From Dehalococcoidia bacterium (GTDB taxonomy: Bacteria; Chloroflexota; Dehalococcoidia; UBA2979): a stretch of DNA of 64,000 bases. A model generated the notes under the pieces. That model worked only from the letters and a program-made list of their open reading frames with translations. It did not search any database and was not told the DNA's origin. This document shows positions 1 to 64,000 of the stretch, piece after piece. Where the stretch lies: NCBI GenBank assembly GCA_965204835.1, contig OZ242017.1:290336-354335 (forward strand). Direction: 5' to 3'. Positions within the stretch are counted from its first letter, which is position 1. The number at the start of each line of letters is the position of its first letter. The translations under genes and the position numbers were made by a program.

Positions 1-1
1 G

Positions 2-130
2 CTGACGAACGTGCAGGCGCTGCAGATCAGCGCCGCCGGCCTGCTGATCGTGGTGGGCGTGGTGATCGATACGATGCGGCAACTGGAAGCGCAGATGATG
101 ATGCGCAACTACGAAGGGTTCATCGCCTGA
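2..130 (+). CDS. secY: Preprotein translocase SecY, C-terminal fragment (gene runs off the 5-prime window edge)
   Basis: Open frame from position 2 ending ...GLLIVVGVVIDTMRQLEAQMMMRNYEGFIA. TGA 128-130 overlaps the adk ATG (TGATG). Tail sequence and position upstream of adk-map-infA fit SecY. Confidence 0.75.
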   Translation: MTNVQALQISAAGLLIVVGVVIDTMRQLEAQMMMRNYEGFIA

Positions 131-693
131 TGCGACTCGTGATCCTCGGACTGATCGGCGCCGGCAAGGGCACGCAGGCCAAGCTCTGCGCCGAGCAGCA
201 CAACATCCTCCACCTCTCGACCGGCGACATGCTGCGCGAGGCCGTCGCGGCCGGCACCGACCTGGGCAACCAGGCCAACGAGTACATGACCTCCGGCCAG
301 CTCGTCCCCGACGAGCTGGTGATCGACATGCTGCTCGAGCGCATCCGTCAGCCGGACGCCGAGGGCGGGTTCATCCTCGACGGCTTCCCGCGCACGGTCG
401 CGCAGGCCGAGGCGCTGGAGACGGCGCTCACGGAGGCCTCCTCGGCGATCGACACGGTGCCGTTCATCCGCGTGCCGGAGGAGATGCTGCTGGAGCGCAT
501 CGCGCGCCGCGCCGAGATCGAGGGCCGCGCCGACGACACGCCGGAGGTGGCGCAGCGCCGCCTCCGCGAGCAGTCCGAGGGCATCGAGGGCGTCGCGAGC
601 TTCTACGCGGGCCGCGGCAAGCTGCAGGACGTCGATGGCGTCGGCAGCGTCGAGGAAGTGAACGCGCGGCTGGAGGCCGCGCTGGCAGGCTAG
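130..693 (+). CDS. adk: Adenylate kinase (short LID, no Cys4 zinc knuckle)
   Basis: 187 aa with P-loop GLIGAGKGTQ, GDMLR and FILDGFPRT motifs. Canonical position after secY. Confidence 0.95.
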   Translation: MRLVILGLIGAGKGTQAKLCAEQHNILHLSTGDMLREAVAAGTDLGNQANEYMTSGQLVPDELVIDMLLERIRQPDAEGGFILDGFPRTVAQAEALETALTEASSAIDTVPFIRVPEEMLLERIARRAEIEGRADDTPEVAQRRLREQSEGIEGVASFYAGRGKLQDVDGVGSVEEVNARLEAALAG

Positions 694-734
694 GCCGGCC
701 GCGTGCCGGGTGGATAGCGAAGGCGTAACATAGA

Positions 735-1535
735 TTGACGTCCGTCGAGATCAAGTCAGCCGACGAGATCGCGATCATGCGCGAGGCCGGGCGCCGCAAC
801 GCCGAGGTGCGCCAGGTGCTCCTCGACGCCATCGCGCCGGGCGTGACGGGCAAGGAGCTGGACGAGCTGGCGAAGGCCGAGATCGCAAAGCGCGACGCCG
901 AGCCGACGTTCATGGGGTACGCGCCGGGCGGCAGACCGCCCTACCCGGGCGCGATCTGCTACTCCGTGAACGCGCAGCTCGTGCATGGGCTTCCCGGCGA
1001 CCTGGCGCTCGAAGAGGGAGACATCGTCAGTGTCGACCTCGGCGTGACGTGGGGCGGCTACGTCTCGGATGCGGCGTTCACCGTTGCGGTGGGCGAGGTG
1101 TCCCCGGAGGTCGCGGAGTTGCTGCGGACGACGGAGGCCTCGCTGCTTGCCGGTATCGAGCAGGCGCGGGCCGGGAAGTACCTCGGAGACATCTCCCACG
1201 CGATCGGCGCGGTGGGGGAGCAGGCCGGGTACGGTATCGTCCGCGAGTACGGCGGGCACGGCGTGGGGCGGGAGATGCACCAGCCCCCGCACGTTCCCAA
1301 CTTCGGCCGGCCCGGCGTCGGGTACCGGCTGAAGGCCGGGATGGTGCTGGCGCTCGAGCCCATGTTCGCGCTGGGCGGCGAGCGCACCATAGAGGAGGAA
1401 GACCGCTGGACGGTGAGCATGCTTGACGGCAGCCTGTGCGCCCACTTCGAGGAGACGGTGGCGATTACCGACGGCGCCCCCGAGGTGCTGACGAGCATCG
1501 CCCAGCTGTGCTCGCGAGCGGAGGCGACGGCCTGA
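735..1535 (+). CDS. map: Methionine aminopeptidase type I
   Basis: 266 aa, TTG start. MetAP signatures [32 protein letters not shown]. Confidence 0.93.
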
Positions 1536-1786
1536 TGCCGCAACGCAAGGAGAAGCAACGCCAGCAACAAAAGAAGAAAGAGGTCATCGAGGTGGAGGGC
1601 GTCGTCCGCGACGCGCTTCCCAACGCACAGTTCGACGTGGAGTTGCCCAACGGCCACCACGTCCTGGCGCACGTCTCGGGGAAGATGAAGGTGCACTACA
1701 TCCGCATCCTCCTCGGCGACCGCGTGCTGGTGGAGCTGAGCCCGTACGACCTGACGCGGGGACGGATCACGTACCGCTTCCGCTAG
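1535..1786 (+). CDS. infA: Translation initiation factor IF-1 with a short K/Q-rich N-terminal extension
   Basis: ATG 1535 overlaps the map stop (TGATG). S1-like core [67 protein letters not shown]. The track ORF 1436-1786 has a spurious upstream extension. Confidence 0.9.
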
Positions 1787-1808
1787 GCGCGGACGGACGG
1801 AGCAGGCG

Positions 1809-1922
1809 ATGAAGGTACGAGCCTCGGTGAAGAAGCGGTGTGACCGCTGTCAGATCATCCGGCGTCACGGCCGGCTGCGCGTGATCTGCGTGATCCCGCG
1901 CCACCGCCAGCGCCAGGGCTAA
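1809..1922 (+). CDS. rpmJ: 50S ribosomal protein L36 (C3H zinc type)
   Basis: 37-aa [40 protein letters not shown], below the track length cutoff. Read directly from sequence; canonical position between infA and rpsM. Confidence 0.9.
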
Positions 1923-1949
1923 CGGCAGAGAGCACGAGGAGGACAGACG

Positions 1950-2333
1950 ATGGCACGAGTAGCCGGCGTCGACATCCCCAACGACAAGCGCCTGGAGTTC
2001 TCGCTGCCGTACGTGTACGGCATCGGCCGGTCGCGCGCGAAGCAGATCGCGGAGCAGACCAACATCCCGCTCGACAAGATGGTCGGCGAACTCACCGAGG
2101 ACGAGCTCGTGCGCCTGCGCGCGGTCGTCGAGGGTGACTACACGGTCGAGGGTGACCTGCGGCGCGACGTGCGGCAGAACATCCAGCGGCTGATCGAGAT
2201 CAACTGCTACCGGGGCTTCCGCCATCGTCGCGGGCTCCCCGTGCGGGGCCAGCGCACGCGCACCAACGCGCGCACGCGCCGAGGCTCGAAGCGCACCGTC
2301 GCCGGCAAGCGGCGCGTGGCGCGCAAGAAGTAA
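1950..2333 (+). CDS. rpsM: 30S ribosomal protein S13
   Basis: 127 aa, [14 protein letters not shown]...NARTRRG, typical S13. Confidence 0.96.
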
Positions 2334-2348
2334 GGGAGCACGCGACAT

Positions 2349-2732
2349 ATGGGAGGCCGGCGCGGACGGCGACGCGAACGCAAATCGATCCCGCGGGGGC
2401 GGGCGTACATCCGCTCGACGTTCAACAACACCCTGATCACCATGACGGACCCCAACGGGAACGTCGTGGCGTGGGGATCGGGCGGCACGGCGGGATTCCG
2501 TGGTTCGCGCAAGAGCACGCCGTATGCGGCGCAGCTCGCGGCCGAGGGCGCCGCGCAACAGGCGATCGAGAACGGCATGCGCGAGATCGAGGTCTACGTC
2601 CGCGGGCCGGGCGCCGGCCGCGAGGCCGCCGTGCGCGCGCTGCAGGCCACCGGCCTGCGTGTCTCCTCGATCCGCGACACCACGCCGATCCCGCACAACG
2701 GCTGCCGCCAGCGGCGCCGGCCGCGGACGTAG
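2349..2732 (+). CDS. rpsK: 30S ribosomal protein S11
   Basis: 127 aa, ...[20 protein letters not shown]...TPIPHNGCR, typical S11. Confidence 0.96.
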
Positions 2733-2746
2733 GGGCAGGGAGCACG

Positions 2747-3355
2747 ATGGCTCGATACACCGGCCCCCGGGTCAAGAAGGCACGACGCTACGGCGCGCCG
2801 ATCTTCGCCAACGCGGCGGTGCTGCGCATGCGGCGGCAGGGCCCGCCCGGCGCGCGCCCCGCACGGCGGCGCAAGATCTCCGACCGCGGCCTCCAGCTCA
2901 TCGAGAAGCAGAAGGTGCGCTTCGCCTACGGGCTGATGGAGAAGCAGTTCCGGCGCTACTACGAGCGCGCTGCCTCGCGCCCCGGCGTGACCGGCGACAA
3001 CCTCATGGCCTCGCTCGAGCGACGCCTCGACAACGTCGTGTACCGCATGGGCTTCGGGGGCACGCGGGCGCAGGCGCGCCAGCTCGTCACCCACGGCCTG
3101 ATCGCCGTCAACGGCAAGAAGCTCGATGTGCCCAGCGCGGAGACCTCGATCGGTGACCGCGTGGGCTTCTCCGACCGCGGGAAGCGGTCGAAGTACATCG
3201 ACATCGTCAAGGAAGACATCCAGGGGCGCGAGGTGCCCGGCTGGATCGAGGTCGACCGCGAGGCCCTGGAGGGCCGCGTGTCGGGCGCTCCCGGCACGGG
3301 CGACATCGAGCCGTACTTCAACCCCAGCGCCATCGTCGAGTACTACTCACGCTGA
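2747..3355 (+). CDS. rpsD: 30S ribosomal protein S4
   Basis: ATG at 2747 inside track ORF 2471-3355. MARYTGPRVKKARRYG...LERRLDNVVYRMGF...AIVEYYSR. Confidence 0.95.
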   Translation: MARYTGPRVKKARRYGAPIFANAAVLRMRRQGPPGARPARRRKISDRGLQLIEKQKVRFAYGLMEKQFRRYYERAASRPGVTGDNLMASLERRLDNVVYRMGFGGTRAQARQLVTHGLIAVNGKKLDVPSAETSIGDRVGFSDRGKRSKYIDIVKEDIQGREVPGWIEVDREALEGRVSGAPGTGDIEPYFNPSAIVEYYSR

Positions 3356-3376
3356 GCGATAGCTGAGCAAAGCAAG

Positions 3377-3406
3377 GGCGGCCGTACCCCCGGGGGACGG
3401 GCCGCC
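3377..3406 (+). promoter_or_regulatory. GC-rich imperfect hairpin between rpsD and rpoA (possible attenuator or processing site)
   Basis: GGCGGCCGTACCCCCGGGGGACGGGCCGCC is nearly self-complementary. No U-tract follows. Confidence 0.35.
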
Positions 3407-3429
3407 ACGACCACGCAGCGAGGTGTTCA

Positions 3430-4542
3430 TTGGCTGCTGAACTGCAGAGCCCTGAGCTTCGGATCGAGGAGCAGGACTCCGACTACGTGAAGCTGGTGAT
3501 GGAGCCGCTCGAGGCCGGCTTCGGCACCACCGTCGGCAACGCGCTGCGGCGCGTGCTGCTGTCGTCCCTGCCGGGGGCGGCGATCACGTCCGTACGCATC
3601 GAGGGCGTCGACCATGAGTTCTCGACCATCGACCACATGCAGGAGGACGTGACCGAGCTGCTGCTGAACCTCAAGGAGGTGCGCCTGCGCTCCTTCGCGG
3701 ACCGGCCCGCGCGGCTGTTCCTGGAGGCCAGCGGCGAGACCGAGGTCCGCGCCGGCGACGTCCGCGCCACCGCGGACTACGAGGTCGTCAACCCGGACCT
3801 GCACGTCGCGACGCTCGACAACCCGGAGGCGTCGCTCGTCGTCGACCTGAACGTCGAGACGGGCCGCGGGTACACCCCGGCGGCGATGGCCGAGGGCCTG
3901 CCGATCGGCGTCATCCCGATCGACGCGCTCTTCACGCCGGTGCGGCGCGTCAACTACAACGTCTCGCACACCCGCGTCGGGCAGGACACGAACTTCGACC
4001 GACTCGAGCTCGAGGTGTGGACGGACGGCACCCTCACCGGCGAGCAGGCCATCTCGATGGCCGCGGACATCCTCCGCGACCAGCTGCAGCCGCTGCAGCT
4101 GCTGGGCCGCGTCGAGCCGGAGCCGGAGCGCGCCGCGACGGAAGCCGCGCGCCCCTTCGACGGCTACGAGACGCCCATCGAGGAGCTGGAGCTCTCCGTG
4201 CGCGCCTACAACTGCCTCAAGCGCTCCGGGCTGACCACCGTCGGCGCGATCCTCGAGCGCTCCGAGGAGGAGCTGCTGGCGCTGCGCAACTTCGGGGAGA
4301 AGTCCTACGAGGAGCTGCGCGACAAGCTGGCCGAGCACGGCTTCCCGGCCCCGCGCGGCGACGCGCGACGCCCGGCGGAGACCGCCCCCGTGGCCGAGCC
4401 GGTCGCGGCCGGCGCCGCGGTGACCAGCGAGGCGCCCGCGGCCGAGGACGACGAGGACGGGGTGGGCTCGCTGGGCGCGGCGCTGATACAGGCGTTGCGC
4501 GAGGCCGGCGAGGACCCCGCGGACCTCGTCGAGACCGAGTAG
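3430..4542 (+). CDS. rpoA: DNA-directed RNA polymerase subunit alpha with acidic C-terminal tail
   Basis: 370 aa, TTG start. NTD ...GTTVGNALRRVLLSSLPGAAITSVRIEGV.HEF. CTD ...LELSVRAYNCLKRSGLTTVGAILERSEEELLALRNFGEKSYEEL. Confidence 0.95.
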   Translation: MAAELQSPELRIEEQDSDYVKLVMEPLEAGFGTTVGNALRRVLLSSLPGAAITSVRIEGVDHEFSTIDHMQEDVTELLLNLKEVRLRSFADRPARLFLEASGETEVRAGDVRATADYEVVNPDLHVATLDNPEASLVVDLNVETGRGYTPAAMAEGLPIGVIPIDALFTPVRRVNYNVSHTRVGQDTNFDRLELEVWTDGTLTGEQAISMAADILRDQLQPLQLLGRVEPEPERAATEAARPFDGYETPIEELELSVRAYNCLKRSGLTTVGAILERSEEELLALRNFGEKSYEELRDKLAEHGFPAPRGDARRPAETAPVAEPVAAGAAVTSEAPAAEDDEDGVGSLGAALIQALREAGEDPADLVETE

Positions 4543-4574
4543 CGGCCGGGTACGGCAGGGACGGGTAGCGAGTC

Positions 4575-4925
4575 ATGCGCCACAAGGTCGACGGCCGAAA
4601 GTTCGATATGCCCACCGCGCAGCGGATGGCGATGATGCGCAATCTCACCACCGACGTGCTGCGCTACGGCTCCGTGCAGACCACCGAGGCGCGCGCCAAG
4701 GAGGCGCGCCGCTTCGTCGACCGCATGGTCACGCTCGGCAAGCGCGGGACGCTGCACGCACGCCGCCAGGCGCTCGCGTTCATCTACGACCCGAAGGTGG
4801 TGCAGCGGCTCTTCGACGAGCTCGCGCCGCAGTACGCCAACCGCCCGGGCGGGTACACGCGCGTCCAGAAGCTGGGCCAGCGCAAGGGCGACGGCTCGCG
4901 CATGGCGAAGCTGGAGTTGGTGTAG
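4575..4925 (+). CDS. rplQ: 50S ribosomal protein L17
   Basis: 116 aa, MRHKVDGRKF.MPTAQRMAMMRNL...GGYTRV.KL..RKGDG..MA.LEL. Confidence 0.95.
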   Translation: MRHKVDGRKFDMPTAQRMAMMRNLTTDVLRYGSVQTTEARAKEARRFVDRMVTLGKRGTLHARRQALAFIYDPKVVQRLFDELAPQYANRPGGYTRVQKLGQRKGDGSRMAKLELV

Positions 4926-4931
4926 GCGCCC

Positions 4932-5753
4932 GTGGACACCCTGCGACGCGTTGCACTGCTCGTCGAGTACGACGGGACGGAGTTCTCCGGCTCGCAGTTG
5001 CAGCCGGGCCGGCGCACCGTGCAGGGCGCCATCGAGGACGCCGTCTACGCCTACGACGCCGAGCCGGACGCTGAGCCGCGCCGGGCCGCCCTCGCCGGGC
5101 GCACCGACGCCGGCGTCCACGCGCGCGGGCAGGTCGCGGCCATCGACCTCAACCGTCGCGACGACCTCGCGACCGTGCGCGACGCGGTCAACCACTACCT
5201 GCCCGACGACGTGGCGGTGATCGCCGCGGCCGACGTCGATGAGTCGTTCGACCCGCGTCGCTGCGCCACGTCGCGCTGCTACCGCTACCGCATCGAGGAC
5301 GGCAGGCCGCGCTCGCCGCTGAGCCGCCGCGACCGCTGGCAGGTCCGCAAGCGCCTCGACGACGGCGCGATGGCGGAGGCCGCCGGGATGCTGCCGCGCG
5401 AGGAGCGGGACTGGTCGGCCTTCGCGAGCCCCCTCGAGGAGGGCCGCTCGCCGATGCGCACGCTGCTGCACCTGTCGGTGGAGCGCACGGGCGCGCACAC
5501 GATCGAGATCACGATGGAGGCGGACGCCTTCCTGCCCCACCAGGTGCGACGCACCGCGGGCGCGCTCGAGCGCGTCGGCGCTGGCGCAAGCACGCCGCGG
5601 GCGTTCGCCGCGCTGGTGGAGGGCGAGGTGGCGAGCGTGGGCCCCACTGCGCCGCCGCAGGGGCTGACGCTGGAGGCCGTGCGCTACGCGCCGGGCCTCC
5701 CCGCATGGGACTGCAACGACACGGCGCCGGGCGGCGCGGGAGGTCCGAGGTGA
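4932..5753 (+). CDS. truA: tRNA pseudouridine(38-40) synthase
   Basis: 273 aa, GTG start. ...LLVEYDGTEFSGSQLQPGRRTVQG...GRTDAGVHARGQV (catalytic Asp motif). Confidence 0.9.
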   Translation: MDTLRRVALLVEYDGTEFSGSQLQPGRRTVQGAIEDAVYAYDAEPDAEPRRAALAGRTDAGVHARGQVAAIDLNRRDDLATVRDAVNHYLPDDVAVIAAADVDESFDPRRCATSRCYRYRIEDGRPRSPLSRRDRWQVRKRLDDGAMAEAAGMLPREERDWSAFASPLEEGRSPMRTLLHLSVERTGAHTIEITMEADAFLPHQVRRTAGALERVGAGASTPRAFAALVEGEVASVGPTAPPQGLTLEAVRYAPGLPAWDCNDTAPGGAGGPR

Positions 5754-6508
5754 CGACGAAGACGTACCGGCTGCGCGCGTCCGACATCGAGCGCAAGTGG
5801 CACGTGCTGGACGCGAGCGGGCGGCCCCTCGGCCGTATCGCAAGCGAGGCCGCGCACCTGCTGCTCGGCAAGCACAAGCCGACCTACGAGCCGCACCTGG
5901 CGATGGGTGACCACGTGATCGTGGTCAACGCCGCCGAGGTGATCGTGACCGGCAACAAGGCGAGCCAGAAGACCTACTACCGGCACTCGGGCTACCCGGG
6001 CAACCTCCGCAAGCGCACGTTCGAGCAGCAGATGGAGCGCGACCCGCGCAAGGTCATCGAGACGGCGGTGCGCGGGATGCTCCCGCACAACGTGCGCGGC
6101 CGCGAGTTGTTCCGCCACCTCAAGGTCTACAACGGCGCCGATCACCCGCACGAGGCGCAGGTCAACGCCGGCACGGGCGCGCGCGCCCGCCGCCGCGCGG
6201 CCGCGGCCGCGCGCGCCGCCGCCGCCGCCGAGGCCGCACCGGTCGACGACGAGCCCGTGGTCGAGGAGCCTGCCGTCGAAGAGCCGGCGGCCGAGGCCCC
6301 CGTCGAAGCGGTCGAGGCCGTCGAGGAGGCTGCGAGCGAGGCCGTGGCGGAGCGGCTGACCGGCTCGCTCTCACGCCACCGCCGCGACGAGCTGGACGCC
6401 GAGGCCGAGCGCCTCGGCATCACCATCGAGGACGGGTGGCGCAAGGGCGACGTGGTCGACGCCATCTCCGCGCACTACGATGCGAACCCGCTGGACGAGG
6501 AAGAGTAG
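5750..6508 (+). CDS. rplM: 50S ribosomal protein L13 fused to an Ala/Glu/Pro-rich linker and a C-terminal HeH/Rho_N-like module
   Basis: GTG 5750 overlaps the truA stop (GTGA). L13 core TYRLRASDIERKWHVLDASGRPLGRIAS.AA..L.GKHKPTYEPH...LKVY.G..HPH. About 110 extra C-terminal residues follow. Confidence 0.88.
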   Translation: MTTKTYRLRASDIERKWHVLDASGRPLGRIASEAAHLLLGKHKPTYEPHLAMGDHVIVVNAAEVIVTGNKASQKTYYRHSGYPGNLRKRTFEQQMERDPRKVIETAVRGMLPHNVRGRELFRHLKVYNGADHPHEAQVNAGTGARARRRAAAAARAAAAAEAAPVDDEPVVEEPAVEEPAAEAPVEAVEAVEEAASEAVAERLTGSLSRHRRDELDAEAERLGITIEDGWRKGDVVDAISAHYDANPLDEEE

Positions 6509-6511
6509 ACG

Positions 6512-6913
6512 ATGACGACCGACGCGCAGCACTACTACTACGGGCTCGGCAGGCGCAAGGCGGCGATCGCGCGCGTGCGGCTCTACCCCGGCAACGGCGC
6601 GGTGGTCGTGAACGGCCGGCCGCTGGAGGACGTGATCTTCCGGGCGTCGCAGCGCCAGGACATGATGCTCCCGCTCTCCGTCACCGAGACGACGGGGCGC
6701 TTCAACGTACAGGCGATGGTGAAGGGCGGCGGCGTGACCGGGTGGACCGGCGCGCTCCGTCTCGGCATCGCGCGCGCCCTCGTCGCGGCCGACGAGGGGT
6801 ACCGCCGGACGCTGCGGCAGCACGGGCTGCTGACGCGGGACGCGCGGGTGAAGGAGCGCAAGAAGCCGGGCCTGAAGCGTGCCCGCAAGGCCCCGCAGTT
6901 CACCAAGCGCTAG
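6512..6913 (+). CDS. rpsI: 30S ribosomal protein S9
   Basis: 133 aa, ...YYGLGRRK.AIARV.L.PG.G...VNG...GGG..G...A...GIARAL...RD.R.KERKK.GL.RARKAPQFTKR. Confidence 0.96.
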   Translation: MTTDAQHYYYGLGRRKAAIARVRLYPGNGAVVVNGRPLEDVIFRASQRQDMMLPLSVTETTGRFNVQAMVKGGGVTGWTGALRLGIARALVAADEGYRRTLRQHGLLTRDARVKERKKPGLKRARKAPQFTKR

Positions 6914-6957
6914 CGACGAGCCTGGCCCCCTCGCGCGCATTGTGAGGCCTCCGCATC

Positions 6958-7785
6958 ATGGCGCCGGCGCACATCGAGGTGATTGTCCGCCGGGGCGCCG
7001 GCGCCGCCGCCCGCCCGCCGTTGTTGTTCGTACACGGCACGGGGCATGGCGCGTGGGCATGGGATGTGCACTTCCTCGAGTTCTTCGCGGCGCACGGCTT
7101 TGATGCGTACGCGCTGAGCCTGCGCGGTCACGGGGAGAGCGCGGGCCGTGAGCGACTGTCCCGCGCCTCGATCGCCGACTATGCGAGCGATGTCCACGAC
7201 GTGGCCGCGGACCTGCCGGGCGTCCCCGTGGTGGTGGGACACTCCCTCGGCTCGCGGGTCGTGATGAAGTACCTCGAGACGCACGACGCGCCGGCCGCGG
7301 CGCTGCTCGCGCCGTTGCCCCGCTTCGGCCTGTTGCTCTCGGCCGCGCGCGCGGCCCGGGATCACCCGTGGCTGGCGATGCGGGCGCTGGTGGCCGGGAA
7401 GCCCGGGCGGCTGCTCGGAGCGCCGGAGCTCACGCGGAAGCTCAACTTCTCACCCGAACTGGACGAGGAGCTGATGCGCGAATACGCGAGCCGCCAGGGG
7501 CCGGAGTCCACGCGCGCGCTGGCGCAGCTCACCTACGTGCAGCCGGACCGCGCACGCATCCGGGAGCGCGCCGTGCCGCTGCTGGTGATCGGCGCGAGCG
7601 ACGACTACTTCGTGCGGCCCGGCGCGGTCCGGCGCATCGCGGCGTCGTACGGCGCCGAGCTGAAGATCGTCCCCGGCGTCGCGCACTGCATGATCCTCGA
7701 CGCCCGCTGGCGCGACGTCGCCGTGCCGCTGCTGGAGTGGCTGGCGCGGCTACCCGGTCTGAGCCCGGCGGAAGACGCCCCGTAG
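6958..7785 (+). CDS. Alpha/beta hydrolase fold protein
   Basis: 275 aa. LLFVHGTGHGAW oxyanion region, nucleophile elbow VVGHSLGS, C-terminal ...VPGVAHCM (His). Confidence 0.75.
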   Translation: MAPAHIEVIVRRGAGAAARPPLLFVHGTGHGAWAWDVHFLEFFAAHGFDAYALSLRGHGESAGRERLSRASIADYASDVHDVAADLPGVPVVVGHSLGSRVVMKYLETHDAPAAALLAPLPRFGLLLSAARAARDHPWLAMRALVAGKPGRLLGAPELTRKLNFSPELDEELMREYASRQGPESTRALAQLTYVQPDRARIRERAVPLLVIGASDDYFVRPGAVRRIAASYGAELKIVPGVAHCMILDARWRDVAVPLLEWLARLPGLSPAEDAP

Positions 7786-7827
7786 CAAAGAGTCCCGACG
7801 TGGCCGCGCGGGCCCCGGAAATACGCA

Positions 7828-7845
7828 AAGCCCCCGAAGGGGCTT
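7828..7845. terminator. Hairpin between convergent genes (candidate bidirectional terminator)
   Basis: AAGCCCC-CGAA-GGGGCTT, a perfect 7-bp stem in the gap between the hydrolase (+) and phosphomannomutase (-). Weak U/A tracts. Confidence 0.45.
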
Positions 7846-7908
7846 CGCACCCGGCCCGCGAACCGACCGGGGGAGTGCCTGTAGTTTGCGACGCGGAGCG
7901 GCGCGCAG

Positions 7909-9327
7909 TCAATTGATGCCCGCGATCTCCTGCCCCTCGCGCAGCGCGGCCCGCACCAACTCCATCGACGGCATCTCCGCGTAGATCCGGAGCAGCGGCT
8001 CCGTGCCGCTGAACCGCAGCAGCAGCCACCACCCGCCCTCCAGCGTGAAGCGGTAGCCGTCGAGCGTGTCCTTCGAGGTGACCGCGAGGCCCGCGACCGT
8101 GGAGGGCTCGGCGGCGGCGACGCGGGCGGCGATGGCGTCGCGGTCCTCGGCGCGGAGCGCGATGTCGACGCGGTCGTACTCGTGGCGGCCCACCTCGTCG
8201 TACAGCTCGGCGAGGAGCTGCGAGGGCGGCTTGCCGCTGCGCACGACGCAGTCGAGGAGCAGCAGCCCGGACAGGATGCCGTCGCGCTCGGGAATGTGGC
8301 CGCGCAGCGCGTAGCCGCCCGACTCCTCGCCCGCCACGAGCGCGTCCTCCTCGAGCATCCTCGGGCCGAGGAACTTGAAGCCCACCGCCGTCTCGTGGAC
8401 CGGGCAGCCGAAGCGCTCGCCGAGGCGGTCGATCATCCGCGTCGAGGTGATCGAGCGCACGATCGCGCCCCGCTCGCCGCGCACCTCCAGCAGGTAGCGC
8501 ACGAGCAGCGCGAATGCCTGGTGCTGGTTGAGGAACGCGCCCCGCTCATCGACGAGGCCGAGGCGGTCGCCGTCGCCGTCCGTCGCGAGGCCGATGTCGT
8601 ACCCCTCGCGCGCGACGAGGTCGAGCAAGGGTTCGAGGTTGCGCGCGATGGGCTCGGGCGCGTCCATGCCGGGGAACGCCGGGTCCGGGTCGCCGCGCAG
8701 TTCGTGGACCGTCGTGGCGCCGTCGCCGAGGACGCGCGCCGTGAGGCCGCCCGCCGCCCCGTGCATCGAGTCCACCGCGACGCGGAGGCCCGCCTCCCGG
8801 ATGCGCTCGACGTCCACGAAGGCGCGCAGCGCGTCGACGTAGGCGGGGCGCGGGTCGAAGCGCTCGATGAGCGGTGTGGCGTCGTGCGCCACGGAGCGGA
8901 CGGAGCCGCCCGCGAGGACGGCGGGGATGGCTGCCTCGATCTCCGAGGTGACCTCGGGCGGGGCGGAGTTGCCGACGGCCTGCTTCACCTTGAAGCCGTT
9001 CCACTCCGCCGGGTTGTGGCTGGAGGTGATGACCACGCCCGCCCCCGCGCCGCGCTCGCGCACGGCGTGCGAGATGGCCGGCGTCGGCGCGGCCGCCGAG
9101 GCGAGCCCGACGGCGATGCCGTTGCCCGCGAGCACCTCGGCGACGGCCAGCGCGAATGCGTCGGACTGTGTGCGCGTGTCGTAGCCCACGACGGCGCCCC
9201 GGCCCGCGAGGCCGGCGCGCTGCATCCACTGCGCCGTGGCCTGCGCGACCGCGCGGACGTTGTCGAACGTGAAGTCCTCGCCGATGACCGCGCGCCAGCC
9301 GTCGGTGCCGAAGCGGATCTCGGCCAT
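7909..9327 (-). CDS. Phosphomannomutase/phosphoglucomutase
   Basis: 472 aa from ATG 9327 (MAEIRFGTDGWRA...). Active-site Ser loop VITSSHNPAEWNGFK and Mg loop ATDGDGDR. The upstream 184 aa of track ORF 7909-9879 is a shadow extension over the neighbouring gene. Confidence 0.9.
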   Translation of the reverse strand: MAEIRFGTDGWRAVIGEDFTFDNVRAVAQATAQWMQRAGLAGRGAVVGYDTRTQSDAFALAVAEVLAGNGIAVGLASAAAPTPAISHAVRERGAGAGVVITSSHNPAEWNGFKVKQAVGNSAPPEVTSEIEAAIPAVLAGGSVRSVAHDATPLIERFDPRPAYVDALRAFVDVERIREAGLRVAVDSMHGAAGGLTARVLGDGATTVHELRGDPDPAFPGMDAPEPIARNLEPLLDLVAREGYDIGLATDGDGDRLGLVDERGAFLNQHQAFALLVRYLLEVRGERGAIVRSITSTRMIDRLGERFGCPVHETAVGFKFLGPRMLEEDALVAGEESGGYALRGHIPERDGILSGLLLLDCVVRSGKPPSQLLAELYDEVGRHEYDRVDIALRAEDRDAIAARVAAAEPSTVAGLAVTSKDTLDGYRFTLEGGWWLLLRFSGTEPLLRIYAEMPSMELVRAALREGQEIAGIN

Positions 9328-10391
9328 CAGGCGCTGCGGCTGCCCGCCGCCGGGTGGACCGCGCCGTCGCGGAAGACCGTCTCGTCGTCGATCTCGATGC
9401 CCGTCGGTGGCCGCTCGCCCGCGGCCACCTCGGCGCCGTGCCCGAGCACGACGCCTTCGAGGACCGCGCCAGCGCCGACGCGCGCGCCGGTCGCCAGCAC
9501 GCTGCGGTCGATGCGCACGCCCTCGCCGACCTGCACGCCGTCCCACAGCACGCTCGCGGTCACAAGCGAACCCGCGCCGATCTCGCAGCCGTCGCCCGCG
9601 ACCACGCCCATGCCGAGCATCGCAGACCCGGCGACCGTCGTGCCCTCGCCGAGCAGCGCGGGGAAGCCCTCGGGCGCGAGGGCGGGGGCGTCGCCGCGTA
9701 GCAGGTCGATGTTCGCCTGGAGGTACGCCTCCGAGGTGCCGACGTCGGCCCAGTAGCCGCGGTGCGTGAACCCGACGATGGCGCGCCCACCCTCGGCCAT
9801 GCCCGGGAACAGCTCGTCCTCGACGCGGTTGAAGCGCGTGGCGTCGAGCTCGCGGGCGACGCCCGGCTCGAACAGCCACACGCCCGCGTTGATGAGGTTC
9901 GAGGGCGCCTCGGCGGCCGGCGGCTTCTCGACAAAGCGCGTGATGCGGTCGCCGTCGAGCGCGACGACGCCGAAGCGCGAGGGGTCCTCGACCTCGTAGA
10001 GCGCGATCGAGAGCTCGGCCGAGCGGGCGCGGTGCGCGTCGATCATGAGGCCGAGGTCGAGGTCGCAGACGAGGTCGCCGTTGCAGACGAGGAAGGGCTC
10101 GTCCCAGCCCTCGGCGCAGGTCGCGATCGCGCCGCCGGAGCCGAGCGGTTCCCCCTCGTAGACTCGCTCGATGGAGAGGCCGAGGTGCGCCCCGTCCCCG
10201 AACGTGGTCTCGATCGCCTCGTTGGGCCCGGTCATGGCGAGCGTGACGTCGCGGACGCCGTGGAGGTGGAGCCGCCGCAGCAGGTACTCGAGCAGGGGGC
10301 GGTTGAGGATCGGGACGAGCTGCTTCGGCGTCCGAGGGGTGAGCGGGCGCAGGCGCGTGCCGCGCCCCCCGACGAGTACGATCGCCCTCAT
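9327..10391 (-). CDS. Mannose-1-phosphate guanylyltransferase-type sugar nucleotidyltransferase with C-terminal left-handed beta-helix
   Basis: 354 aa from ATG 10391. MRAIVLVGGRGTRLRPLTPRTPKQLVPI (G-x-G-T-R-L). Hexapeptide-like C-terminus. Stop overlaps the PMM start (TGATG). Confidence 0.85.
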   Translation of the reverse strand: MRAIVLVGGRGTRLRPLTPRTPKQLVPILNRPLLEYLLRRLHLHGVRDVTLAMTGPNEAIETTFGDGAHLGLSIERVYEGEPLGSGGAIATCAEGWDEPFLVCNGDLVCDLDLGLMIDAHRARSAELSIALYEVEDPSRFGVVALDGDRITRFVEKPPAAEAPSNLINAGVWLFEPGVARELDATRFNRVEDELFPGMAEGGRAIVGFTHRGYWADVGTSEAYLQANIDLLRGDAPALAPEGFPALLGEGTTVAGSAMLGMGVVAGDGCEIGAGSLVTASVLWDGVQVGEGVRIDRSVLATGARVGAGAVLEGVVLGHGAEVAAGERPPTGIEIDDETVFRDGAVHPAAGSRSA

Positions 10392-10402
10392 CGCGGCGCC
10401 CT

Positions 10403-13849
<3,447 letters not shown>

Positions 13850-13853
<4 letters not shown>

Positions 13854-14755
13854 GCGCCGCCCTCCCCGTCCGCCGCGTCGGCCGGGCCCCAGTATCGGTC
13901 GACGAGCAGCGCGAGGCGCTGTCTCGTCCCGGCCGGGACCTGGTGCGGCGCGCTCATCAGCGCCGACGCGAGTGCGTCGTTGCACTCGCAGGCGCGCTCG
14001 CCCGCGAGCCCCTCGATGGCCGCGGCGAGGATCGCGCGGGCGCGGTCGGTGTTCTCGCGCAGCACGCGCAGCACGAGGTCGGCGCTCACGTCCTCCTCGT
14101 GCTCGTGCCAGACGTCGTAGTCGGTGACGAAGCAGATCGAGGCGTAGCAGAGCTCGGCCTCGCGGGCGAGGCGCGCCTCGGGCAGCGCCGTCATGCCGAC
14201 GATGTCCGCGCCCCACGAGCGGAACAGCTCGGACTCCGCGCGCGTCGAGAACGCCGGGCCCTCGATGACCACCAGGGTGCCGCCCTCGTGCGCCGTCACG
14301 CCCACGCCGAGCGCGGCGGTGGCGAGGTGCTGCGAGAGCGGCGCACAGAACGGGTCGGCCAGCCCGACGTGCGCGACGAGGCCGTCACCGAAGAAGCTCG
14401 GCGGCCGTCCCCGCGTGCGGTCGATGAGCTGGTCCGGCACCACGGCGTGCCCCGGCTCGATGTGCTGCTGTAGCGACCCGACCGCGGAGGCCGCGAGGAG
14501 CTGCCCGACGCCGAGCTGGCGGAAGCCGTGGATGTTGGCGCGCGCCGGCAGCTCGTGCGGCAGGATCGTGTGCCCCTCGCCGTGACGGGCGAGGAAGGCC
14601 ACGCGCTTCCCGCCGAGCGAGCCCACGATGTACGGCCCGCTCGGCTTGCCGAACGGCGTGTCAAGCTCGACGCGCTCGGGCGCCTCGATGGCATCGAGGG
14701 CGTAGAAGCCGGAGCCGCCGATGACGCCGATGTCGGCCGTCGCGCTCACGATCAC
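13850..14755 (-). CDS. mtnP: S-methyl-5-prime-thioadenosine phosphorylase
   Basis: 301 aa. ...IGVIGGSGFY...FGKPSGP...VAFLARHG.GH...P.ELP.RANI....LGV..L...SAVGSL....PG, typical MTAP/PNP family. Confidence 0.9.
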
Positions 14756-14776
14756 GCCCCTTCGTCGTCTCGAACG

Positions 14777-15310
14777 CTAGACGATCGAGTCACTCTTCTG
14801 CCGGTTGCAGTCTCCACACAGCACCTGGACGTTGTCGATGGTGTTGCCGCCGCCCTTCGCCACGGGGATGACGTGGTCGAACTGCAGGTCGTCCTCGGCG
14901 CTGCACTGTACACATTGTCCGGCGTCTCGTTCCCACACGAACGCGCGCACCTCGTCCGGGATGCGCTCGCGGCGCGCCTCGGCGACCTCCTCGTCGCGCG
15001 CGCGGATCTTGCGCAGGCGGTCGAGGCGCGCGTCCTGTCGCCGCTGGCGGTCCCACACGAGCAACTCGACGTCCTCGCCGGTGAGGTCGTCGTCGGCCCA
15101 GAACAGGCCCGCGTCCGTCCACCACAGCACGCGGTCACCGTCCTCGCCGATGCGCGCCGCGCCCGACTCGTCGAGTTCGCGCAGGGCGCGCCCGTGCTCG
15201 CCGTACGTCAGGCTGAAGTGCCGGGACTGCGAGGTGAAGAAGCGCCAGCTCGAGAAGATCCAGAAGCCGGACTGCTCGATGCGCCCGCTGCTCACCTTGC
15301 GCAGGCTCAC
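14777..15310 (-). CDS. HNH endonuclease domain protein
   Basis: 177 aa. C-terminal ...CVQCSAEDDLQFDHVIPVAKGGGNTIDNVQVLCGDCNRQK (HNH with CxxC...CxxC zinc knuckle). N-terminal about 110 aa has no recognisable motif. Confidence 0.8.
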   Translation of the reverse strand: MSLRKVSSGRIEQSGFWIFSSWRFFTSQSRHFSLTYGEHGRALRELDESGAARIGEDGDRVLWWTDAGLFWADDDLTGEDVELLVWDRQRRQDARLDRLRKIRARDEEVAEARRERIPDEVRAFVWERDAGQCVQCSAEDDLQFDHVIPVAKGGGNTIDNVQVLCGDCNRQKSDSIV

Positions 15311-15334
15311 TGCTGCCCCCTCATGGGCGCCCCC

Positions 15335-16426
15335 TCACGACGCCGCCTCGACGCCCACGGCCGACGCCGCCGCGACGGCAGACGCGATCGAGGGGCCGTA
15401 GGGCGCGCGTAGCACCCCCTGCTCCGTCACGATCGCGTCGATCAGCTCCGCCGGGGTCACGTCGAACGCCGGGTTGAGCGCCCGCGCGCCGGGCGCCACG
15501 AGGTCCGCGCCGCCCGGGCGCAGCACCTCGTCCTCGGCGCGCTCCTCGATGGGGATCGAGGCGCCGTCGGGCGTGTGGGGGTCGAGGGTGGAGACGGGCG
15601 CGACGATGTAGAACGGGATGCCGTGGTGGCGGGCGAGCGCCGCGAGCATGTACGTGCCGATCTTGTTGGCGGTGTCGCCGTTGGCGGCGACGCGGTCGGC
15701 GCCCGTGACGACGGCCGTGACGCGGCCGGCAGCCATCAGCGACGCTGCCGCGCCCTCGACGACGAGCCGGAACGGCACGACGTGCCGTTGCAGCTCCCAC
15801 GCCGTCAGGCGCGCGCCCTGCAGCCGCGGGCGCGTCTCGCACGCGAGCACCTCGGTGAGCCGCCCGCTGCGCCACCCCTCGACGATGACGCCGAGGGCGG
15901 TGCCGCCGCCCGCGGTGGCGAGCGGGCCGGTGTTGCAGAGCGTCATCACGCGCGTGGCGGGCGGGAACAGCGCCGCGCCGAGTTCCGCCATGCGGGCGTC
16001 GGCGGCGTGCTGCTCCGCGTGGATCGCACGCGCCTCGTCGAGCGCGACGGCGCGCGCCTCGTCGTCGTTCGACGCACCCGCGACCCGGGCGGCGACGCGG
16101 TCCAGCGCCCAGCGCAGGTTCACGGCGGTCGGGCGCGTCGTGCCGAGCACCCGCGCGGCCTCCTCGACGGCCGCGACGACGCCGGACGGCGTCGAGGCGG
16201 CGGTGACGGCGAGCGCGTAGGCGGCGGTCACGCCGATGGCCGGCGCGCCGCGCACGCGCATGGTGGTGATGGCCTCGGCGGCGGCCTCGACGGTGTCGAG
16301 GGGGATGTAGCGCTCCTCGGCGGGGAGCAGGGTCTGGTCGAGGAGCCACAGCCGCCCCTCGCGCCACGCGACGGGCTCGTAGGGCTCACGGGTGGATGCG
16401 GCGTCGGGCGCCCGTGCCATGCACAC
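15335..16426 (-). CDS. mtnA: Methylthioribose-1-phosphate isomerase
   Basis: 363 aa. ...LLDQTLLP.EE.Y......V..AI..M.VRGAPAIGV.AAY..., ...GADRVAANGDTANKIGTY, eIF-2B/MtnA family. The start could be the second ATG at 16420. Confidence 0.9.
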   Translation of the reverse strand: MCMARAPDAASTREPYEPVAWREGRLWLLDQTLLPAEERYIPLDTVEAAAEAITTMRVRGAPAIGVTAAYALAVTAASTPSGVVAAVEEAARVLGTTRPTAVNLRWALDRVAARVAGASNDDEARAVALDEARAIHAEQHAADARMAELGAALFPPATRVMTLCNTGPLATAGGGTALGVIVEGWRSGRLTEVLACETRPRLQGARLTAWELQRHVVPFRLVVEGAAASLMAAGRVTAVVTGADRVAANGDTANKIGTYMLAALARHHGIPFYIVAPVSTLDPHTPDGASIPIEERAEDEVLRPGGADLVAPGARALNPAFDVTPAELIDAIVTEQGVLRAPYGPSIASAVAAASAVGVEAAS

Positions 16427-16527
16427 ATGGTAGAGCGCGAGGGCCGCCGGTGGCAGCCGGTACTACCTTGACGCGCTGGGGAGAGCGCAGGAGCATTTGA
16501 GTCAGGCTGGCGATCAGGCGGGTCCCT

Positions 16528-16785
16528 ATGGCGCGCTCCACCCCGACCATCACGTTCTCGCTCCCGGCCGAGCTGTCGGAACGGCTCGACGCGCTCGCCA
16601 GCCGCGACTCCCGCACGCGGGCCGCCATCATTCGTGAGGCACTCACGCGCTACATCGAGGAAGCGGAATGGCGCGACCTGCTCGAGTACGGGCGCGAACG
16701 CGCGCGGGAGCTGGGAATCAGGCCCGACGACGTCCCGCGTCTGATCGCCGAGTATCGCGCGGAAGTGAAAATCAGCCGCGAGTGA
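16528..16785 (+). CDS. Ribbon-helix-helix (CopG/antitoxin-like) DNA-binding protein
   Basis: 85 aa. N-terminal beta-strand plus two helices: TITFSLPAELSERLDALASRDSRTRAAIIREALTRYI. Confidence 0.65.
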   Translation: MARSTPTITFSLPAELSERLDALASRDSRTRAAIIREALTRYIEEAEWRDLLEYGRERARELGIRPDDVPRLIAEYRAEVKISRE

Positions 16786-16855
16786 GCCGAGGGCCTGAGA
16801 GTGCGCCGCCTCCCGCGCGTTGACCGCCGCCGGAGCGCGAACCTAGCATCAATCG

Positions 16856-17647
16856 ATGCCGTACCCCGATCCCGACCCCTTCGCGCCCATCGCGCGCTTC
16901 TACGACCTCGACCTCGAGGGCTTCGACGACGACCTCGCGCTCTACGCGGAGCTCGCCCGCAGCCGCGACGTGCTCGAGCTCGGCTGCGGCACCGGCCGCG
17001 TCGCCGTCCCGCTCGCCGAGGCGGGCGCGCGGGTCACGGGCGTCGACATCAGCCCCGCCATGCTCGACATCGCGCGCGGGCGCGCCGAGGGGCTCCCGCT
17101 GCGACTCGTCGAGGGCGATATGCGCACGCTGGACCTCGGCGAGTCCTTCGGCGCGGTGTTCGTCCCGCTCGGCGGGCTGCAGCACATGGCGACGCCCGCC
17201 GAGGTCGCCGCGGCGCTGGCGACGGTGGCGCGCCACCTCGCCCCCGACGGCGAGGCCGTGGTCGACGTCGAGGCGCCGCACCCCGACGACTGGCTGCCCG
17301 GCCCGCGCCCGCTGCTCCAGCACTGGACGCGCGATCTGCCGCGCGAGCCCGGCGCGCCGGGTGGCACGGTCACGAAGCTCGTCGCCGTCGAGGGCCGGCC
17401 GGTGGAGGCGCTCCGCGAGGTGACGTACCACTTCGACGTGCAGCCGCCCGAGGGGCCGCTGCAACGCGTCACGCACCAGTTCGCGCTGCGCGTCATCACC
17501 GCCGGCGAGCTCGAGCTCGCCGCGCGCCTGGCCGGGCTGCACGTCGCGGCCTGGTACGGCGACTACGACGGCGCGCCCCCGCGCGAGGGCGACGACCGGC
17601 TCATCGCCGTGCTCGAGCACGGCGACACCCCGGGGGCCGGCTCGTGA
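16856..17647 (+). CDS. Class I SAM-dependent methyltransferase
   Basis: 263 aa. Motif I VLELGCGTGRV, motif II-like VTGVDISPAML, ...FGAVFVPLGGLQHM. Confidence 0.85.
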   Translation: MPYPDPDPFAPIARFYDLDLEGFDDDLALYAELARSRDVLELGCGTGRVAVPLAEAGARVTGVDISPAMLDIARGRAEGLPLRLVEGDMRTLDLGESFGAVFVPLGGLQHMATPAEVAAALATVARHLAPDGEAVVDVEAPHPDDWLPGPRPLLQHWTRDLPREPGAPGGTVTKLVAVEGRPVEALREVTYHFDVQPPEGPLQRVTHQFALRVITAGELELAARLAGLHVAAWYGDYDGAPPREGDDRLIAVLEHGDTPGAGS

Positions 17648-18648
17648 GCCGGATCGTCCTCGACGCGATGGGCGGCGACTACGCCCCGCAGGCCACGGTC
17701 GCGGGCGCCGTCGAGGCAGCCCGCGACGGCATCACCGTGGTGCTCGTCGGCATCGAGGAGCAGGTGCGCGCCGAGCTTGCCCGCGCCGAGGGCCCGACGC
17801 CCAACATCGAGGTGGTGCACGCCCCCGAGGTGGTGGCGATGGGCGACCACGACGCCCGCGCGACGGTGCGACGCCGCGACACCTCCATCGCCGTCGGCGT
17901 CGAGCTGGTCCGGGACGGATCGGCCGACGCGTTCATCTCCGCCGGGAACACAGGGGCGTCCCTCGCCGTCTCGCTCATGCGGCTGGGCCGGCTGCCCGGC
18001 ATCGAGCGACCCGCCATCGGCATCCTGCTCCCCACGCCCCAGGGCGTGCTGCTGCTCCTGGACGGCGGGGCGAACGCGGACGCACGGCCCGCGCACCTGC
18101 TGCAGTGGGCGCGGCTTGGCTCCTCGTACATGCGCGCGGTGCGCGGGCTGGCCGAGCCCGAGGTGGCGCTGCTCAACATCGGCGAGGAGGCGACGAAGGG
18201 CTCGCAGGTCACGGTGGAGGCCTACGCCCTCCTGGCCGCCTCCGGCCTGCACTTCATCGGCAACGTGGAGGGCCGGGACCTGCCGCGACGCCCTGCCGAC
18301 GTCGTGGTCACGGACGGGTTCACCGGCAACACGGTGCTCAAGCTCGCCGAGGGGATGAGCTCGATGTTGTTCCAGGAGCTGCGCGACGCGGCCTCGCAGT
18401 CCCTGCGCGCGCGCCTCGGTGGACTGCTGATCCGGCCTGTCGCACGACAGATGCGTGACCGGCTGGACTACCGCGTCTACGGCGCGGCCCCGCTCCTGGG
18501 GCTGCAGGGGACGGTCTACATCGGGCATGGCCCGAGCGACGCCCAGGCCATCGGCAACGCGATCCGCCGGGCCGACGAGGCAGTAGCGGCAGGCGTGGTC
18601 GACGCACTCCGGGCCGCGGCCGCCGAAGGCGAGCAGGCCGCCTCGTAG
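17644..18648 (+). CDS. plsX: Phosphate acyltransferase PlsX
   Basis: 334 aa from GTG 17644 (GTGA overlap with the methyltransferase stop). IVLDAMGGDYAPQATV.GA..., ...SAGNTGA..., TDGFTGN..LK..EG. Confidence 0.9.
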   Translation: MSRIVLDAMGGDYAPQATVAGAVEAARDGITVVLVGIEEQVRAELARAEGPTPNIEVVHAPEVVAMGDHDARATVRRRDTSIAVGVELVRDGSADAFISAGNTGASLAVSLMRLGRLPGIERPAIGILLPTPQGVLLLLDGGANADARPAHLLQWARLGSSYMRAVRGLAEPEVALLNIGEEATKGSQVTVEAYALLAASGLHFIGNVEGRDLPRRPADVVVTDGFTGNTVLKLAEGMSSMLFQELRDAASQSLRARLGGLLIRPVARQMRDRLDYRVYGAAPLLGLQGTVYIGHGPSDAQAIGNAIRRADEAVAAGVVDALRAAAAEGEQAAS

Positions 18649-18673
18649 GTACAGGTGCGGGGAACGCGTGGGG

Positions 18674-19003
18674 CTACGGAGCAGCCTGCTCGGCGGGCTC
18701 GGTCTCGATGTCGTCCTCGGCGCCGAATCCGGCCGCGCCGGGTGCGAAGCGCCACCACAGCTTCATCGAGTCGCGGAGCGCGGCGATGCGCTCCGGGCTG
18801 TCGTCCTCGGCGAGGCAGCGCTCGAGGTGGGTGTCGAGGATGAGCGCGCCGGCGGTGTCGATGCCGGAGCGCACGGCCATGAGCTGGGTGACGATGTCCT
18901 CGCAGGCGCGGTCGTTCTCGATCATGCGGGCGATGCCGCGGATCTGGCCCTCGATGCGCCGGAGGCGGGCGCCGACCTGGTCGGATGTTGCCGAGTCGCT
19001 CAT
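18674..19003 (-). CDS. csoR: CsoR-family metal-sensing transcriptional repressor (Cu-type C-H-C fingerprint)
   Basis: 109 aa from ATG 19003. RLRRIEGQIRGIARMIENDRACEDI...DTHLERC gives Cys, then His-x3-Cys ligand spacing. The track ORF 18674-19243 is over-extended. Confidence 0.85.
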   Translation of the reverse strand: MSDSATSDQVGARLRRIEGQIRGIARMIENDRACEDIVTQLMAVRSGIDTAGALILDTHLERCLAEDDSPERIAALRDSMKLWWRFAPGAAGFGAEDDIETEPAEQAAP

Positions 19004-19031
19004 GGCTGCCGTCCCGCCGCGCGAGGGTTCA

Positions 19032-19060
19032 TTGACATACCCCACTGGGGTATATAGAAT
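19032..19060 (+). promoter_or_regulatory. Candidate sigma-70-type promoter facing trxA
   Basis: TTGACA (19032-19037), 17-nt spacer, TAGAAT (19055-19060). The spacer contains the CsoR box. Confidence 0.45.
19037..19053. promoter_or_regulatory. Candidate CsoR operator (G/C-tract inverted repeat)
   Basis: ATACCCC-ACT-GGGGTAT, perfect 7-bp arms, 34 nt upstream of the csoR ATG in a locally AT-rich patch. Confidence 0.6.
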
Positions 19061-19087
19061 CCTATGTACCGGCCGACATCTTGTCAA
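19059..19087 (-). promoter_or_regulatory. Candidate sigma-70-type promoter facing csoR
   Basis: On the minus strand: TTGACA (19087-19082), 17-nt spacer, TAGGAT (19064-19059). The predicted +1 falls on the CsoR box. Confidence 0.45.
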
Positions 19088-19273
19088 CGCGCACACGCGG
19101 CGAGTAGCGGGAGAAACGCCGGAATCGGGGTCCGGGTGCGGCGAGTTGCGGCGCATCCGGGCCGGGCTGCACCGGGTGAGACGCTCCGGGGTAGCCGGGC
19201 GAAGCCGATCTTTGCTAGGTTGCGCGCGGCGCGGTGAGACCATCGCCGTGCCCGTCAGTGCGAAAGGAATCTC

Positions 19274-19600
19274 ATGGCAGCACCGACCGACACCTCAGAC
19301 ACCACCTTCAGCTCCGACGTGCTGGAGCACGACACCCCGGTCCTGGTCGACTTCTGGGCGCCGTGGTGCGGGCCGTGCCGCATGGTCGCCCCCATCGTCG
19401 AGGAGCTCGCCGAGGACTACGACGGCCGCGTCAAGTTCGTGAAGCTCAACACCGACGAGAACCCGATGGTCGCGGGCCAGTACGGCATCCGCTCGATCCC
19501 CACGCTGCTCGTCTTCAAGGGTGGCGAGAAGGTCGGCGAGATCATCGGCTTCCGCCCCAAGGGCGACCTCTCCAAGCGCCTCGACGAGGCGCTCGCCTAG
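19274..19600 (+). CDS. trxA: Thioredoxin
   Basis: 108 aa. ...[18 protein letters not shown]..., [22 protein letters not shown] upstream. Confidence 0.96.
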
Positions 19601-19751
19601 CTGTCGTTGCGCGGGGCCGCCGCGGCGGCCCGCAGCGGCATACCACCGGCCGCGGGTTGCTTCGCAGTCCGCGGCCTTCGTGTGTCCGGGACGTGCGGCG
19701 CCGCTGCCGAGCCGTCCGCGACCGACCGGGCGAGCGGCCGGGGCGGGCCGG

Positions 19752-20315
19752 TCAGAAGTACTTCGCGGCGCCGCCGTAGCCGAGTTGCTTGCCCTGCTCG
19801 GTGGCCCTGAGGAAGCTCCGGAGGCGCTGCTCGAAGACCCCGGGGCGTGACCTCCCGGCGTCGATGTACGCCACCCGGATGCGCCGGTACGCGGCGGAGA
19901 AGCCCTGGTAGCGCTCCCATGCGCGCCCGTTCGCGCGTATCGCGGCGAGGATGTCGTCGGGGAAGACGAACTCCTCGCGCAGCACCTCCGCGACCGCGTC
20001 GCGCATGGAGGGGTGCAGCAGCCCCTCGCCGGCCAGCCAGCGCAGCCGCTCCCGGTTCAGCTGCGAGTAGGTGCTGCCGCGCCTCCTGGGCGAGAAGCGC
20101 TGGGCGGCCCGCAGCTCGCCGAGCTTCTTGACGATGCTGTCGATCCAGCCGAAACAGAGCGCCTCCTCGACAGCGTCGTTGTAGAGGATGCGCGGCTCGC
20201 CCGACGCCTTGTTCGGGTAGACGAGCCAGATCTCACGGGCGCTGTCGAAGTGGGCCTCGAGCCAGCCGCGCCACTGCTCGCGCTCGGTGACGTAGAGCGT
20301 CTCGCCGATCTCCAT
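19752..20315 (-). CDS. YdeI/OmpD-associated family protein
   Basis: 187 aa. ...W..WLE.H......IWLVY.....G......Y.DAVEEALCFGWIDS......RF.PRR..S.YS..N, family pattern recalled from memory. Confidence 0.7.
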   Translation of the reverse strand: MEIGETLYVTEREQWRGWLEAHFDSAREIWLVYPNKASGEPRILYNDAVEEALCFGWIDSIVKKLGELRAAQRFSPRRRGSTYSQLNRERLRWLAGEGLLHPSMRDAVAEVLREEFVFPDDILAAIRANGRAWERYQGFSAAYRRIRVAYIDAGRSRPGVFEQRLRSFLRATEQGKQLGYGGAAKYF

Positions 20316-20343
20316 CGGTCGCTCGCCCCGGGAGCGGCGGGGG

Positions 20344-20787
20344 TCAGTCCTTGCGGATGATGCGGCCCTGCTTCTTCTCGAGGCGGGCCAGGGCGCGCCC
20401 CTTGTCGGGGTGCGGGTCCTTCACGAGGCCGTAGATCTCGCGGCCTTCGTGGTCTTCTGGGAGGTACTCGGTGATGGGAAGACCTTCCTCATTACAGAAG
20501 AGCAGTCAGTGGCAGTACTTGTATTTCTGCATCTCCTCGCAGGCGCAGATCCACGTCGAGCGCTTCACCTCTGCTTCCTTGTCCTCGTAGAAGTTGCAGG
20601 GACACAGCGGGCGGCCGAGGTCGTCGACGTGCTTGGCGAGCCCGATCACGAGGAACTCGGTGATCTCGCGCTGCGGGTGGAGGTACGTGCCGCTCTTCTC
20701 GGCGAACTTCTCGACGAACTTCCACATCCGCTGCATGGACTTCTCGGACGCCTCCGCGCGGTCGGCGTCGGTTGGCTGTTCGAGCAC
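20344..20787 (-). CDS. Ferredoxin:thioredoxin reductase catalytic-subunit homolog with in-frame UGA (candidate selenocysteine) at the CHC active-site cysteine
   Basis: GTG 20787 with GGGAG SD. ...GLAKHVDDLGRPLCPCNFYEDKEAEVKRSTWICACEEMQKYKYCH-[TGA 20508..20506]-LLFCNEEGLPITEY...RIIRKD, then TGA 20346..20344. The motif CPC-x16-CxC-x8-CH[U] matches the FTRc spacing CPC-x16-CPC-x8-CHC. The frame stays open 53 codons past the UGA. A tRNA-Sec lies in the same window. Confidence 0.75.
20472..20491 (-). promoter_or_regulatory. SECIS-like hairpin downstream of the FTRc UGA
   Basis: RNA UGAGGAAGGUCUUCCCAUCA begins 14 nt after the UGA. Stem GGAA/UUCC extends through UG/CA with one bulged A. Apical tetraloop is GGUC. 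Folded by eye only. Confidence 0.4.
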
Positions 20788-21000
20788 GGTCGGCTCCCGC
20801 CCGTTCCTGGGTGCGTGGCTACAGAGTCAGAGTATCACGACGCCCTCGCTGGCACCGCGCCGCCGCGAGGCCGTCGTGCGTGGAGTGGACAGTCGCGTGG
20901 GGCGAGCAGCAGGCCGTCCGAGCCATCCCGAGTGACCCGCGCCGCAAGCGAAGGAGCCGCTCCCTGTGTCTCCCTGGGGGCGACCCATCCGGCAAGCGAA

Positions 21001-21026
21001 CGGGCCGCCCGGTTGGGGGCGGCCCG
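21001..21026 (-). terminator. Hairpin after groEL (candidate terminator)
   Basis: CGGGCCGCCC-GGTTGG-GGGCGGCCCG, a 10-bp GC stem starting 26 nt past the groEL stop. Poor U-tract. Confidence 0.5.
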
Positions 21027-21051
21027 CCGTGTGTTCGCGGTGGACGCGAGG

Positions 21052-22767
<1,716 letters not shown>

Positions 22768-23067
22768 CTAGCCGTCGACGAGCTTCGCGAGGACATCCTG
22801 GAAGCGGATGATGATGTAGTCCTCGTTCTCGACGTTGATCTCCTGGCCCGTGTACTTCTGGTAGAGGACCCGGTCACCCTCGCCGAGGTCGATGGTCTCG
22901 ACCACGCCGGCGTCGTTCATCTTGCCGGGGCCGACGGAGACGACGTTGCCGTGCTGGGGCTTCTCCTTCGCGGAGTCGGGGATGACGAGCCCGGAGGCCG
23001 TCAGCTCTTCCTCCTCGATGGCCTGCAGCACGATGTGATCGGTGAGCGGGACGACTGATGTAGCCAA
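22768..23067 (-). CDS. groES: Co-chaperonin GroES
   Basis: 99 aa, TTG start. ...SGLVIPDSAKEKPQHGNVVSVGPG...GDRVLYQKYTGQE. Confidence 0.93.
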   Translation of the reverse strand: MATSVVPLTDHIVLQAIEEEELTASGLVIPDSAKEKPQHGNVVSVGPGKMNDAGVVETIDLGEGDRVLYQKYTGQEINVENEDYIIIRFQDVLAKLVDG

Positions 23068-23206
23068 GTTCGGTTACCTCCCCATTTGCCTGGTGCCTGC
23101 CTGGTCCGGTGCGGGCCGCTGCACAGCGGAACCCGGCCGGAGTGCTCGCGTTCGCTCGCCGGCGGGGGCGCACGTTCGTGCCCGGACCGCTGCGGCGAAC
23201 GGTAGC

Positions 23207-23233
23207 TTAGCACTCTATATGGGAGAGTGCTAG
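23207..23233. promoter_or_regulatory. CIRCE (HrcA operator) upstream of groES
   Basis: TTAGCACTC-N9-GAGTGCTAG against consensus TTAGCACTC-N9-GAGTGCTAA. Lies 140 nt upstream of the groES start. Confidence 0.85.
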
Positions 23234-23268
23234 CGCCGGGTCACGGTGAGCGAGGGGCTGGCTGATAC

Positions 23269-23595
23269 ATGAATTCGTGTATGCTGGAGGGCATGGCGGA
23301 GGAGAGCGGGCGGTACCTGGCTGGCGGCGGCGAGCGCCGCGATGAGGACTGGGCCAGCGGGCGCGGCGTGCGCCGGCTGCGCCGTCACCTCGGTGAGACG
23401 CAGGCGGCCTTCGCGGACCGCCTCGGCACGAACCAGCAGACGGTCTCGGAGTGGGAGCGCGGCGCGCGCCGGCCGCGGCGCATGGCCCGGCGCCTGCTCC
23501 ACCTCGTCGCCGAGCAGGCCGGCTACTACGACGCCACCGACATCGACACCCCGGACGCGGACGGCGACGGGGAAGACGGGGAGGGGGACGGGTAG
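23269..23595 (+). CDS. XRE-family helix-turn-helix transcriptional regulator with acidic tail
   Basis: 108 aa. HTH LRRHLGETQAAFADRLGTNQQTVSEWERGARRP. C-terminal DTPDADGDGEDGEGDG. Confidence 0.7.
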   Translation: MNSCMLEGMAEESGRYLAGGGERRDEDWASGRGVRRLRRHLGETQAAFADRLGTNQQTVSEWERGARRPRRMARRLLHLVAEQAGYYDATDIDTPDADGDGEDGEGDG

Positions 23596-23599
23596 CGCC

Positions 23600-24670
23600 A
23601 TGACGCCCACGCTGACCGCGCCGCGCGCCGCCGCGCTCGCCGCGCCGCTGCAGGAGCGGGAGCTCGTCGCACTGTGGCTGCTGGGGCGCGTGCCGGCGGA
23701 GCTCCTGCCGTGGCCGCTGCTGCGCGCGGGCCGCGCCGGGCGCGGGCCCGGCCCGGACGTGCGCGAGGCCGCGTTCGCGGGCCCTCACGGCGTCGTGCTC
23801 TGCGGGGACGTCGAGGTTCACCTCGCCGCCACGGACTTCGTCCACCACGGCCATCTTGATGACCCCGCCTACGCGGACGTGGTGCTGCACCTCGTGTGGC
23901 GCGACGACCGGCCGCCGGGCGGCCCCGCGGAGGCCGGGGGGCCGCAGCCGCTGCCTGGGGGCGGCGGCGCACCCACCGTCGAGGTCGGTCCGGCGCTCGG
24001 GTCGGACCCGGCCCGGCTGCGGCGGCTGCTGCGCAAGGGCCCGCGGGGCACGGAGCCCTGCGCGGCCACCGCACGCGCTCGCGGCCCCGCCGCCACGGCG
24101 GAGCTCGTCCGCGCCGAGGGCCGCAGGCGCCTCGCGGAGCGCGCCTGGCACGCCGCCGCGCTCGCCGCGGAGCACGGCTGGGACGGCGCGTGGGAGGCGC
24201 TGCTGGACGGCGCCCTGCGCGGCAGCGCCGGCCGCCGCCGCGAGACGCCGGAGCAGCGCGCCGCGCTCGCCGCCCGGCTCGCCGCGTCGCTCGGCCTCGA
24301 CGTCCTCCAGTCGTTGCGCTCGCTCGCCGTGGAGGGCGGGGCGCGGCCGCGCGCCCTGATCGCCGCGCTCCGCGGCGGTGACGCCATCGGCCCGGGCCGC
24401 GCCGCCGAGGTGGGCTGGAACGCAGCGCTCCCGCTGCTCGCCGCCTCCGCCGCCGCCTTCGATGACCCCACCCTCGCCCGCGCCACCGCGGACCTCGCCG
24501 AGCGCTGGCCCGCGCCTCGCCCCTATGGCCGCACGCGCGCCCTCGCGGATCTCCTTGGCCCACCGCCGCGCGGCGCGGGCGCCCAGCACGCGCAGGGCCT
24601 CCTCCACCTCCAGGACCTGTGGTGCAACCGCGGCGGCTGCGGGCGGTGTCCCGCCTCTTTGCAGGACTAA
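23600..24670 (+). CDS. DUF2851-like protein
   Basis: 356 aa from ATG 23600 inside track ORF 23342-24670. ERELVALW..., GDVEVHLAATDFVHHGHLDDPAYADVVLHLVW..., C-terminal QGLLHLQDLWCNRGGCGRCP. Family assignment from memory. Confidence 0.6.
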   Translation: MTPTLTAPRAAALAAPLQERELVALWLLGRVPAELLPWPLLRAGRAGRGPGPDVREAAFAGPHGVVLCGDVEVHLAATDFVHHGHLDDPAYADVVLHLVWRDDRPPGGPAEAGGPQPLPGGGGAPTVEVGPALGSDPARLRRLLRKGPRGTEPCAATARARGPAATAELVRAEGRRRLAERAWHAAALAAEHGWDGAWEALLDGALRGSAGRRRETPEQRAALAARLAASLGLDVLQSLRSLAVEGGARPRALIAALRGGDAIGPGRAAEVGWNAALPLLAASAAAFDDPTLARATADLAERWPAPRPYGRTRALADLLGPPPRGAGAQHAQGLLHLQDLWCNRGGCGRCPASLQD

Positions 24671-24852
24671 CTTCGGCTCGTCTGTGGTCTTCTGGCGGCA
24701 GTCATGCAGCGCTTACGTGCTGTTGCGGGCTCGAATCTGCGGGCAGTGTCCTGCCTCTTGCGGTAGTCATTTCGGGCTCGTCTGTGGTGTTCCGGCGACA
24801 GTCATGCTGCGTCTGCTTGTTAGTGCGCGGCCGAGTCCGCGGATCGGTCGGG
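24637..24852 (+). repeat. Tandem 100-nt repeat: copy 1 24637-24736, copy 2 24737-24836, plus about 16 nt of a further unit
   Basis: CTGCGGGCGGTGTCCCGCCTCTTTGCAGGACTAACTTCGGCTCGTCTGTGGTCTTCTGGCGGCAGTCATGCAGCG... recurs exactly 100 nt later with scattered substitutions and 1-nt indels. Copy 1 includes the last 11 codons of the DUF2851 gene. Confidence 0.85.
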
Positions 24853-24919
24853 AGAGCTCAGGGATGACGCGGAACGCGTCGTCGCTCGGCGCTCGTGCGC
24901 CCCTGTGACGGGAGAGCCG

Positions 24920-24925
24920 TAGAAT
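24920..24925 (+). promoter_or_regulatory. Candidate -10 box for selC
   Basis: TAGAAT ends 6 nt before the first tRNA nucleotide. No convincing -35. Confidence 0.35.
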
Positions 24926-24931
24926 CACCGC

Positions 24932-25028
24932 GGGAGTGGATGGTGTCCGGTGGCGCCCGCGGTCTTCAAAACCGTTGTGGGGCTGCGTCGCAGTCCCGGG
25001 TGGGTTCGACCCCCACGCACTCCCGCCA
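24932..25028 (+). tRNA. selC: tRNA-Sec (anticodon UCA), CCA encoded
   Basis: 97 nt. Acceptor GGGAGTG(G)/(G)CACTCCC with discriminator G and CCA. 6-bp D-stem GGTGTC/GGCGCC with 4-nt loop. Anticodon loop CUUCAAA (TCA at 24966-24968). Long variable arm GGGGCUGC...GCAGUCCC. T-arm GTGGG-TTCGACC-CCCAC. Aligns block by block with E. coli selC recalled from memory. Confidence 0.9.
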
Positions 25029-25040
25029 CCGGCGTTCGCC

Positions 25041-25140
25041 GGGCTTTGCAGGAGGTTCCCGGCCTTGCTTGCCGTGGCAGGCGACGGTCATGCGGCTCCG
25101 GACCGTCGGCGGTCGACCGGGCTTGCTGGGGTGGGCTTGC
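25041..25140 (+). repeat. Diverged third copy of the about 100-nt repeat, downstream of selC
   Basis: Shares the blocks TTTGCAGGA and GGCGACGGTCATGCGGC with copies 1 and 2 (TTTGCAGGA; GGCGGCAGTCATGCAGC / GGCGACAGTCATGCTGC) in the same order and spacing. Confidence 0.45.
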
Positions 25141-25348
25141 CTGCCTGCCGTCTGGGTGCGGCGGCGCTCCACTGCGGCGCGCGAATCACCCCCAGGCTGT
25201 GACCCGTTCCTGCTCAACGCTCCCTACTGACCAAGCGGCTCCCACGTCCCACGTGTCCTGACTGGATCGGTGAGCCGGTCGCCGCGCAGACACTCGGAGG
25301 ATCGGAGCACAGGCTCCCCCGTGTCCGGCACGCTGGCGCACCCTCCTG

Positions 25349-26428
25349 CTAAGACGCGCGAATGCGCGCCAGGAGGCGGTCTTCCCAGGACCAGTCGAAC
25401 TCGAGCGACTCGTGGAGGCCCTCGGAGCGGTACCACTCGTAGGTCTGCTCGACGGCGGTGCGGAACGTGTAGGCGGGCTCCCAGCCGATGTCGCGGCGCA
25501 GGCGTTCGATCGAGAAGACCGTGCTCTCGTTCCAGCGATGGATGTACGGGGCCAGGCGCTGGATCATCTGCTGCAGGTACGGGAGATTGCGCTGGCTCTG
25601 CGGCGCGGTCACCGCCCCGAAGTTGCCCGGCTCCTCGGGGTCGTCGGCGAGCGCGATCTCGCCGTCGTAGATGGCGTCCATCGTCCCGGGCGGGATGAAC
25701 ACCTTGTCCGCCTCGACGCCGAGGATGTCGGCGAAGGTGTCGACGTAGCCCTCGTCGCTCCAGTAGTCGCGGCCAGTCAGGTTGTAGCGCTTGCCGAAGG
25801 TCTGGGGCTGCTGCATCAGCATGCGCATGGCCGCGGCCTCGTCGTCGACGTGGCCGATCTGGCTGAGCGTGGTGCCGTCGCCGGGGATCATCACCGGGCG
25901 GCCCTGCAGAAGGCGGCTGAACATGCGCTGCTCGCGCACGGGGATGATGTTGTGCGGGCCGAACACCATCGAGAACGGCACGATGGTGGCCGGGAAGCCG
26001 TGCTCACGGTGCTCGCGCAGCAGCATCGCCTCGCACGCCAGCTTGTCCAGGCCGTACTGCGACTGCCGATCGGTCCCGTCGACGGGCGAGCTCTCACGGA
26101 TCGGCAGCACCTTCGTGGCGGCGTAGATCACCGTCGAGCTGGCGAAGATGTAGTGGCCGGTGCGGCCCTTGAAGATCTCCACCATGATCTCGACGTCCTC
26201 CGGCGTGTATCCGGAGATGTCCTGGATGGCGTCGAACTCCTCGTCCGCGAAGACCTCACGCATGCCGTCGTGGTCGGTGCGGTCGCCGTAGAGGCGGCGC
26301 ACGCCGCGCGGCAGCTTGGCCTCGGTCTGGCCGCGGTTGAAGATCGTGACGTCGTGGCCGTGCCGGACCAGCTCGTGGACCAGCGCGAGCCCGTTAAAGC
26401 GCGTCCCGCCCATCACCAGCACCTTCAT
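25349..26428 (-). CDS. NAD-dependent epimerase/dehydratase family protein
   Basis: 359 aa from ATG 26428. MKVLVMGGTRFNGLAL (Rossmann fold), catalytic YGLDK. Confidence 0.85.
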   Translation of the reverse strand: MKVLVMGGTRFNGLALVHELVRHGHDVTIFNRGQTEAKLPRGVRRLYGDRTDHDGMREVFADEEFDAIQDISGYTPEDVEIMVEIFKGRTGHYIFASSTVIYAATKVLPIRESSPVDGTDRQSQYGLDKLACEAMLLREHREHGFPATIVPFSMVFGPHNIIPVREQRMFSRLLQGRPVMIPGDGTTLSQIGHVDDEAAAMRMLMQQPQTFGKRYNLTGRDYWSDEGYVDTFADILGVEADKVFIPPGTMDAIYDGEIALADDPEEPGNFGAVTAPQSQRNLPYLQQMIQRLAPYIHRWNESTVFSIERLRRDIGWEPAYTFRTAVEQTYEWYRSEGLHESLEFDWSWEDRLLARIRAS

Positions 26429-26529
26429 GGTCGCCTCCCTGCGTGTGCTCCGACTGCTCGTGGATCGTCGGGCCGCTACGCGCCGAGCGCCTCGGCCCGC
26501 AGGCGGAGGCACAGAACGGCCCACCCGCC

Positions 26530-27171
26530 TCAGCCCGCGAGGGCGGAGGCAAAGAACGGCCCGACAGCCTGCTCGATCGCGTACTCGTCGCCCCACCAGA
26601 AGTGGTCGGCGCCCGCCACCACGCGCACCGACGCCTCGCCCGCGCACGACTCGGCGAGGGCCTGCAGCCCGGCCTCGTTGCTGCCCTCGTCCTCGCTGCC
26701 GGAGATGAGCAGCAGCGGCCCCGTGAAGGCGGCGAGGGCGTCGTGCGCGCCCTCCGCCATCATCAGCGGCAGCGAGACCAGCGCCAGCGCCGGGAGCGCG
26801 TCGCCGGCCACGCCCACCGCGGTGCCCGCACCGAAGGAGTAGCCCGCGAGGCCGACGCGGTCGGCGTCGATCTCATCGAGGCCGGCGGCGTACGCCAGCA
26901 CGCTGGTGGTGTCCGTGCGGGCCTCGTCGCCGTCGCCGGGGACGCCGTCGGAGCCGCCGACGCCGCGGAAGTTGAACATGACGGCCGCGATGCCGCGCGC
27001 GACAACGCTCGAGGCGACGGCGGCGACGACGTTGTTGTGCATCGAGCCGCCGTACTCGGGGTGCGGGTGGCAGATCACGACGGCCCCGAAGGGGCCGGCA
27101 CCGTCGGGGAGTGTGAGCACGCCCTCCAGGCTGGCGCCGTCGCTCTCGATGGTGATGCGGCGTTGCGGCAT
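26530..27171 (-). CDS. Alpha/beta hydrolase (dienelactone hydrolase-like)
   Basis: 213 aa. ...VVICHPHPEYGGSM.N, nucleophile elbow LAGYSFGAG, C-terminal ...GADHFW. Confidence 0.72.
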   Translation of the reverse strand: MPQRRITIESDGASLEGVLTLPDGAGPFGAVVICHPHPEYGGSMHNNVVAAVASSVVARGIAAVMFNFRGVGGSDGVPGDGDEARTDTTSVLAYAAGLDEIDADRVGLAGYSFGAGTAVGVAGDALPALALVSLPLMMAEGAHDALAAFTGPLLLISGSEDEGSNEAGLQALAESCAGEASVRVVAGADHFWWGDEYAIEQAVGPFFASALAG

Positions 27172-27302
27172 GGCGGCTCCCCCGTGGGCGTGCGGCGCGT
27201 GCGTTGTGGCGCGCAGCCTACCGCATCGGCGCGGCCTCGCGACGCGGCCGCCGGGCCGGGCGTATGCTCGCTCACGGCAGACAGGGTTGAGGGAGGTGGA
27301 CC

Positions 27303-27734
27303 ATGCCGAATTTCCAGTACTTCTCCGTGGCCGTGCGCGACCTCGAGGCGGGCATCAAGCGCTACGAGGCGATGTTCGGGCTGAAGCAGACCGGCGAGAT
27401 CTTCGAGCAGCGCTGGGGCTTCCGCGGCGTGATGATGGGCAACGACGACGGGCACATGCTGGAGCTGGTCTCGCCGGGCGAGAGCGAGTCCGCGCTCAAG
27501 CGCTTCATGGACATGCGCTCCGGCGAGGTGTACCCGGACGGCGAGGGCCTCTACCTGATCGGCATGGAGGTCGAGGACATCGGCGAGGCCGTCCAGCGTG
27601 CGCGGGACGCGGGCGCGACGGTCACGCTCGAGGAAGAGTCGCCGAACAGCGCGTGGGTGCATCCGCTGAGCAACGGCAACGTCTTCGTCGAGTTCAACCA
27701 GGTCTCCGACGAAGACGACGAGGGCGACGAGTAG
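27303..27734 (+). CDS. VOC/glyoxalase-family protein with acidic tail
   Basis: 143 aa. ...FSVAVRDLEAGIKRYEAMFGL..., HMLELV.P..., GLYLIGMEVEDI, ...VHP. Confidence 0.75.
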   Translation: MPNFQYFSVAVRDLEAGIKRYEAMFGLKQTGEIFEQRWGFRGVMMGNDDGHMLELVSPGESESALKRFMDMRSGEVYPDGEGLYLIGMEVEDIGEAVQRARDAGATVTLEEESPNSAWVHPLSNGNVFVEFNQVSDEDDEGDE

Positions 27735-27741
27735 CGCGCCA

Positions 27742-28045
27742 TATCCGCCCGGCAGCGTAGTAGCGCATGCGCTATCAGGACCGGGCGGATCTGCGTGAGG
27801 AGATCGAGCGACTGGGGCAGCGGCGCGCGAAGCAGCCGCTACGGGCGCCCGCCCGGCCGTCGACGTTCGTGAGAGCGGATGCGAGCGCGAAGCTGGCCGA
27901 AGTAGTCCGCATCGACGGTGAGCGCCGACCGTGACGCCGCGCCTTCGAGCAACAGGCCACGAAGGCGTTGCCGATCCCCGTCCTTGCGGATCAACTCGCG
28001 GATGTGCTCGCTGGACGAGCTCTAGCCGCGACCGTTCACATGCTG
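27742..28045 (-). pseudogene. Degraded ParD-like antitoxin (N-terminally truncated, internal TAG) followed by about 30 codons of a possible ParE remnant
   Basis: Minus-strand reading VDQHVNGRG*SSSSEHIRELIRKDGDRQRLRGLLLEGAAS...DADYFGQLRARIRSHE...*. This resembles the ParD pattern ...GRY.SASEV.R..LR.L......L...L..G. There is no start codon or RHH beta-strand, and a TAG at 28024..28022. Confidence 0.4.
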
Positions 28046-28063
28046 GTCCACGCGACCGCCGTC

Positions 28064-28908
28064 CTACAGCTCGATGATCTCCGCCGGCTCGGGCGTGGGG
28101 ACGCGACGCTCGCGCGGCACGCGCGCGGCCTCCAGGCGTGAGAGCAGCGCCAGCGCCTTGCGGGTGTCCGACGCGACGCGCGCCGGCTCCGCCAGCCGGA
28201 AGCGGTACTTCGAGCACCAGTAGGTGAACGCCGCCATCTCCGCCTGGCTCACGTTCGACCCCAGCGTTGCGCCCGTCTCGATGCGGTACTCGGCCGCGAG
28301 GTCGGCGAACGTCTTGCTGTAGACGCGCTCGTACGCCGCGACGTCCGAGGGCTCGCCGCGCGGCCCCTCCAGGTGTCGCGCCTTGTGCAGGTCCTGCTCG
28401 GCCTGGAGCAGCAGCGCCTCCTCCACGGTCACGCCGTACTGGAAGTTGAGGTGCGCGCGGTACTTCTCGCGGCCGATGGCGCGCGCGAACGCCTCCTCCG
28501 AGGGGTCCTCGCCCAGCGGCGGCCTGCCCTCGAAGACCAGCCGCTCCGCCTCGTCGGCGGGGATGAGGTCGCCCGCGGCGTCGATCAGCCGCTCGGCCAG
28601 CCGTCGCCAGTCGAACGCCTCGCCGCCGAGCAGGTAGCGGTAGGTCGCCTCGTCGACCCGCTCCTCGGGCGTGACCCAGCGCCCCACGACGGCGAGCAGG
28701 GCTGGATACCACGGCTCGCCGGCCCGCAACGCAGCCAGGAACGACTCGACGCCTTCCTCGGCGTCGAGCGCGGGCAGCAGCGGCTGGTCGAAGTCGTCGA
28801 AGCTGTCGAGGCCGGGGTGGCTGTCGGCGGCGCTGGGCGCGGGGGCGCCGTTGCGGCGGGACTTCGACGCGCGGCGCGCGCGCTTCGTCGTGCCGCCGCG
28901 GGCGGGGG

Positions 28909-28912
<4 letters not shown>
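28064..28912 (-). CDS. Hypothetical protein translationally coupled to secA
   Basis: 282 aa from GTG 28912 (GTGA overlap with the secA stop). Basic N-terminus, no motif recognised. The track ORF 28064-31054 is this gene plus a long shadow extension. Confidence 0.6.
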
Positions 28913-31476
<2,564 letters not shown>

Positions 31477-31497
31477 GGTTGCCTCTGCGCGGCGCGG

Positions 31498-32481
31498 CTA
31501 GCGGAAGAGCTCGCCGACGGAACCGCCGGTGTGAATGCGGTGCATCGCGTCGCCGAAGTACGGCGCGACCGAGAGCACGTGCGTGGGCACATGCTGGAAG
31601 GCGCCGTCGGCGATCGGCACGGTGTCGGTAAAGACCAGCTCGGAGATGTCGGTCGTGTCCAGGCGCTCGAAGGCGGCGCCCGCGAACAGCGGGTGGATGG
31701 TGCCGACGTAGACCGACCGCGCGCGGTTGCGGCGCAGCAGCTCGAGCGCGCTCGCGACGGTGCCGCCGGTCAGGATCTCGTCGTCGACGATGATCGCGTC
31801 GCGGTCCTCGACCTCGCCGATGATGGTCATCGCCTCGGCCTGCTCGTCGTTGGAGGTGCGGCGCTTGTCGACGATGGCGAGCTCGGCGCCGAGGCGCTCG
31901 GCGACGTCGCGCGCTCCCTTTGCGCCGCCGACGTCGGTGGCGACGATGACCGGGCGCGGGAGGTTGAGCGAGCGGAAGTACTCGGCGATGTGCGGCTGGG
32001 CGTGGAGCTCGTCCAGCGGGATGTTGAAGAAGCCCTGGATCTGGCCCGCGTGCAGGTCCATCGTCAGCACGCGGTCCGCCCCGGCCACCTCGATGAAGTT
32101 GGCGACGAGGCGCGCGGTGATGGGGACGCGGGGCTGGTCCTTCTTGTCGGAGCGGCCGTACGCGAAGTACGGGATCACCGCCGTGATGCGGCCCGCCGAG
32201 GCCCGCTTGGCGGCGTCGATCATGATGAACAGCTCCATCAGGCTGGTGTTCACCGGCGGAGCGATCGGCTGGATCAGGAAGACGTCGCGCTCGCGGATGT
32301 TGTCCAGGAAGCGCACGAAGATGTTGCCGTTGGAGAACTCGAAGACCTCGTTGCGCCCCAGGGGCATCTCGAGGTGCTTGCAGACGGCCTCGGCGAACTC
32401 ACGGTGCGCGTTGCCGCTGAACACCGCCATCTCGCGATAGACGCCAAGGTTGTCCGGCTCGTTCATGCCTCCACCAACCAC
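31498..32481 (-). CDS. prs: Ribose-phosphate pyrophosphokinase
   Basis: 327 aa. ...DLHAGQIQGFF..., PRPP loop AIIVDDEILTGGT. The start may instead be ATG 32466. Confidence 0.92.
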   Translation of the reverse strand: MVGGGMNEPDNLGVYREMAVFSGNAHREFAEAVCKHLEMPLGRNEVFEFSNGNIFVRFLDNIRERDVFLIQPIAPPVNTSLMELFIMIDAAKRASAGRITAVIPYFAYGRSDKKDQPRVPITARLVANFIEVAGADRVLTMDLHAGQIQGFFNIPLDELHAQPHIAEYFRSLNLPRPVIVATDVGGAKGARDVAERLGAELAIVDKRRTSNDEQAEAMTIIGEVEDRDAIIVDDEILTGGTVASALELLRRNRARSVYVGTIHPLFAGAAFERLDTTDISELVFTDTVPIADGAFQHVPTHVLSVAPYFGDAMHRIHTGGSVGELFR

Positions 32482-32663
32482 TCTGCGCTACCCGCGCTGC
32501 GTCGTGCGTATCATGCGTCGCCGGAACGCTGACGGCGCCGGGAAGCGACGCTGTGACGCCGCGCGCGGGCCCGCTTCGGCGGGGGTGCTCCGATGGTACC
32601 ATGAGGGCCCCGCAGGCTCGCGGTGAGCCTGGGCCGCATCGACCGAGGAAATGGGCCGCCGCC

Positions 32664-33836
32664 ATGGATTTTGAGTTCACACCGGACGAGGAACGCTTCC
32701 GCGAAGAGCTGCACCAGTTGCTGCTCTCCAACCTCCCCGGTGACTGGGCGAAGCGCGGCCTGGCCGAGCCCATCGACTCCGAGGAGCGCCACGCCCTCGC
32801 AGACGTGATCTCCAAGCAGCTCGCCGACCGCAAGTGGCTGACCATGGCCTGGCCCGAGAAGTTCGGCGGCCTCGATGCCTCCTACCTCATGCAGTACCTC
32901 TTCAACGAGGAGATGGCCTACCTCGACGCGCCCGGCGGCGGCGGCGTCGGCGTCACCTCCGTCGGCCCCGCGATCATGATGTACGGCAACGAGGAGCAGC
33001 AGCGCATCTACCTCCCGCGCATCGCCAACGCCGACGACCGCTGGGCCGCGCTCTACTCCGAGCCCGGCGCCGGATCCGACCTCGCCTCGATCCAGACGCG
33101 CGCCGTCCGCGACGGCGACGAGTACGTCATCAACGGCCTCAAGACCTGGGTCGCCGGCGCGGACCGCGCGACCATGGGCTGGCTCGCCGCCCGCACCGAC
33201 CCCTCGGCCCCCAAGCACCGCGGCCTCTCCACCTTCGCCGTCCCCATGGACGACCCGGGCGTCGAGATCCGCCCCGTCGAGAACCTCGCCGGCGAGCGCC
33301 AGCTCTCCGAGGTGATCCTCCACGACGTACGCGTGCCCGTCGAAAACCGGGTCGGCCCCGAGAACCGCGGCTGGTACCACATCGCCTCGACGCTCGACTT
33401 CGAGCGCTCCGGCGTCTCCTCGTACGCGCGCGGCAAGCGCCATATCGAGCAGCTCGTGGATCTCGTGAAGGAGAACTCGTCGCTGTCCGAGGAGCGCGCG
33501 GCGGTGCGCTACGAGCTGGCGGACCGCTGGATCGAGTTGCAAGTCGGCTTCAACGTCGCCCAGCGCATCCCGTGGCTGCAGACGCAGGGCATCTCGCCGA
33601 ACCACGAGGCGTCGGTCTCCAAGGTCTACGGCTCTGAGATGACGCAGCGCATCGCCGGCACCGGCGTGCGGCTGCTCGGCATGGCGGGGCTGCTCCAGCG
33701 CGGCACGGACGGCGCGCCAGCGGGCGGCGCCTTCGCGCGCCACTACCTGACCTCCGCCGGCAGCACGATCGCGGCCGGCACGTCGGAGATCCAGCGCAAC
33801 ATCATCGCCCAGCGCGGGCTCGGCCTGCCGAGGTAG
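32664..33836 (+). CDS. Acyl-CoA dehydrogenase family protein
   Basis: 390 aa from ATG 32664. MDFEFTPDEERFREEL..., ...ALYSEPGAGSDLASI.TRA...GDEYVING.K.W..., C-terminal GTSEIQRNIIAQRGLGLPR. Confidence 0.9.
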   Translation: MDFEFTPDEERFREELHQLLLSNLPGDWAKRGLAEPIDSEERHALADVISKQLADRKWLTMAWPEKFGGLDASYLMQYLFNEEMAYLDAPGGGGVGVTSVGPAIMMYGNEEQQRIYLPRIANADDRWAALYSEPGAGSDLASIQTRAVRDGDEYVINGLKTWVAGADRATMGWLAARTDPSAPKHRGLSTFAVPMDDPGVEIRPVENLAGERQLSEVILHDVRVPVENRVGPENRGWYHIASTLDFERSGVSSYARGKRHIEQLVDLVKENSSLSEERAAVRYELADRWIELQVGFNVAQRIPWLQTQGISPNHEASVSKVYGSEMTQRIAGTGVRLLGMAGLLQRGTDGAPAGGAFARHYLTSAGSTIAAGTSEIQRNIIAQRGLGLPR

Positions 33837-33856
33837 GCGCGAGGCGGAGGCGACCG

Positions 33857-34117
33857 ATGACGAGCATCACGCTGCATGACCTCGACGACGGCGTCGCCGC
33901 GGCGCTGCGCGCCCGCGCCGCGAAGCACGGCCGCTCGGTCGAGCAGGAGGCCTGCGCCATCTTGGGTGAGGTCGTGGGCGTCGAGGACGGGGACGAAGTC
34001 GAGTCACCGCCTGAGAAGCTCGGCACCGCGATCCACGAACTCTTCAAGCCGTTCGGCATCAAGGAACTCCCGATCCCGCCGCGCGAACCCGCGCGCGAAC
34101 CCCCAACGTTCGACTGA
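33857..34117 (+). CDS. FitA/VapB-like antitoxin (Arc/RHH type)
   Basis: 86 aa. MTSITLHDLDDGVAAALRARAAKHGRSVEQEACAIL. Lies directly upstream of a PIN gene. Confidence 0.72.
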   Translation: MTSITLHDLDDGVAAALRARAAKHGRSVEQEACAILGEVVGVEDGDEVESPPEKLGTAIHELFKPFGIKELPIPPREPAREPPTFD

Positions 34118-34128
34118 ATCTGACCGCG

Positions 34129-34566
34129 GTGATTGTTCTCGACACGAACGTCGTGTCTGAACTTATGAGAGACCGGCCGGAACCTGGCGTGCTCGCGTGG
34201 GTCGACTCACGGACTTCCGCCGACCTGTTCGTCACGGCGGTTACGGAGGCGGAGATTCGAGTTGGGATCGTCACCCTGCCAATGGGCCGTCGGCGTGGCG
34301 AGCTAGAGGCGGCGGCGGCACGGGTGCTTGAGAGGTTCTTCGCCGGGCGAGTGCTCCCGCTCGACTGGCGGGCCGCCCGTCAGTACGCCTCCGTTGTGGC
34401 CGAACGGAGCGCCGCGGGGCGACCCATCGGGGCCTTCGACGGCCTGATCGCGGCGATCGCCCGCGCTCGCGGAGCCGCAATAGCGACACGCGACGTCGGT
34501 GGGTTCGAGGGCCTGGGGATCGAGGTGGTGAACCCGTGGGAGGGCGCTGGCGCGGTTCCTCGCTAA
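34129..34566 (+). CDS. vapC: PIN-domain toxin VapC (FitB-like)
   Basis: 145 aa, GTG start. MIVLDTNVVSEL... (Asp), ...VTEAEI... (Glu), ...FDGLIAAIA... (Asp), ...ATRD (Asp). Confidence 0.85.
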   Translation: MIVLDTNVVSELMRDRPEPGVLAWVDSRTSADLFVTAVTEAEIRVGIVTLPMGRRRGELEAAAARVLERFFAGRVLPLDWRAARQYASVVAERSAAGRPIGAFDGLIAAIARARGAAIATRDVGGFEGLGIEVVNPWEGAGAVPR

Positions 34567-35123
34567 GCGCTGAGCAGTGCGATGGCGCGGCGGAGGTGGT
34601 CGTCCTCCAGGAACGGCGCGCCCTGCGACTCCTTGAGCTCGCCCGCCTTCGCCAGCACCTCGGCCCGCGACATGCCGGGCGGTGGCTCCGTCGTCCACGC
34701 GATGAGGGCGATGAGCACCTGGTTGGGGTCCTCGAGGAACACCAACCGCTCGTAGCCGCGGCGGATCTCCTCGCTCGCCTGCAGGCCCGCCGACGAGAGC
34801 CGGAAGTACGCCTGGTCGATGAACTCGCCGCTCACGTTCAGCGTGAGGTACTGCATCGAGCCGACGCCCGGGCTGGACTCGGCGATGTTGATGCCCTCGC
34901 GGTTGGGGCCGACGAGGAGCAGGTAGTCCTCGCCGCCCGCGTGCAGGAGCACCTGCACCGAGTCCTGGTCGTCGCGGTTGGGCTCCATGAAGAGGCGCCG
35001 CATGCCGAGCTTCTCGTAGAAGTCGATGCTGGCCTGCATGTCCTTGCAGATAATGGCCGGGTAGCCGAGGCCGCGCAGCTCCATGCCGTCCGCCTTTCGC
35101 TCGGGGTCCGACGTGCTCCGCAC
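34563..35123 (-). CDS. VOC/glyoxalase-family protein
   Basis: 186 aa. ...GLGYPAIICKDMQASIDFYEKLGM... The start may be ATG 35084. Confidence 0.65.
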   Translation of the reverse strand: MRSTSDPERKADGMELRGLGYPAIICKDMQASIDFYEKLGMRRLFMEPNRDDQDSVQVLLHAGGEDYLLLVGPNREGINIAESSPGVGSMQYLTLNVSGEFIDQAYFRLSSAGLQASEEIRRGYERLVFLEDPNQVLIALIAWTTEPPPGMSRAEVLAKAGELKESQGAPFLEDDHLRRAIALLSA

Positions 35124-35209
35124 GTCCCGACACGACTCTAGGCGGTTATGGCGACCCGCGCAGCCTCGACGCCGCGAGGCGGGCGCGGGCCGGGCGCTAT
35201 CATCCGACC

Positions 35210-35689
35210 GTGCCGACCTCCCCCGATCCGCAGCGGTTCACCGCCCCGCTCCGCAAGCTCGCGATGAACTACTGCGTCGACGTGCCACCCGACGCGAGCC
35301 GCGCCCTCGCCGGCGACCCGCCGGAGCGCTACGTCCGCGTCGAGGGCACGGCGAACGGCCACCCGTTCGCGACGCGCTTCACGCCCCGCGGCGGGGGCGC
35401 CTACCGCCTCTTCCTCGACGGTGACGTGCGCTCGGCAGCCGGCATCGACGTCGGCGACGACGTGGCGATCGAGGTCGCCCGCGTCGACATCCCGCCCGAG
35501 CCACCACTCCCAGACGACCTGCGCGAGGCGCTGTCCGCCCTCGACGGCGGCGTGGAGGCGTTCGCCGCCCTCACCGAGGCGCAGCGCACCGGCATGCTCG
35601 CCTTCGTCGAGCGTGCGAGGACTGCCGGGACGCGGGCGAGGTATGTGGAGCGGGTGGTGGAGGAGGCCCGGCGGCGCCTCGATCGGTGA
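35210..35689 (+). CDS. DUF1905 plus YdeI-like C-terminal domain protein
   Basis: 159 aa. ...YVRVEGTANGHPFATRFTPRGGGAYRLFLDGDVRSAAGIDVGDDV... then ...DLREAL......AF..L...QR......V. Family recalled from memory. Confidence 0.6.
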   Translation: MPTSPDPQRFTAPLRKLAMNYCVDVPPDASRALAGDPPERYVRVEGTANGHPFATRFTPRGGGAYRLFLDGDVRSAAGIDVGDDVAIEVARVDIPPEPPLPDDLREALSALDGGVEAFAALTEAQRTGMLAFVERARTAGTRARYVERVVEEARRRLDR

Positions 35690-35762
35690 CCAGCGTCCCT
35701 AGTCGAGTTGTGCCGTGACCTTGACGCCCTGGATGCTCGAAACCTAGACTCCCCGCTTTCCC

Positions 35763-38039
35763 GTGGAGGCTGGCGTGCGCGCCAGAGCCCGGAGGATCGC
35801 CGTGCGTGTGCGGGAGTCGCTTCCACTCATCTTCGCTTGCCTGCTAATGGCAGGCCTCATTGGGGGCGCGATTCTCGAGCGACAGGGCCGCAGCGGCCCA
35901 CCGGGTCGCGGACACGAACTCAGGGCTCCGATCGTGGTCACGTACGCGGGCGGGCCGGGGGAGATCGTGCTCGATTGGAGGAACGAAGCCGCGAGGGTCG
36001 TGCGCTGGCAGTACCGCATGGTGGATGCGAATGGCGAACCGGGGGCTGCATGGAGGGACGTACCCGGGAGCAGCCACGCCACGCGCCAGTTCCGGATCGG
36101 CGGCCTGGACGAGTACACGCCATACACGTTCGAAGTGCGGCCCGTGCTGACGGGCGAGCCTGCATTCAAGGCTGGCGATCCGCTCGACGCCCGGAACTGG
36201 GGCGCGACGACGCTCTTCGTGGGAGACGACGGCATCCCGTGGATACGAGAGCATGCGTTGGTCGAGGGCGGTCGCACGTTACGCGTCGATCGGTCGGACT
36301 ACGTTATCGATGTGCCTGCGGGCATGGTCCTTGGACTCAGAGGCCTGTCACTCCACATGGACGGTTCATTTTCGGGTGCGCTCGAGGACTGGATCAGCGG
36401 TTCCGCTCTGATCGTCAGGGCCGGCGAGTACGTCGCAAGGCGCGTCGCGTGGGCGCCCGAGGGTGATCCCTGGGCGGTCGGGCTCCCGAATCCAGGTGTG
36501 GTCAACGAGTGGTTCGACCAGATCGTCGCGTCGACAAGGCGCATCCCACGCTCTGGGCCGAGCCCCGAGGAGCGCGCCGGCAGCTGCGCATCCGGGGCCG
36601 TCACATTCGATCCTGCGTCCACGCCGGGCCTCGCCACCGACTGTGGAGCACTGAACGTCGCTCAGAGGGCGTGGTCCGACGGTGTGGTGAACTGGGACAC
36701 TGATACCCCGATTGAGCAATGGGACGGTGTAACGGTCGGGGGCGTGCCGCTCCGCGTACTGCGGATTGAACTCCCCGATCGCGGCATCGCAGGAACCATC
36801 GACCCGGCGTTCGCCCGCCTGAGTGCCCTCACACACCTGGACCTGAGCGGCAACGAGTTGACGGGCGAAATCCCACCGGATCTTGGTGCACTCACGGATC
36901 TGCGCACCCTGTATCTCGCCGGGAACCCCTTCCTGCCGGGATGTGTCCCAGGAGCGCTGCGCGAGATTCCCGAGAATGACCTCGACAAGACCCTCCTTCC
37001 CACGTGTTTCGCGCCGTCCGCGGGGCTCGAGTTGGAGATCAGGGCATGGGAGGAGCGGCCGATACCTGATGTGGTGGCCGCGCGAGCTCCAGGGACGTTG
37101 CGCACGACGATGGTCGTAGGCGAAGGCCAGCGTCTCATGGTCAAGGCCCTGCGGGCGCCCTGGGCGCCGGTCACGGTGGAGTTCCTCACAGGGAAGGACG
37201 GCGAGGTCCGGATTGTGCCGAGGGCGGTTCGATTCGAGGCGGGCCTGCCGGGTCAGTCGCAGGACGTGCGACTGACCGCGCTGCGGCCGGGCGACGATAT
37301 CGAGATCGTGATCCGTACCACGTCGACGGGTGACCGGGAGTTCGATGATCTTCGGGACTCCACCCTGCTCGTCACGGTCCCATCCACGCATCTGCGCGCA
37401 CTCGTCGGCGGCGGAGCGGACGAGACCGCGCTCGAATGGAACACCGTTGAGCAGGGTGTTGAGCGCTGGCAGTACCGGCGTGTGGTCGAAGCAGGCGACA
37501 ACAGGGACGCGCCCTGGGTGGACGTGCCTGACAGCGACGGGAGCACGAGGAGTCTTCGCGTCGCAAACGAACCCGAGGGATGGTCGTTCCCAGAGTTCAC
37601 GGTGCGCCCCTGGACGGCAAGTGGAGCAGGCCGTCCCTCCAATGTGGTGACGGCCCCTGCGGCGGATGTGGCGCCAGACGGCATCCCCATCGTGTATCAG
37701 GGGACTGATGTCGAGAGTGGCAGGAGTTACCGCTCCGTGGGCTTCGACTACGTGGTCGATGTCCCGCCGGACATGCGCCTGAGGTTCGGATTCCAGGTCG
37801 GCGACACGCATGCAGATGGGGTCGGCCAGGTACTGGTAGACCTCGCGACCGGCTCATGGATCTTGCTCTGGTCCGACGGGCGCGTCCGGGCACGGGTGAT
37901 CGCCTCCCCGGAAGTGGCCGGCGAACCCGGCAGCGTTGCCTCGCTGCGGCACGCGCGGGAAGCCAATCGGCGGTTCGACCAGTTGCTCGACTCGTTGCGC
38001 CGAGTTCCGCTCAACACCGGCGACAATAGTGGCCACTAG
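35763..38039 (+). CDS. Membrane-anchored/secreted protein: two copies of an FN3-like plus unknown-domain module flanking leucine-rich repeats
   Basis: 758 aa. N-terminal hydrophobic segment SLPLIFACLLMAGLIGGAIL. LRR LSALTHLDLSGNELTGEIPPDLGALTDLRTLYLAGNPF. Module A about 35960-36550 and module B about 37430-38010 share ...RWQYR...W.DVP.S...R......VRP......DGIP......GR..R...DYV.DVP..M.L.......FDQ...S.RR.P. Start codon uncertain. Confidence 0.7.
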   Translation: MEAGVRARARRIAVRVRESLPLIFACLLMAGLIGGAILERQGRSGPPGRGHELRAPIVVTYAGGPGEIVLDWRNEAARVVRWQYRMVDANGEPGAAWRDVPGSSHATRQFRIGGLDEYTPYTFEVRPVLTGEPAFKAGDPLDARNWGATTLFVGDDGIPWIREHALVEGGRTLRVDRSDYVIDVPAGMVLGLRGLSLHMDGSFSGALEDWISGSALIVRAGEYVARRVAWAPEGDPWAVGLPNPGVVNEWFDQIVASTRRIPRSGPSPEERAGSCASGAVTFDPASTPGLATDCGALNVAQRAWSDGVVNWDTDTPIEQWDGVTVGGVPLRVLRIELPDRGIAGTIDPAFARLSALTHLDLSGNELTGEIPPDLGALTDLRTLYLAGNPFLPGCVPGALREIPENDLDKTLLPTCFAPSAGLELEIRAWEERPIPDVVAARAPGTLRTTMVVGEGQRLMVKALRAPWAPVTVEFLTGKDGEVRIVPRAVRFEAGLPGQSQDVRLTALRPGDDIEIVIRTTSTGDREFDDLRDSTLLVTVPSTHLRALVGGGADETALEWNTVEQGVERWQYRRVVEAGDNRDAPWVDVPDSDGSTRSLRVANEPEGWSFPEFTVRPWTASGAGRPSNVVTAPAADVAPDGIPIVYQGTDVESGRSYRSVGFDYVVDVPPDMRLRFGFQVGDTHADGVGQVLVDLATGSWILLWSDGRVRARVIASPEVAGEPGSVASLRHAREANRRFDQLLDSLRRVPLNTGDNSGH

Positions 38040-38170
38040 GGCCGCGCCGCGTTGACCCCTCCCGACCCCCTGCCTACCATCCCCATATGCACCAACGCCC
38101 GCACCGCGACGTAGTAGTAGCCGGCGGCGGCTAGCCCGGCCCGCGCATCGAGGGCCGTGCCGGTCGCCTG

Positions 38171-38190
38171 CGCCCCGCAACTGCGGGGCG
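38171..38190 (+). promoter_or_regulatory. Terminator-like hairpin in the valS leader
   Basis: CGCCCCGC-AACT-GCGGGGCG followed by TCGCTTTGCC, 61 nt upstream of the valS GTG. A TTGACC-17-TACCAT promoter-like pair starts near 38053. Confidence 0.35.
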
Positions 38191-38251
38191 TCGCTTTGCC
38201 CAGCTACACGCCCCATCCATCGAGGAACCCCAGACACCGAGGAGCCCGCCC

Positions 38252-40963
38252 GTGACCTCAGATTCCGCGACGTTCGCCGCTCCTGAGATGGCGACCGCCT
38301 ACGACCCCTCGCAGGTCGAGGAGCGCGTGTACGACGCCTGGGAGCAGGCCGGGGCGTTCCGACCGCAGGGCGGCGAGCGGCCGTTCACCGTGATCATGCC
38401 GCCGCCCAACCTCACCGGGGAGCTCCACATCGGCCACGCGCTCACCGTCGCCGTCGAGGACGCGCTGGTGCGCTGGCACCGCATGCTCGGCGACGACACG
38501 CTGTGGCTGCCTGGCGTCGACCACGCCGCCATCGCCGTCAACGCGCTCGTCGAGCGCGAGCTCGCCGCGGAGGGCATCTCGCGGCACGACATCGGGCGCG
38601 AGGCGTTCCTGGAGCGCGTCTGGCAGTTCGTCGGGCGCTCGCGCTCGCGGATTGCCGAGCAGCACCGGCGGCTGGGCGCGTCGGCGGACTGGGAGCGCGA
38701 GGCGTTCACAATGGACGAGGCGCGGCAGCGCGCCGTGCGCCAGACGTTCGTGAACCTCTACGAGGACGGCCTGATCTACCGCGGCGAGCGCATCATCAAC
38801 TGGTGCGTCGACTGCGGCACCGCTCTCTCGGACCTCGAGGTCGAGCACGACGACGAGCCCGGCGCGTTCTGGCACTTCCGCTACCCGGTGCTGGACGACG
38901 ACAACCAGCCGACGGATGAGTACCTGGTCATCGCCACCACGCGGCCCGAGACCATCCCGGCCGACACCGGCGTCGCCGTGAACCCCGAGGACGAGCGCTA
39001 CCAGCACCTGCTGGGGCGTAACGTGCTCGTGCCGACCTCGGACCGGCCGGTGCCGGTCGTCCCCGACGATGCGGTGAGCATCGAGGCGGGGTCGGGCGCG
39101 CTGAAGGTCACGCCCGGCCACGACCCGGTCGACTTCGACATCGGCCAGCGCCACGGCCTGCCCGTGCTCAACATCATCGACGCCGACGGCAACCTCACCG
39201 AGGACGCCGGCAAGTACGCGGGCATGGAGCGCTTCGAGGCGCGCGACCGCGTGGTCGAGGACCTCGACGCGGCGGGGCTGCTGGAGCGCACCGAGGAGTA
39301 CACGCATTCGGTCGGCCACTGCCAGCGCTCCGGCACGATCGTCGAGCCGATCATCTCCGAGCAGTGGTTCGTGCGGGCCGAGCCGCTGGCGACGCCGGCG
39401 ATCGAGGCGGTGCGCGACGGCCGCATCGAGTTCGTGCCGAAGCGGTTCGAGCGGACGTACTTCCACTGGATGGAGAACATCCGCGACTGGACCATCAGCC
39501 GCCAGATCTGGTGGGGCCACCGCATCCCCGTCTGGTACTGCGACGGCTGCTCCGAGACCATCGTCGCCGTCGAGAATCCCGACGGCTGCCCGGAGTGCGG
39601 CGCTGAGCTGCGCCAGGACGAGGACACGCTCGACACGTGGTTCTCGTCGGGGCTGTGGCCGCACTCGACCCTCGGATGGCCGGAGGACGACGCGGACGAC
39701 CTCGGCCGGTTCTATCCGACGCAGGTCATGGAGACCGGCTACGACATCATCTTCTTCTGGGTCGCGCGCATGGTGATGCTCTCGCTCTACAACATGCGCG
39801 AACTCGGCGACGACGCGATCCCGTTCGAGACGGTCTACCTGCACGGCCTCGTGCGCGCCCCGGACGGGCGCAAGATGTCGAAGACGCTCGGCAACGTCGT
39901 CGACCCGCTCGACATGATCGGGCAGTACGGCACCGACGCGCTGCGCTACGCGCTCATCTCCGGCACGTCACCCGGCAACGACCAGCGCATCACGGACGAC
40001 CGCCTCGAGGCGGGCCGCAACTTCGCGAACAAGCTGTGGAACGCCAGCCGCCTCGTGCTCACGCTCATCGAACAGGAGGGGCTCACCCGCGACGACCTCG
40101 CGCTGCCGGCGGTGGGCGACGCGCGACTGCTGCGCGAGGACCGCTGGGCGCTCTCGCGCCTCGAGCGCACCGTGGAGCTCGTCGACGAGCTGCTGCGCAA
40201 GTTCGAGCTTGCCGAGGCGCTGCGCCAGACGCGCGACTTCTTCTGGGACGAGCTCGCCGACTGGTACCTCGAGCTGGCGAAGGTGCGCGTCCGTGGGGGC
40301 GACACCACGCCGCTGCCGGTGATGCTGCACGCGCTGGACACGGTGCTGCGGCTGCTGCACCCGTTCATGCCGTTCGTGACCGAGGAGCTGTGGCAGCGGC
40401 TCACCCCGCTCCGCCCCGCGGCCGAGGACGCCTCGCAGCTCATCGTCGCGCGCTACCCGGTCCCCGACGCGGCACGCTTCGACGACGAGGCGGAGCGTGA
40501 GCTGGCGGCGGTGCAGGACTTCGTGCGCGCGATCCGCAACGTCCGCGCCGAGCGGCGCGTCGACGCCGGCCGCTGGGTCGAGGCGTACATCGTCGGCGCC
40601 GAGGCGGCCGAGGCCGCGCGCGGCACGGCCGAGGCGCTCGGCCAGCTGGCGCGCGTGCGCCCGCTGCACGTCGTCGACGCGCCGGACGAGGCGCCCTCGG
40701 ACGGCGTGGTGACGTCGGTGCTGCCGGTCGGCCGGGTGGTGCTGCCGATGGCGGGGCTGTTCGACCTCGACGCCGAGCGGTCGAGACTGCAGAAGCAGAT
40801 CGACGACGCGACGAACGAGGTGCAGCGGCTGGAGCGGAAGCTCGCCAACGAGCAGTTCCGCACGCGCGCCCCGGCCGAGGTGGTCGCGAAGGAGGAGGAG
40901 CGCCTCCAGACGGCAGGCGGCCGCCTGCGCGGCCTCGAGGAGTCGCTGGCGGAGATCAGCTAG
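38252..40963 (+). CDS. valS: Valine--tRNA ligase
   Basis: 903 aa. HIGH region PPPNLTGELHIGHAL, KMSKS region GRKMSKTLGN, C-terminal coiled coil. Confidence 0.98.
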   Translation: MTSDSATFAAPEMATAYDPSQVEERVYDAWEQAGAFRPQGGERPFTVIMPPPNLTGELHIGHALTVAVEDALVRWHRMLGDDTLWLPGVDHAAIAVNALVERELAAEGISRHDIGREAFLERVWQFVGRSRSRIAEQHRRLGASADWEREAFTMDEARQRAVRQTFVNLYEDGLIYRGERIINWCVDCGTALSDLEVEHDDEPGAFWHFRYPVLDDDNQPTDEYLVIATTRPETIPADTGVAVNPEDERYQHLLGRNVLVPTSDRPVPVVPDDAVSIEAGSGALKVTPGHDPVDFDIGQRHGLPVLNIIDADGNLTEDAGKYAGMERFEARDRVVEDLDAAGLLERTEEYTHSVGHCQRSGTIVEPIISEQWFVRAEPLATPAIEAVRDGRIEFVPKRFERTYFHWMENIRDWTISRQIWWGHRIPVWYCDGCSETIVAVENPDGCPECGAELRQDEDTLDTWFSSGLWPHSTLGWPEDDADDLGRFYPTQVMETGYDIIFFWVARMVMLSLYNMRELGDDAIPFETVYLHGLVRAPDGRKMSKTLGNVVDPLDMIGQYGTDALRYALISGTSPGNDQRITDDRLEAGRNFANKLWNASRLVLTLIEQEGLTRDDLALPAVGDARLLREDRWALSRLERTVELVDELLRKFELAEALRQTRDFFWDELADWYLELAKVRVRGGDTTPLPVMLHALDTVLRLLHPFMPFVTEELWQRLTPLRPAAEDASQLIVARYPVPDAARFDDEAERELAAVQDFVRAIRNVRAERRVDAGRWVEAYIVGAEAAEAARGTAEALGQLARVRPLHVVDAPDEAPSDGVVTSVLPVGRVVLPMAGLFDLDAERSRLQKQIDDATNEVQRLERKLANEQFRTRAPAEVVAKEEERLQTAGGRLRGLEESLAEIS

Positions 40964-40964
40964 C
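40916..40964 (+). repeat. Direct repeat A, the authentic 3-prime end of valS
   Basis: GGCGGCCGCCTGCGCGGCCTCGAGGAGTCGCTGGCGGAGATCAGCTAGC. By my hand count, 43 of 49 nt are identical to 41663-41711. Confidence 0.85.
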
Positions 40965-41147
40965 TGCTACCACGAGGCCCCTGACCCGGGCGCTTCAGGC
41001 CTGTGGGCCCCGTGCGTGCGAGCCCGCGCCGCTGGGCGGGACGCGAAGTGGCGTGTGCTACGCTCGTTGAGCAGAGTGGCACTGGTTTTCGGGCGCCACG
41101 CTGAGCCCTATGCGCCAATGAGACCCTCGACGCGGGAGCATCCAGCC

Positions 41148-41381
41148 ATGAAGACCATGACAGTGGAAGACAGGCTCTACGGAGCCCTCGAGGATGCCGC
41201 CAGCCGTAACGGGAGGCCGGTGCAGGATCTCTTGAACGAGGCCATTGAATCCTGGCTGGCGGAGGCCGCGATGGACGATGCCGACCATTCCGCGATAGAG
41301 CGCTCCCGGGCGGAGGCTGCCAGGGACGGCGGCGTAGAGTTTGAAGCCTTCTTCGAAGGGCTGCAGGCGGACCACGACTGA
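41148..41381 (+). CDS. RelB/RHH-type antitoxin
   Basis: 77 aa from ATG 41148. MKTMTVEDRLYGALEDAASRNGRPVQDLLNEAIESWL. It abuts the toxin start. Confidence 0.65.
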   Translation: MKTMTVEDRLYGALEDAASRNGRPVQDLLNEAIESWLAEAAMDDADHSAIERSRAEAARDGGVEFEAFFEGLQADHD

Positions 41382-41654
41382 TTGCCTGCGACGTATCGGG
41401 TTGAACTGGCTCCGGCTGCACAGCGCCAGGCACGGAGGCTCACACCAGACGATGCTCGGCGGGTCCGCACTGCGCTCCGAGACCTAGCCACCGATCCACG
41501 GCCTGTCCGTAGTACGAAGCTTGCCGGGTTCGCCGCCGTCTGGCGCGTCCGGGCCGGTCGCTTTCGGGTCATCTACGAGGTGCATGACCGTGAGCGCCGG
41601 GTGATGGTGCTCCGAATCGCGAGGCGCAGCGAGCGCACGTACAGGGGATTGTGA
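41382..41654 (+). CDS. relE: RelE/ParE-family toxin
   Basis: 90 aa, TTG start immediately after the antitoxin stop. ...YRVELAPAAQRQARRL......RV...L..LA.DPRP....KL.G....WRVR.G.FRVIYEV.D....V.VLRIA.R...Y. Confidence 0.8.
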   Translation: MPATYRVELAPAAQRQARRLTPDDARRVRTALRDLATDPRPVRSTKLAGFAAVWRVRAGRFRVIYEVHDRERRVMVLRIARRSERTYRGL

Positions 41655-41662
41655 TCGCCTGG

Positions 41663-41711
41663 GGCGGCCGCCTGCGCCCCCTCAAGGAGGCGGTTGCGGA
41701 GATCAGCTAGC
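41663..41711 (+). repeat. Direct repeat B, a relic copy of the valS 3-prime end
   Basis: GGCGGCCGCCTGCGCCCCCTCAAGGAGGCGGTTGCGGAGATCAGCTAGC. It would read GGRLRPLKEAVAEIS*, compared with GGRLRGLEESLAEIS* for valS. Confidence 0.85.
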
Positions 41712-41740
41712 AAGCGGCTCGCCGCGCCTCGCTGCCCGCA

Positions 41741-42184
41741 CTAGGAGAACGAGGCGCAGGCGGCGCCGTGGATGCGTAGCACCGAATCCTGGCTGTAGCG
41801 CCGCTCGTACTCCTGCGAGATCTCGTCGATGAGCCGCAGCGTCTCCTCGCCCGGCGCGGCGAGGATCCACAACACCTTCGATCGCTCGCGCTGGATCGTG
41901 CCTGAGTCGTCGCGCCACTGGCCTGCGGCGTCGAGGACGGTGAGGCCGGCGGGGAAGCGCGGCGTCACGACCTCGGCAAGAAACGCGGCCCACTCCTCGT
42001 CGCTGACCTCGCGGCCGTCGGCGGTGCTGCGGCCGAAGAAGAGCTGGTACTCGGCGTAGCGATCGCTGCCCTCGGGGCAGGGCTCCTCGCCGCCGTCGCC
42101 GCACGCGAGGAGCGCGAGCGCGACGAGGGCGATCACAACGGTCGCAATCAGGCGTTGGGACGGCATTGCGCCGGATCGTACCAA
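41741..42184 (-). CDS. Lipoprotein, DUF3574-like
   Basis: 147 aa. Signal peptide with lipobox ALALLAC, then ...YQLFFGRS...GREVSDEEWAAFLAEVVTPRFPAGLTVLDAAGQW. The start may be ATG 42166. Family from memory. Confidence 0.6.
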   Translation of the reverse strand: MVRSGAMPSQRLIATVVIALVALALLACGDGGEEPCPEGSDRYAEYQLFFGRSTADGREVSDEEWAAFLAEVVTPRFPAGLTVLDAAGQWRDDSGTIQRERSKVLWILAAPGEETLRLIDEISQEYERRYSQDSVLRIHGAACASFS

Positions 42185-42327
42185 CGGGTGTGGTCGGAGG
42201 CCGCTCTAAGGGGGCGACAGGGCCGGGCGACGTTGACCATGCACGGGGCCGCTGCTACGTTCCCCTCGGCTGCGCGCCGTGCTGTTGCGCGGCGTACCAC
42301 TGGTGCGGTGAGGGGGCTCGAACCGCC

Positions 42328-42693
42328 GTGGATCAACTCTTCGGCAACTATCTCCCGGTGCTGCTCGCGACCGTCACGGGCTTCATCCTCGTGATCACCG
42401 CGCTCATCGGCTCGCGCCTGCTCGCGCCCTTCTCGGAGGAGCGCGAGAAGGGCACGACCTACGAGTGCGGCATGCTGCCGGTGCGGCGCACCAGCACCAA
42501 CGTGGGCGTGCGCTTCTACCTCTACGCCATCCTCTTCATCATCTTTGACGTCGAGGCCGTGTTTATCTTCCCGTGGGCCCTGTCCTTCGTGGAGGTGGGC
42601 GCGCAGGCGTACTGGGAGATGGTGCTGTTCGTCGCCATCCTCGCCGTCGGCCTTGTCTACGCGTGGAAGAAGGGAGCGTTGCAGTGGCGCTGA
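42328..42693 (+). CDS. nuoA: NADH-quinone oxidoreductase subunit A
   Basis: 121 aa from GTG 42328. ...YECGM.P......[24 protein letters not shown]. Confidence 0.9.
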
Positions 42694-43325
42694 GACCTCC
42701 TGACGTGACCGGAACCACCGCGCCACCCGGCGCACCCGAGACCGCACCTCCCGCGGTCGAGCCTGTACCGCTCGTCCCGGAGATGCCGCCGACGGAGCAT
42801 CCGGCCGAGGCGCCCCGCCTCGTGCCGCTCGAGCCCGCTCCGGGCAAGGCGCTCTACCGCGTCGTGCTCCCGGGCGTGATGCAGGTGCCCGCCGACCTCG
42901 TGCTGGCGGCGTCGCGCAAGTCCTCGCTCTGGCCGATGACCTTCGGCCTGGCGTGCTGCGCGATCGAGATGATCGCCACCTACATGGCCCACTACGACCT
43001 CGACCGCTTCGGGATCGTGCCGTGGCCGTCGCCGCGACAGTCCGACGTGATGATCGTCGCCGGCACGGTGACCAAGAAGATGGCTCCCGCCGTGAAGCTG
43101 CTCTACGAGCAGATGCCGAACCCCAAGTGGGTGATCTCCATGGGCGCGTGCGCCACCAACGGCGGCCCCTACACCCGCTACGACCGTGTCCTCCAGGGCG
43201 TCGACAAGATCGTTCCCGTCGACGTCTACGTGCCGGGCTGCCCGCCGCGGCCGGAGGCGCTCCTCGATGGCTTCGTCGCCCTCCAGGAGAAGATCATGGA
43301 GGAGCGGGGGGCGACCGGTCGATGA
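42684..43325 (+). CDS. nuoB: NADH-quinone oxidoreductase subunit B with Pro-rich N-terminal extension
   Basis: Core [16 protein letters not shown]...DRFG...SPRQSD.MIVAGT...[12 protein letters not shown]...[13 protein letters not shown]. Start uncertain: GTG 42684, GTG 42705 or ATG 42783. Confidence 0.88.
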
Positions 43326-43858
43326 CGACCGACGATGCCAACGGCGCTCCCGAGTCCTTCGACGACACCATCTGGGATGTCGTCGACACCGCGCTCGCCG
43401 GCATCACCGCCGAGCCCGAGCGTGGCGCCCAGGACCTCATCGTGTTCATCCCGAGGGGCGAGATCGAGCGCGGGCTGCGCGCGCTGAAGTCGAACGAGAC
43501 GCTCTCCTTCGACTACCTGCGCAACCTCACCGCGATCGACTGGGAGGAGGAGGGCATCGACGTGGTGTACCACCTCTACTCCACCGAGCACCGCCACAAC
43601 CTGACCGTGAAGTGCCACCTCGACAACGACGACCTCACGCTCGACACCGCGACGACGGTGTGGCGCGCGGCGGGCTGGCTGGAGCGCGAGACCGCGGAGA
43701 TGTTCGGCGTGCGCTTCAACGGCCACCCGGACCCGCGGCCGCTGCTGCTGCCCGAGGACATGGACGACACGTTCCCGCTCCGCAAGGAGCACCCGCTCGC
43801 AGAGATCGAGGTGCTACAGGGCGAAGGCATCGCCTACGCAGAGGAGGCGTTCGAATGA
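43322..43858 (+). CDS. nuoC: NADH-quinone oxidoreductase subunit C
   Basis: 178 aa from ATG 43322 (ATGA overlap). ...[12 protein letters not shown]......VVYHLYS......W..A.W.ERE..EMFG..F.GHPD.R.LL. Confidence 0.9.
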
Positions 43859-44988
43859 CCCAGCCTCCCCCGGTGCTCGGCAGCGAGTTCGAGACCGAAG
43901 ACATCTTCGTCAACATGGGACCGCAGCACCCCTCGACGCACGGCGTCTTCCGCATGGTGCTGACGATCGACGGCGAGATGATCACCGACGTGGTGCCGCA
44001 CGTGGGGTACATGCACCGCGGGGCCGAGAAGCTCTGCGAGACCATGGACTACCGCCAGGGCATCGGCTACATGGACCGCACCGAGTACCTGGCGAACTTC
44101 AACGCCGAGCTCTCCTACGTCATGGCCGTGGAGAAGCTCGCGGAGCTCGAGGTGCCGGAGCGCGCACAGTGGATCCGCATGATCCTGTGCGAGCTCAACC
44201 GCCTCTCCAGCCACTTCATGTTCCTCGGCGCGTTCGGGACGGACGTGGGCGTGTTCGGCACGGCCTTCGTCTACGGGTTCAAGAACCGCGAGGTGATCCA
44301 GGACCTGTTCGAGGAGATCACCGGCGACCGCCTGATGTTCGCGTACTTCCGCGCCGGCGGGCTCGCCTGGGAGGTCCCGGACAACTTCGAGACCCGCGTG
44401 CGCGAGGTGCTCAAGGACTCGCGTGAGGGCCTCGACGAGCTCGACGGGCTGATGACGCAGAACGAGATCTTCCGCGCCCGCACCGAGGGCGTCGGCGTCA
44501 TCACCGCCGAGGACGCCATCGACTGGGGCACCAGCGGCCCCACGCTGCGCGCCTCGGGCGTGCCGATGGACATCCGCAGGGACGAGCCCTACCTCTACTA
44601 CGACCAGGTCGACTTCGACGTCATCACCGGCGACCACGGCGATGTCTTCGACCGCTTCTACAACCGCGTCCGCGAGGCGCACGAGTCGATCAAGATCATC
44701 GAGCAGTGCCTCGAGCGGCTGGAGCCCGGGCCGATCGTGCCGGACCGCCTGCCGCGCATGCTGCGCACCCCGGCCGGAGAGGTGTACACCCGCACCGAGG
44801 CGCCCCGCGGCGAGTACGGCATCTACCTGGTGAGCAAGGGCGGCAATCGCCCCCACCGCCTCAAGATCCGCTCGGCCTGCCTCTCCAACCTGCAGGCGCT
44901 CCGCGACATGACGATCGGCGGCTACGTCGCCGACGCGGTCGTGGTCCTCGGCTCGCTCGACATCGTGCTCTGCGAGGTTGACCGATGA
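43855..44988 (+). CDS. nuoD: NADH-quinone oxidoreductase subunit D
   Basis: 377 aa from ATG 43855 (ATGA overlap). NMGPQHPSTHGVFR..., GYMHRG.EK..E..., ...PRGE.G.Y..S.G...P.R.K.R....NL. Confidence 0.95.
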   Translation: MTQPPPVLGSEFETEDIFVNMGPQHPSTHGVFRMVLTIDGEMITDVVPHVGYMHRGAEKLCETMDYRQGIGYMDRTEYLANFNAELSYVMAVEKLAELEVPERAQWIRMILCELNRLSSHFMFLGAFGTDVGVFGTAFVYGFKNREVIQDLFEEITGDRLMFAYFRAGGLAWEVPDNFETRVREVLKDSREGLDELDGLMTQNEIFRARTEGVGVITAEDAIDWGTSGPTLRASGVPMDIRRDEPYLYYDQVDFDVITGDHGDVFDRFYNRVREAHESIKIIEQCLERLEPGPIVPDRLPRMLRTPAGEVYTRTEAPRGEYGIYLVSKGGNRPHRLKIRSACLSNLQALRDMTIGGYVADAVVVLGSLDIVLCEVDR

Positions 44989-46127
44989 ACGTCGGCCTCT
45001 TCGGCATCGACAACGTCAACATCTGGGTGGACGCCGTCATCCGGCTCCAGCTCATCGTCGTCCTCATGACGGTGGTGGTGATGGGGCTCATCTATGGCGA
45101 GCGCAAGATCATCGGGCGCTTCCAGCGCCGCCTGGGCCCGATGCGCACCGGCCCGTTCGGCATCCTGCAGTCGCTCGCCGACGCGCTGAAGCTCGTCGGC
45201 AAGGAGGACCTGCGGCCCCGCGGCGCGGACCCGTGGGTGTTCGAGCTGGCCGTCTACTTCGTCTTCGTGCCGGTGTTCATGGGCTTCGTGGCCGTGCCGT
45301 TCGCGTTCGACTGGAACGTGCGCGTGCTGGAGCTCGGGCTCTTCTACATCGTGGCCATCAGCTCCATCAACATCGTGGGCTGGGTCATGGCCGGCTGGGC
45401 GTCGGACAACCGCTACGCGATGCTGGGCGCGCTGCGCGCCGCCGCGCAGGGCATCTCCTACGAACTGCCGCTGATCCTCTCGCTCATCGCCGTCTCGATG
45501 GTGGTGAGCACCGACGCCGGCCGCGGCTCGCTGGACCTCGGCGTGATCGTGGCGGAGCAGGGCCACATCCCGTACATCGTGTGGCAGCCGCTGGCGTTCG
45601 CGATCTTCTACGTCGCCATGCTGGCCGAGCTGAACCGCACGCCCTTCGACATCCCGGTCGGGGAGTCCGAGGTGGTCGGCGGGCCGTTCGTCGAGTACAG
45701 CGGGATCCGCTGGTCGATGTTCTTCCTGGCCGAGTACGCCGGGCTGTTCATCCTCGCGCTCGTGGGCGCGGCGGTGTTCCTCGGCGGCTGGGCGTGGCCG
45801 CTGGGCGAGGAGATCGGGCCGGTCTGGCAGCTGGCGCTGACGGCCGCCAAGGCGCTGCTGCTCATCTTCACGGTCTTCTGGGTACGCGTGACGATGCCGC
45901 GCATGCGCATCGACCAGCTCATGGGCTTCTCGTGGAAGGTCCTGCTGCCGATGTCGTTCGCGCTCATCCTCGTCAACGGGCTGATCCTGGTGTACGGCTG
46001 GCCGGACGTGGTCCTGCTGGCGTCGAACCTGGTGGGGCTCGTGGTGCTCTACCTGATCATCGACCGAGGCATCACGCAGCGGCGTGTGCGACCCCCCGCG
46101 AGGGCGGGCGCGGCCACTACCGCGTAA
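44985..46127 (+). CDS. nuoH: NADH-quinone oxidoreductase subunit H
   Basis: 380 aa (ATGA overlap with nuoD, so there is no room for nuoEFG). ...ERKIIGRFQRRLGP...GPFGILQSLADALKL..., ...AE.NR.PFD..E.ESE.V.G..VEYSG. Confidence 0.95.
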   Translation: MNVGLFGIDNVNIWVDAVIRLQLIVVLMTVVVMGLIYGERKIIGRFQRRLGPMRTGPFGILQSLADALKLVGKEDLRPRGADPWVFELAVYFVFVPVFMGFVAVPFAFDWNVRVLELGLFYIVAISSINIVGWVMAGWASDNRYAMLGALRAAAQGISYELPLILSLIAVSMVVSTDAGRGSLDLGVIVAEQGHIPYIVWQPLAFAIFYVAMLAELNRTPFDIPVGESEVVGGPFVEYSGIRWSMFFLAEYAGLFILALVGAAVFLGGWAWPLGEEIGPVWQLALTAAKALLLIFTVFWVRVTMPRMRIDQLMGFSWKVLLPMSFALILVNGLILVYGWPDVVLLASNLVGLVVLYLIIDRGITQRRVRPPARAGAATTA

Positions 46128-46153
46128 GGAACGATCGTGAAAGGCTCCGCGCC

Positions 46154-46627
46154 ATGAAGGGCGTACTCAAGAGCTTGGGTGTGACGGGAAACGCATTCGT
46201 GCGCAAGCCCGTCACGCGCCAGTACCCTGAGATGCATCGCGATCTGCCCGAGCGCGATCGCGCCTTCCCGATCCTGCTCTGGGACGACGACATCGATGAG
46301 CCGTACTGCACCGGCTGCCACGCGTGCGAGCGCGCGTGCCCGGTGGAGTGCATGACGGTGCTGATGAAGGACAACCCCAACCACGAATCCGTGGGCGGGG
46401 ACTCCCGGCGCCGCAAGATCATCGACAAGTTCTGGATTGACTACGCCCGCTGCATGCGCTGCAACATCTGCGTCGAGGTCTGCAACTTCGAGGCCATCGC
46501 CATGAACAACACATGGACGGGCCACGAGGTCTCGGTCTACGACCGTGCAGACCTGGTCATGGACCTGCCGCAGCTGCTCGCGCAGCACCGGGCGGGCGAA
46601 CTCGATGAGTGGGTCGCCGACATCTAG
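46154..46627 (+). CDS. nuoI: NADH-quinone oxidoreductase subunit I (2x[4Fe-4S])
   Basis: 157 aa from ATG 46154. CTGCHACERACP and CMRCNICVEVCN ferredoxin motifs. Confidence 0.9.
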   Translation: MKGVLKSLGVTGNAFVRKPVTRQYPEMHRDLPERDRAFPILLWDDDIDEPYCTGCHACERACPVECMTVLMKDNPNHESVGGDSRRRKIIDKFWIDYARCMRCNICVEVCNFEAIAMNNTWTGHEVSVYDRADLVMDLPQLLAQHRAGELDEWVADI

Positions 46628-46663
46628 GTCGGTCCCGATCCGGAGCGTGGTACAGGGCCTGAC

Positions 46664-47377
46664 GTGATCGACCGCTTACCGCTTCCTGCCCCACTGCACG
46701 CCCTGCTGCGGCGTGTGTTCTACCCGGAAGGGTCGTTCCGGCTGCCCCTCCCCGCCCAGCTCGACCGCGTCATCATCTACGGCGGACTCGTGGCGGGAGC
46801 GGTGGTCACGCCGATCCTGCTCGTGCTCATCGTGCTGCTCGTCTTCGACATCCTGAGCGCGCCCGAGCTGGTCTTCTGGCTCGCCTCCGCCGTCATCGTC
46901 GGCGGGGCGCTGGGCTCGGTGCTGCTCAAGAACATCGTCCACGCGGCGCTGTCGCTGGTCGTGACGCTGCTCGGGGTGGCGGGGATCTTCCTGCTGCTCG
47001 GCTCAGAGTTCCTCGCGCTGGTGCAGATACTCGTCTACGGCGGCGGCGTGACCGTGCTGCTGCTGTTCGGCCTCATGCTCACCAACGCGACCGACGACCC
47101 CATCGTCTCCGACGGTGCGCAGAAGCCGTTCGCGTTCATCGTCGGCATCGCGCTCGCAGGCCTGCTGTCCGTGGCGCTGGTCGACCAGGTCTGGGGCGCC
47201 CCGACAGCCACGACGATTCCGTTCCGCGAGCTCGGCGTGCGGCTGTTCCGCGACTTCGGAGCGCCCTTCGAGATCGCCTCGCTGGTGCTGATCATCGCGC
47301 TCATCGGCGCGGTCGCCATCGCGCGCCGTGACCGGCCCGAGGACACCGAGGACGCGGCGATGGGAGACGGTGCCTGA
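46664..47377 (+). CDS. nuoJ: NADH-quinone oxidoreductase subunit J (about 65-aa N-terminal extension if GTG 46664 is used)
   Basis: Core ...VLLKNIVHAALSLV..L.G.A..FLLLG.EFLA.VQILVYGGGV.VL.LF..ML. Start codon uncertain. Confidence 0.82.
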   Translation: MIDRLPLPAPLHALLRRVFYPEGSFRLPLPAQLDRVIIYGGLVAGAVVTPILLVLIVLLVFDILSAPELVFWLASAVIVGGALGSVLLKNIVHAALSLVVTLLGVAGIFLLLGSEFLALVQILVYGGGVTVLLLFGLMLTNATDDPIVSDGAQKPFAFIVGIALAGLLSVALVDQVWGAPTATTIPFRELGVRLFRDFGAPFEIASLVLIIALIGAVAIARRDRPEDTEDAAMGDGA

Positions 47378-47694
47378 TGGCCGGCGAGATCCCGATGGAG
47401 CACTTCCTGGTCCTCTCGGCCATCCTGTTCGGGATCGGCTTCTACGGCGTGCTCGCGCGGCGCAGCGCGATCCTCATCCTGGTCTCCGTCGAACTCATGC
47501 TCGCCGCGGTCACCATCAACATGGTCGCGTTCGCGCACTACCTGGACCCGGACCAGTTCACGGGCGTGATCTTCGCGATCTTCGTCATCACGGTCGCCGC
47601 GGCCGAGGTCGGCCTCGCGCTCGGCATCGTGCTGCGGCTGTTCCGCGACCGCGAGACCGCGATGGTCGACGAAGCGAGCGATCTCAAGTGGTAG
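47377..47694 (+). CDS. nuoK: NADH-quinone oxidoreductase subunit K
   Basis: 105 aa (TGATG overlap). ...LSAILFGIGFYGVLARRSAILILVSVELMLAAV. Confidence 0.92.
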   Translation: MAGEIPMEHFLVLSAILFGIGFYGVLARRSAILILVSVELMLAAVTINMVAFAHYLDPDQFTGVIFAIFVITVAAAEVGLALGIVLRLFRDRETAMVDEASDLKW

Positions 47695-47735
47695 GCGCAG
47701 TCGCCGCCGCTCGGGTGGCCGGGGAGTAGCGCGGT

Positions 47736-49661
47736 ATGGGCATGGAGCAGGTCTGGCTGCTGCCGGCGATCCCCGCCGTGCTGTTCGCGCTGATGGGGCT
47801 CTTCAACCGCCTCGTCCCGCGGCGCGGCGACTTCATCGTCATCCTCGGGATGGCCGCGGTGGTCGTGCTCTCGGCGCTCGTCCTGCTGGACTTCCAGGGC
47901 AGCTTCAAGGATGGTCACTTCGCGCCGGGTGGCAGCAACGCCTACGCGTTCACATGGGTCGAGATCGAGACCAGCGTCGTCCAGCAGTTGCTGCTGATCG
48001 AGTTCAGCACGTTCGTCGACGGCATCACGGTGCTCATGCTGGCCGTGGTCAGCATCGTCACGCTGATGGTCATGATCTACTCGGTCGGCTACATGCAGGG
48101 CGAGGCGCGCTACGGGTGGTACTTCGCGGTGCTGTCCGGGTTCGGCGCGGCGATGCTCATGCTCGTCGTGTCCGGAAACCTGCTGCTGCTCTACCTCTCG
48201 TGGGAGGCGGTCGGCCTCGCCTCGTACCTGCTCATCGGCTTCTACTGGGAGCGCCAGACGGCCGCCGAGGCGGCGAAGAAGGCGTTCATCACCACGCGCA
48301 TCGGCGATGTCGGCCTGCTGATCGGCATCATCCTCCTGTGGCGCGGCGCGGGCTCGTTCGACATCCAGGAGATCATCCACTTCGCCGAGGGCGGCGGGTA
48401 CGGCGAGACGTACCTGACGGTCGCGATGCTCATGCTCTTCGCGGGCGCGGCCGGCAAGTCCGCGCAGTTCCCGTTCCACGTCTGGCTGCCCGACGCCATG
48501 GAGGGCCCGACGCCCGTCAGCGCGCTCATCCACGCCGCGACCATGGTGGTCGCCGGCGTCTACCTGGTCGCGCGGATGATGCCGGTCTTCGACGTGGCGC
48601 TCGTCGCGCGCGACGTGGTGCTCTACATCGGCCTCACGACCGCCGCGCTGGGGGCCACGCTCGGCCTCGTGACCAGCGACATTAAGCGCGTGCTCGCGTA
48701 CTCAACGGTGTCGCAGCTCGGCTTCATGTTCGTTGCGCTTGGCGTCGGGTCGGTGACCGCGGCGATGTTCCACCTGTTCACGCATGCCTTCTTCAAGTCG
48801 CTCCTCTTCCTCGGCTCGGGCTCGGTCATCCACGCTACCGAGGAGCAGGTGGTGGAGACGCTCGGCGGGCTGCGCCGCAAGATGCCGGTCACGACGATCC
48901 TCTTCGTCATCGGCTCGCTCGCGCTGGCCGGGATCGTGCCGCTGGCGGGGTTCTGGTCGAAGGACGAGATCCTGCTCGTGCTGCAGGACGGCGCCGGGTT
49001 CGGCCCCTTCGTCATCCTCGCCGCGACCGCCGCGCTGACCGCGATCTACACCACGCGGCTCGTGCTGCTGACGTTCTTCGGCGAGCCCAAGGACCGCGCC
49101 GCCCACGACCACGCGCACGAGTCGCCGCCGGTGATGATCCTGCCGATGGCGCTGCTCGCACTGCTCGCCGTGGTCGCCGGCTTCATCGCCCTCGACCCCG
49201 TCGGACGGGCGCTCGGCTTCACGGGCGGCATCGGCGAGGTCGTGTTCACGCAGGGCCACGAGGGCCACGCCTTCAAGCTCGACCCGACGATCGCGCTGGG
49301 CGCGACGCTCTCCGCCCTCGCCGGTATCGCCATCGGGTTCATGTACTGGTGGGGCGCCGCGGAGCGCGCCGTCCGCGCGCGGCAGTGGGCGCCCGAGTTC
49401 CACGACCTGTTGGTCAACCGCTACTACATGGACCACCTCTACCAGTTCGTGATCGACAGGGTGGTGCTCGGGTTCGCCTCGGTGGTCGCGTACTTCGACC
49501 GCTGGGTGGTGAACGAGACGGGTGTCGACGGGAGCGCGCAGGGCATCAGCTTCGCGGGCTACCGGCTCAAGTTCTTCCAGACCGGCCGCATCCCGAACTA
49601 CGCGCTGGCGATGGCGATCGGTGTCGTCGTGCTGGCGCTCGTCGCGGTCGGCCGGACGTAA
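47736..49661 (+). CDS. nuoL: NADH-quinone oxidoreductase subunit L
   Basis: 641 aa. ...WE.VGL.SYLLIGF......A..AA.KAF...R.GD.G......AGKSAQFPFH.WLPDAMEGPTPVSALIHAATMV.AGV. Confidence 0.95.
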   Translation: MGMEQVWLLPAIPAVLFALMGLFNRLVPRRGDFIVILGMAAVVVLSALVLLDFQGSFKDGHFAPGGSNAYAFTWVEIETSVVQQLLLIEFSTFVDGITVLMLAVVSIVTLMVMIYSVGYMQGEARYGWYFAVLSGFGAAMLMLVVSGNLLLLYLSWEAVGLASYLLIGFYWERQTAAEAAKKAFITTRIGDVGLLIGIILLWRGAGSFDIQEIIHFAEGGGYGETYLTVAMLMLFAGAAGKSAQFPFHVWLPDAMEGPTPVSALIHAATMVVAGVYLVARMMPVFDVALVARDVVLYIGLTTAALGATLGLVTSDIKRVLAYSTVSQLGFMFVALGVGSVTAAMFHLFTHAFFKSLLFLGSGSVIHATEEQVVETLGGLRRKMPVTTILFVIGSLALAGIVPLAGFWSKDEILLVLQDGAGFGPFVILAATAALTAIYTTRLVLLTFFGEPKDRAAHDHAHESPPVMILPMALLALLAVVAGFIALDPVGRALGFTGGIGEVVFTQGHEGHAFKLDPTIALGATLSALAGIAIGFMYWWGAAERAVRARQWAPEFHDLLVNRYYMDHLYQFVIDRVVLGFASVVAYFDRWVVNETGVDGSAQGISFAGYRLKFFQTGRIPNYALAMAIGVVVLALVAVGRT

Positions 49662-49691
49662 GGCGCTGAAGGTCAAGGGTCTCGAGGAACG

Positions 49692-51182
49692 ATGACGCAG
49701 AACGAAGGCTACCTGCTGCTCTCGCTCCCGCTGATCCCGCTTGGGGCGGCGGTGCTGCTCATGCTCGTGCCCTCGAGCGAGCGCACGCTGATCCGCATCG
49801 TCACCGGCGCCGCGTCGGTCGCGATGTTCGTGATCTCCGTCTACGTCTTCTTCGCGTTCGACTACCGGGGCGAGCAGTTCCAGGGCGTGCTCGCGTGGCC
49901 GTGGTTCGAGAACGTCGGCTTCCTCGGCGACAACGGCGTGCAGCTCAAGGTCGGCGTCGACGGCATCGCCGCGCCGATGGTGCTGCTGACCGGCATCGTG
50001 ATCCTGACCGGGACGTGGGTGTCCTGGAAGCAGGAGCACCGCACCAAGGACTTCTTCATCCTGCTGTTCGTGCTGGTGGCCGGGGTCTACGGCACCTTCG
50101 TCGCGCTCGACCTGTTCTTCTGGTTCCTGCTCTACGAGACCGCGGTGCTGCCGATGTACCTGCTCATCGGAGTGTGGGGCTCGGGCCGCCGCGAGTACGG
50201 CGCGATGAAGCTGATGATGATGCTCGTCGCGGCGTCGATCCTGATCTTCACCGCCATCTTCGGCATCTTCACCGAGGCCGGCCTCGGCACGTTCGACCTG
50301 CCTGCGCTGTTCGACGCGACCTACGACCCGACGTTCCAGAAGATCATGTTCCCGCTGATCGTGCTCGGATGCGGCACGCTGGGCGGCATCTTCCCGCTCC
50401 ACCCGTGGTCGCCGGACGGCCACGCCGCAGCGCCCACGGCCGTCTCGATGCTGCACGCGGGCGTGCTGATGAAGCTGGGCGCGTTCGGCATCATCCGCCT
50501 TGGCTTCCAGATCATGCCGGAAGGCGGCGAGTTCTGGGCGCCGGCGCTCCTGACGCTCGGCATCGTCGGCGCGCTCTACGGCGCCATCGGCGCGCTGCGC
50601 CAGACCGACTTCAAGCTGATGACCGGCTTCTCCTCGGTCTCGCACATGGGCTATGTGTTCCTGGGGCTCGGCACGCTCAACCTCATCGGGATGAGCGGCG
50701 CGGTGCTGCAGATGTTCGCGCACGGCGTGATGACGGCCCTCTTCTTCCTCCTCATCGGCGCGCTCTACGACCAGTCACACGACCGCGAGATCGACCACTA
50801 CTCGGGGCTCGCGAAACAGATGCCGGTCTGGGCGGTGTTCTTCGTCATCGCCGGACTCGCGTCGTTCGGGTTGCCGGGGCTGTCCGGGTTCATCGCCGAG
50901 GTCCACATCTTCATCGGCGCCTTCCGGGCCTACCCCATCGTCGGCGGCCTGGCGGTCCTCACTGCCGCCATCACCGCGACGTACCTGCTGCGCATGTTCG
51001 CGCGCACCTTCTTCGGCGAGGTCGACCCGCGCTGGAGCGGCGTCGGCGAGATCACCTGGGCCGAACGGGCCGGGGCGACCGTGCTCGCGATCTCGATCTT
51101 CGCGCTCGGCCTCTGGCCCGCGCCGTGGATCGACCGCATCGCGATGGGCCTTGAGATGGGCATTCCCGAGGTGCTGTCGTGA
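49692..51182 (+). CDS. nuoM: NADH-quinone oxidoreductase subunit M
   Basis: 496 aa. ...FLLYE....PMYLLIG.WG......YGAMK......PLH.W.PD.H..APTA.SM.LAGVL.K.G. Confidence 0.95.
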   Translation: MTQNEGYLLLSLPLIPLGAAVLLMLVPSSERTLIRIVTGAASVAMFVISVYVFFAFDYRGEQFQGVLAWPWFENVGFLGDNGVQLKVGVDGIAAPMVLLTGIVILTGTWVSWKQEHRTKDFFILLFVLVAGVYGTFVALDLFFWFLLYETAVLPMYLLIGVWGSGRREYGAMKLMMMLVAASILIFTAIFGIFTEAGLGTFDLPALFDATYDPTFQKIMFPLIVLGCGTLGGIFPLHPWSPDGHAAAPTAVSMLHAGVLMKLGAFGIIRLGFQIMPEGGEFWAPALLTLGIVGALYGAIGALRQTDFKLMTGFSSVSHMGYVFLGLGTLNLIGMSGAVLQMFAHGVMTALFFLLIGALYDQSHDREIDHYSGLAKQMPVWAVFFVIAGLASFGLPGLSGFIAEVHIFIGAFRAYPIVGGLAVLTAAITATYLLRMFARTFFGEVDPRWSGVGEITWAERAGATVLAISIFALGLWPAPWIDRIAMGLEMGIPEVLS

Positions 51183-52633
51183 GCGACCTGAACTTCGAGT
51201 ACGGACTGCTCCTGCCCGAGTTCATCCTCGTGGGCTCCGCGGCCGTCGTGCTGATGCTCGACGCGTTCCGCGCGGACCTGCGCATCTCGCGCAACCTGCT
51301 CCCGGCCGTCACCATCCTCGGCGCGCTGCTCGCCGGCGTGGCCAGCCTGCTCTACCTCGACCGCGACCCGACCGACTTCGCGCAGCTCATCGCCGTCGAC
51401 GACTTCACGACGTTCTTCCGCATCCTGTTCATCGCGACGCTGGTCGCCATCGTGCTCGGGTCCTACGAGTTCGTGAACCGCAACATCACGCACCAGGGCG
51501 AGTTCTACGCGCTGCTGCTCGCCTCCACGATCGGCGCCATCTACATGGCAGCCGCCCGCGAGCTGCTCACCGCGTACATCTCCATCGAGCTGCTCTCGTT
51601 CTCGCTCTACGTCGGCGTCTCGCTCGCCAAGACCGACACCCGCTCCGGCGAGGCAGGGCTCAAGTACGTCCTGCTCGGCGGCGTCGCCTCGGCGATGCTG
51701 CTCTACGGCCTGAGCATCGTGTACGGCACGACCGGCACGACGAGCTACGATGGCATTGCGGCGGCGCTCAACAACGGGATCGTCGGTACGCCGGCGTTCC
51801 TGCTCGGCCTCGCGTTCCTCGTCGGCGGGCTCGGCTTCAAGGCCTCGGCCGTCCCGTTCCACATGTGGACGCCCGACGCCTACGAGGGCGCCCCGTTGCC
51901 GGTGACCGCGTACATCTCGGCCACCTCGAAGGCGGCGACGTTCGCGCTGATGCTGGCGCTGTTCGGCACGGCGCTCGAGCCGGCGAAGGCGGACTGGCAG
52001 TGGATGCTCGCCTCCCTCGCCGTCGCGACGATGGTGGTCGGCAACCTCGTCGCCATCCAGCAGACGAACATCAAGCGGCTGCTCGCGTACTCCTCGATCG
52101 GCCAGGTCGGGTTCATGCTGATGGCGATCACGACGGTGTCGGACGCGTCGGGCTCGGCACTGCTGCTGCACCTCGCGGGCTACCTGATCACGAACCTCGC
52201 GGTGTTCATCGCGGTGATCGCGTTCTACAACCGTACGGGCTCGGAGGAGATCGCGGACTTCCGCGGCCTCGCCGAGACGCAGCCGTACCTCGCGCTCGTC
52301 ATCACGACGGGGCTGTTCTCGCTGAGCGGGATGCCGCTGCTGGCGGGCTTCGTGACGAAGTTCGTGCTGTTCCAGGCGGCCGCCGAGGAGGGCTTCCTCT
52401 GGCTGGCGACCGTCGCGGTCATCATGAGCACCGTCTCGCTGTACTACTACCTGAAGGTGATCCGCCAGATGTACGTCGCCGAGCCCGCCGAGGGCGACGG
52501 CGCGCGCTGGCGGCTCTCGCCGGCCGCCTACTTCACGACGGGCGTGCTGTTCCTCGGCATCTTCCTCGTCGGCCTGTGGGCGACGCCCATCTTCGAGGCT
52601 GCCGACGGCGCCTCGGCGATGCTCTTCGGGTAG
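51179..52633 (+). CDS. nuoN: NADH-quinone oxidoreductase subunit N
   Basis: 484 aa (GTGA overlap with nuoM). ...GFK.SAVPFH.WTPD.YEGAP.PVTA......N.KR.LAYSSI.Q.G. Confidence 0.95.
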   Translation: MSDLNFEYGLLLPEFILVGSAAVVLMLDAFRADLRISRNLLPAVTILGALLAGVASLLYLDRDPTDFAQLIAVDDFTTFFRILFIATLVAIVLGSYEFVNRNITHQGEFYALLLASTIGAIYMAAARELLTAYISIELLSFSLYVGVSLAKTDTRSGEAGLKYVLLGGVASAMLLYGLSIVYGTTGTTSYDGIAAALNNGIVGTPAFLLGLAFLVGGLGFKASAVPFHMWTPDAYEGAPLPVTAYISATSKAATFALMLALFGTALEPAKADWQWMLASLAVATMVVGNLVAIQQTNIKRLLAYSSIGQVGFMLMAITTVSDASGSALLLHLAGYLITNLAVFIAVIAFYNRTGSEEIADFRGLAETQPYLALVITTGLFSLSGMPLLAGFVTKFVLFQAAAEEGFLWLATVAVIMSTVSLYYYLKVIRQMYVAEPAEGDGARWRLSPAAYFTTGVLFLGIFLVGLWATPIFEAADGASAMLFG

Positions 52634-52703
52634 TCGCCCGCCGCCCGTGACCACCACCAGCCGGCACGCAGCAGTGATCGCCCCATAGTCGGGAGGCACC
52701 CCC

Positions 52704-53897
52704 ATGGCATGGACGCGTAACCGCCCCTCCGGGCTCGTCTACCGCGACCCCGAGCAGTCCCACGACGGCTACACGCTGTTCTCGAACGTCGAGGGCTACC
52801 ACGCCACGCTGCTCGACCCCGAGGGCCGGATCGTGCACCGCTGGACGCACGAGGAGGGCGTGCAGTACGCGAAGCTGCTCCCCGGCGGCAATGTGCTCTT
52901 CCACACGGCCAACCCCGTGCACTTCATGGACGCCGAGGAGGTCTCCCCCGTCGGCGTCATCGGCGGTCACGCGCACGCGCTGATCGAGCAGGACTGGGAC
53001 GGGAACACGGTCTGGGAGTACCGCAACGACCAGCAGCACCACGACTTCGTGCGCCTGGACAATGGCAACACGGTGATCCTGCACTGGGAGCTGCTGGCCG
53101 ACGAGATCCGACGGCAGGTGCAGGGCGGCTTCCAGGGCGCGAACGACCCCGACGCGATGGTCGGGGACCTCGTGCGCGAGATCTCGCCCGACGGCGAGAT
53201 GGTGCGCGAGTGGCGTTCGTGGGAGCACTTCGACTACCGGCTCGACGTGATCTGCCCCCTCGAGCGGCGTCGCGAGTGGACGCACGCCAACGCGGTCTCG
53301 GTGGCGGCCGACGGCCGCTGGCTGGTCAGCATGCGGCAGACCGACACGGTCGTGATCGCGAACCCGGACAGCGGGGAGATCGAGTGGCGGTGGGGGCCGG
53401 GCGTGACCTCGCACCAGCACCACTTCACGGAGCTCGAGAACGGCAACCTCATGCTGTTCGACAACGGCTCGCACCGCCGGGGCGGTCCCGGCCACTCACG
53501 CATCCTCGAGGTGGACCCGGAGACGAAGGAGATCGTCTGGCAGTACCAGGCGCCGGTCCTGCTGGCCTTCATCAGCTTCATGACGAGCGGCGCGGACCGT
53601 CAGCCGAACGGCAACACCCTCATCACCGAGGGCGCCACCGGCCGCATCTTCGAGGTGACGCCGGAGGGTGAGACGGTGTGGGAGTACGTGACGGGGTTCA
53701 TGCCGAACGGGCGGTTCGGCCAGACCCCCTCGATGTTCCGTGCGCACCGCTACGCGGCGGACGGCCCGGAGCTGGCCGGCCGCGACCTCGACCCGTCGAG
53801 GTGGGCGGAGGAGACGGAGAAGCTCAACCGCGGCGAGGAGCCGTACGGGGTGCGCAGCGCGTTCGACGAGTCGGGCGCCACCCCGACCCACCGCTAG
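52704..53897 (+). CDS. Arylsulfotransferase (ASST)-like beta-propeller protein
   Basis: 397 aa. Repeated propeller-like segments ...GYTLF......LLDPEGRIVHRW..., ...HHDF..L.NGNT.I..., ...GN.LITEGATGRIFEVTPEGETVWEY. Family assignment from memory, moderate. Confidence 0.55.
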   Translation: MAWTRNRPSGLVYRDPEQSHDGYTLFSNVEGYHATLLDPEGRIVHRWTHEEGVQYAKLLPGGNVLFHTANPVHFMDAEEVSPVGVIGGHAHALIEQDWDGNTVWEYRNDQQHHDFVRLDNGNTVILHWELLADEIRRQVQGGFQGANDPDAMVGDLVREISPDGEMVREWRSWEHFDYRLDVICPLERRREWTHANAVSVAADGRWLVSMRQTDTVVIANPDSGEIEWRWGPGVTSHQHHFTELENGNLMLFDNGSHRRGGPGHSRILEVDPETKEIVWQYQAPVLLAFISFMTSGADRQPNGNTLITEGATGRIFEVTPEGETVWEYVTGFMPNGRFGQTPSMFRAHRYAADGPELAGRDLDPSRWAEETEKLNRGEEPYGVRSAFDESGATPTHR

Positions 53898-53918
53898 CGC
53901 GGGGCGTGTGAGGGGCGG

Positions 53919-54089
53919 CTACGTCCAGAGCCGCATCGCGGCGAGGATGACGCCGGTCGCGGTCGCAAGCCCAACGGTCATGGCGACGTACATCCGCCGC
54001 GCAAACCGCTCCACGTCCGCCCTGGTGGCCAGATGCTCGATGACGCCCTCGATGCGGGCAGCGCGTTCGGCGCGCGTCTGTGGTGTCAC
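53919..54089 (-). CDS. Small tail-anchored membrane protein, paralog 1
   Basis: 56 aa from GTG 54089: VTPQTRAERAARIEGVIEHLATRADVERFARRMYVAMTVGLATATGVILAAMRLWT. Below the track cutoff; read directly. About 65% identical to the adjacent paralog. Confidence 0.55.
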   Translation of the reverse strand: MTPQTRAERAARIEGVIEHLATRADVERFARRMYVAMTVGLATATGVILAAMRLWT

Positions 54090-54099
54090 GGGACCCCGG

Positions 54100-54258
54100 C
54101 TACATCCAGAAGCGTATGGCGGCGAGGATCGTGCCCGTCGCGACTGTGAGAGCCACGTACATCCGGACCGCCAGCCGTTCGAGGTCGGCCTTGGTGGCGA
54201 GGTGCTCGATGGTGGCCTCGATGCGGGCGACGCGCTCGGCGAGTGAGTCCGTCGTCAT
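54100..54258 (-). CDS. Small tail-anchored membrane protein, paralog 2
   Basis: 52 aa from ATG 54258 inside track ORF 54100-54336: MTTDSLAERVARIEATIEHLATKADLERLAVRMYVALTVATGTILAAIRFWM. Confidence 0.55.
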   Translation of the reverse strand: MTTDSLAERVARIEATIEHLATKADLERLAVRMYVALTVATGTILAAIRFWM

Positions 54259-54345
54259 GACTGCTCCAGTGTCCCCTGGTGGACACCAGTCTAGCAGATG
54301 CCGGCACACTATTGTGTGAGATAACAGTGTTATCACAAAATGGAT

Positions 54346-54885
54346 TTACGGACTCTGTCGCGGAGCCAACTCTAGGCGACCCGACTTGGCGAGCTCCTTG
54401 AACTGATCGCGGAACTCTCGCTGATGGCCGGATCCCGGGAAGGGTAGGCGGCAGTCGACCACAGGAATGCCCTTTTCCTTGAGCGATCCGAACAACGCGT
54501 CGTACACCGGTGCCGCGATCAGTACCACCTGCTGTGGCGCCCTCCTCCTGATCTCCTCGACCACGCGAACCGCATTCTCCCGAATCGCGGTAGGGGCTGG
54601 CTTCCCGGGCTCCTGCACCGCATCGAGCAGCTGATATCCGTCGGCTTGGAACCTCCTGAGCCATTCGTGCTTGTGCTGTCGCTCCTCACTCGTGTCGCCG
54701 AATTCTTGCCGATACAGCGCCCTCATCAGCTCACTCCACAGAGAGTCTTGCCCGGTCACATCCGGGTAGTAGAAGTACCGGTCGACTGAGGCAGGCGGCG
54801 ATTCAGCGATGAACAGCACACGGGTTTCCGAGGGGGCGTACCGGGCGGCGGCTTCCTCGTACTGCGACAGGTCCGCCGACATCAC
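54346..54885 (-). CDS. Hypothetical protein (lower-GC, no motif recognised)
   Basis: 179-aa ORF with non-repetitive composition (Y, F, K, Q, W content unlike shadow ORFs). ...VLFIAESPPASVDRYFYYPD...LPFPGSGHQ. Confidence 0.5.
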   Translation of the reverse strand: MMSADLSQYEEAAARYAPSETRVLFIAESPPASVDRYFYYPDVTGQDSLWSELMRALYRQEFGDTSEERQHKHEWLRRFQADGYQLLDAVQEPGKPAPTAIRENAVRVVEEIRRRAPQQVVLIAAPVYDALFGSLKEKGIPVVDCRLPFPGSGHQREFRDQFKELAKSGRLELAPRQSP

Positions 54886-54916
54886 TCCCCCGTGCGGCTA
54901 CCGACCCTACGCCCGG

Positions 54917-56263
54917 CTACAGCACGCCGAGGTAGCGCTCGAGTTCGAACTCCGAGACGTGGGTGCGGTACTCGTCCCACTCGTGGTGCTTGTTCGCCAC
55001 CAGCGACTCGCACACGTGCGCGCCGAGGGCTGCACGCAGCAACGGCGAGTCCTCGAACGACGCGATCGCCTCGCCGAGCGAGCTCGGCAACGGCGTGATC
55101 TCCCGCTGCTCCGCTTCGTCCGCCTCGAGATCGCGCACGTCGCGGTCCAGCGCGCCCGGGAGCGCCGCCTCGCGGTCGACGCCGTCGAGGCCGGCCGAGA
55201 GCAGCGCGGCGAACGCGAGGTACGGGTTGCAGGCCGGGTCCGGCACGCGGTACTCGATCCGCGTCGCACCGGGGTCGCCCGGCTTGTAGCTCGGCACGCG
55301 CAGCAGGTCGGCGTGGTTCGTGGTCGACCACGTGGCGTGGGTGGGCGCCTCGAAGCCCGGCACGAGGCGCCGGTACGAGTTCACCCACTGGTTGGTGACG
55401 AGCATCGTCTCCGAGGCGTGGTCGAGCAGCCCCGCCATGAAGTGGCGCGCGAGGGTGCTCAGCCCCAGCTCGTCGTCCTGGTCGGCGAACGCGTTGTCCT
55501 CGCCTCGGAACAGGGAGAGCTGGAGGTGCATGCCGGAGCCGTTGACGTCGCGCAGCGGCTTCGGCATGAACGTCGCGTACGCCCCGTGGCGCATCGCGAC
55601 CTCCTTCACGACCAGCCGGTACGTCATGATCGCGTCGGCCATGGTCAGTGCGTCGGTGTAGCGCAGGTCGATCTCGTGCTGGCTCGGAGCGGCCTCGTGG
55701 TGGCTGAGCGCCACGCCGATGCCCATGCTCTCCAGCATCAGCACCGTCTCGCGCCGCAGGTCGCTGCCGGAGTCGAGCGGGGTGAGGTCGAAGTACCCGC
55801 CGCGGTCGAGGGGTTCCGTGCCAGAGGCGTCGCGGAAGTAGAAGAACTCGATCTCCGGCGAGACGTAGAACGTCAGCCCCTGCTCGGCCGCGCGTGCCAG
55901 CGTCCGGCGCAGCACCCAGCGCGGGTCGCCCTCGAACGGCTCGCCGCCGGGCCGGCGGATGTCGCACAGCATGCGCGCCACCGCCCGCTCGCGCGGGCGC
56001 CACGGCAGCAGCTGGAACGTCGAGGGGTCGGGGACGGCGACCATGTCGGCCTCGTCGACGCGGGCAAAGCCCTCGATCGACGCGCCGTCGAACGTCACGC
56101 CGTCGTCGAGGGCGTGTTCCAGCTCCTCGATGGTGATGGCGACGGACTTGAGCATCCCGAGGATGTCCGTGAACCACAGGCGGATGAACTTCACGTCCTG
56201 GTCGTAGCACGCCTGGATGACGTGCTGGCGCTCGTCGTAGTCGGACCGTGGTGTAGTCGTCAT
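54917..56263 (-). CDS. glnA: Glutamine synthetase type I
   Basis: 448 aa. ...KFIRLWFTDILG....V.I....L......G..FDGSSIEGF-like (FDGASIEGF), ...MHLQLSLF..., ...RVPS......R.E.R.PD...NPYLA.AA.L.AGL. Confidence 0.95.
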   Translation of the reverse strand: MTTTPRSDYDERQHVIQACYDQDVKFIRLWFTDILGMLKSVAITIEELEHALDDGVTFDGASIEGFARVDEADMVAVPDPSTFQLLPWRPRERAVARMLCDIRRPGGEPFEGDPRWVLRRTLARAAEQGLTFYVSPEIEFFYFRDASGTEPLDRGGYFDLTPLDSGSDLRRETVLMLESMGIGVALSHHEAAPSQHEIDLRYTDALTMADAIMTYRLVVKEVAMRHGAYATFMPKPLRDVNGSGMHLQLSLFRGEDNAFADQDDELGLSTLARHFMAGLLDHASETMLVTNQWVNSYRRLVPGFEAPTHATWSTTNHADLLRVPSYKPGDPGATRIEYRVPDPACNPYLAFAALLSAGLDGVDREAALPGALDRDVRDLEADEAEQREITPLPSSLGEAIASFEDSPLLRAALGAHVCESLVANKHHEWDEYRTHVSEFELERYLGVL

Positions 56264-56335
56264 CGTCCGAGGATCGTAGGCGGCGGACGTTTCACCGATG
56301 TTTCTGCCGCATCTCGACCGCAGGGTCCGCGGCTG

Positions 56336-57448
56336 TCACTCGCCGGTGAGCTCGTGGAGCGCGGCGCGGATCCGCTCCGCCTCGTCGCTCGTGGGGGAGC
56401 GCGGGCGGTTCTCGTCCGGGTCGATGTACGCGGGGCGGAACGCGATGCCGGGCGGCGCGTCCTCGTGGAGCTCGACGACCGCGACCACCGTGGCGAACGG
56501 ACCCTCGCCGAGCGTCTGGAGGTCCTCGCGGTCGAGGTCGAAGACGAAGTTCCCGAGGCCGTAGAGGATCAGCGCCTCGCCCCGCCGCTCCCACGGCTGG
56601 AGCGTGTGTGCGTGGTGCCCGACGACGAGCGTGGCCCCGGCGTCGACGGCGGCGTGGGCCAGCGCACGCTGCTCCCCGGTGGGCTCGGGGTCGTACTCCG
56701 TGCCGAAGTGGAACACCACGACGACGGCGTCGGACTCTGCGGCCGCCGCCGTCACAGCCGCCTCGACCGCGTCGACGGTCGCCTCGGCGACGCCGGGCCG
56801 TGACGCCGTCGCGAACACCGAGGAGCGCACGGCGCTGAACCCGAGGAGCGCGACCCGCACCCCCCGGACCTCGACCGTGAGCGGCTGCGCCGCCTCCGCG
56901 GCGTCGGTGCCCGCGCCGAAGTGCGCAACGCCGAGCGCGTCGAGGGTGTCGACGGTGTCGGCAAGCCCGACCGGCCCGAAGTCGAGCGCGTGGTTGTTGG
57001 CGAGCGAGACAGCGTCGAAGCCGGCGTCGCGCAGGCTCTGCGCCAGCGCCGGTGGCGCCCGGAACGTGTAGTACTTGTCCGCGCGCTCACCGCGGTCGGT
57101 GAAGGTGCCCTCGAGGTTCCCGATGAGCAGGTCGACGCCCCGGAAGAGGTGCGCGACGCGCTCGAAGGGGTAGCTGCTGCCGTTTTGCTCCATCAGCGTG
57201 ACCACGTCGCGCGCAAACATCAGGTCGCCGACGAAGCCGATGGTCACCCCTCGCGGGCCCGGTGTCGGGGCGGGCGCGGCCGCGGTGGGCGTGGCGGTCG
57301 GGGTCGACGCAGGTGTGGCGGCAGCGGGCGCGGCGGGGTCCGCGGGGGTCGGGGTCAGGAGCCCGCGCCCGCGCACCGGCTCGCGCGCCTCGCAGGCCAC
57401 GAGGAGCGCGATGAGCGCCGCGGCGAGGGTGGCGCGGAGGACCGGCAC
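56336..57448 (-). CDS. CapA-family (poly-gamma-glutamate synthesis/metallophosphatase-like) lipoprotein
   Basis: 370 aa from GTG 57448. Lipobox ALLVAC, Pro/Thr/Ala linker, then GFVGDLMF..., NLEG..., SLANNHALDFG, ...VVGHHAH. Confidence 0.8.
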   Translation of the reverse strand: MPVLRATLAAALIALLVACEAREPVRGRGLLTPTPADPAAPAAATPASTPTATPTAAAPAPTPGPRGVTIGFVGDLMFARDVVTLMEQNGSSYPFERVAHLFRGVDLLIGNLEGTFTDRGERADKYYTFRAPPALAQSLRDAGFDAVSLANNHALDFGPVGLADTVDTLDALGVAHFGAGTDAAEAAQPLTVEVRGVRVALLGFSAVRSSVFATASRPGVAEATVDAVEAAVTAAAAESDAVVVVFHFGTEYDPEPTGEQRALAHAAVDAGATLVVGHHAHTLQPWERRGEALILYGLGNFVFDLDREDLQTLGEGPFATVVAVVELHEDAPPGIAFRPAYIDPDENRPRSPTSDEAERIRAALHELTGE

Positions 57449-57462
57449 GCGCCCGTGCCGCG

Positions 57463-58962
57463 CTACGGCCCGCAGCCGCGGATGATCAGCGGCTCCTGCC
57501 ACAGGCGGTCGAACTGGAACGAGCCGAGGAACCCCGCGTTCGCCTCGGCGTCGGCTGCGGGGTCGAGCGTGACGTACGTGCCGTCCCACTCGTGGCGGCC
57601 GTTGGCGACGGCGACCGCGCCCGGCGCGCACTCGGTCTCGAGGGCGTGGCGCAGCCGCTCGACGCCGCCCGTGTAGATGGTGAGCGTCTCGGTGCTGCGC
57701 CGCACGTGCGGCTCGAAGTACGTCGGGCGTCCGCAGTAGTCGACGCGCAGCGGGGTCACGTCGAACCCGTCCGGGAAGGCGGCCTCGAAGTCGACGTTGC
57801 GCGGGCTCGGCACCCCGTTCGGCGCGACCCCGTAGGGGATCCATCGCACCTCGCCGGCCTCGTCGTCGACCGTCCCCCAGGCGATGATGCCGCCCGGACA
57901 CTGCGCGCCGAGGATGGTGCGGAACTCCTCGTGCGAGCCGCTGAAGGTGATGAGGCCGGGGCGGATGCCCGCCCACGGCGACCACTCGCCCTCCCCGGCG
58001 AAGTTCCACGCCCGCACGCGGAAGGTGCGCGCCGGCCCGTGGTAGACCACCTCGATGGTGGTCGAGGTTTTGTCGGAGACCAGGGCGACCTCGGAGAAGT
58101 AGTCGTAGCCGAGGAAGTGGTCGATCGCATGGCGGCGCTCCACCTGCTGGAGGAAGATCGGGGAGCCGTTGGCGTCCGGGACCACCCAGCGCAGCCGCAC
58201 CTCGCGAGGGGCGATCCCGAGGATCGTGAGGGACGGCGGTCGCGCGGGCAGGCCGACCTCCTCGCTTGCGACGACCGGCTCGGACCACTCGCTGTCGCCG
58301 GCGAGGTTCCACGAGCGGATCCGGTACGCCTGGCCGGGCTCGTCGAACGGGTTGCTGATCGCGAACGCGAACGTCGTGCTCTCCTTCGGCCACTCGGTGA
58401 AGGCCCACAGGTCGACCACGAGCCGGTGGTCGGAGCCGAAGAGCCGCTGCAGCTCGTAGCGGAACACGGGGCTGCCGTTCTCGGTGGGCGTGCTCCACTG
58501 GATGGTGAGCGACTCGTCGGTGGCAGAGGCGACGGCGAGGTCGGTGATGGCTGCGGGAGGCGCCGCCGGGGCGCCCTGCGCGGGGATGGACCACTCCCCC
58601 GGTCCGGCATCGCTGACGGCGCGCACCCGGTACCAGTAGCGCTGCCCCAGCGTGAGCTCGTAGTCGCGCAGCCCCTTGAAGCGGCCGAACGAGGGGAGGT
58701 CGATCCACTGCTCGCGGTTGTCGCTCCGCTGGACGTCGTACCGGGTGATCGGCTCCCCGTTGTCGGCGGGCTCGGGCCAGCGCAGCACGAGGCTGTCGGG
58801 GCCGCCGATGCTCACGGCGAGGTCCTGCACCCTGCCCGGCGGCGCCGGTGTCTCGGCGGCGACCGCGTCCTCGTCCTCGGCCGCGGCGGGGGCCGCGTGC
58901 ACTCCGAGCCACGCGAGCGTGACGAGGGTGACCGACGTGGCGAGGGCGCGCGTGCGGCTCAC
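57463..58962 (-). CDS. Secreted protein with three FN3-like repeats and a Cys-containing C-terminal domain
   Basis: 499 aa, GTG start. Signal peptide ...LAWLGVHAAPAAA. Three repeats of the type L..W..P..NGSPI..Y...R........Y..RVRA.N..G.GEWS. Confidence 0.7.
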   Translation of the reverse strand: MSRTRALATSVTLVTLAWLGVHAAPAAAEDEDAVAAETPAPPGRVQDLAVSIGGPDSLVLRWPEPADNGEPITRYDVQRSDNREQWIDLPSFGRFKGLRDYELTLGQRYWYRVRAVSDAGPGEWSIPAQGAPAAPPAAITDLAVASATDESLTIQWSTPTENGSPVFRYELQRLFGSDHRLVVDLWAFTEWPKESTTFAFAISNPFDEPGQAYRIRSWNLAGDSEWSEPVVASEEVGLPARPPSLTILGIAPREVRLRWVVPDANGSPIFLQQVERRHAIDHFLGYDYFSEVALVSDKTSTTIEVVYHGPARTFRVRAWNFAGEGEWSPWAGIRPGLITFSGSHEEFRTILGAQCPGGIIAWGTVDDEAGEVRWIPYGVAPNGVPSPRNVDFEAAFPDGFDVTPLRVDYCGRPTYFEPHVRRSTETLTIYTGGVERLRHALETECAPGAVAVANGRHEWDGTYVTLDPAADAEANAGFLGSFQFDRLWQEPLIIRGCGP

Positions 58963-59009
58963 GCTGCCCGGCTCACGCGCTGCCCGCCCTCGATTGCCCG
59001 GAGCGTGAG

Positions 59010-59825
59010 ATGTGCATGGCCATCACACTAACACTACGGCGGGGCGGCCTCGCCGGATGTACCCTCGACGGGGAGGGGTCGATGACCATCGAGTCCCAGC
59101 GTGTGCCGCCCGGCCGTTCGCCCGTGCTCATCGCGCACCGCACCACGATGGGCCTGCGGCCCGAGAACACGATCGTCGGCATCGAGGCAGCCGTCGCGTC
59201 GGGCGTCAACGGCGTCGAGATCGACGTGCGCGCCACGCGCGACGGCGTCGCGGTGCTCATGCACGACGGCTCGCTCGCCCGCACCACGGGCGACGCGAGG
59301 GACGTCGAGGACGTCACGCTCGACGAGCTGCGCGCGCTGCGGGTGCTCGACCCGCACGGTGACGTCGGCCCGCAGCCCATCCCGACGTTCGCCGAGGCGC
59401 TGGCGGCGACGGCTGCCACGCACCTCGTGATCGAGGTGAAGCAGGAGGGCATCGAGGACCTCGTGGCGCGCGCCGTCCGTGACGCGGACGCGCTCGGGCG
59501 CTGCTCGCTGTGCGCGTTCGACGCGGGCGTGTGCGCGGCCGCGGCTGCGGCCATGCCGGGGATGCCGGTCTCGCTCCTCGCCGCGCCGAACCGCGAGCGG
59601 GCCGAGGTGCTGGCGCAGGCCGCCGACCTCGGCCTCGCGGGCGTGAGCCTGCACTTCTCGATGGTCGACGAGCAGCTCGTCGCCGAGGCTCACGACGCGG
59701 GGCTGACGGTGGCGACGTGGACGGTCAACGAGGAGCCCGACGTGCGTCGCATGCACGCCGCGGGCGTGGACCTGATCTGTGGCGACTACCCGGCACGCCT
59801 CGTCGAGGTCGTGCGCGGCGAGTGA
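59010..59825 (+). CDS. Glycerophosphodiester phosphodiesterase family protein
   Basis: VLIAHRTTMGLRPENT and VEIDVRATRDGVAVLMHD motifs. The start may be ATG 59082. Confidence 0.85.
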   Translation: MCMAITLTLRRGGLAGCTLDGEGSMTIESQRVPPGRSPVLIAHRTTMGLRPENTIVGIEAAVASGVNGVEIDVRATRDGVAVLMHDGSLARTTGDARDVEDVTLDELRALRVLDPHGDVGPQPIPTFAEALAATAATHLVIEVKQEGIEDLVARAVRDADALGRCSLCAFDAGVCAAAAAAMPGMPVSLLAAPNRERAEVLAQAADLGLAGVSLHFSMVDEQLVAEAHDAGLTVATWTVNEEPDVRRMHAAGVDLICGDYPARLVEVVRGE

Positions 59826-59846
59826 CGGCCAGGATGGCGCGGGGCG

Positions 59847-60686
59847 CTACTCCAGCGTGAGCGGCGTGTCCTCGCGGTTCGCCCACTCGCCCATCGAGCC
59901 GTCGTAGTTGCGTGCGCGGTCGTTGCCGAGCATGCGCAGGACGAAGGCCGCGAACGCGGCCCTGATGCCACCCTGTCAGTAGGTGACGGTCGCCACCTCC
60001 GGGTCGATCCCCGCGCCCTCGATCAGCTCCCGGATCTCGTCGAGGGGCCGGAAGCGGCGTGACGGCGGCCCCTGCATGAGCCGCAGCCACTCGAGGTGCT
60101 TCGCGCCCGGCACGTGGCCGGCGCGCTGGTTGCCGCGGTCGTTCGAGCCGTCCCACTCGCCGTCGGAGCGCGTGTCCCAGATCTGCGGTGCGTCCGGCGC
60201 GTCGAGGCCAGCCTCGACGATCGCCATAAGCTCGTCGACCGTGCAGTGCGCGCCGCGGTCCACGCGCGCCTCGAACGTCGCGGGCGCGGGGCGCGCGGGC
60301 GCCGAGGTGAGCGGGCGGCCCTCGTGCAGCCAGGCGTTGAGGCCGCCGTCGACGACGCGCACGTCGCGGTGGCCGAAGTGCTCGAAGACCCACCACACGC
60401 GCGCGGCGTGCAGCGAGGCGTTGTCGTCGTAGATGACGACGGGCGTGTCGTTGGAGATGCCGAGGCGGCCCATGAGGGCCTCGAACTCCGGCGGGGTCAT
60501 GACCAGGCGGCTGTTCTCGCGGCCCTTGAGGTAGGGGTGGGGGAGCCCGACGGAGCCGGGGATGTGCGCGCGCCGGTAGGCGACCGCCTCCCCGGCGTCG
60601 ATGAGCGCGAAGTCCGTGCCGACGCCGTCGAGGTGGTCGGCGAGCCAGTCGGTGGTGGTGAGCAGCTCGGACTGCGCGGTCGTCAT
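59847..60686 (-). CDS. Two-domain rhodanese (thiosulfate/3-mercaptopyruvate sulfurtransferase-like) with in-frame UGA (candidate selenocysteine) at the catalytic cysteine
   Basis: ATG 60686 with GAGGAGG SD. ...RRAHIPGS... (domain 1), ...RAGHVPGAKHLEW...DPEVATVTY-[TGA 59978..59976]-QGGIRAAFAAFVLRMLGNDRARNYDGSMGEWANREDTPLTLE, then TAG 59849..59847. The UGA sits where the active-site loop C-x-x-G-x-R-(A/S) starts. The downstream 42 codons are the expected end of a rhodanese domain. Confidence 0.78.
59944..59963 (-). promoter_or_regulatory. SECIS-like hairpin downstream of the rhodanese UGA
   Basis: RNA AGGGCCGC-GUUC-GCGGCCUU: 6 GC pairs plus G-U and A-U closing pairs, GUUC tetraloop. It starts 12 nt after the UGA. 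Folded by eye only. Confidence 0.45.
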
Positions 60687-60804
60687 GGTCGCCTCCTCGT
60701 CGCGTGGAGTACGCGTCAGGCGAGATCATACGCGGCCCTGCCGCTGGCGTCGGGCCGCCTCGGCGTGTCGCGCGGTAGCATGGCGTCGCGTCAGGAGGCG
60801 ACCC

Positions 60805-61644
60805 GTGCGCATCGGCATCTCGCTCCCCGTGCGGGAGCTCCAGAACGACATGGCGGCGATCCGCGACTTCGCGCAGACCGCCGACGACCTCGGCTTCACG
60901 CACCTCCGGGTCCCCGAGCTGCTCATCCGCCCCGGCAGCGGCGAGCTGCACGAGTCGCTCACGCTGCTGAGCTGGGTCGCGGCGGTTACCGCCAGTATCG
61001 AGCTCGTGCCGTCCGTCATCATCCTGCCCGCCCGCCAGACCGTGATGGTCGCGAAGCAGGCAGCCACCATCGACGTGCTGAGCGGCGGCCGGCTCCGCCT
61101 CGGCGTGGGCGTCGGCGGGAGCGCCGAGGAGTACGAGGCGCTGGGCCAGGACTTCCACACGCGCGGCCGCCGCTGCGAGGAGCAGCTCGAGTTGCTGCGC
61201 CTGCTGTGGACGCAGGAGTCCGTGGACTTCGAGGGACGGTGGGACCGCGTCGACGGCGCGGGCGTCAACCCGCTGCCGGTGCAGCGGCCGATCCCGGTGT
61301 GGATCGGGCCCGGCGGCGGCGCGCCCCTCACCGACCGCATGGCGCGCCGCATCGGACGCCTCTCCGACGGCTGGTTCGCGATCGTCCCGCGTGACGACGT
61401 GGCCGCGTCGCACGCGGCCGTCGCCCGCCACGCGGAGGAGGCGGGCCGCGACCCCACCTCGATCGGCGTCGAGGGCGCCGTGCCGGTCGTCGGCCGGGAG
61501 CGGGCGGAGTGGCTCGCGGACATCGAGGCGTGGGCGGGCGCCGGCGCGACGCACCTCTGCCTGCGCACGCTCGGCGGCGGCCTCGACGCGGCGGGCCACC
61601 TCGCCGCGCTGCGCGAGGCGCGTGAGGTGCTGGACTCGCGCTAG
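60805..61644 (+). CDS. Luciferase-like monooxygenase (LLM) family, F420-dependent-type oxidoreductase
   Basis: 279 aa from GTG 60805 (AGGAGG SD). ...LGFTHLRVPE......L..AA.T..I.L...V..LP.R......K..AT.D.LSGGRL.LGVG.G. Confidence 0.78.
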   Translation: MRIGISLPVRELQNDMAAIRDFAQTADDLGFTHLRVPELLIRPGSGELHESLTLLSWVAAVTASIELVPSVIILPARQTVMVAKQAATIDVLSGGRLRLGVGVGGSAEEYEALGQDFHTRGRRCEEQLELLRLLWTQESVDFEGRWDRVDGAGVNPLPVQRPIPVWIGPGGGAPLTDRMARRIGRLSDGWFAIVPRDDVAASHAAVARHAEEAGRDPTSIGVEGAVPVVGRERAEWLADIEAWAGAGATHLCLRTLGGGLDAAGHLAALREAREVLDSR

Positions 61645-61666
61645 GTCCAGGCTGCCGCCGCGGCGC

Positions 61667-62914
61667 CTACGGGCCGCGACCCGCGAAGATCGCGGGCGGG
61701 AACGCGGGCTCGACGTCGTCGGGGATGCCCTCGCGGATCGCGCGCTCCACCGTCTCGGCGGCGAGGTCCACCTCGGCCTCGGTGTTGAAGGCGTGCAGCG
61801 AGAGCCGCACGCTGTTGAACTCCGCCACCGACCGGCACACGACCCGGGCCTCGGCCTGCAGGAAGGCGTTCACGTCGGCCGCCGGCAGGTCGTCGACCAC
61901 GAAGCAGAACAGCCCCGTGCGCGTCGAGTCGTGGCGAGGGCTCACCACGCTCACGCCCTCGATGCGCCCGAAGCGCTGCTCGGCGTAGCGGTTGAGCTCC
62001 TGCGCGCGGGCGAGGACCGCCTCGGGGCCGGAGTCGAGGAACCACTCGGCGGCCTCGAGCGTACCGGCGATGAGCGGCGTCGAGGTCGTCGTGAGCTCGT
62101 ACTTGGTGATGCGCTCGCGCTCCGGCTCGAAGTTGCCCGCGAAGTCGTACGAGGCCGCCGCACGGCCCGCGACCTTCGCCGGCTCGACGAGCGGGATGAG
62201 GTCCTCGCGGATGTAGAGCGCTCCGAGGCCGTCCGGCCCGCACAGCCACTTGTGCGAGGGGATCGCGTAGAAGTCGACGTTCGTCGCGCGCACGTCGATG
62301 GGGATGTGCCCGGCGGTCTGCGCGCCGTCGACCACCACGTGGCCGCCGCGGCGGTGGGTCTCCTCGACGATCGTGCCGAGGGGCAGGAGCTGGCCGGTCG
62401 AGTACGAGATCTCGGAGAGGATGACGAGCTTGATGTTCCCGCTCGCCGCGTCCATCGCCGAGACGAACGACTCCATCGCCGCGCCGGGCGAGTCCTGCGC
62501 GTCGATGGGCACGATGGCCACCTCGCAGCCCGTGCGCTCGCGCAGGTAGTAGGCGGGGACGATGCCGGAGCCGTGCTCGACGTCGGTGGTGACGATGGTG
62601 TCGGCGGAGGTCACCTCGAGGCCGTTGGTGATGACGTTGATGCCCTCGGTGGTGTTGCCGGTGATGGCGATCTCGTCGGGCGATGCGCCGCCGACGAGGC
62701 GGCCCATCACCTCGCGGTAGCGCCCGGCGAGGTCGAAGCGGTCATCGAGGGCGTGGCGGGTGGTCGAACCGTGCATGAGTTCGAGGTCGAGGCGCTGCTG
62801 GACGGCCTCGTGGGTGGCGCGGCGCTTGGGGCCGGAGAAGCCGGAGTTCATGTACGCGTACTCGATGAGTGCGGGCGTGTCGTCGCGCCACGCCTGCCAG
62901 CGCTCGTTGCTCAT
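61667..62914 (-). CDS. Class V aminotransferase-fold PLP enzyme (cysteine desulfurase / selenocysteine lyase-like)
   Basis: 415 aa from ATG 62914. ...ITGNTTEGIN..., ...VVDGAQTAGHIPIDV...DFYAIPSHKWLCGP.G.G.LY (PLP Lys), C-terminal ...VRLSLHAFNTEAEVD. Confidence 0.82.
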   Translation of the reverse strand: MSNERWQAWRDDTPALIEYAYMNSGFSGPKRRATHEAVQQRLDLELMHGSTTRHALDDRFDLAGRYREVMGRLVGGASPDEIAITGNTTEGINVITNGLEVTSADTIVTTDVEHGSGIVPAYYLRERTGCEVAIVPIDAQDSPGAAMESFVSAMDAASGNIKLVILSEISYSTGQLLPLGTIVEETHRRGGHVVVDGAQTAGHIPIDVRATNVDFYAIPSHKWLCGPDGLGALYIREDLIPLVEPAKVAGRAAASYDFAGNFEPERERITKYELTTTSTPLIAGTLEAAEWFLDSGPEAVLARAQELNRYAEQRFGRIEGVSVVSPRHDSTRTGLFCFVVDDLPAADVNAFLQAEARVVCRSVAEFNSVRLSLHAFNTEAEVDLAAETVERAIREGIPDDVEPAFPPAIFAGRGP

Positions 62915-63075
62915 GCAGCCGCCTCCGTCGCATGTCCCGATCGTGGCCCCTCGCGTCCGAGGTGCTCGTGCGAGTCTACCGCGAGCAGGCGCAGTGGGCC
63001 GCACGACGAGCCGCGAGCGGCGGGGGGCGCGGCCCTATGATGGCGGCGAGGCAGTGACGGGTGAGGGAGGCTGGC

Positions 63076-63846
63076 ATGGGCAAGCTCGACGGCAAGGTCG
63101 CGATCATCTCCGGCGCGGCGCGCGGCCAGGGTGAGGCCGAGGCGCGGCTCTTCGCGGAGGAGGGCGCCGCGGTCGTCCTCGGCGACATCCGCGACGACGA
63201 GGGCGAGCAGGCCGCGGCGCGCATTGCCGACACGGGCGGGCAGGCCGTCTACCAGCACCTCGACGTGACCAGCGAGGAGGACTGGGCGGCCGCCGTCGCG
63301 CGCGCGAACAGCGAGTTCGGCGGGCTGCACGTCCTGGTCAACAACGCCGGCATCGGCGGCGCGTCGACGTTCGTCGAGGACACAAGCCTCGAGGACTACA
63401 TGCGCGTCATCAACGTGAACCAGGTCGGCGTGTTCCTCGGCATGCGCGCCGCGATCCCCTCGATCCGCGAGTCCGGCGGCGGCTCGATCGTGAACATCTC
63501 CTCGACCGCCGGGCTCGAGGGCGTGCCGACGCTCGCGGCGTACGGGTCGAGCAAGTGGGCGGTGCGAGGGCTGACGAAGGTCGCGGCGATGGAGCTCGCG
63601 GGTGATGGCATCCGGGTCAACTCGGTCCATCCGGGCCCCATCGACACGCCGATGCTGCGGGGCGCGAACATCCCGATGGACAACTGGGGCAGGTCGGTGC
63701 CGCTCGCCCGCGTCGGCACCGTCGACGACATGGCCTCGCTGCTGCTGTTCCTCGCCTCGGACGAGAGCTCGTTCTGCACGGGGACGGAGTTCGTGATCGA
63801 CGGCGGGATGACGGCCGGGCGGCCGTTCCGGCGACGGCGGAGCTAA
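63076..63846 (+). CDS. Short-chain dehydrogenase/reductase (3-alpha/20-beta-HSD-like)
   Basis: 256 aa from ATG 63076. GKVAIISGAARGQGEA (TGxxxGxG-type), NNAG, catalytic S...YGSSK. Confidence 0.9.
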   Translation: MGKLDGKVAIISGAARGQGEAEARLFAEEGAAVVLGDIRDDEGEQAAARIADTGGQAVYQHLDVTSEEDWAAAVARANSEFGGLHVLVNNAGIGGASTFVEDTSLEDYMRVINVNQVGVFLGMRAAIPSIRESGGGSIVNISSTAGLEGVPTLAAYGSSKWAVRGLTKVAAMELAGDGIRVNSVHPGPIDTPMLRGANIPMDNWGRSVPLARVGTVDDMASLLLFLASDESSFCTGTEFVIDGGMTAGRPFRRRRS

Positions 63847-63876
63847 GCCGAGCCGCAGCGGCGGCGAGGGATAGCG

Positions 63877-63900
63877 AAGGGCCCCCGTGAGGGGGCCCTT
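63877..63900. terminator. Bidirectional terminator hairpin between convergent genes
   Basis: AAGGGCCCCC-GTGA-GGGGGCCCTT, a perfect 10-bp stem between the SDR stop and the next minus-strand stop. Confidence 0.6.
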
Positions 63901-63924
63901 GCCATGTGACTCCGGACGGGGCCG

Positions 63925-64000
63925 TTAGTCGTTGAAGTACATCTCGTACTCGAACGGGGTGGGCCGCTGGGCCTGCTCGGACTCCTCGGAGCGCTTGAAC
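63925..64000 (-). CDS. C-terminal fragment of a second glutamine synthetase-like gene (runs off the 3-prime edge)
   Basis: Minus-strand reading ...FKRSEESEQAQRPTPFEYEMYFND, then TAA 63927..63925. It resembles the GS-I tail ...HP.EF.LYY. Only 24 codons are visible. Confidence 0.45.
   Translation of the reverse strand, partial: FKRSEESEQAQRPTPFEYEMYFND

Follow-up and report, generated by a model that had tools for sequence, protein, structure and literature searches.

This locus raises the question of whether a TGA codon inside the gene for a homolog of the catalytic subunit of ferredoxin:thioredoxin reductase (FTR) ends the protein or is read as selenocysteine (Sec). The gene (FtrB/FeThRed_B; FTRc below) lies in the window, by which we mean the whole stretch of 64,000 nucleotides that was analysed. 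Delimited as a full selenoprotein gene by its sequence, its translation and its match to PF02943, it occupies 20344..20787 on the minus strand and has 147 codons, from a GTG start at 20787, with a ribosome-binding-like GGGAG 6 nt on its 5′ side, to the final stop TGA 20346..20344. From the GTG, the minus-strand frame reads ...LCPCNFYEDKEAEVKRSTWICACEEMQKYKYCH and then meets TGA 20508..20506 at the position of residue 94, the stretch translated ahead of this codon being ...GRPLCPCNFYEDKEAEVKRSTWICACEEMQKYKYCH. A run of 53 sense codons follows (LLFCNEEGLPITEYLPEDHEGREIYGLVKDPHPDKGRALARLEKKQGRIIRKD), and LLFCNEEGLPITEYLPEDHEGR is an example of a peptide that the read-through product would contain downstream of residue 94. 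The motif spacing is CPC-x16-CAC-x8-CH-TGA, with five Cys present and UGA at the sixth position. This UGA is the only one in the gene, the first motif CPC uses TGC/TGT codons, and the active-site His is kept. The frame, its TGA and the 53 sense codons up to the second TGA had been seen in a preliminary description of this DNA, and the in-frame TGA and the other elements listed there are confirmed to be real. Reassignment of UGA throughout the genome was considered and rejected, because TGA closes many high-GC3 ORFs of the window as an ordinary stop, e.g. that of the AdoHcy hydrolase gene.

The UGA column and the codons beyond it

With the UGA translated as Cys, the product matches PF02943 (FeThRed_B) at 85.4 bits (cutoff 22, E 3e-24), and its superfamily is PF02943/COG4802. 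A search of ~5.8 billion proteins with the read-through product gave ~2,500 matches, the best of which are 147–167 residues long, at most 83% identical, and cover 98–100% of the query including the tail. Full-length Cys homologs are 60–78% identical across all 147 residues, and they align over the UGA and through the following 53 residues, a check that the preliminary description had asked for. All 24 full-length homologs in the alignment have Cys in the UGA column (KYCHC-LLF), as do 98 TGY-type metagenome loci; this, together with TGA in the same column of other loci, is the basis on which we mark 20506..20508 (minus strand) as a putative Sec codon. In the same 24-homolog alignment, 20 columns of the post-UGA 53 residues are invariant (G102, P104, ITE, LP, HEG, YG, DP, P127 and GR). 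The alignment also shows that a middle motif of CAC, in place of CPC, is the norm of this clade and no anomaly. The exact motif spacing first read from the sequence stands.

The solved FTR catalytic chains place the UGA within the active site. Those of Synechocystis and Arabidopsis give an ungapped core alignment (E 4e-23, 42% identity), in which the UGA takes the place of the second CHC Cys, Cys87 in the usual Synechocystis numbering, as had been proposed from the motif. Cyanobacterial and chloroplast FTRc (1dj7, 2pvg, 2puk, and 7bzk) share with the window protein the core PLCPC..YEDKEAEVK..W.C.C..CHC.LF and the same spacing of cluster ligands and redox Cys, but have six Cys and a middle CPC, where the window protein has UGA at the sixth position and a middle CAC; its host is a Chloroflexota MAG of non-photosynthetic type. 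The alignment to the PDB stops at LLFCNE, which makes the C-terminal tail specific to the clade; beyond LLF the window protein is longer than the solved FTRc and unrelated to them. An AF2 model of FTRc (pLDDT 80, pTM 0.74) gives pLDDT 81–83 for tail residues 101–130 and superposes on 1dj7_A with an rmsd of 2.3 Å over 88 columns. The top 10 Foldseek matches of the model in the PDB are all FTRc (target-normalised TM 0.67–0.71), with the FDR structures 7pwe and 4tpu following at a distance.

The same TGA recurs widely and is more than a chance occurrence. Scanning one genome per GTDB species for the pattern AAR TAY TGY CAY TGA NTN YTN TTY (KYCH-TGA-xLF) gave at least 120 loci, and at least 89 FTRc loci, from about 88 species-representative genomes, carry TGA in this column together with conserved read-through; such orthologs were what the preliminary description had proposed to look for. 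Among the matches listed, nearly all sources are Dehalococcoidia/Chloroflexota MAGs with a few Entotheonella, and several of the loci sit on complete long-read chromosomes. In codons 12–40 past the UGA of the TGA-type loci, diversity is 0.22, 0.16, and 0.50 at positions 1, 2, and 3. The tail of the window gene differs from that of Chloroflexi bacterium SB0666_bin_12, a relative with 85–90% nucleotide identity and shared gene order, by four synonymous and no nonsynonymous codon changes. This third-position bias and the absence of nonsynonymous change argue that the tail is translated, and the sequence comparison indicates that the 53 post-UGA codons are conserved under purifying selection.

These data bear on one alternative, in which the TGA is a true stop and the locus would be a pseudogene, an artefact of sequencing or the gene for a 93-residue protein without its last catalytic residue. 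Gene callers and public databases do carry exactly this 93-aa product, just as the preliminary description had predicted of automated annotation. However, a true stop is hard to reconcile with the same TGA in at least 89 loci of different species, complete long-read chromosomes included, with a conserved tail that varies mainly at third positions, or with the occurrence of the exact 93-aa product on three independently assembled contigs. The tail also lacks an internal Met and any obvious restart, and both a covarying hairpin specific to TGA forms and a tRNA-Sec gene in the window, described below, tell against termination, which we regard as extremely improbable.

A SECIS-like hairpin and the selenium machinery

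Comparative pair counts and covariation delimit a SECIS-like hairpin at 20468..20498 on the minus strand. It starts 13 nt past the UGA, inside the coding region, and all Sec-type genes carry it, in the codons for N/D-E/S-E-G-L-P-I; its GGUC apical loop (20484..20481, minus strand) lies 21 nt 3′ of the UGA. The upper stem on the minus strand (20492..20485 with 20480..20474) is well supported. It consists of A20492–U20474, U20491–A20475, and G20490–C20476 below a bulged A at 20489, and of G20488–C20477, G20487–C20478, A20486–U20479, and A20485–U20480 beyond it; the lower stem on the same strand (20498–20494 with 20472–20468) has weaker support. RNAalifold on the ungapped alignment returned almost no structure, since the bulge shifts the register between subgroups. 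The pairs were therefore counted explicitly in two registers, of which register A (bulge at column 20) gives the better fit. Counted over 79 orthologous sequences, all distinct, pairing holds in 81.4% of cells, compared to 25–54% when the partners are slid by 1–3 columns. Pair 19–33 occurs as GC in 45 sequences, UG in 21, and CG in 8, a variation that reflects a change of codon GAG to UCG/CCG matched by a change of Pro CCC to CCG, and pair 23–30 occurs as AU in 55 and CG in 6.

The matched control consisted of 120 metagenome loci that fit the scan pattern with TGY in place of TGA, from which 98 distinct genes of the Cys-type were obtained. Of the Sec-type genes 86% have the GGUC loop, compared to 8% of these 98, the minimum free energy of the 21-nt core is −6.6 kcal/mol in the Sec-type and −3.2 kcal/mol in the Cys-type (Mann–Whitney p~1e-24), and the covariation score is 0.143 compared to 0.072 for shuffled alignments, with 0 of 500 shuffles reaching 0.143; as the Sec-type sequences are related, the loop, energy and covariation statistics overstate independence and the p-values are not independent-sample probabilities. 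Codon usage is also unusual here: GC3 drops to 0.55 over the 11 codons that follow the UGA, from 0.93 elsewhere in the FTRc gene, the hairpin codons ending in A/U against a genome GC3 of 0.93, which points to a constraint at the RNA level. Folded alone, the hairpin of the window has −6.1 kcal/mol and a z of −0.1 to −0.5, no better than shuffled sequence, meaning that the support for it is comparative, and no Rfam family covers it in a scan of the window. The hairpin with a GGUC loop first noticed after the UGA is thus present, covarying and specific to the Sec-type, but its own folding energy is not significant.

Bacterial SECIS elements, that of E. coli fdhF among them, form a hairpin immediately 3′ of the UGA whose upper stem has a bulged nucleotide and whose apical loop has G/U. 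The hairpin of the window resembles them in its location within the coding region, its one-nucleotide upper-stem bulge and its apical loop, and differs in being short and thermodynamically weak at −6.1 kcal/mol. By analogy with the bacterial mechanism, it would bring SelB and its Sec-tRNA(Sec) to the ribosome positioned at the UGA.

A gene for the corresponding tRNA is close by. tRNA-Sec (selC; anticodon TCA) lies at 24932..25028 on the plus strand, 4.4 kb from the TGA of FTRc; it is called by ARAGORN and matches RF01852 at 73.7 bits (gathering score 47), the sole Rfam match in the window. Sec-type FTRc has a tRNA-Sec gene within 8 kb in 4 of 60 other genomes (L011, L018, L020, and L049), in L011 and L020 within about 400 nt, while about 0.2 would be expected by chance for a single-copy gene in a ~3 Mb genome. 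The window also contains a second selenoprotein candidate, a two-domain rhodanese/3-mercaptopyruvate-sulfurtransferase-like gene of 279 residues (60686..59847, minus strand). Its TGA, 59978..59976, falls in the active-site loop TVTY-U-QGGIRA, and downstream of it comes an 8-bp hairpin whose GUUC loop starts 21 nt past the UGA, the same spacing as in FTRc. Both the tRNA-Sec and the second gene with the same anomaly had been put forward in support of Sec, and both hold. None of selA, selB, and selD was found among the large window ORFs scanned, a point in favour of a true stop, or beside tRNA-Sec in L018, L049, L011, and L020. A class-V aminotransferase at 61667–63034 was considered as SelA and rejected, being a SufS/CsdA-like cysteine desulfurase.

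When selenium is limiting, bacterial selenoprotein mRNAs are known to be read through with Cys, and the UGA could in principle be read without selenium, by near-cognate Cys or Trp tRNA or by a suppressor, to give a full-length enzyme that is not a selenoprotein. Such decoding would also account for the conserved tail. It leaves unexplained why a hairpin with SECIS hallmarks accompanies 86% of the UGA forms but 8% of the Cys forms, and why tRNA-Sec stands beside the gene in several genomes, and TGA terminates other genes of the window; we therefore hold it to be very improbable. Taken together, the Cys alignment, the TGA orthologs, the covarying hairpin, the tRNA-Sec and the position in the PDB structures support the original proposal of Sec for the cluster-proximal redox Cys. 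It is highly likely, judging from these comparisons, that the UGA of the 147-residue FTRc homolog (CPC...CAC...CHU) is decoded as Sec, replacing the Cys87-equivalent redox Cys.

Relation to known reductases, neighbouring genes and a possible mechanism

Whether Sec-containing FTRc had been reported before was left undecided in the preliminary description. As a general idea it is already published: FTR catalytic-subunit homologs from the GOS ocean metagenome, 2 with Sec and 10 with Cys, were introduced as a selenoprotein family new at the time (Zhang & Gladyshev 2008, PMC2398784), and this double-Sec subfamily is represented by the NCBIfam model NF041072. Two reviews, of 2022 and 2026 (PMC9312934 and PMC13188914), list the family with motif CxU, NF041072, and two Sec. 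The described family resembles the window FTRc in belonging to COG4802/PF02943, in having Sec at the Cys87-equivalent position in CxU by the cluster ligands, and in a predicted bacterial SECIS after the UGA. However, in the 104-aa GOS Sec sequence, ...YRYCPUMPLSG...KICPCERHHEDIARDGFCIUMFFVSEE..., both redox Cys are Sec (CPU...CPC...CIU, a diselenide), His is replaced by Ile and the tail is short, whereas the window FTRc has CPC...CAC...CHU with one predicted Sec (a selenenylsulfide) in 147 aa with the conserved 53-residue tail. Their sequence identity is 25%. Membership of the window protein in NF041072, the FtrB family double-selenoprotein model with a cutoff of 160 bits, is rejected, as it scores 40.1 bits (187.5 for the GOS sequence) and has a single Sec. 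We found nothing relevant in the literature on a Sec-FTR of Chloroflexi, Dehalococcoidia or SAR202, and the single-Sec CHU clade of Chloroflexota, with its His kept and its long tail, lies outside the described double-Sec family and is apparently undescribed.

Among the neighbouring genes, the most relevant encodes a thioredoxin (19274..19600, plus strand; WCGPC in the translation, PF00085 at 112 bits), which is convergent with the FTRc gene at a distance of 0.75 kb. Adjoining it is a repressor gene of the CsoR/RcnR/RicR family (18674..19003, minus strand; PF02583 at 85.6 bits), whose NCBIfam RicR and FrmR matches are below their cutoffs. Downstream of FTRc the order is an OmdA/YdeI-like gene, the convergent thioredoxin and the CsoR/RicR-family repressor, and GroES/GroEL sit upstream. 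Conservation of the neighbours was scored by tblastn of those in the window, naive clustering of ORFs having been swamped by shadow ORFs in high-GC genomes. A thioredoxin ortholog lies at most 2 kb downstream in 14 of the 74 Sec-type loci with enough flank (about 19%), and a CsoR-family repressor at most 2 kb away in 12 Sec-type loci, where it recurs with the FTRc–thioredoxin pair; that it regulates this pair is a guess. GroES/GroEL, DUF2851, and OmdA were rejected as functional partners, their vicinity not being conserved. No FTR variable-chain gene (FeThRed_A) was found in the gene calls within ~10 kb or among the window ORFs scanned, and no ferredoxin gene in the gene calls within ~10 kb of FTRc. 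From the thioredoxin neighbour and from the lack of variable-chain and ferredoxin genes nearby we infer, by analogy with FTR, a single-subunit [4Fe-4S] enzyme of the FTR type that would reduce thioredoxin, its donor and its substrate being part of the same reading.

A different assignment is suggested by the FDR of Methanosarcina acetivorans (4tpu) and the Grx–FDR fusion of Desulfotalea psychrophila (7pwe), both disulfide reductases of FTRc-like [4Fe-4S] type, which act without a variable chain in non-photosynthetic prokaryotes. The window FTRc would then be a genuine selenoprotein with another disulfide substrate, NrdH/glutaredoxin-like or of low molecular weight, or with a donor other than ferredoxin, as in these archaeal and deltaproteobacterial enzymes. 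Consistent with this, the variable-chain gene is missing from the nearby gene calls, the FDR structures are recovered as relatives, the last ~50 residues are unlike those of cyanobacterial and plant FTRc, and in most of the 74 loci no thioredoxin is adjacent. In contrast, the nearest solved relatives are true FTRc, while the FDRs are remote (E 1e-6 for 4tpu and 8e-3 for 7pwe, TM about 0.4, Foldseek E>0.1) and have rubredoxin or glutaredoxin fusion domains and no Sec, the window FTRc being free of such domains. The recurrent neighbour is a canonical WCGPC thioredoxin, and the active-site His is retained. We thus consider another substrate or donor unlikely, though the most serious of the alternatives, and thioredoxin as the substrate of the FTRc homolog moderately likely.

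If the FTR-type reading is right, a catalytic cycle can be drawn by analogy with the mechanism established for Synechocystis FTR (Dai et al. 2007, cited in PMC2398784). The [4Fe-4S] cluster would be held by C62, C81, C83, and C92, with a Cys64–Sec94 selenenylsulfide beside it. The first ferredoxin electron would cleave the S–Se bond and Se would bind the unique Fe, leaving Cys64 to attack thioredoxin at its disulfide, with the product of the gene 0.75 kb away as the probable partner. The second electron would free the selenolate, which would then resolve the Cys64–thioredoxin mixed disulfide.

Annotation and exchange of Sec and Cys

In public databases the clade appears as truncated products of 83–95 aa, with five clusters of 75–187 members seen. 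The entries carry names such as 'ferredoxin-thioredoxin reductase catalytic chain', 'catalytic domain-containing protein' (including RefSeq WP_256872953.1), and, as a misnomer, 'ferredoxin--nitrite reductase'. The best full-length database match to the window product is 83% identical, yet relatives of ~98% protein identity exist in NCBI genomes, and on the source contig itself (ENA ERZ25068475 contig_1, 2.93 Mb, with the window near 1.08–1.10 Mb) the gene caller left the 190 nt after the UGA unannotated. Hundreds of entries thus lack the last catalytic residue and the conserved 53-residue tail, and NF041072, the one curated model for selenoproteins among FTR homologs, misses the single-Sec clade. 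A dedicated model would mend both the redox annotation of Chloroflexota and counts of their selenoproteomes.

To place the Sec and Cys forms relative to each other, a neighbour-joining tree was built from 87 Sec-type and 95 Cys-type core sequences. The Sec forms fall into several clades (40, 13, 13, 6... sequences), and parsimony, which places Cys at the root, requires no fewer than 10 Sec/Cys changes, a rough count for a short and unbootstrapped tree. Among Cys forms, the closest to the window FTRc is 87% identical. Sec in thiol oxidoreductases normally occupies the attacking position, which makes its presence at the cluster-contacting site unusual. We tentatively suggest, with somewhat less than even confidence, that the CHU form is a distinct, undescribed Sec subfamily and the prevailing FTRc in many Dehalococcoidia/Chloroflexota, found also in Entotheonella, in which Se rather than S would transiently serve as fifth ligand to the [4Fe-4S] cluster and the attacking residue would be Cys, with at least ~10 Sec/Cys switches and a co-varying Cys at +4 that may be a protein partner of Sec and more than a constraint of the SECIS. 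Sec-FTRc and its close Cys counterparts (up to 87–95% identical) form a natural pair for comparison, which could address why Sec is favoured at a site of one-electron, Fe–S-mediated disulfide cleavage, and also the five-coordinate cluster intermediate, open to 77Se spectroscopy.

Two further residues differ between the forms, again among related sequences whose counts overstate independence. The Cys at +4 (U-L-L-F-C; C98 in the window) is present in 63 of 88 Sec forms and 1 of 98 Cys forms. Its UGY codon supplies the G of lower-stem pair 14–38 (GC in 56 of 79), so that this Cys could reflect an RNA constraint, a protein partner for Sec or shared ancestry. A middle-motif CPC occurs in 45 of 88 Sec forms, compared to 5 of 96 Cys forms.

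Residues that track the selenocysteine state of FTRc

Two features of the ferredoxin:thioredoxin reductase catalytic-subunit homologue (FTRc) follow the codon at the Sec position. Among the matches listed for the TGA-containing genome loci (L001-L120) and the TGY-containing metagenome loci (L121-L240), a Cys at Sec+4 (U-L-L-F-C) is present in 63/88 Sec forms compared with 1/98 Cys forms, and CPC as the middle motif in 45 of 88 Sec forms against 5 of 96 Cys forms. The window's own FTRc gene carries the +4 Cys codon at 20494-20496. The bias of both features towards Sec forms could reflect the lower stem of the SECIS, protein chemistry or shared ancestry. In one Sec-type FTRc (L074, JANPBN010000499.1) the first motif is CPS rather than CPC, which would leave Sec without its Cys partner; a sequencing error or decay of this copy might explain the change.

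The tRNA-Sec and Sec-type FTRc genes are separated by only ~400 nt in two MAGs of Dehalococcoidia (L011, 347-837; L020, 124-618), and flavin monooxygenase-like genes come after tRNA-Sec in both. The truncated 95-aa FTRc product is labelled 'ferredoxin--nitrite reductase' in some NCBI MAG records, e.g. MCY4618455.1 and MDE2896544.1, and RefSeq WP_256872953.1 (Entotheonella) is a truncated form of 83 aa.

A rhodanese-like gene with an in-frame UGA

The rhodanese-like gene at 59847-60686 (minus strand), with an in-frame TGA at 59976-59978, is the second selenoprotein candidate in the window. Its 279-residue, two-domain product resembles rhodanese/3-mercaptopyruvate sulfurtransferase, with UGA at the active-site Cys position (TVTY-U-QGGIRA); the top NCBIfam match, PRK11493, scores 118 bits, below its cutoff. 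A GC-rich hairpin (59944-59963; 8-bp stem) comes after the UGA, and its GUUC loop starts 21 nt past that codon. One gene upstream on the same strand is a class-V aminotransferase (61667-63034, minus strand) that is SufS/CsdA-like and belongs to the cysteine desulfurase family; it is not SelA. This desulfurase and the rhodanese candidate may form a pair for sulfur or selenium mobilisation.

Other genes in the window

An IF-2B-family gene (methylthioribose-1-phosphate isomerase-like) and an HNH endonuclease ORF share a frame at 14777-16462 (minus strand). The former stops at TGA 15335-15337 and the latter follows with the frame unchanged; the gene calls treat them as two separate genes, and the shared frame is probably mere coincidence. 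A small RHH_1 and PIN_3 pair at approximately 16098-16591 (plus strand), taken from gene calls of locus L241 at 14197-14690, is likely a VapBC-type toxin–antitoxin module, and is flanked by a methyltransferase gene and the IF-2B-family gene.

Follow-up and report, generated by a model that had tools for sequence, protein, structure and literature searches.

A tRNA-Sec (selC) gene on the same contig as two genes with UGA at catalytic cysteine positions in a sponge-associated Chloroflexota bacterium

Results

The selC gene and its cloverleaf

The window, defined here as the whole 64 kb stretch of DNA that was analysed, contains a gene for the selenocysteine tRNA with one mismatched position in its acceptor stem:

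24932-25028, plus strand: selC, tRNA-Sec; 97 nt, anticodon UCA, discriminator G, encoded CCA
24939 and 25017, read in the sequence: G-G mismatch between tRNA positions 8 and 86

The plus-strand sequence of the gene is GGGAGUGGAUGGUGUCCGGUGGCGCCCGCGGUCUUCAAAACCGUUGUGGGGCUGCGUCGCAGUCCCGGGUGGGUUCGACCCCCACGCACUCCCGCCA. ARAGORN, applied to the 64 kb window, calls a sole tRNA, a tRNA-SeC with anticodon TCA at exactly 24932-25028 on the plus strand, and assigns no other isotype. All Rfam families were also scanned over the 64 kb at their gathering thresholds, and the only hit is the tRNA-Sec family RF01852 at 24932-25024, with 73.7 bits (gathering score 47) and E = 3.2e-13. The match is full-length, extending over model positions 1-91. 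Both programs agree with the tRNA-Sec identity and the coordinates proposed in the initial annotation.

The acceptor stem is built from seven Watson-Crick pairs, G1-C93 to G7-C87, followed by G8 opposite G86, and the linker A9 U10 connects it to the D arm. The latter displays a 6-bp stem (11-16/21-26), in which two pairs are G-U, and a 4-nt loop, CGGU. The anticodon arm is formed by the stem 28-32/40-44 and the 7-nt loop CUUCAAA, where UCA occupies positions 35-37. The variable arm has 8 bp (48-55/59-66) and the T arm consists of an uninterrupted 5-bp stem (69-73/81-85) closed by the loop UUCGACC. At the 3' end, the discriminator G94 (equivalent to G73) precedes the CCA encoded at 95-97. The 5-bp T stem and the eight acceptor positions, with G-G as the eighth, result in a 13-layer acceptor/T branch of the 8/5 type. 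Described beforehand were the 97-nt length, the anticodon loop, the 6-bp D stem with its 4-nt loop, a variable arm of about 8 bp, the 5-bp T stem with its TTCGACC loop, the discriminator G, the encoded CCA and an acceptor of seven Watson-Crick pairs extended by a G-G at the eighth position, and each was verified on the sequence.

The long variable arm and G73 constitute the SerRS identity elements of the window tRNA. Similar arms are found in tRNAs that are not charged toward selenocysteine: SelC*-type tRNA-Cys(UCA) and allo-tRNAs, which would lead to UGA being read as Cys or Ser, exist with tRNA-Sec-like D and variable arms and possibly a UCA anticodon, and an (8/4) form of tRNA-Sec has been reported in Chloroflexi (PMC5389517). 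In contrast to such look-alikes, the window tRNA has G73 and a bulge-free 5-bp T stem, its T loop and discriminator are separated by 13 nt, and its score on the tRNA-Sec model is well above threshold (73.7 vs 47). It is thus extremely unlikely that the gene encodes a look-alike of this kind.

Single-sequence MFE folding of the tRNA gives z = -1.5, a value that is uninformative in 70% G+C DNA. Folding z-scores of the tRNA and of the SECIS and terminator candidates presented below were not used as evidence because they are not significant in such G+C-rich DNA. The modest z-score of the tRNA would fit a chance cloverleaf over-called by the predictors, but the Rfam E value and the conservation of the tRNA, with compensatory changes, across Chloroflexota classes leave a negligible probability for such an artefact. 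Two ORFs, 24895-25230 and 24950-25261, overlap the tRNA; they are spurious and not genes, since neither carries a codon-position (third-position) G+C signal.

Conservation and covariation in relatives

Relatives were collected by a degenerate tRNA pattern search of one genome per GTDB species, which yielded at least 120 loci from many phyla; the pattern is permissive and the loci represent a cross-phylum comparison, not an exhaustive set of close relatives. ARAGORN calls tRNA-SeC in 119 of 120 loci among the matches listed. Also among these matches, the tRNA is 100% identical over its 97 nt in L062 (Chloroflexi bacterium SB0661_bin_44) and L020 (a MAG labelled uncultured Dehalococcoidaceae), whose flanks keep the gene order of the window to either side of the tRNA and are 80-92% identical. 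The lack of any change in 97 nt, against 8-20% divergence of the flanks, indicates on this comparison that selC is under purifying selection. The nearest genomes among the matches listed are sponge-associated Chloroflexota MAGs, and the sequence occurs in runs from sponge, coral and marine metagenomes; the organism is therefore an uncultured sponge-associated Chloroflexota bacterium. The GroEL of the window is encoded on contig_1 (2,925,340 bp) of ENA assembly ERZ25068475, where the window takes up roughly 1.065-1.129 Mb.

Covariation was assessed in an alignment of 21 distinct relatives, taken from the matches listed, over 32 cloverleaf pairs. Across this alignment 94.9% of cells are paired; shifting the 3' partners by 1-3 columns lowers this to 49-54%. 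Compensatory (double) changes are present in 20 of the 32 pairs, and none of 500 shuffles reached the observed values. The D stem has 99.2% of its cells paired, with double changes in 4/6 pairs, and in the variable arm all eight pairs (8/8) display double changes. The covariation supports the 13-layer cloverleaf. In other phyla the eighth acceptor position itself covaries, being GC, AU, UA or CG, and is therefore a true pair position. By every sequence-level criterion tested, 24932-25028 is a genuine and ordinary bacterial tRNA-Sec. The kind of gene is already known, as it is found by routine annotation tools and public MAGs already contain the identical tRNA.

The G-G mismatch at the eighth acceptor position

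G8 is opposite G86 in 15 of 119 sequences, comprising the window tRNA and 118 loci among the matches listed. Thirteen of the 15 are labelled Chloroflexota; the remaining two, L088 and the window, are without phylum label. The G-G loci are L020, L031, L060, L061, L062, L067, L078, L080, L084, L088, L091, L095, L101 and L121, and the groups represented include Dehalococcoidia, Thermoflexus, Limnocylindrales and Thermomicrobiales. The acceptor pairs neighbouring G8/G86 covary in the G-G sequences. Judged on these alignments, the G-G opposition is invariant in one Chloroflexota clade and is not an accident of the window sequence. In E. coli the 8-bp acceptor stem is the SelB determinant, and the mismatched eighth pair is to that extent a point against the selenocysteine reading. 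A G-G at the acceptor/T junction may tune the discrimination between SelB and EF-Tu.

Gene neighbourhood and Sec machinery

The genes nearest to selC are the following:

23269-23595, plus strand: small HTH protein, upstream of selC
ending at 24670, plus strand: DUF2851-like ORF, upstream of selC
25349-26647, minus strand: NAD-dependent epimerase, downstream of selC

Further upstream lie GroES/GroEL, an FTR-like gene, a thioredoxin gene and PlsX. Downstream, the epimerase is followed by an alpha/beta hydrolase (minus strand), a glyoxalase-family protein (plus strand) and SecA. The remaining window is occupied by ribosomal protein genes, rpoA, genes of methionine salvage and the SAM cycle, ValRS, the nuo operon, GlnA and others. 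No island is inserted at selC, since there is no integrase in the surroundings of the window gene and synteny with L062 and L020 extends to both sides of the tRNA.

Several further observations were made in these regions. Between the glyoxalase gene and SecA, an ORF of ~290 codons (28064-28930, minus strand) combines a strong coding bias with no Pfam match and is kept in L062. At a contig end of L020, upstream of selC, a 102-nt unit is repeated 5.4 times (3787-4332); the homologous window segment, 24637-24848, has a single copy. L084 contains a second, partial tRNA-Sec copy (5' half) at 4735-4776, ~2.6 kb from the full gene, which may be the footprint of an element integrated at selC. A thioredoxin gene is located within a few kb of selC in L078, L067, L061 and L118, at ~1.2 kb in the last three; the thioredoxin/FTR-like region of the window spans 19274-20787, and Thermoflexus L078 also has an FTR-like selenoprotein gene near selC. 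Thioredoxin, FTR and selC may thus form a conserved redox/Sec neighbourhood. The stops of the 62 window ORFs with codon-position G+C support are 33 TAG, 25 TGA and 4 TAA, a share of TAG that is high for a ~70% G+C genome.

Domain scans of 50 window ORFs across the 64 kb gave no SelA, SelB or SelD match, and the adjoining 10 kb on the upstream side, a ribosomal protein operon, is similarly devoid of selA, selB and selD. Sel genes do not adjoin selC in the Chloroflexota loci L078, L060, L121, L095 and L091 either, where the neighbours are MFS transporters, formyltransferase, aldolase and similar genes. Among the matches listed, a SelB-like GTPase adjoins selC in many Poribacteria, Acidobacteriota and other loci; in Chloroflexota a SelB-like sequence is near selC only in L080, as a cut ORF fragment ~1 kb away. 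Since most related Chloroflexota loci that were inspected have selC apart from the sel genes, the absence of sel genes nearby is expected and uninformative.

The lack of sel genes within ~74 kb would nevertheless suit a decaying relic, in which selC was left behind after loss of the Sec machinery and is out of use, and loss of Sec use is common in bacteria. Most related Chloroflexota loci examined are, however, also without sel genes beside selC, and 100% conservation of the tRNA between flanks diverged by 8-20% argues against decay. The same contig also carries two genes with UGA at a catalytic Cys position, each with an intact downstream frame and a hairpin, as described below. Taken with these points, a relic is very unlikely.

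Two genes with in-frame UGA

A scan of the window for in-frame TGA codons with strong third-position G+C bias both before and after them left two credible cases:

20344-20787, minus strand: FTR catalytic-subunit homologue, PF02943; 147 codons, UGA at 20506-20508
20475-20491, minus strand: SECIS-like hairpin of the FTR-like gene, identified by eye; GGAA/UUCC stem, GGUC loop
59847-60686, minus strand: two-domain rhodanese / thiosulfate sulfurtransferase homologue, PF00581 twice; 279 codons
59937-59975, minus strand: SECIS-like hairpin of the rhodanese gene; stem GGCCGC/GCGGCC, loop GUUC at +24 to +27

In the FTR-like gene, UGA turns the CHC motif into CHU and is followed by another 53 codons in frame. 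In 7bzk and 1dj7 the residue aligned with U is the final Cys of CHC. The Thermoflexus hugenholtzii homologue (L078 3638-4072) likewise carries TGA at this codon, and its 83% identity extends over the whole length, the extension after UGA included. A gene caller cut the window gene to 93 aa. The hairpin begins 15 nt after UGA and places its loop at +25 to +28; the GGUC loop matches the SECIS loop of E. coli fdhF. The MFE fold of the 69-nt FTR-like region does not pick out the GGAA-GGUC-UUCC hairpin.

In the rhodanese gene, UGA is located at 59976-59978 within the active-site loop TY-U-QGGIRA, where U-QGGIR is unusual, and the U aligns with the catalytic Cys of the thiosulfate sulfurtransferases 1uar and 3hzu. 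Here the hairpin starts directly after UGA, and the MFE and centroid folds agree on it. The folding z-scores of both SECIS candidates are not significant in this G+C-rich DNA. A class-V aminotransferase gene, cysteine desulfurase-like (61667-63004, minus strand), is found 1 kb from the rhodanese. The two UGA-containing coding sequences to which the initial annotation had linked the tRNA are real: both place UGA at the catalytic Cys position, with a SECIS-like hairpin downstream. The FTR catalytic subunit, rhodanese-related proteins and COG2897 sulfurtransferases are listed prokaryotic selenoprotein families, the FTR family having been recognised as such from ocean metagenomes (PMC2398784); both selenoprotein families are therefore already known.

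Three other positions were considered as recoding sites and rejected. The GroES/GroEL junction (22768-22770) and the PRPP synthetase/SecA junction (31498-31500) are TAG stops between ordinary adjacent genes, and the in-frame UGA at 15335-15337 is an ordinary stop flanked by unrelated ORFs (MtnA and, by eye, an HNH-like ORF).

Promoter-like box, 3' end and RNA data

Two further elements border selC:

24920-24925, plus strand: TAGAAT, -10-like hexamer ending 6 nt before tRNA nucleotide 1
25029-25049, plus strand: candidate terminator, CCGGC-GUUC-GCCGG directly after CCA, then GCUUUGC (weak T tract)

The TAGAAT box had been noted at this distance from the gene, and the sequence bears this out. 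There is no recognisable -35 box upstream of the window selC, and a two-hexamer sigma-70 scan found nothing here. By eye, the Anaerolineae relatives display TTGACx-like -35 boxes ~17-19 nt further upstream. A TANNNT hexamer occupies the equivalent position in L062, L020, L078, L060, L061, L080, L031 and others. Its placement was compared over 97 non-redundant loci among the matches listed (L002-L121). TANNNT ends 6, 7 and 8 nt before the tRNA in 19, 15 and 6 loci, respectively, giving 40/97 in total, against a background of ~1 case per offset at the remaining offsets over the same 97 loci. Among the matches listed, the hexamer ends 5-8 nt upstream in 20/25 Chloroflexota, 14/21 Acidobacteriota and 3/4 Gammaproteobacteria, and in 4/24 Poribacteria, 1/16 Alphaproteobacteria and 0/11 Spirochaetota. 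In ten other tRNAs from the same loci it is mostly found 13-15 nt upstream, ten being too few for a proper control. With the hexamer at -12 to -7, the canonical geometry, and 6 nt intervening, the start site would therefore fall on G1, and the placement of the box suggests that transcription starts at the mature 5' end.

Directly after CCA, the inverted repeat at 25029-25049 possibly acts as a terminator, judging from its form. Its fold is no better than that of shuffles and the terminator scan made no call at this position. At the same place L062 has a different hairpin, GGCGGC-ACU-GCCGCC, followed by UCUUUGC.

Metatranscriptome contigs cover 24921-25030 and run on into unrelated upstream sequence of other strains, and therefore they neither locate the transcription start nor demonstrate that the bacterium itself expresses the gene. 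Sponge and coral metatranscriptome contigs from runs X24, X25 and X30 contain closely related tRNA-Sec with 2-6 differences and other flanks. Relatives of the symbiont are therefore present, and possibly expressed, in those samples, although the contigs could be DNA carry-over.

Discussion

The tRNA of the window is conserved and structurally canonical, bears a UCA anticodon together with the SerRS identity elements, and shares its contig with two genes that require UGA to be read as Sec. We are highly confident that 24932-25028 is the single-copy selC for tRNA-Sec(UCA) of a sponge-associated Chloroflexota bacterium and that it serves the nearby UGA genes. By analogy with E. coli, SerRS would charge the tRNA with serine through recognition of the long variable arm and G73, SelA would convert Ser-tRNA-Sec to Sec-tRNA-Sec with selenophosphate provided by SelD, and SelB would deliver Sec-tRNA-Sec to UGA codons with a SECIS hairpin downstream. 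The window has two predicted codons of this kind, at the catalytic Cys positions of the FTR-like subunit and the rhodanese. The selC gene itself looks self-contained, with a -10-like box 6 nt upstream, an encoded CCA and a small hairpin directly after it.

The promoter placement may have a further consequence. With a -10 box fixed 6-7 nt upstream, the first transcribed nucleotide would be G1 of the mature tRNA, and such a leaderless tRNA-Sec would keep its 5'-triphosphate and bypass RNase P. With a leader, RNase P would face a 13-layer acceptor/T substrate and would have to cut it off-register, as it does in E. coli. A leaderless selC in this bacterium and across much of the Chloroflexota and Acidobacteriota, taken jointly with the proposed role of the G-G junction, is a tentative reading drawn from sequence comparison that we consider plausible but rather less than probable. 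A literature search of limited scope found no report of a leaderless bacterial tRNA-Sec. If true, a leaderless selC in bacteria would parallel the tRNA-Sec gene of eukaryotes, which also lacks a leader.

The gene matters mainly for annotation and adds nothing on tRNA-Sec itself. The genome would read some UGA codons as selenocysteine, and the FTR-like and rhodanese proteins are to be annotated at full length with Sec at their active sites. Only the placement of the promoter across the lineage and the conservation of the G-G mismatch lead beyond the routine.

Comparison with known tRNA-Sec systems

The E. coli selC used as a reference was verified, being found at 100% identity in 5,425 of 5,426 E. 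coli genomes. The window gene is identical to it in 69 of 99 aligned columns (~70%), in agreement with the alignment claimed initially. The two genes share the 8/5 layout, the 6-bp D stem, the CGGU loop and CUUCAAA, together with the long variable arm, the UUCGA T loop, G73, the encoded CCA and a monocistronic gene. In contrast, the eighth acceptor pair is a Watson-Crick C8-G in E. coli and a G opposite G in the window. The upstream elements also differ, as the TATAAT of E. coli selC ends 32 nt upstream and the -10-like box of the window ends 6 nt upstream. In E. coli, selC is transcribed from a start site at -25, and RNase P cuts off the resulting 25-nt leader (PMC12439589).

Within the Chloroflexota, the window tRNA matches L062 and L020 exactly and shares 80-96% identity with the rest, among the matches listed. 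It shares G8/G86, the D and T arms and the position of the -10-like box with Dehalococcoidia, Thermoflexus, Limnocylindrales and Thermomicrobiales. It differs from other Chloroflexota tRNA-Sec only by stem substitutions, most of which are compensatory. In Anaerolineae-type relatives the eighth pair is G-C and the final A of CCA is missing from the gene, whereas the window has G-G and encodes CCA.

An (8/4) tRNA-Sec has been reported for some Chloroflexi and Actinobacteria; SelC* tRNA-Cys displays U73 and an 8/4 branch bulged at 51a, and in allo-tRNAs the branch is 12 bp long and of the 8/4 or 9/3 type (PMC5389517). The window tRNA resembles the (8/4), SelC* and allo-tRNA molecules in its D and variable arms, and the (8/4) form comes from the same phylum. 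In contrast to their 12-bp branches with T stems of 4 or 3 bp, the T stem of the window tRNA consists of five clean pairs. Unlike the (8/4) forms with a bulge at 51a, it has no bulge and its 3' strand comprises 13 positions, and unlike SelC* tRNA-Cys with U73 its discriminator is G. Assignment of the window tRNA as an (8/4), SelC* or allo-tRNA was thus ruled out by the 5-bp T stem, the lack of a bulge and G73.

In eukaryotic tRNA-Sec, transcription starts at the first mature nucleotide and there is no 5' leader. The window gene would likewise start at the mature 5' end only if its promoter geometry holds. The eukaryotic molecules are of the 9/4 type and are made from a different polymerase and promoter, whereas the window tRNA is 8/5 and bacterial.

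Follow-up and report, generated by a model that had tools for sequence, protein, structure and literature searches.

An in-frame UGA at the catalytic position of a two-domain rhodanese sulfurtransferase from a Dehalococcoidia bacterium: a probable selenocysteine codon

The DNA analysed here (the whole 64-kb stretch, hereafter the window) harbours a gene for a two-domain rhodanese sulfurtransferase which is very probably a full-length selenoprotein, with selenocysteine (Sec) replacing the catalytic Cys of the C-terminal rhodanese domain. The gene carries a signature of recoding, comprising a Sec/Cys column among its homologs, conservation of both the TGA and the frame that follows it, covariation in a hairpin of the bacterial SECIS type and a tRNA-Sec gene in the same window (Table 1). 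An ORF ending at this TGA, with an open frame beyond it, had been described in an earlier note on this DNA, and its coordinates are confirmed: the frame past the UGA reads QGGIRAAFAAFVLRMLGNDRARNYDGSMGEWANREDTPLTLE over 42 codons and is then closed by TAG, giving a product of 236 + 1 + 42 = 279 residues. Two tandem Rhodanese domains are recognised in this product by Pfam (PF00581 in two stretches, E = 3.2e-33). The window has a G+C content of 70.9%, and the nearest database records to the rhodanese are metagenome-assembled genomes (MAGs) labelled Dehalococcoidia, Dehalococcoidaceae or Chloroflexota.

Table 1. Features of the rhodanese locus, its neighbourhood and the tRNA-Sec gene, in positions of the window.
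Feature	Position	Strand	Basis or remark
Full CDS, putative Sec-containing two-domain rhodanese sulfurtransferase	59847..60686	-	279 codons + TAG; Pfam, PDB alignment, orthologous frames
Shine-Dalgarno-like GAGGAGG	60692..60698	-	5 nt upstream of ATG; sequence read directly
Start codon ATG	60686..60684	-	Opens 236-codon frame ending ...GIDPEVATVTY
In-frame UGA, proposed Sec codon 237, catalytic position	59976..59978	-	Homolog column, TGA orthologs, PDB alignment
42 codons downstream of the UGA	59850..59975	-	QGGIR active-site loop, next helix, YDGSMGEW strand
Bacterial SECIS-type hairpin	59945..59962	-	Folding, conservation, covariation, published criteria
Hairpin, 5' arm GGGCCGC	59962..59956	-	
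Hairpin, loop GUUC	59955..59952	-	
Hairpin, 3' arm GCGGCCU	59951..59945	-	
TAG, true stop	59847..59849	-	21 nt from end of convergent GDPD gene
Glycerophosphodiester phosphodiesterase (GDPD)	59010..59825	+	Convergent with rhodanese
F420-dependent LLM-class oxidoreductase	60601..61644	+	Divergent from rhodanese
SufS/CsdA-like class V aminotransferase (cysteine desulfurase-like)	61667..63004	-	Further upstream of rhodanese
tRNA-Sec (selC), anticodon UCA	24932..25028	+	ARAGORN; Rfam RF01852

The claim that the UGA stands at the persulfide-forming Cys is borne out by homology. A search with the read-through product as query (U written as C) returned 2709 homologs, and in an alignment of the best 120 of these the UGA column holds Cys, followed by ~42 further residues, in 85 sequences; another 34 end exactly one residue before the column, at ...TV[TS]Y, and the remaining one is a fragment not assessable at this position. 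Solved rhodaneses concur: opposite residue 237 they have the Cys of YCRIAERS (1UAR), YCRIGERS (3HZU) and TCRKGVTA (bovine rhodanese, 1DP2). The alignment to these structures runs end to end, covering query residues 4-276, and therefore the 42 residues downstream of the UGA form part of the core of the catalytic domain. The active-site loop of this C-terminal domain reads U-Q-G-G-I-R, with residue 237 (U) as the first of its six positions.

Public annotations read the gene differently, as a 236-aa 'rhodanese-like domain-containing protein', which would suit a pseudogene or truncation, or a sequencing error, wherein TGC or TGT has become TGA and the product is left without its active site. Protein entries of the window's clade stop at the TGA (longer members of the cluster differ only in the called start), in agreement with the expectation that standard gene calling would mis-annotate the gene as truncated, and the read-through occupies an otherwise empty 150-nt gap left by gene callers before the GDPD gene. 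Loss of function or sequencing error is, however, difficult to reconcile with the distribution of the TGA. A species-level scan (one genome per species) gave 52 related loci, with the Cys/Sec codon readable in 48; codon 237 is TGA in 16 of these and TGC or TGT in 32. The frame is open to the homologous stop in all 16 TGA loci, at protein identities from 97% down to 45%. Furthermore, a degenerate DNA pattern for Y-TGA-Q-[GA]-G-I-R-A-A, which fixes eight codons, matched metagenome contigs from a wide range of samples, at least 120 in number. Among the complete TGA-type loci (136, counting the genome and metagenome matches listed and the window), the downstream frame measures 40-48 codons and closes at the homologous stop in every case, and YDGS[MW]xEW is conserved well beyond the eight pattern-fixed codons in the matches listed.

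The same conservation is evident at the nucleotide level. When the window was aligned, as DNA, with the 12 nearest of its TGA-type relatives (among the matches listed), variable columns in the 42 downstream codons numbered 10 at the first, 10 at the second and 34 at the third codon position (manual count), and this periodicity implies that the codons are translated and under purifying selection. The case made in the earlier note turned on TGA-containing orthologs and on conservation of these codons, both of which were found. Recurrence of the TGA together with an open, conserved frame is far more than chance. Since a nonsense mutation would not be so conserved and a sequencing error would not recur, and the downstream frame never decays, the pseudogene or error explanation is effectively refuted.

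Global reassignment of UGA was considered and rejected: TGA is the stop of 17 of the 54 ORFs in the window supported by GC3 (high G+C at third codon positions), and in the genes for SecA and GDPD it closes the frame at the natural C-terminus of the product. Also rejected was a small ORF translated on its own after the UGA, the first in-frame ATG being the 15th downstream codon, past the active-site loop; no Shine-Dalgarno-like sequence was seen before this ATG.

Another explanation accepts the recoding but takes termination as the normal outcome, with a functional 236-aa form and Sec inserted rarely or conditionally (for example, when selenium is available), giving two products from one gene. 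Sec insertion competes with RF2 termination in bacteria and some truncated product is to be expected; two MAGs hold Sec-type and Cys-type copies together (loci L029/L023 and L035/L049), which would fit a selenium-dependent use of isoforms. Nevertheless, the truncated product would end before the catalytic residue, with neither the active-site loop nor the 42 C-terminal residues and their share of the catalytic-domain core, and the strong purifying selection on the 42 codons marks the full-length form as the one under selection. Rare or conditional insertion into an otherwise functional short form is regarded as highly improbable.

The SECIS element anticipated in the earlier note is present as a consensus-compliant hairpin with covariation, located in codons R-A-A-F-A-A-F. 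It starts 13 nt after the UGA and combines a 7-bp stem with a 4-nt loop starting with GU, at a UGA-to-loop spacing of 20 nt and a predicted folding energy of -13.3 kcal/mol. The published bSECIS model specifies an apical loop of 3-9 nt, a stem of 4-16 bp, a G in the first two loop positions, and 16-37 nt from UGA to loop with MFE <= -7.5 kcal/mol (PMC13188914); the window hairpin complies with all four bSECIS constraints. All stem pairs are intact in each of the 14 distinct sequences that the window's clade contributes among the matches listed (100% of cells paired), a level attained by none of 500 shuffles, while slid registers over the same 14 sequences are at most 57% paired. The covariation score of the clade hairpin is 0.325 (vs. 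0.101). Two stem pairs are G-C in some sequences and C-G in others; both bases have changed, at third positions of Arg and Ala codons where the change is synonymous, and the compensatory changes amount to approximately two independent events.

Cys-type loci of similar GC form weaker hairpins at scattered positions (median -7.8 vs. -13.3 kcal/mol; Mann-Whitney p = 4e-5, the loci being treated without phylogenetic correction). Two of the Cys-type loci (L017 and L023) carry an equally good hairpin in the same place, which is unsurprising because the segments Ala-Ala-Phe-Ala-Ala and Gly-Ala-Phe-Ala-Pro use self-complementary GCN/NGC codons. With codons that are intrinsically self-complementary and two Cys-type loci forming the structure as well, the hairpin alone is not proof of Sec.

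Of the Sec machinery, on whose presence the earlier note had made its proposal depend, the window includes the gene for tRNA-Sec, the tRNA required to decode UGA as Sec, at a distance of 35 kb from the rhodanese (RF01852 score of 73.7 bits vs. a gathering score of 47). Pfam/NCBIfam scans of ~55 ORFs did not find selA, selB or selD in the 64-kb window; the scans gave housekeeping genes (adk, map, rpoA, truA, rplM, pgm, metK and ahcY, besides mtnA, an MTAP-like gene, groEL, secA, prs, valS, the nuo operon, glnA and others). Heavy use of Sec in Dehalococcoidia is on record, as two genomes of this group with 46 and 49 selenoproteins are described in a 2026 database paper (PMC13326102).

Read-through could also proceed by insertion of Trp, Cys or Arg by a near-cognate tRNA, in which case the hairpin would merely slow termination. 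The UGA-C context is a weak termination signal in bacteria, and the downstream frame is clearly translated, an observation which by itself is silent on the inserted residue. The position of the UGA argues otherwise: it falls exactly on the catalytic Cys, where Trp or Arg would abolish activity and where a Cys needs no UGA, 32 related genomes having an ordinary Cys codon there. Moreover, the hairpin fits a SelB-type SECIS in loop size, G position and spacing, features kept by three clade designs, and tRNA-Sec is at hand. Near-cognate insertion is considered very unlikely, and insertion of Sec at residue 237 is the preferred reading.

In the mechanism envisaged for Sec insertion, the hairpin, 13 nt beyond the UGA, would be the binding site of SelB with its Sec-tRNA(Sec) as the ribosome draws near, and Sec would be incorporated at residue 237 instead of termination. 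Translation would then run through the 42 remaining codons, completing the U-Q-G-G-I-R loop and the catalytic domain; the tryptic peptides expected from the part downstream of the UGA are AAFAAFVLR and NYDGSMGEWANR. In the finished enzyme, the selenolate would take sulfane sulfur from a donor such as thiosulfate, bind it in an Se-S intermediate and hand it on to an acceptor. The intermediate may be envisaged as a selenenyl sulfide or a perselenide; a sulfur donor would give the Se-S form, and a perselenide would need a selenium donor. Sec may confer a catalytic or an oxidation-resistance advantage on a rhodanese.

The gene neighbourhood is of little help in naming the donor or the acceptor. 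The rhodanese is transcribed alone and is flanked by oppositely oriented genes. The order desulfurase-like gene/oxidoreductase/rhodanese/GDPD is held in 95%-identical relatives and only in such close relatives, while the 67%-identical orthologs have unrelated neighbour genes; the context therefore gives no clue to either partner. Among the relatives compared, no conserved operon partner indicating a physiological donor or acceptor was found. A cysteine desulfurase-rhodanese operon was considered and rejected, given that the order is confined to close relatives and the rhodanese is transcribed alone.

Three hairpin designs occur across the 122 distinct downstream segments among the matches listed. 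The type A design is that of the window's clade. Type B, the majority among these matches, reads UCCGUGC-GGC-GCACGGA within I-R-A-A-H-G; its loop follows the UGA at 17 nt, the 5-bp core of its stem does not vary, and one pair covaries (C-G/A-U). Type C reads GGCGAACA-GU[CUG]-UGUUCGUC within A-A-N-S-L-F-V, with its loop 25 nt after the UGA. The first loop base is G in types A, B and C, and all spacings lie inside 16-37 nt. The window protein shares 62-72% identity with Cys-type Dehalococcoidia proteins vs. 45-59% with Sec proteins of other clades. A type B protein stands at equal distance from the Sec and Cys groups, and the two states are thus interleaved. A clean division into one Sec clade and one Cys clade was rejected, as the identity pattern does not support it.

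From the three hairpin designs, the closeness of the window's clade to Cys forms, the self-complementary Ala-Ala-Phe-Ala-Ala codons that make up its SECIS and the same hairpin in L017 and L023, it is tentatively suggested, with low confidence, that this single enzyme family may have acquired or rebuilt its Sec state and SECIS on more than one occasion. If true, the family would provide a natural example of a pre-adapted coding hairpin enabling one-step conversion of Cys to Sec. Alternatively, turnover of the SECIS together with Sec-to-Cys loss could have left relic hairpins. With three SECIS designs, and with Sec and Cys copies side by side in two MAGs, the family provides material on the gain, keeping and loss of Sec codons.

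With annotations that end at the UGA, this gene will be missed or misread when the sulfur metabolism of Dehalococcoidia and other Chloroflexota (marine, sponge and soil) is inventoried. The value of the finding lies mainly in annotation and in SECIS evolution, and no new category is opened; the gene is a well-supported addition, complete with a defined SECIS, to one of the small number of selenoprotein families whose members catalyse group transfer and are not thiol oxidoreductases.

The guess that the family is not a new one was right. The rhodanese-related sulfurtransferase (COG2897) was predicted as a selenoprotein family in 2005 from three Sargasso Sea sequences, with a SECIS figure (PMC1088965); the GOS analysis counted eight Sec sequences for cd01449 and one for COG2897 vs. 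thousands of Cys homologs (PMC2398784); and a 2026 review lists the rhodanese-related sulfurtransferase as 'form 4', with the motif UxxG (PMC13188914). Judged by domain, COG and motif only, the window gene would be a new member of this published family. Like form 4, it encodes a two-domain sulfurtransferase with a predicted Sec for the catalytic Cys, its U-Q-G-G conforms to UxxG, the UGA is closely followed by a stem-loop with G in its apical loop, and the setting is again one of environmental bacteria with many Cys homologs. The match to the form 4 exemplars (AACY01016424 and MCY3690685.1) is by domain, COG and motif, not by sequence. The difference lies in extent: earlier reports held 1-8 sequences, whereas in the present data one in three related Dehalococcoidia species genomes has the Sec form, as do at least 120 metagenome contigs, with three SECIS designs, and the form is thus far more widespread than originally reported.

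Among solved structures, full-length alignments were obtained to 1UAR (Thermus thermophilus), 3HZU (M. tuberculosis SseA), 1DP2/1RHD (bovine) and 1E0C (Azotobacter RhdA), with E = 2e-41 to 2.5e-32. The window protein shares with these thiosulfate sulfurtransferases an inactive N-terminal and a catalytic C-terminal domain, as well as an active-site loop of six residues with Arg or Thr in last place and YDGSxxEW further on. The similarity is remote, and the solved enzymes have Cys in loops of the type C-R-I-[AG]-E-R or C-R-K-G-V-T, whereas the window protein has a putative Sec in U-Q-G-G-I-R. The fold and the two-domain architecture are shared with 3-mercaptopyruvate sulfurtransferase (E. coli SseA, 1URH) as well, but the latter gives a weaker PDB match than the thiosulfate-type enzymes. 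The loop of 3-mercaptopyruvate sulfurtransferases is of the CG[ST]GVT type, to which the window loop does not belong, and the equivalog model for that enzyme (NF008557) scores 118.1 bits, below its cutoff of 250. Homologs bear the automatic JGI name 'thiosulfate/3-mercaptopyruvate sulfurtransferase'. The window protein is best matched by, and probably represents, the tandem-domain thiosulfate-type rhodaneses (COG2897/cd01449).

No NCBIfam model scored above its cutoff for the rhodanese, and a search for a selenoprotein model of the family likewise gave none above cutoff. The other rhodanese selenoproteins (forms 1, 2 and 3, and TsoB; PMC13188914) also have Sec at or near the active-site loop. 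Forms 2 and 3 are assigned to COG0607, a family of single-domain, PspE-type proteins (PMC9312934), whereas the window protein is a two-domain COG2897 member; likewise, the motifs of the other forms are UxxS, CxU and, in a DsbD fusion, UxxxxU (PMC13188914), in contrast to the UxxG of the window protein.

TGA-type (Sec) and TGC-type (Cys) copies of the sulfurtransferase gene occur together in a single metagenome-assembled genome (MAG), as seen for loci L029 and L023 (JAQCIU01, casp40-mb.295), and a second MAG harbours both types at L035 and L049 (JANQNP01, IP29b_bin.101). Since the two types share a MAG, these cases suggest Sec/Cys isoform pairs rather than simple orthologous replacement. Among the matches listed for metagenome loci L053-L172, the same UGA is served by three different SECIS designs, which vary by clade. 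In the majority design (type B), 90 distinct sequences among the matches listed share the codons CGU GCG GCG CAC with no variation at their synonymous sites. Two Cys-type loci (L017:6688-6750 and L023:4616-4680) carry a 7-bp hairpin at the offset of the type A SECIS, the design of the window's clade, with the loops GUUC and CUUC, respectively. Such a hairpin could be the relic of an earlier Sec codon; alternatively, it could be a chance product of self-complementary Gly/Ala-Ala-Phe-Ala-Pro codons, in which case the codon hairpin could pre-adapt the site for Sec.

Linkage of the rhodanese gene with its LLM-class oxidoreductase and class V aminotransferase neighbours is retained in close relatives only. 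Among the genes flanking the tRNA-Sec gene in the window, neither selA nor selB adjoins it. The methionine/SAM-cycle cluster comprises S-adenosylmethionine synthetase, adenosylhomocysteinase, a GNAT acetyltransferase, a purine/MTA phosphorylase-family protein and a methylthioribose-1-phosphate isomerase-like protein (MtnA).

Features of the window around the tRNA-Sec and rhodanese genes, with the methionine/SAM-cycle cluster
Feature	Position	Strand	Remarks
Methionine/SAM-cycle gene cluster	10403-16426	-	
ORF beside tRNA-Sec	23342..24670	+	DUF2851 match weak; second-codon-position G+C 0.70
tRNA-Sec gene	24932-25028	+	anticodon UCA; Rfam 73.7 bits
NAD-dependent epimerase/dehydratase beside tRNA-Sec	25349..26647	-	
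F420-dependent LLM-class oxidoreductase, adjoins rhodanese	60601-61644	+	TIGR03619, above cutoff
SufS/CsdA-like class V aminotransferase, adjoins rhodanese	61667-63004	-	under every equivalog cutoff

Across the whole window, stop-to-stop ORFs with high third-codon-position G+C end in TAG (33), TGA (17) or TAA (4), counts that are rough because this GC3-supported list takes in some false positives. A preference for TAG seems unusual in a genome of 71% G+C. On the minus strand at 14777-16426, an MtnA-like (IF-2B family) ORF stops at TGA 15335..15337, after which an HNH endonuclease ORF continues in the reading frame of the first. As the MtnA Pfam match is complete, the two ORFs are probably separate genes, and the TGA is probably no second Sec site. 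Further genes with in-frame TGA may lie in the window, given that related Dehalococcoidia are rich in selenoproteins, with 46-49 reported (PMC13326102).
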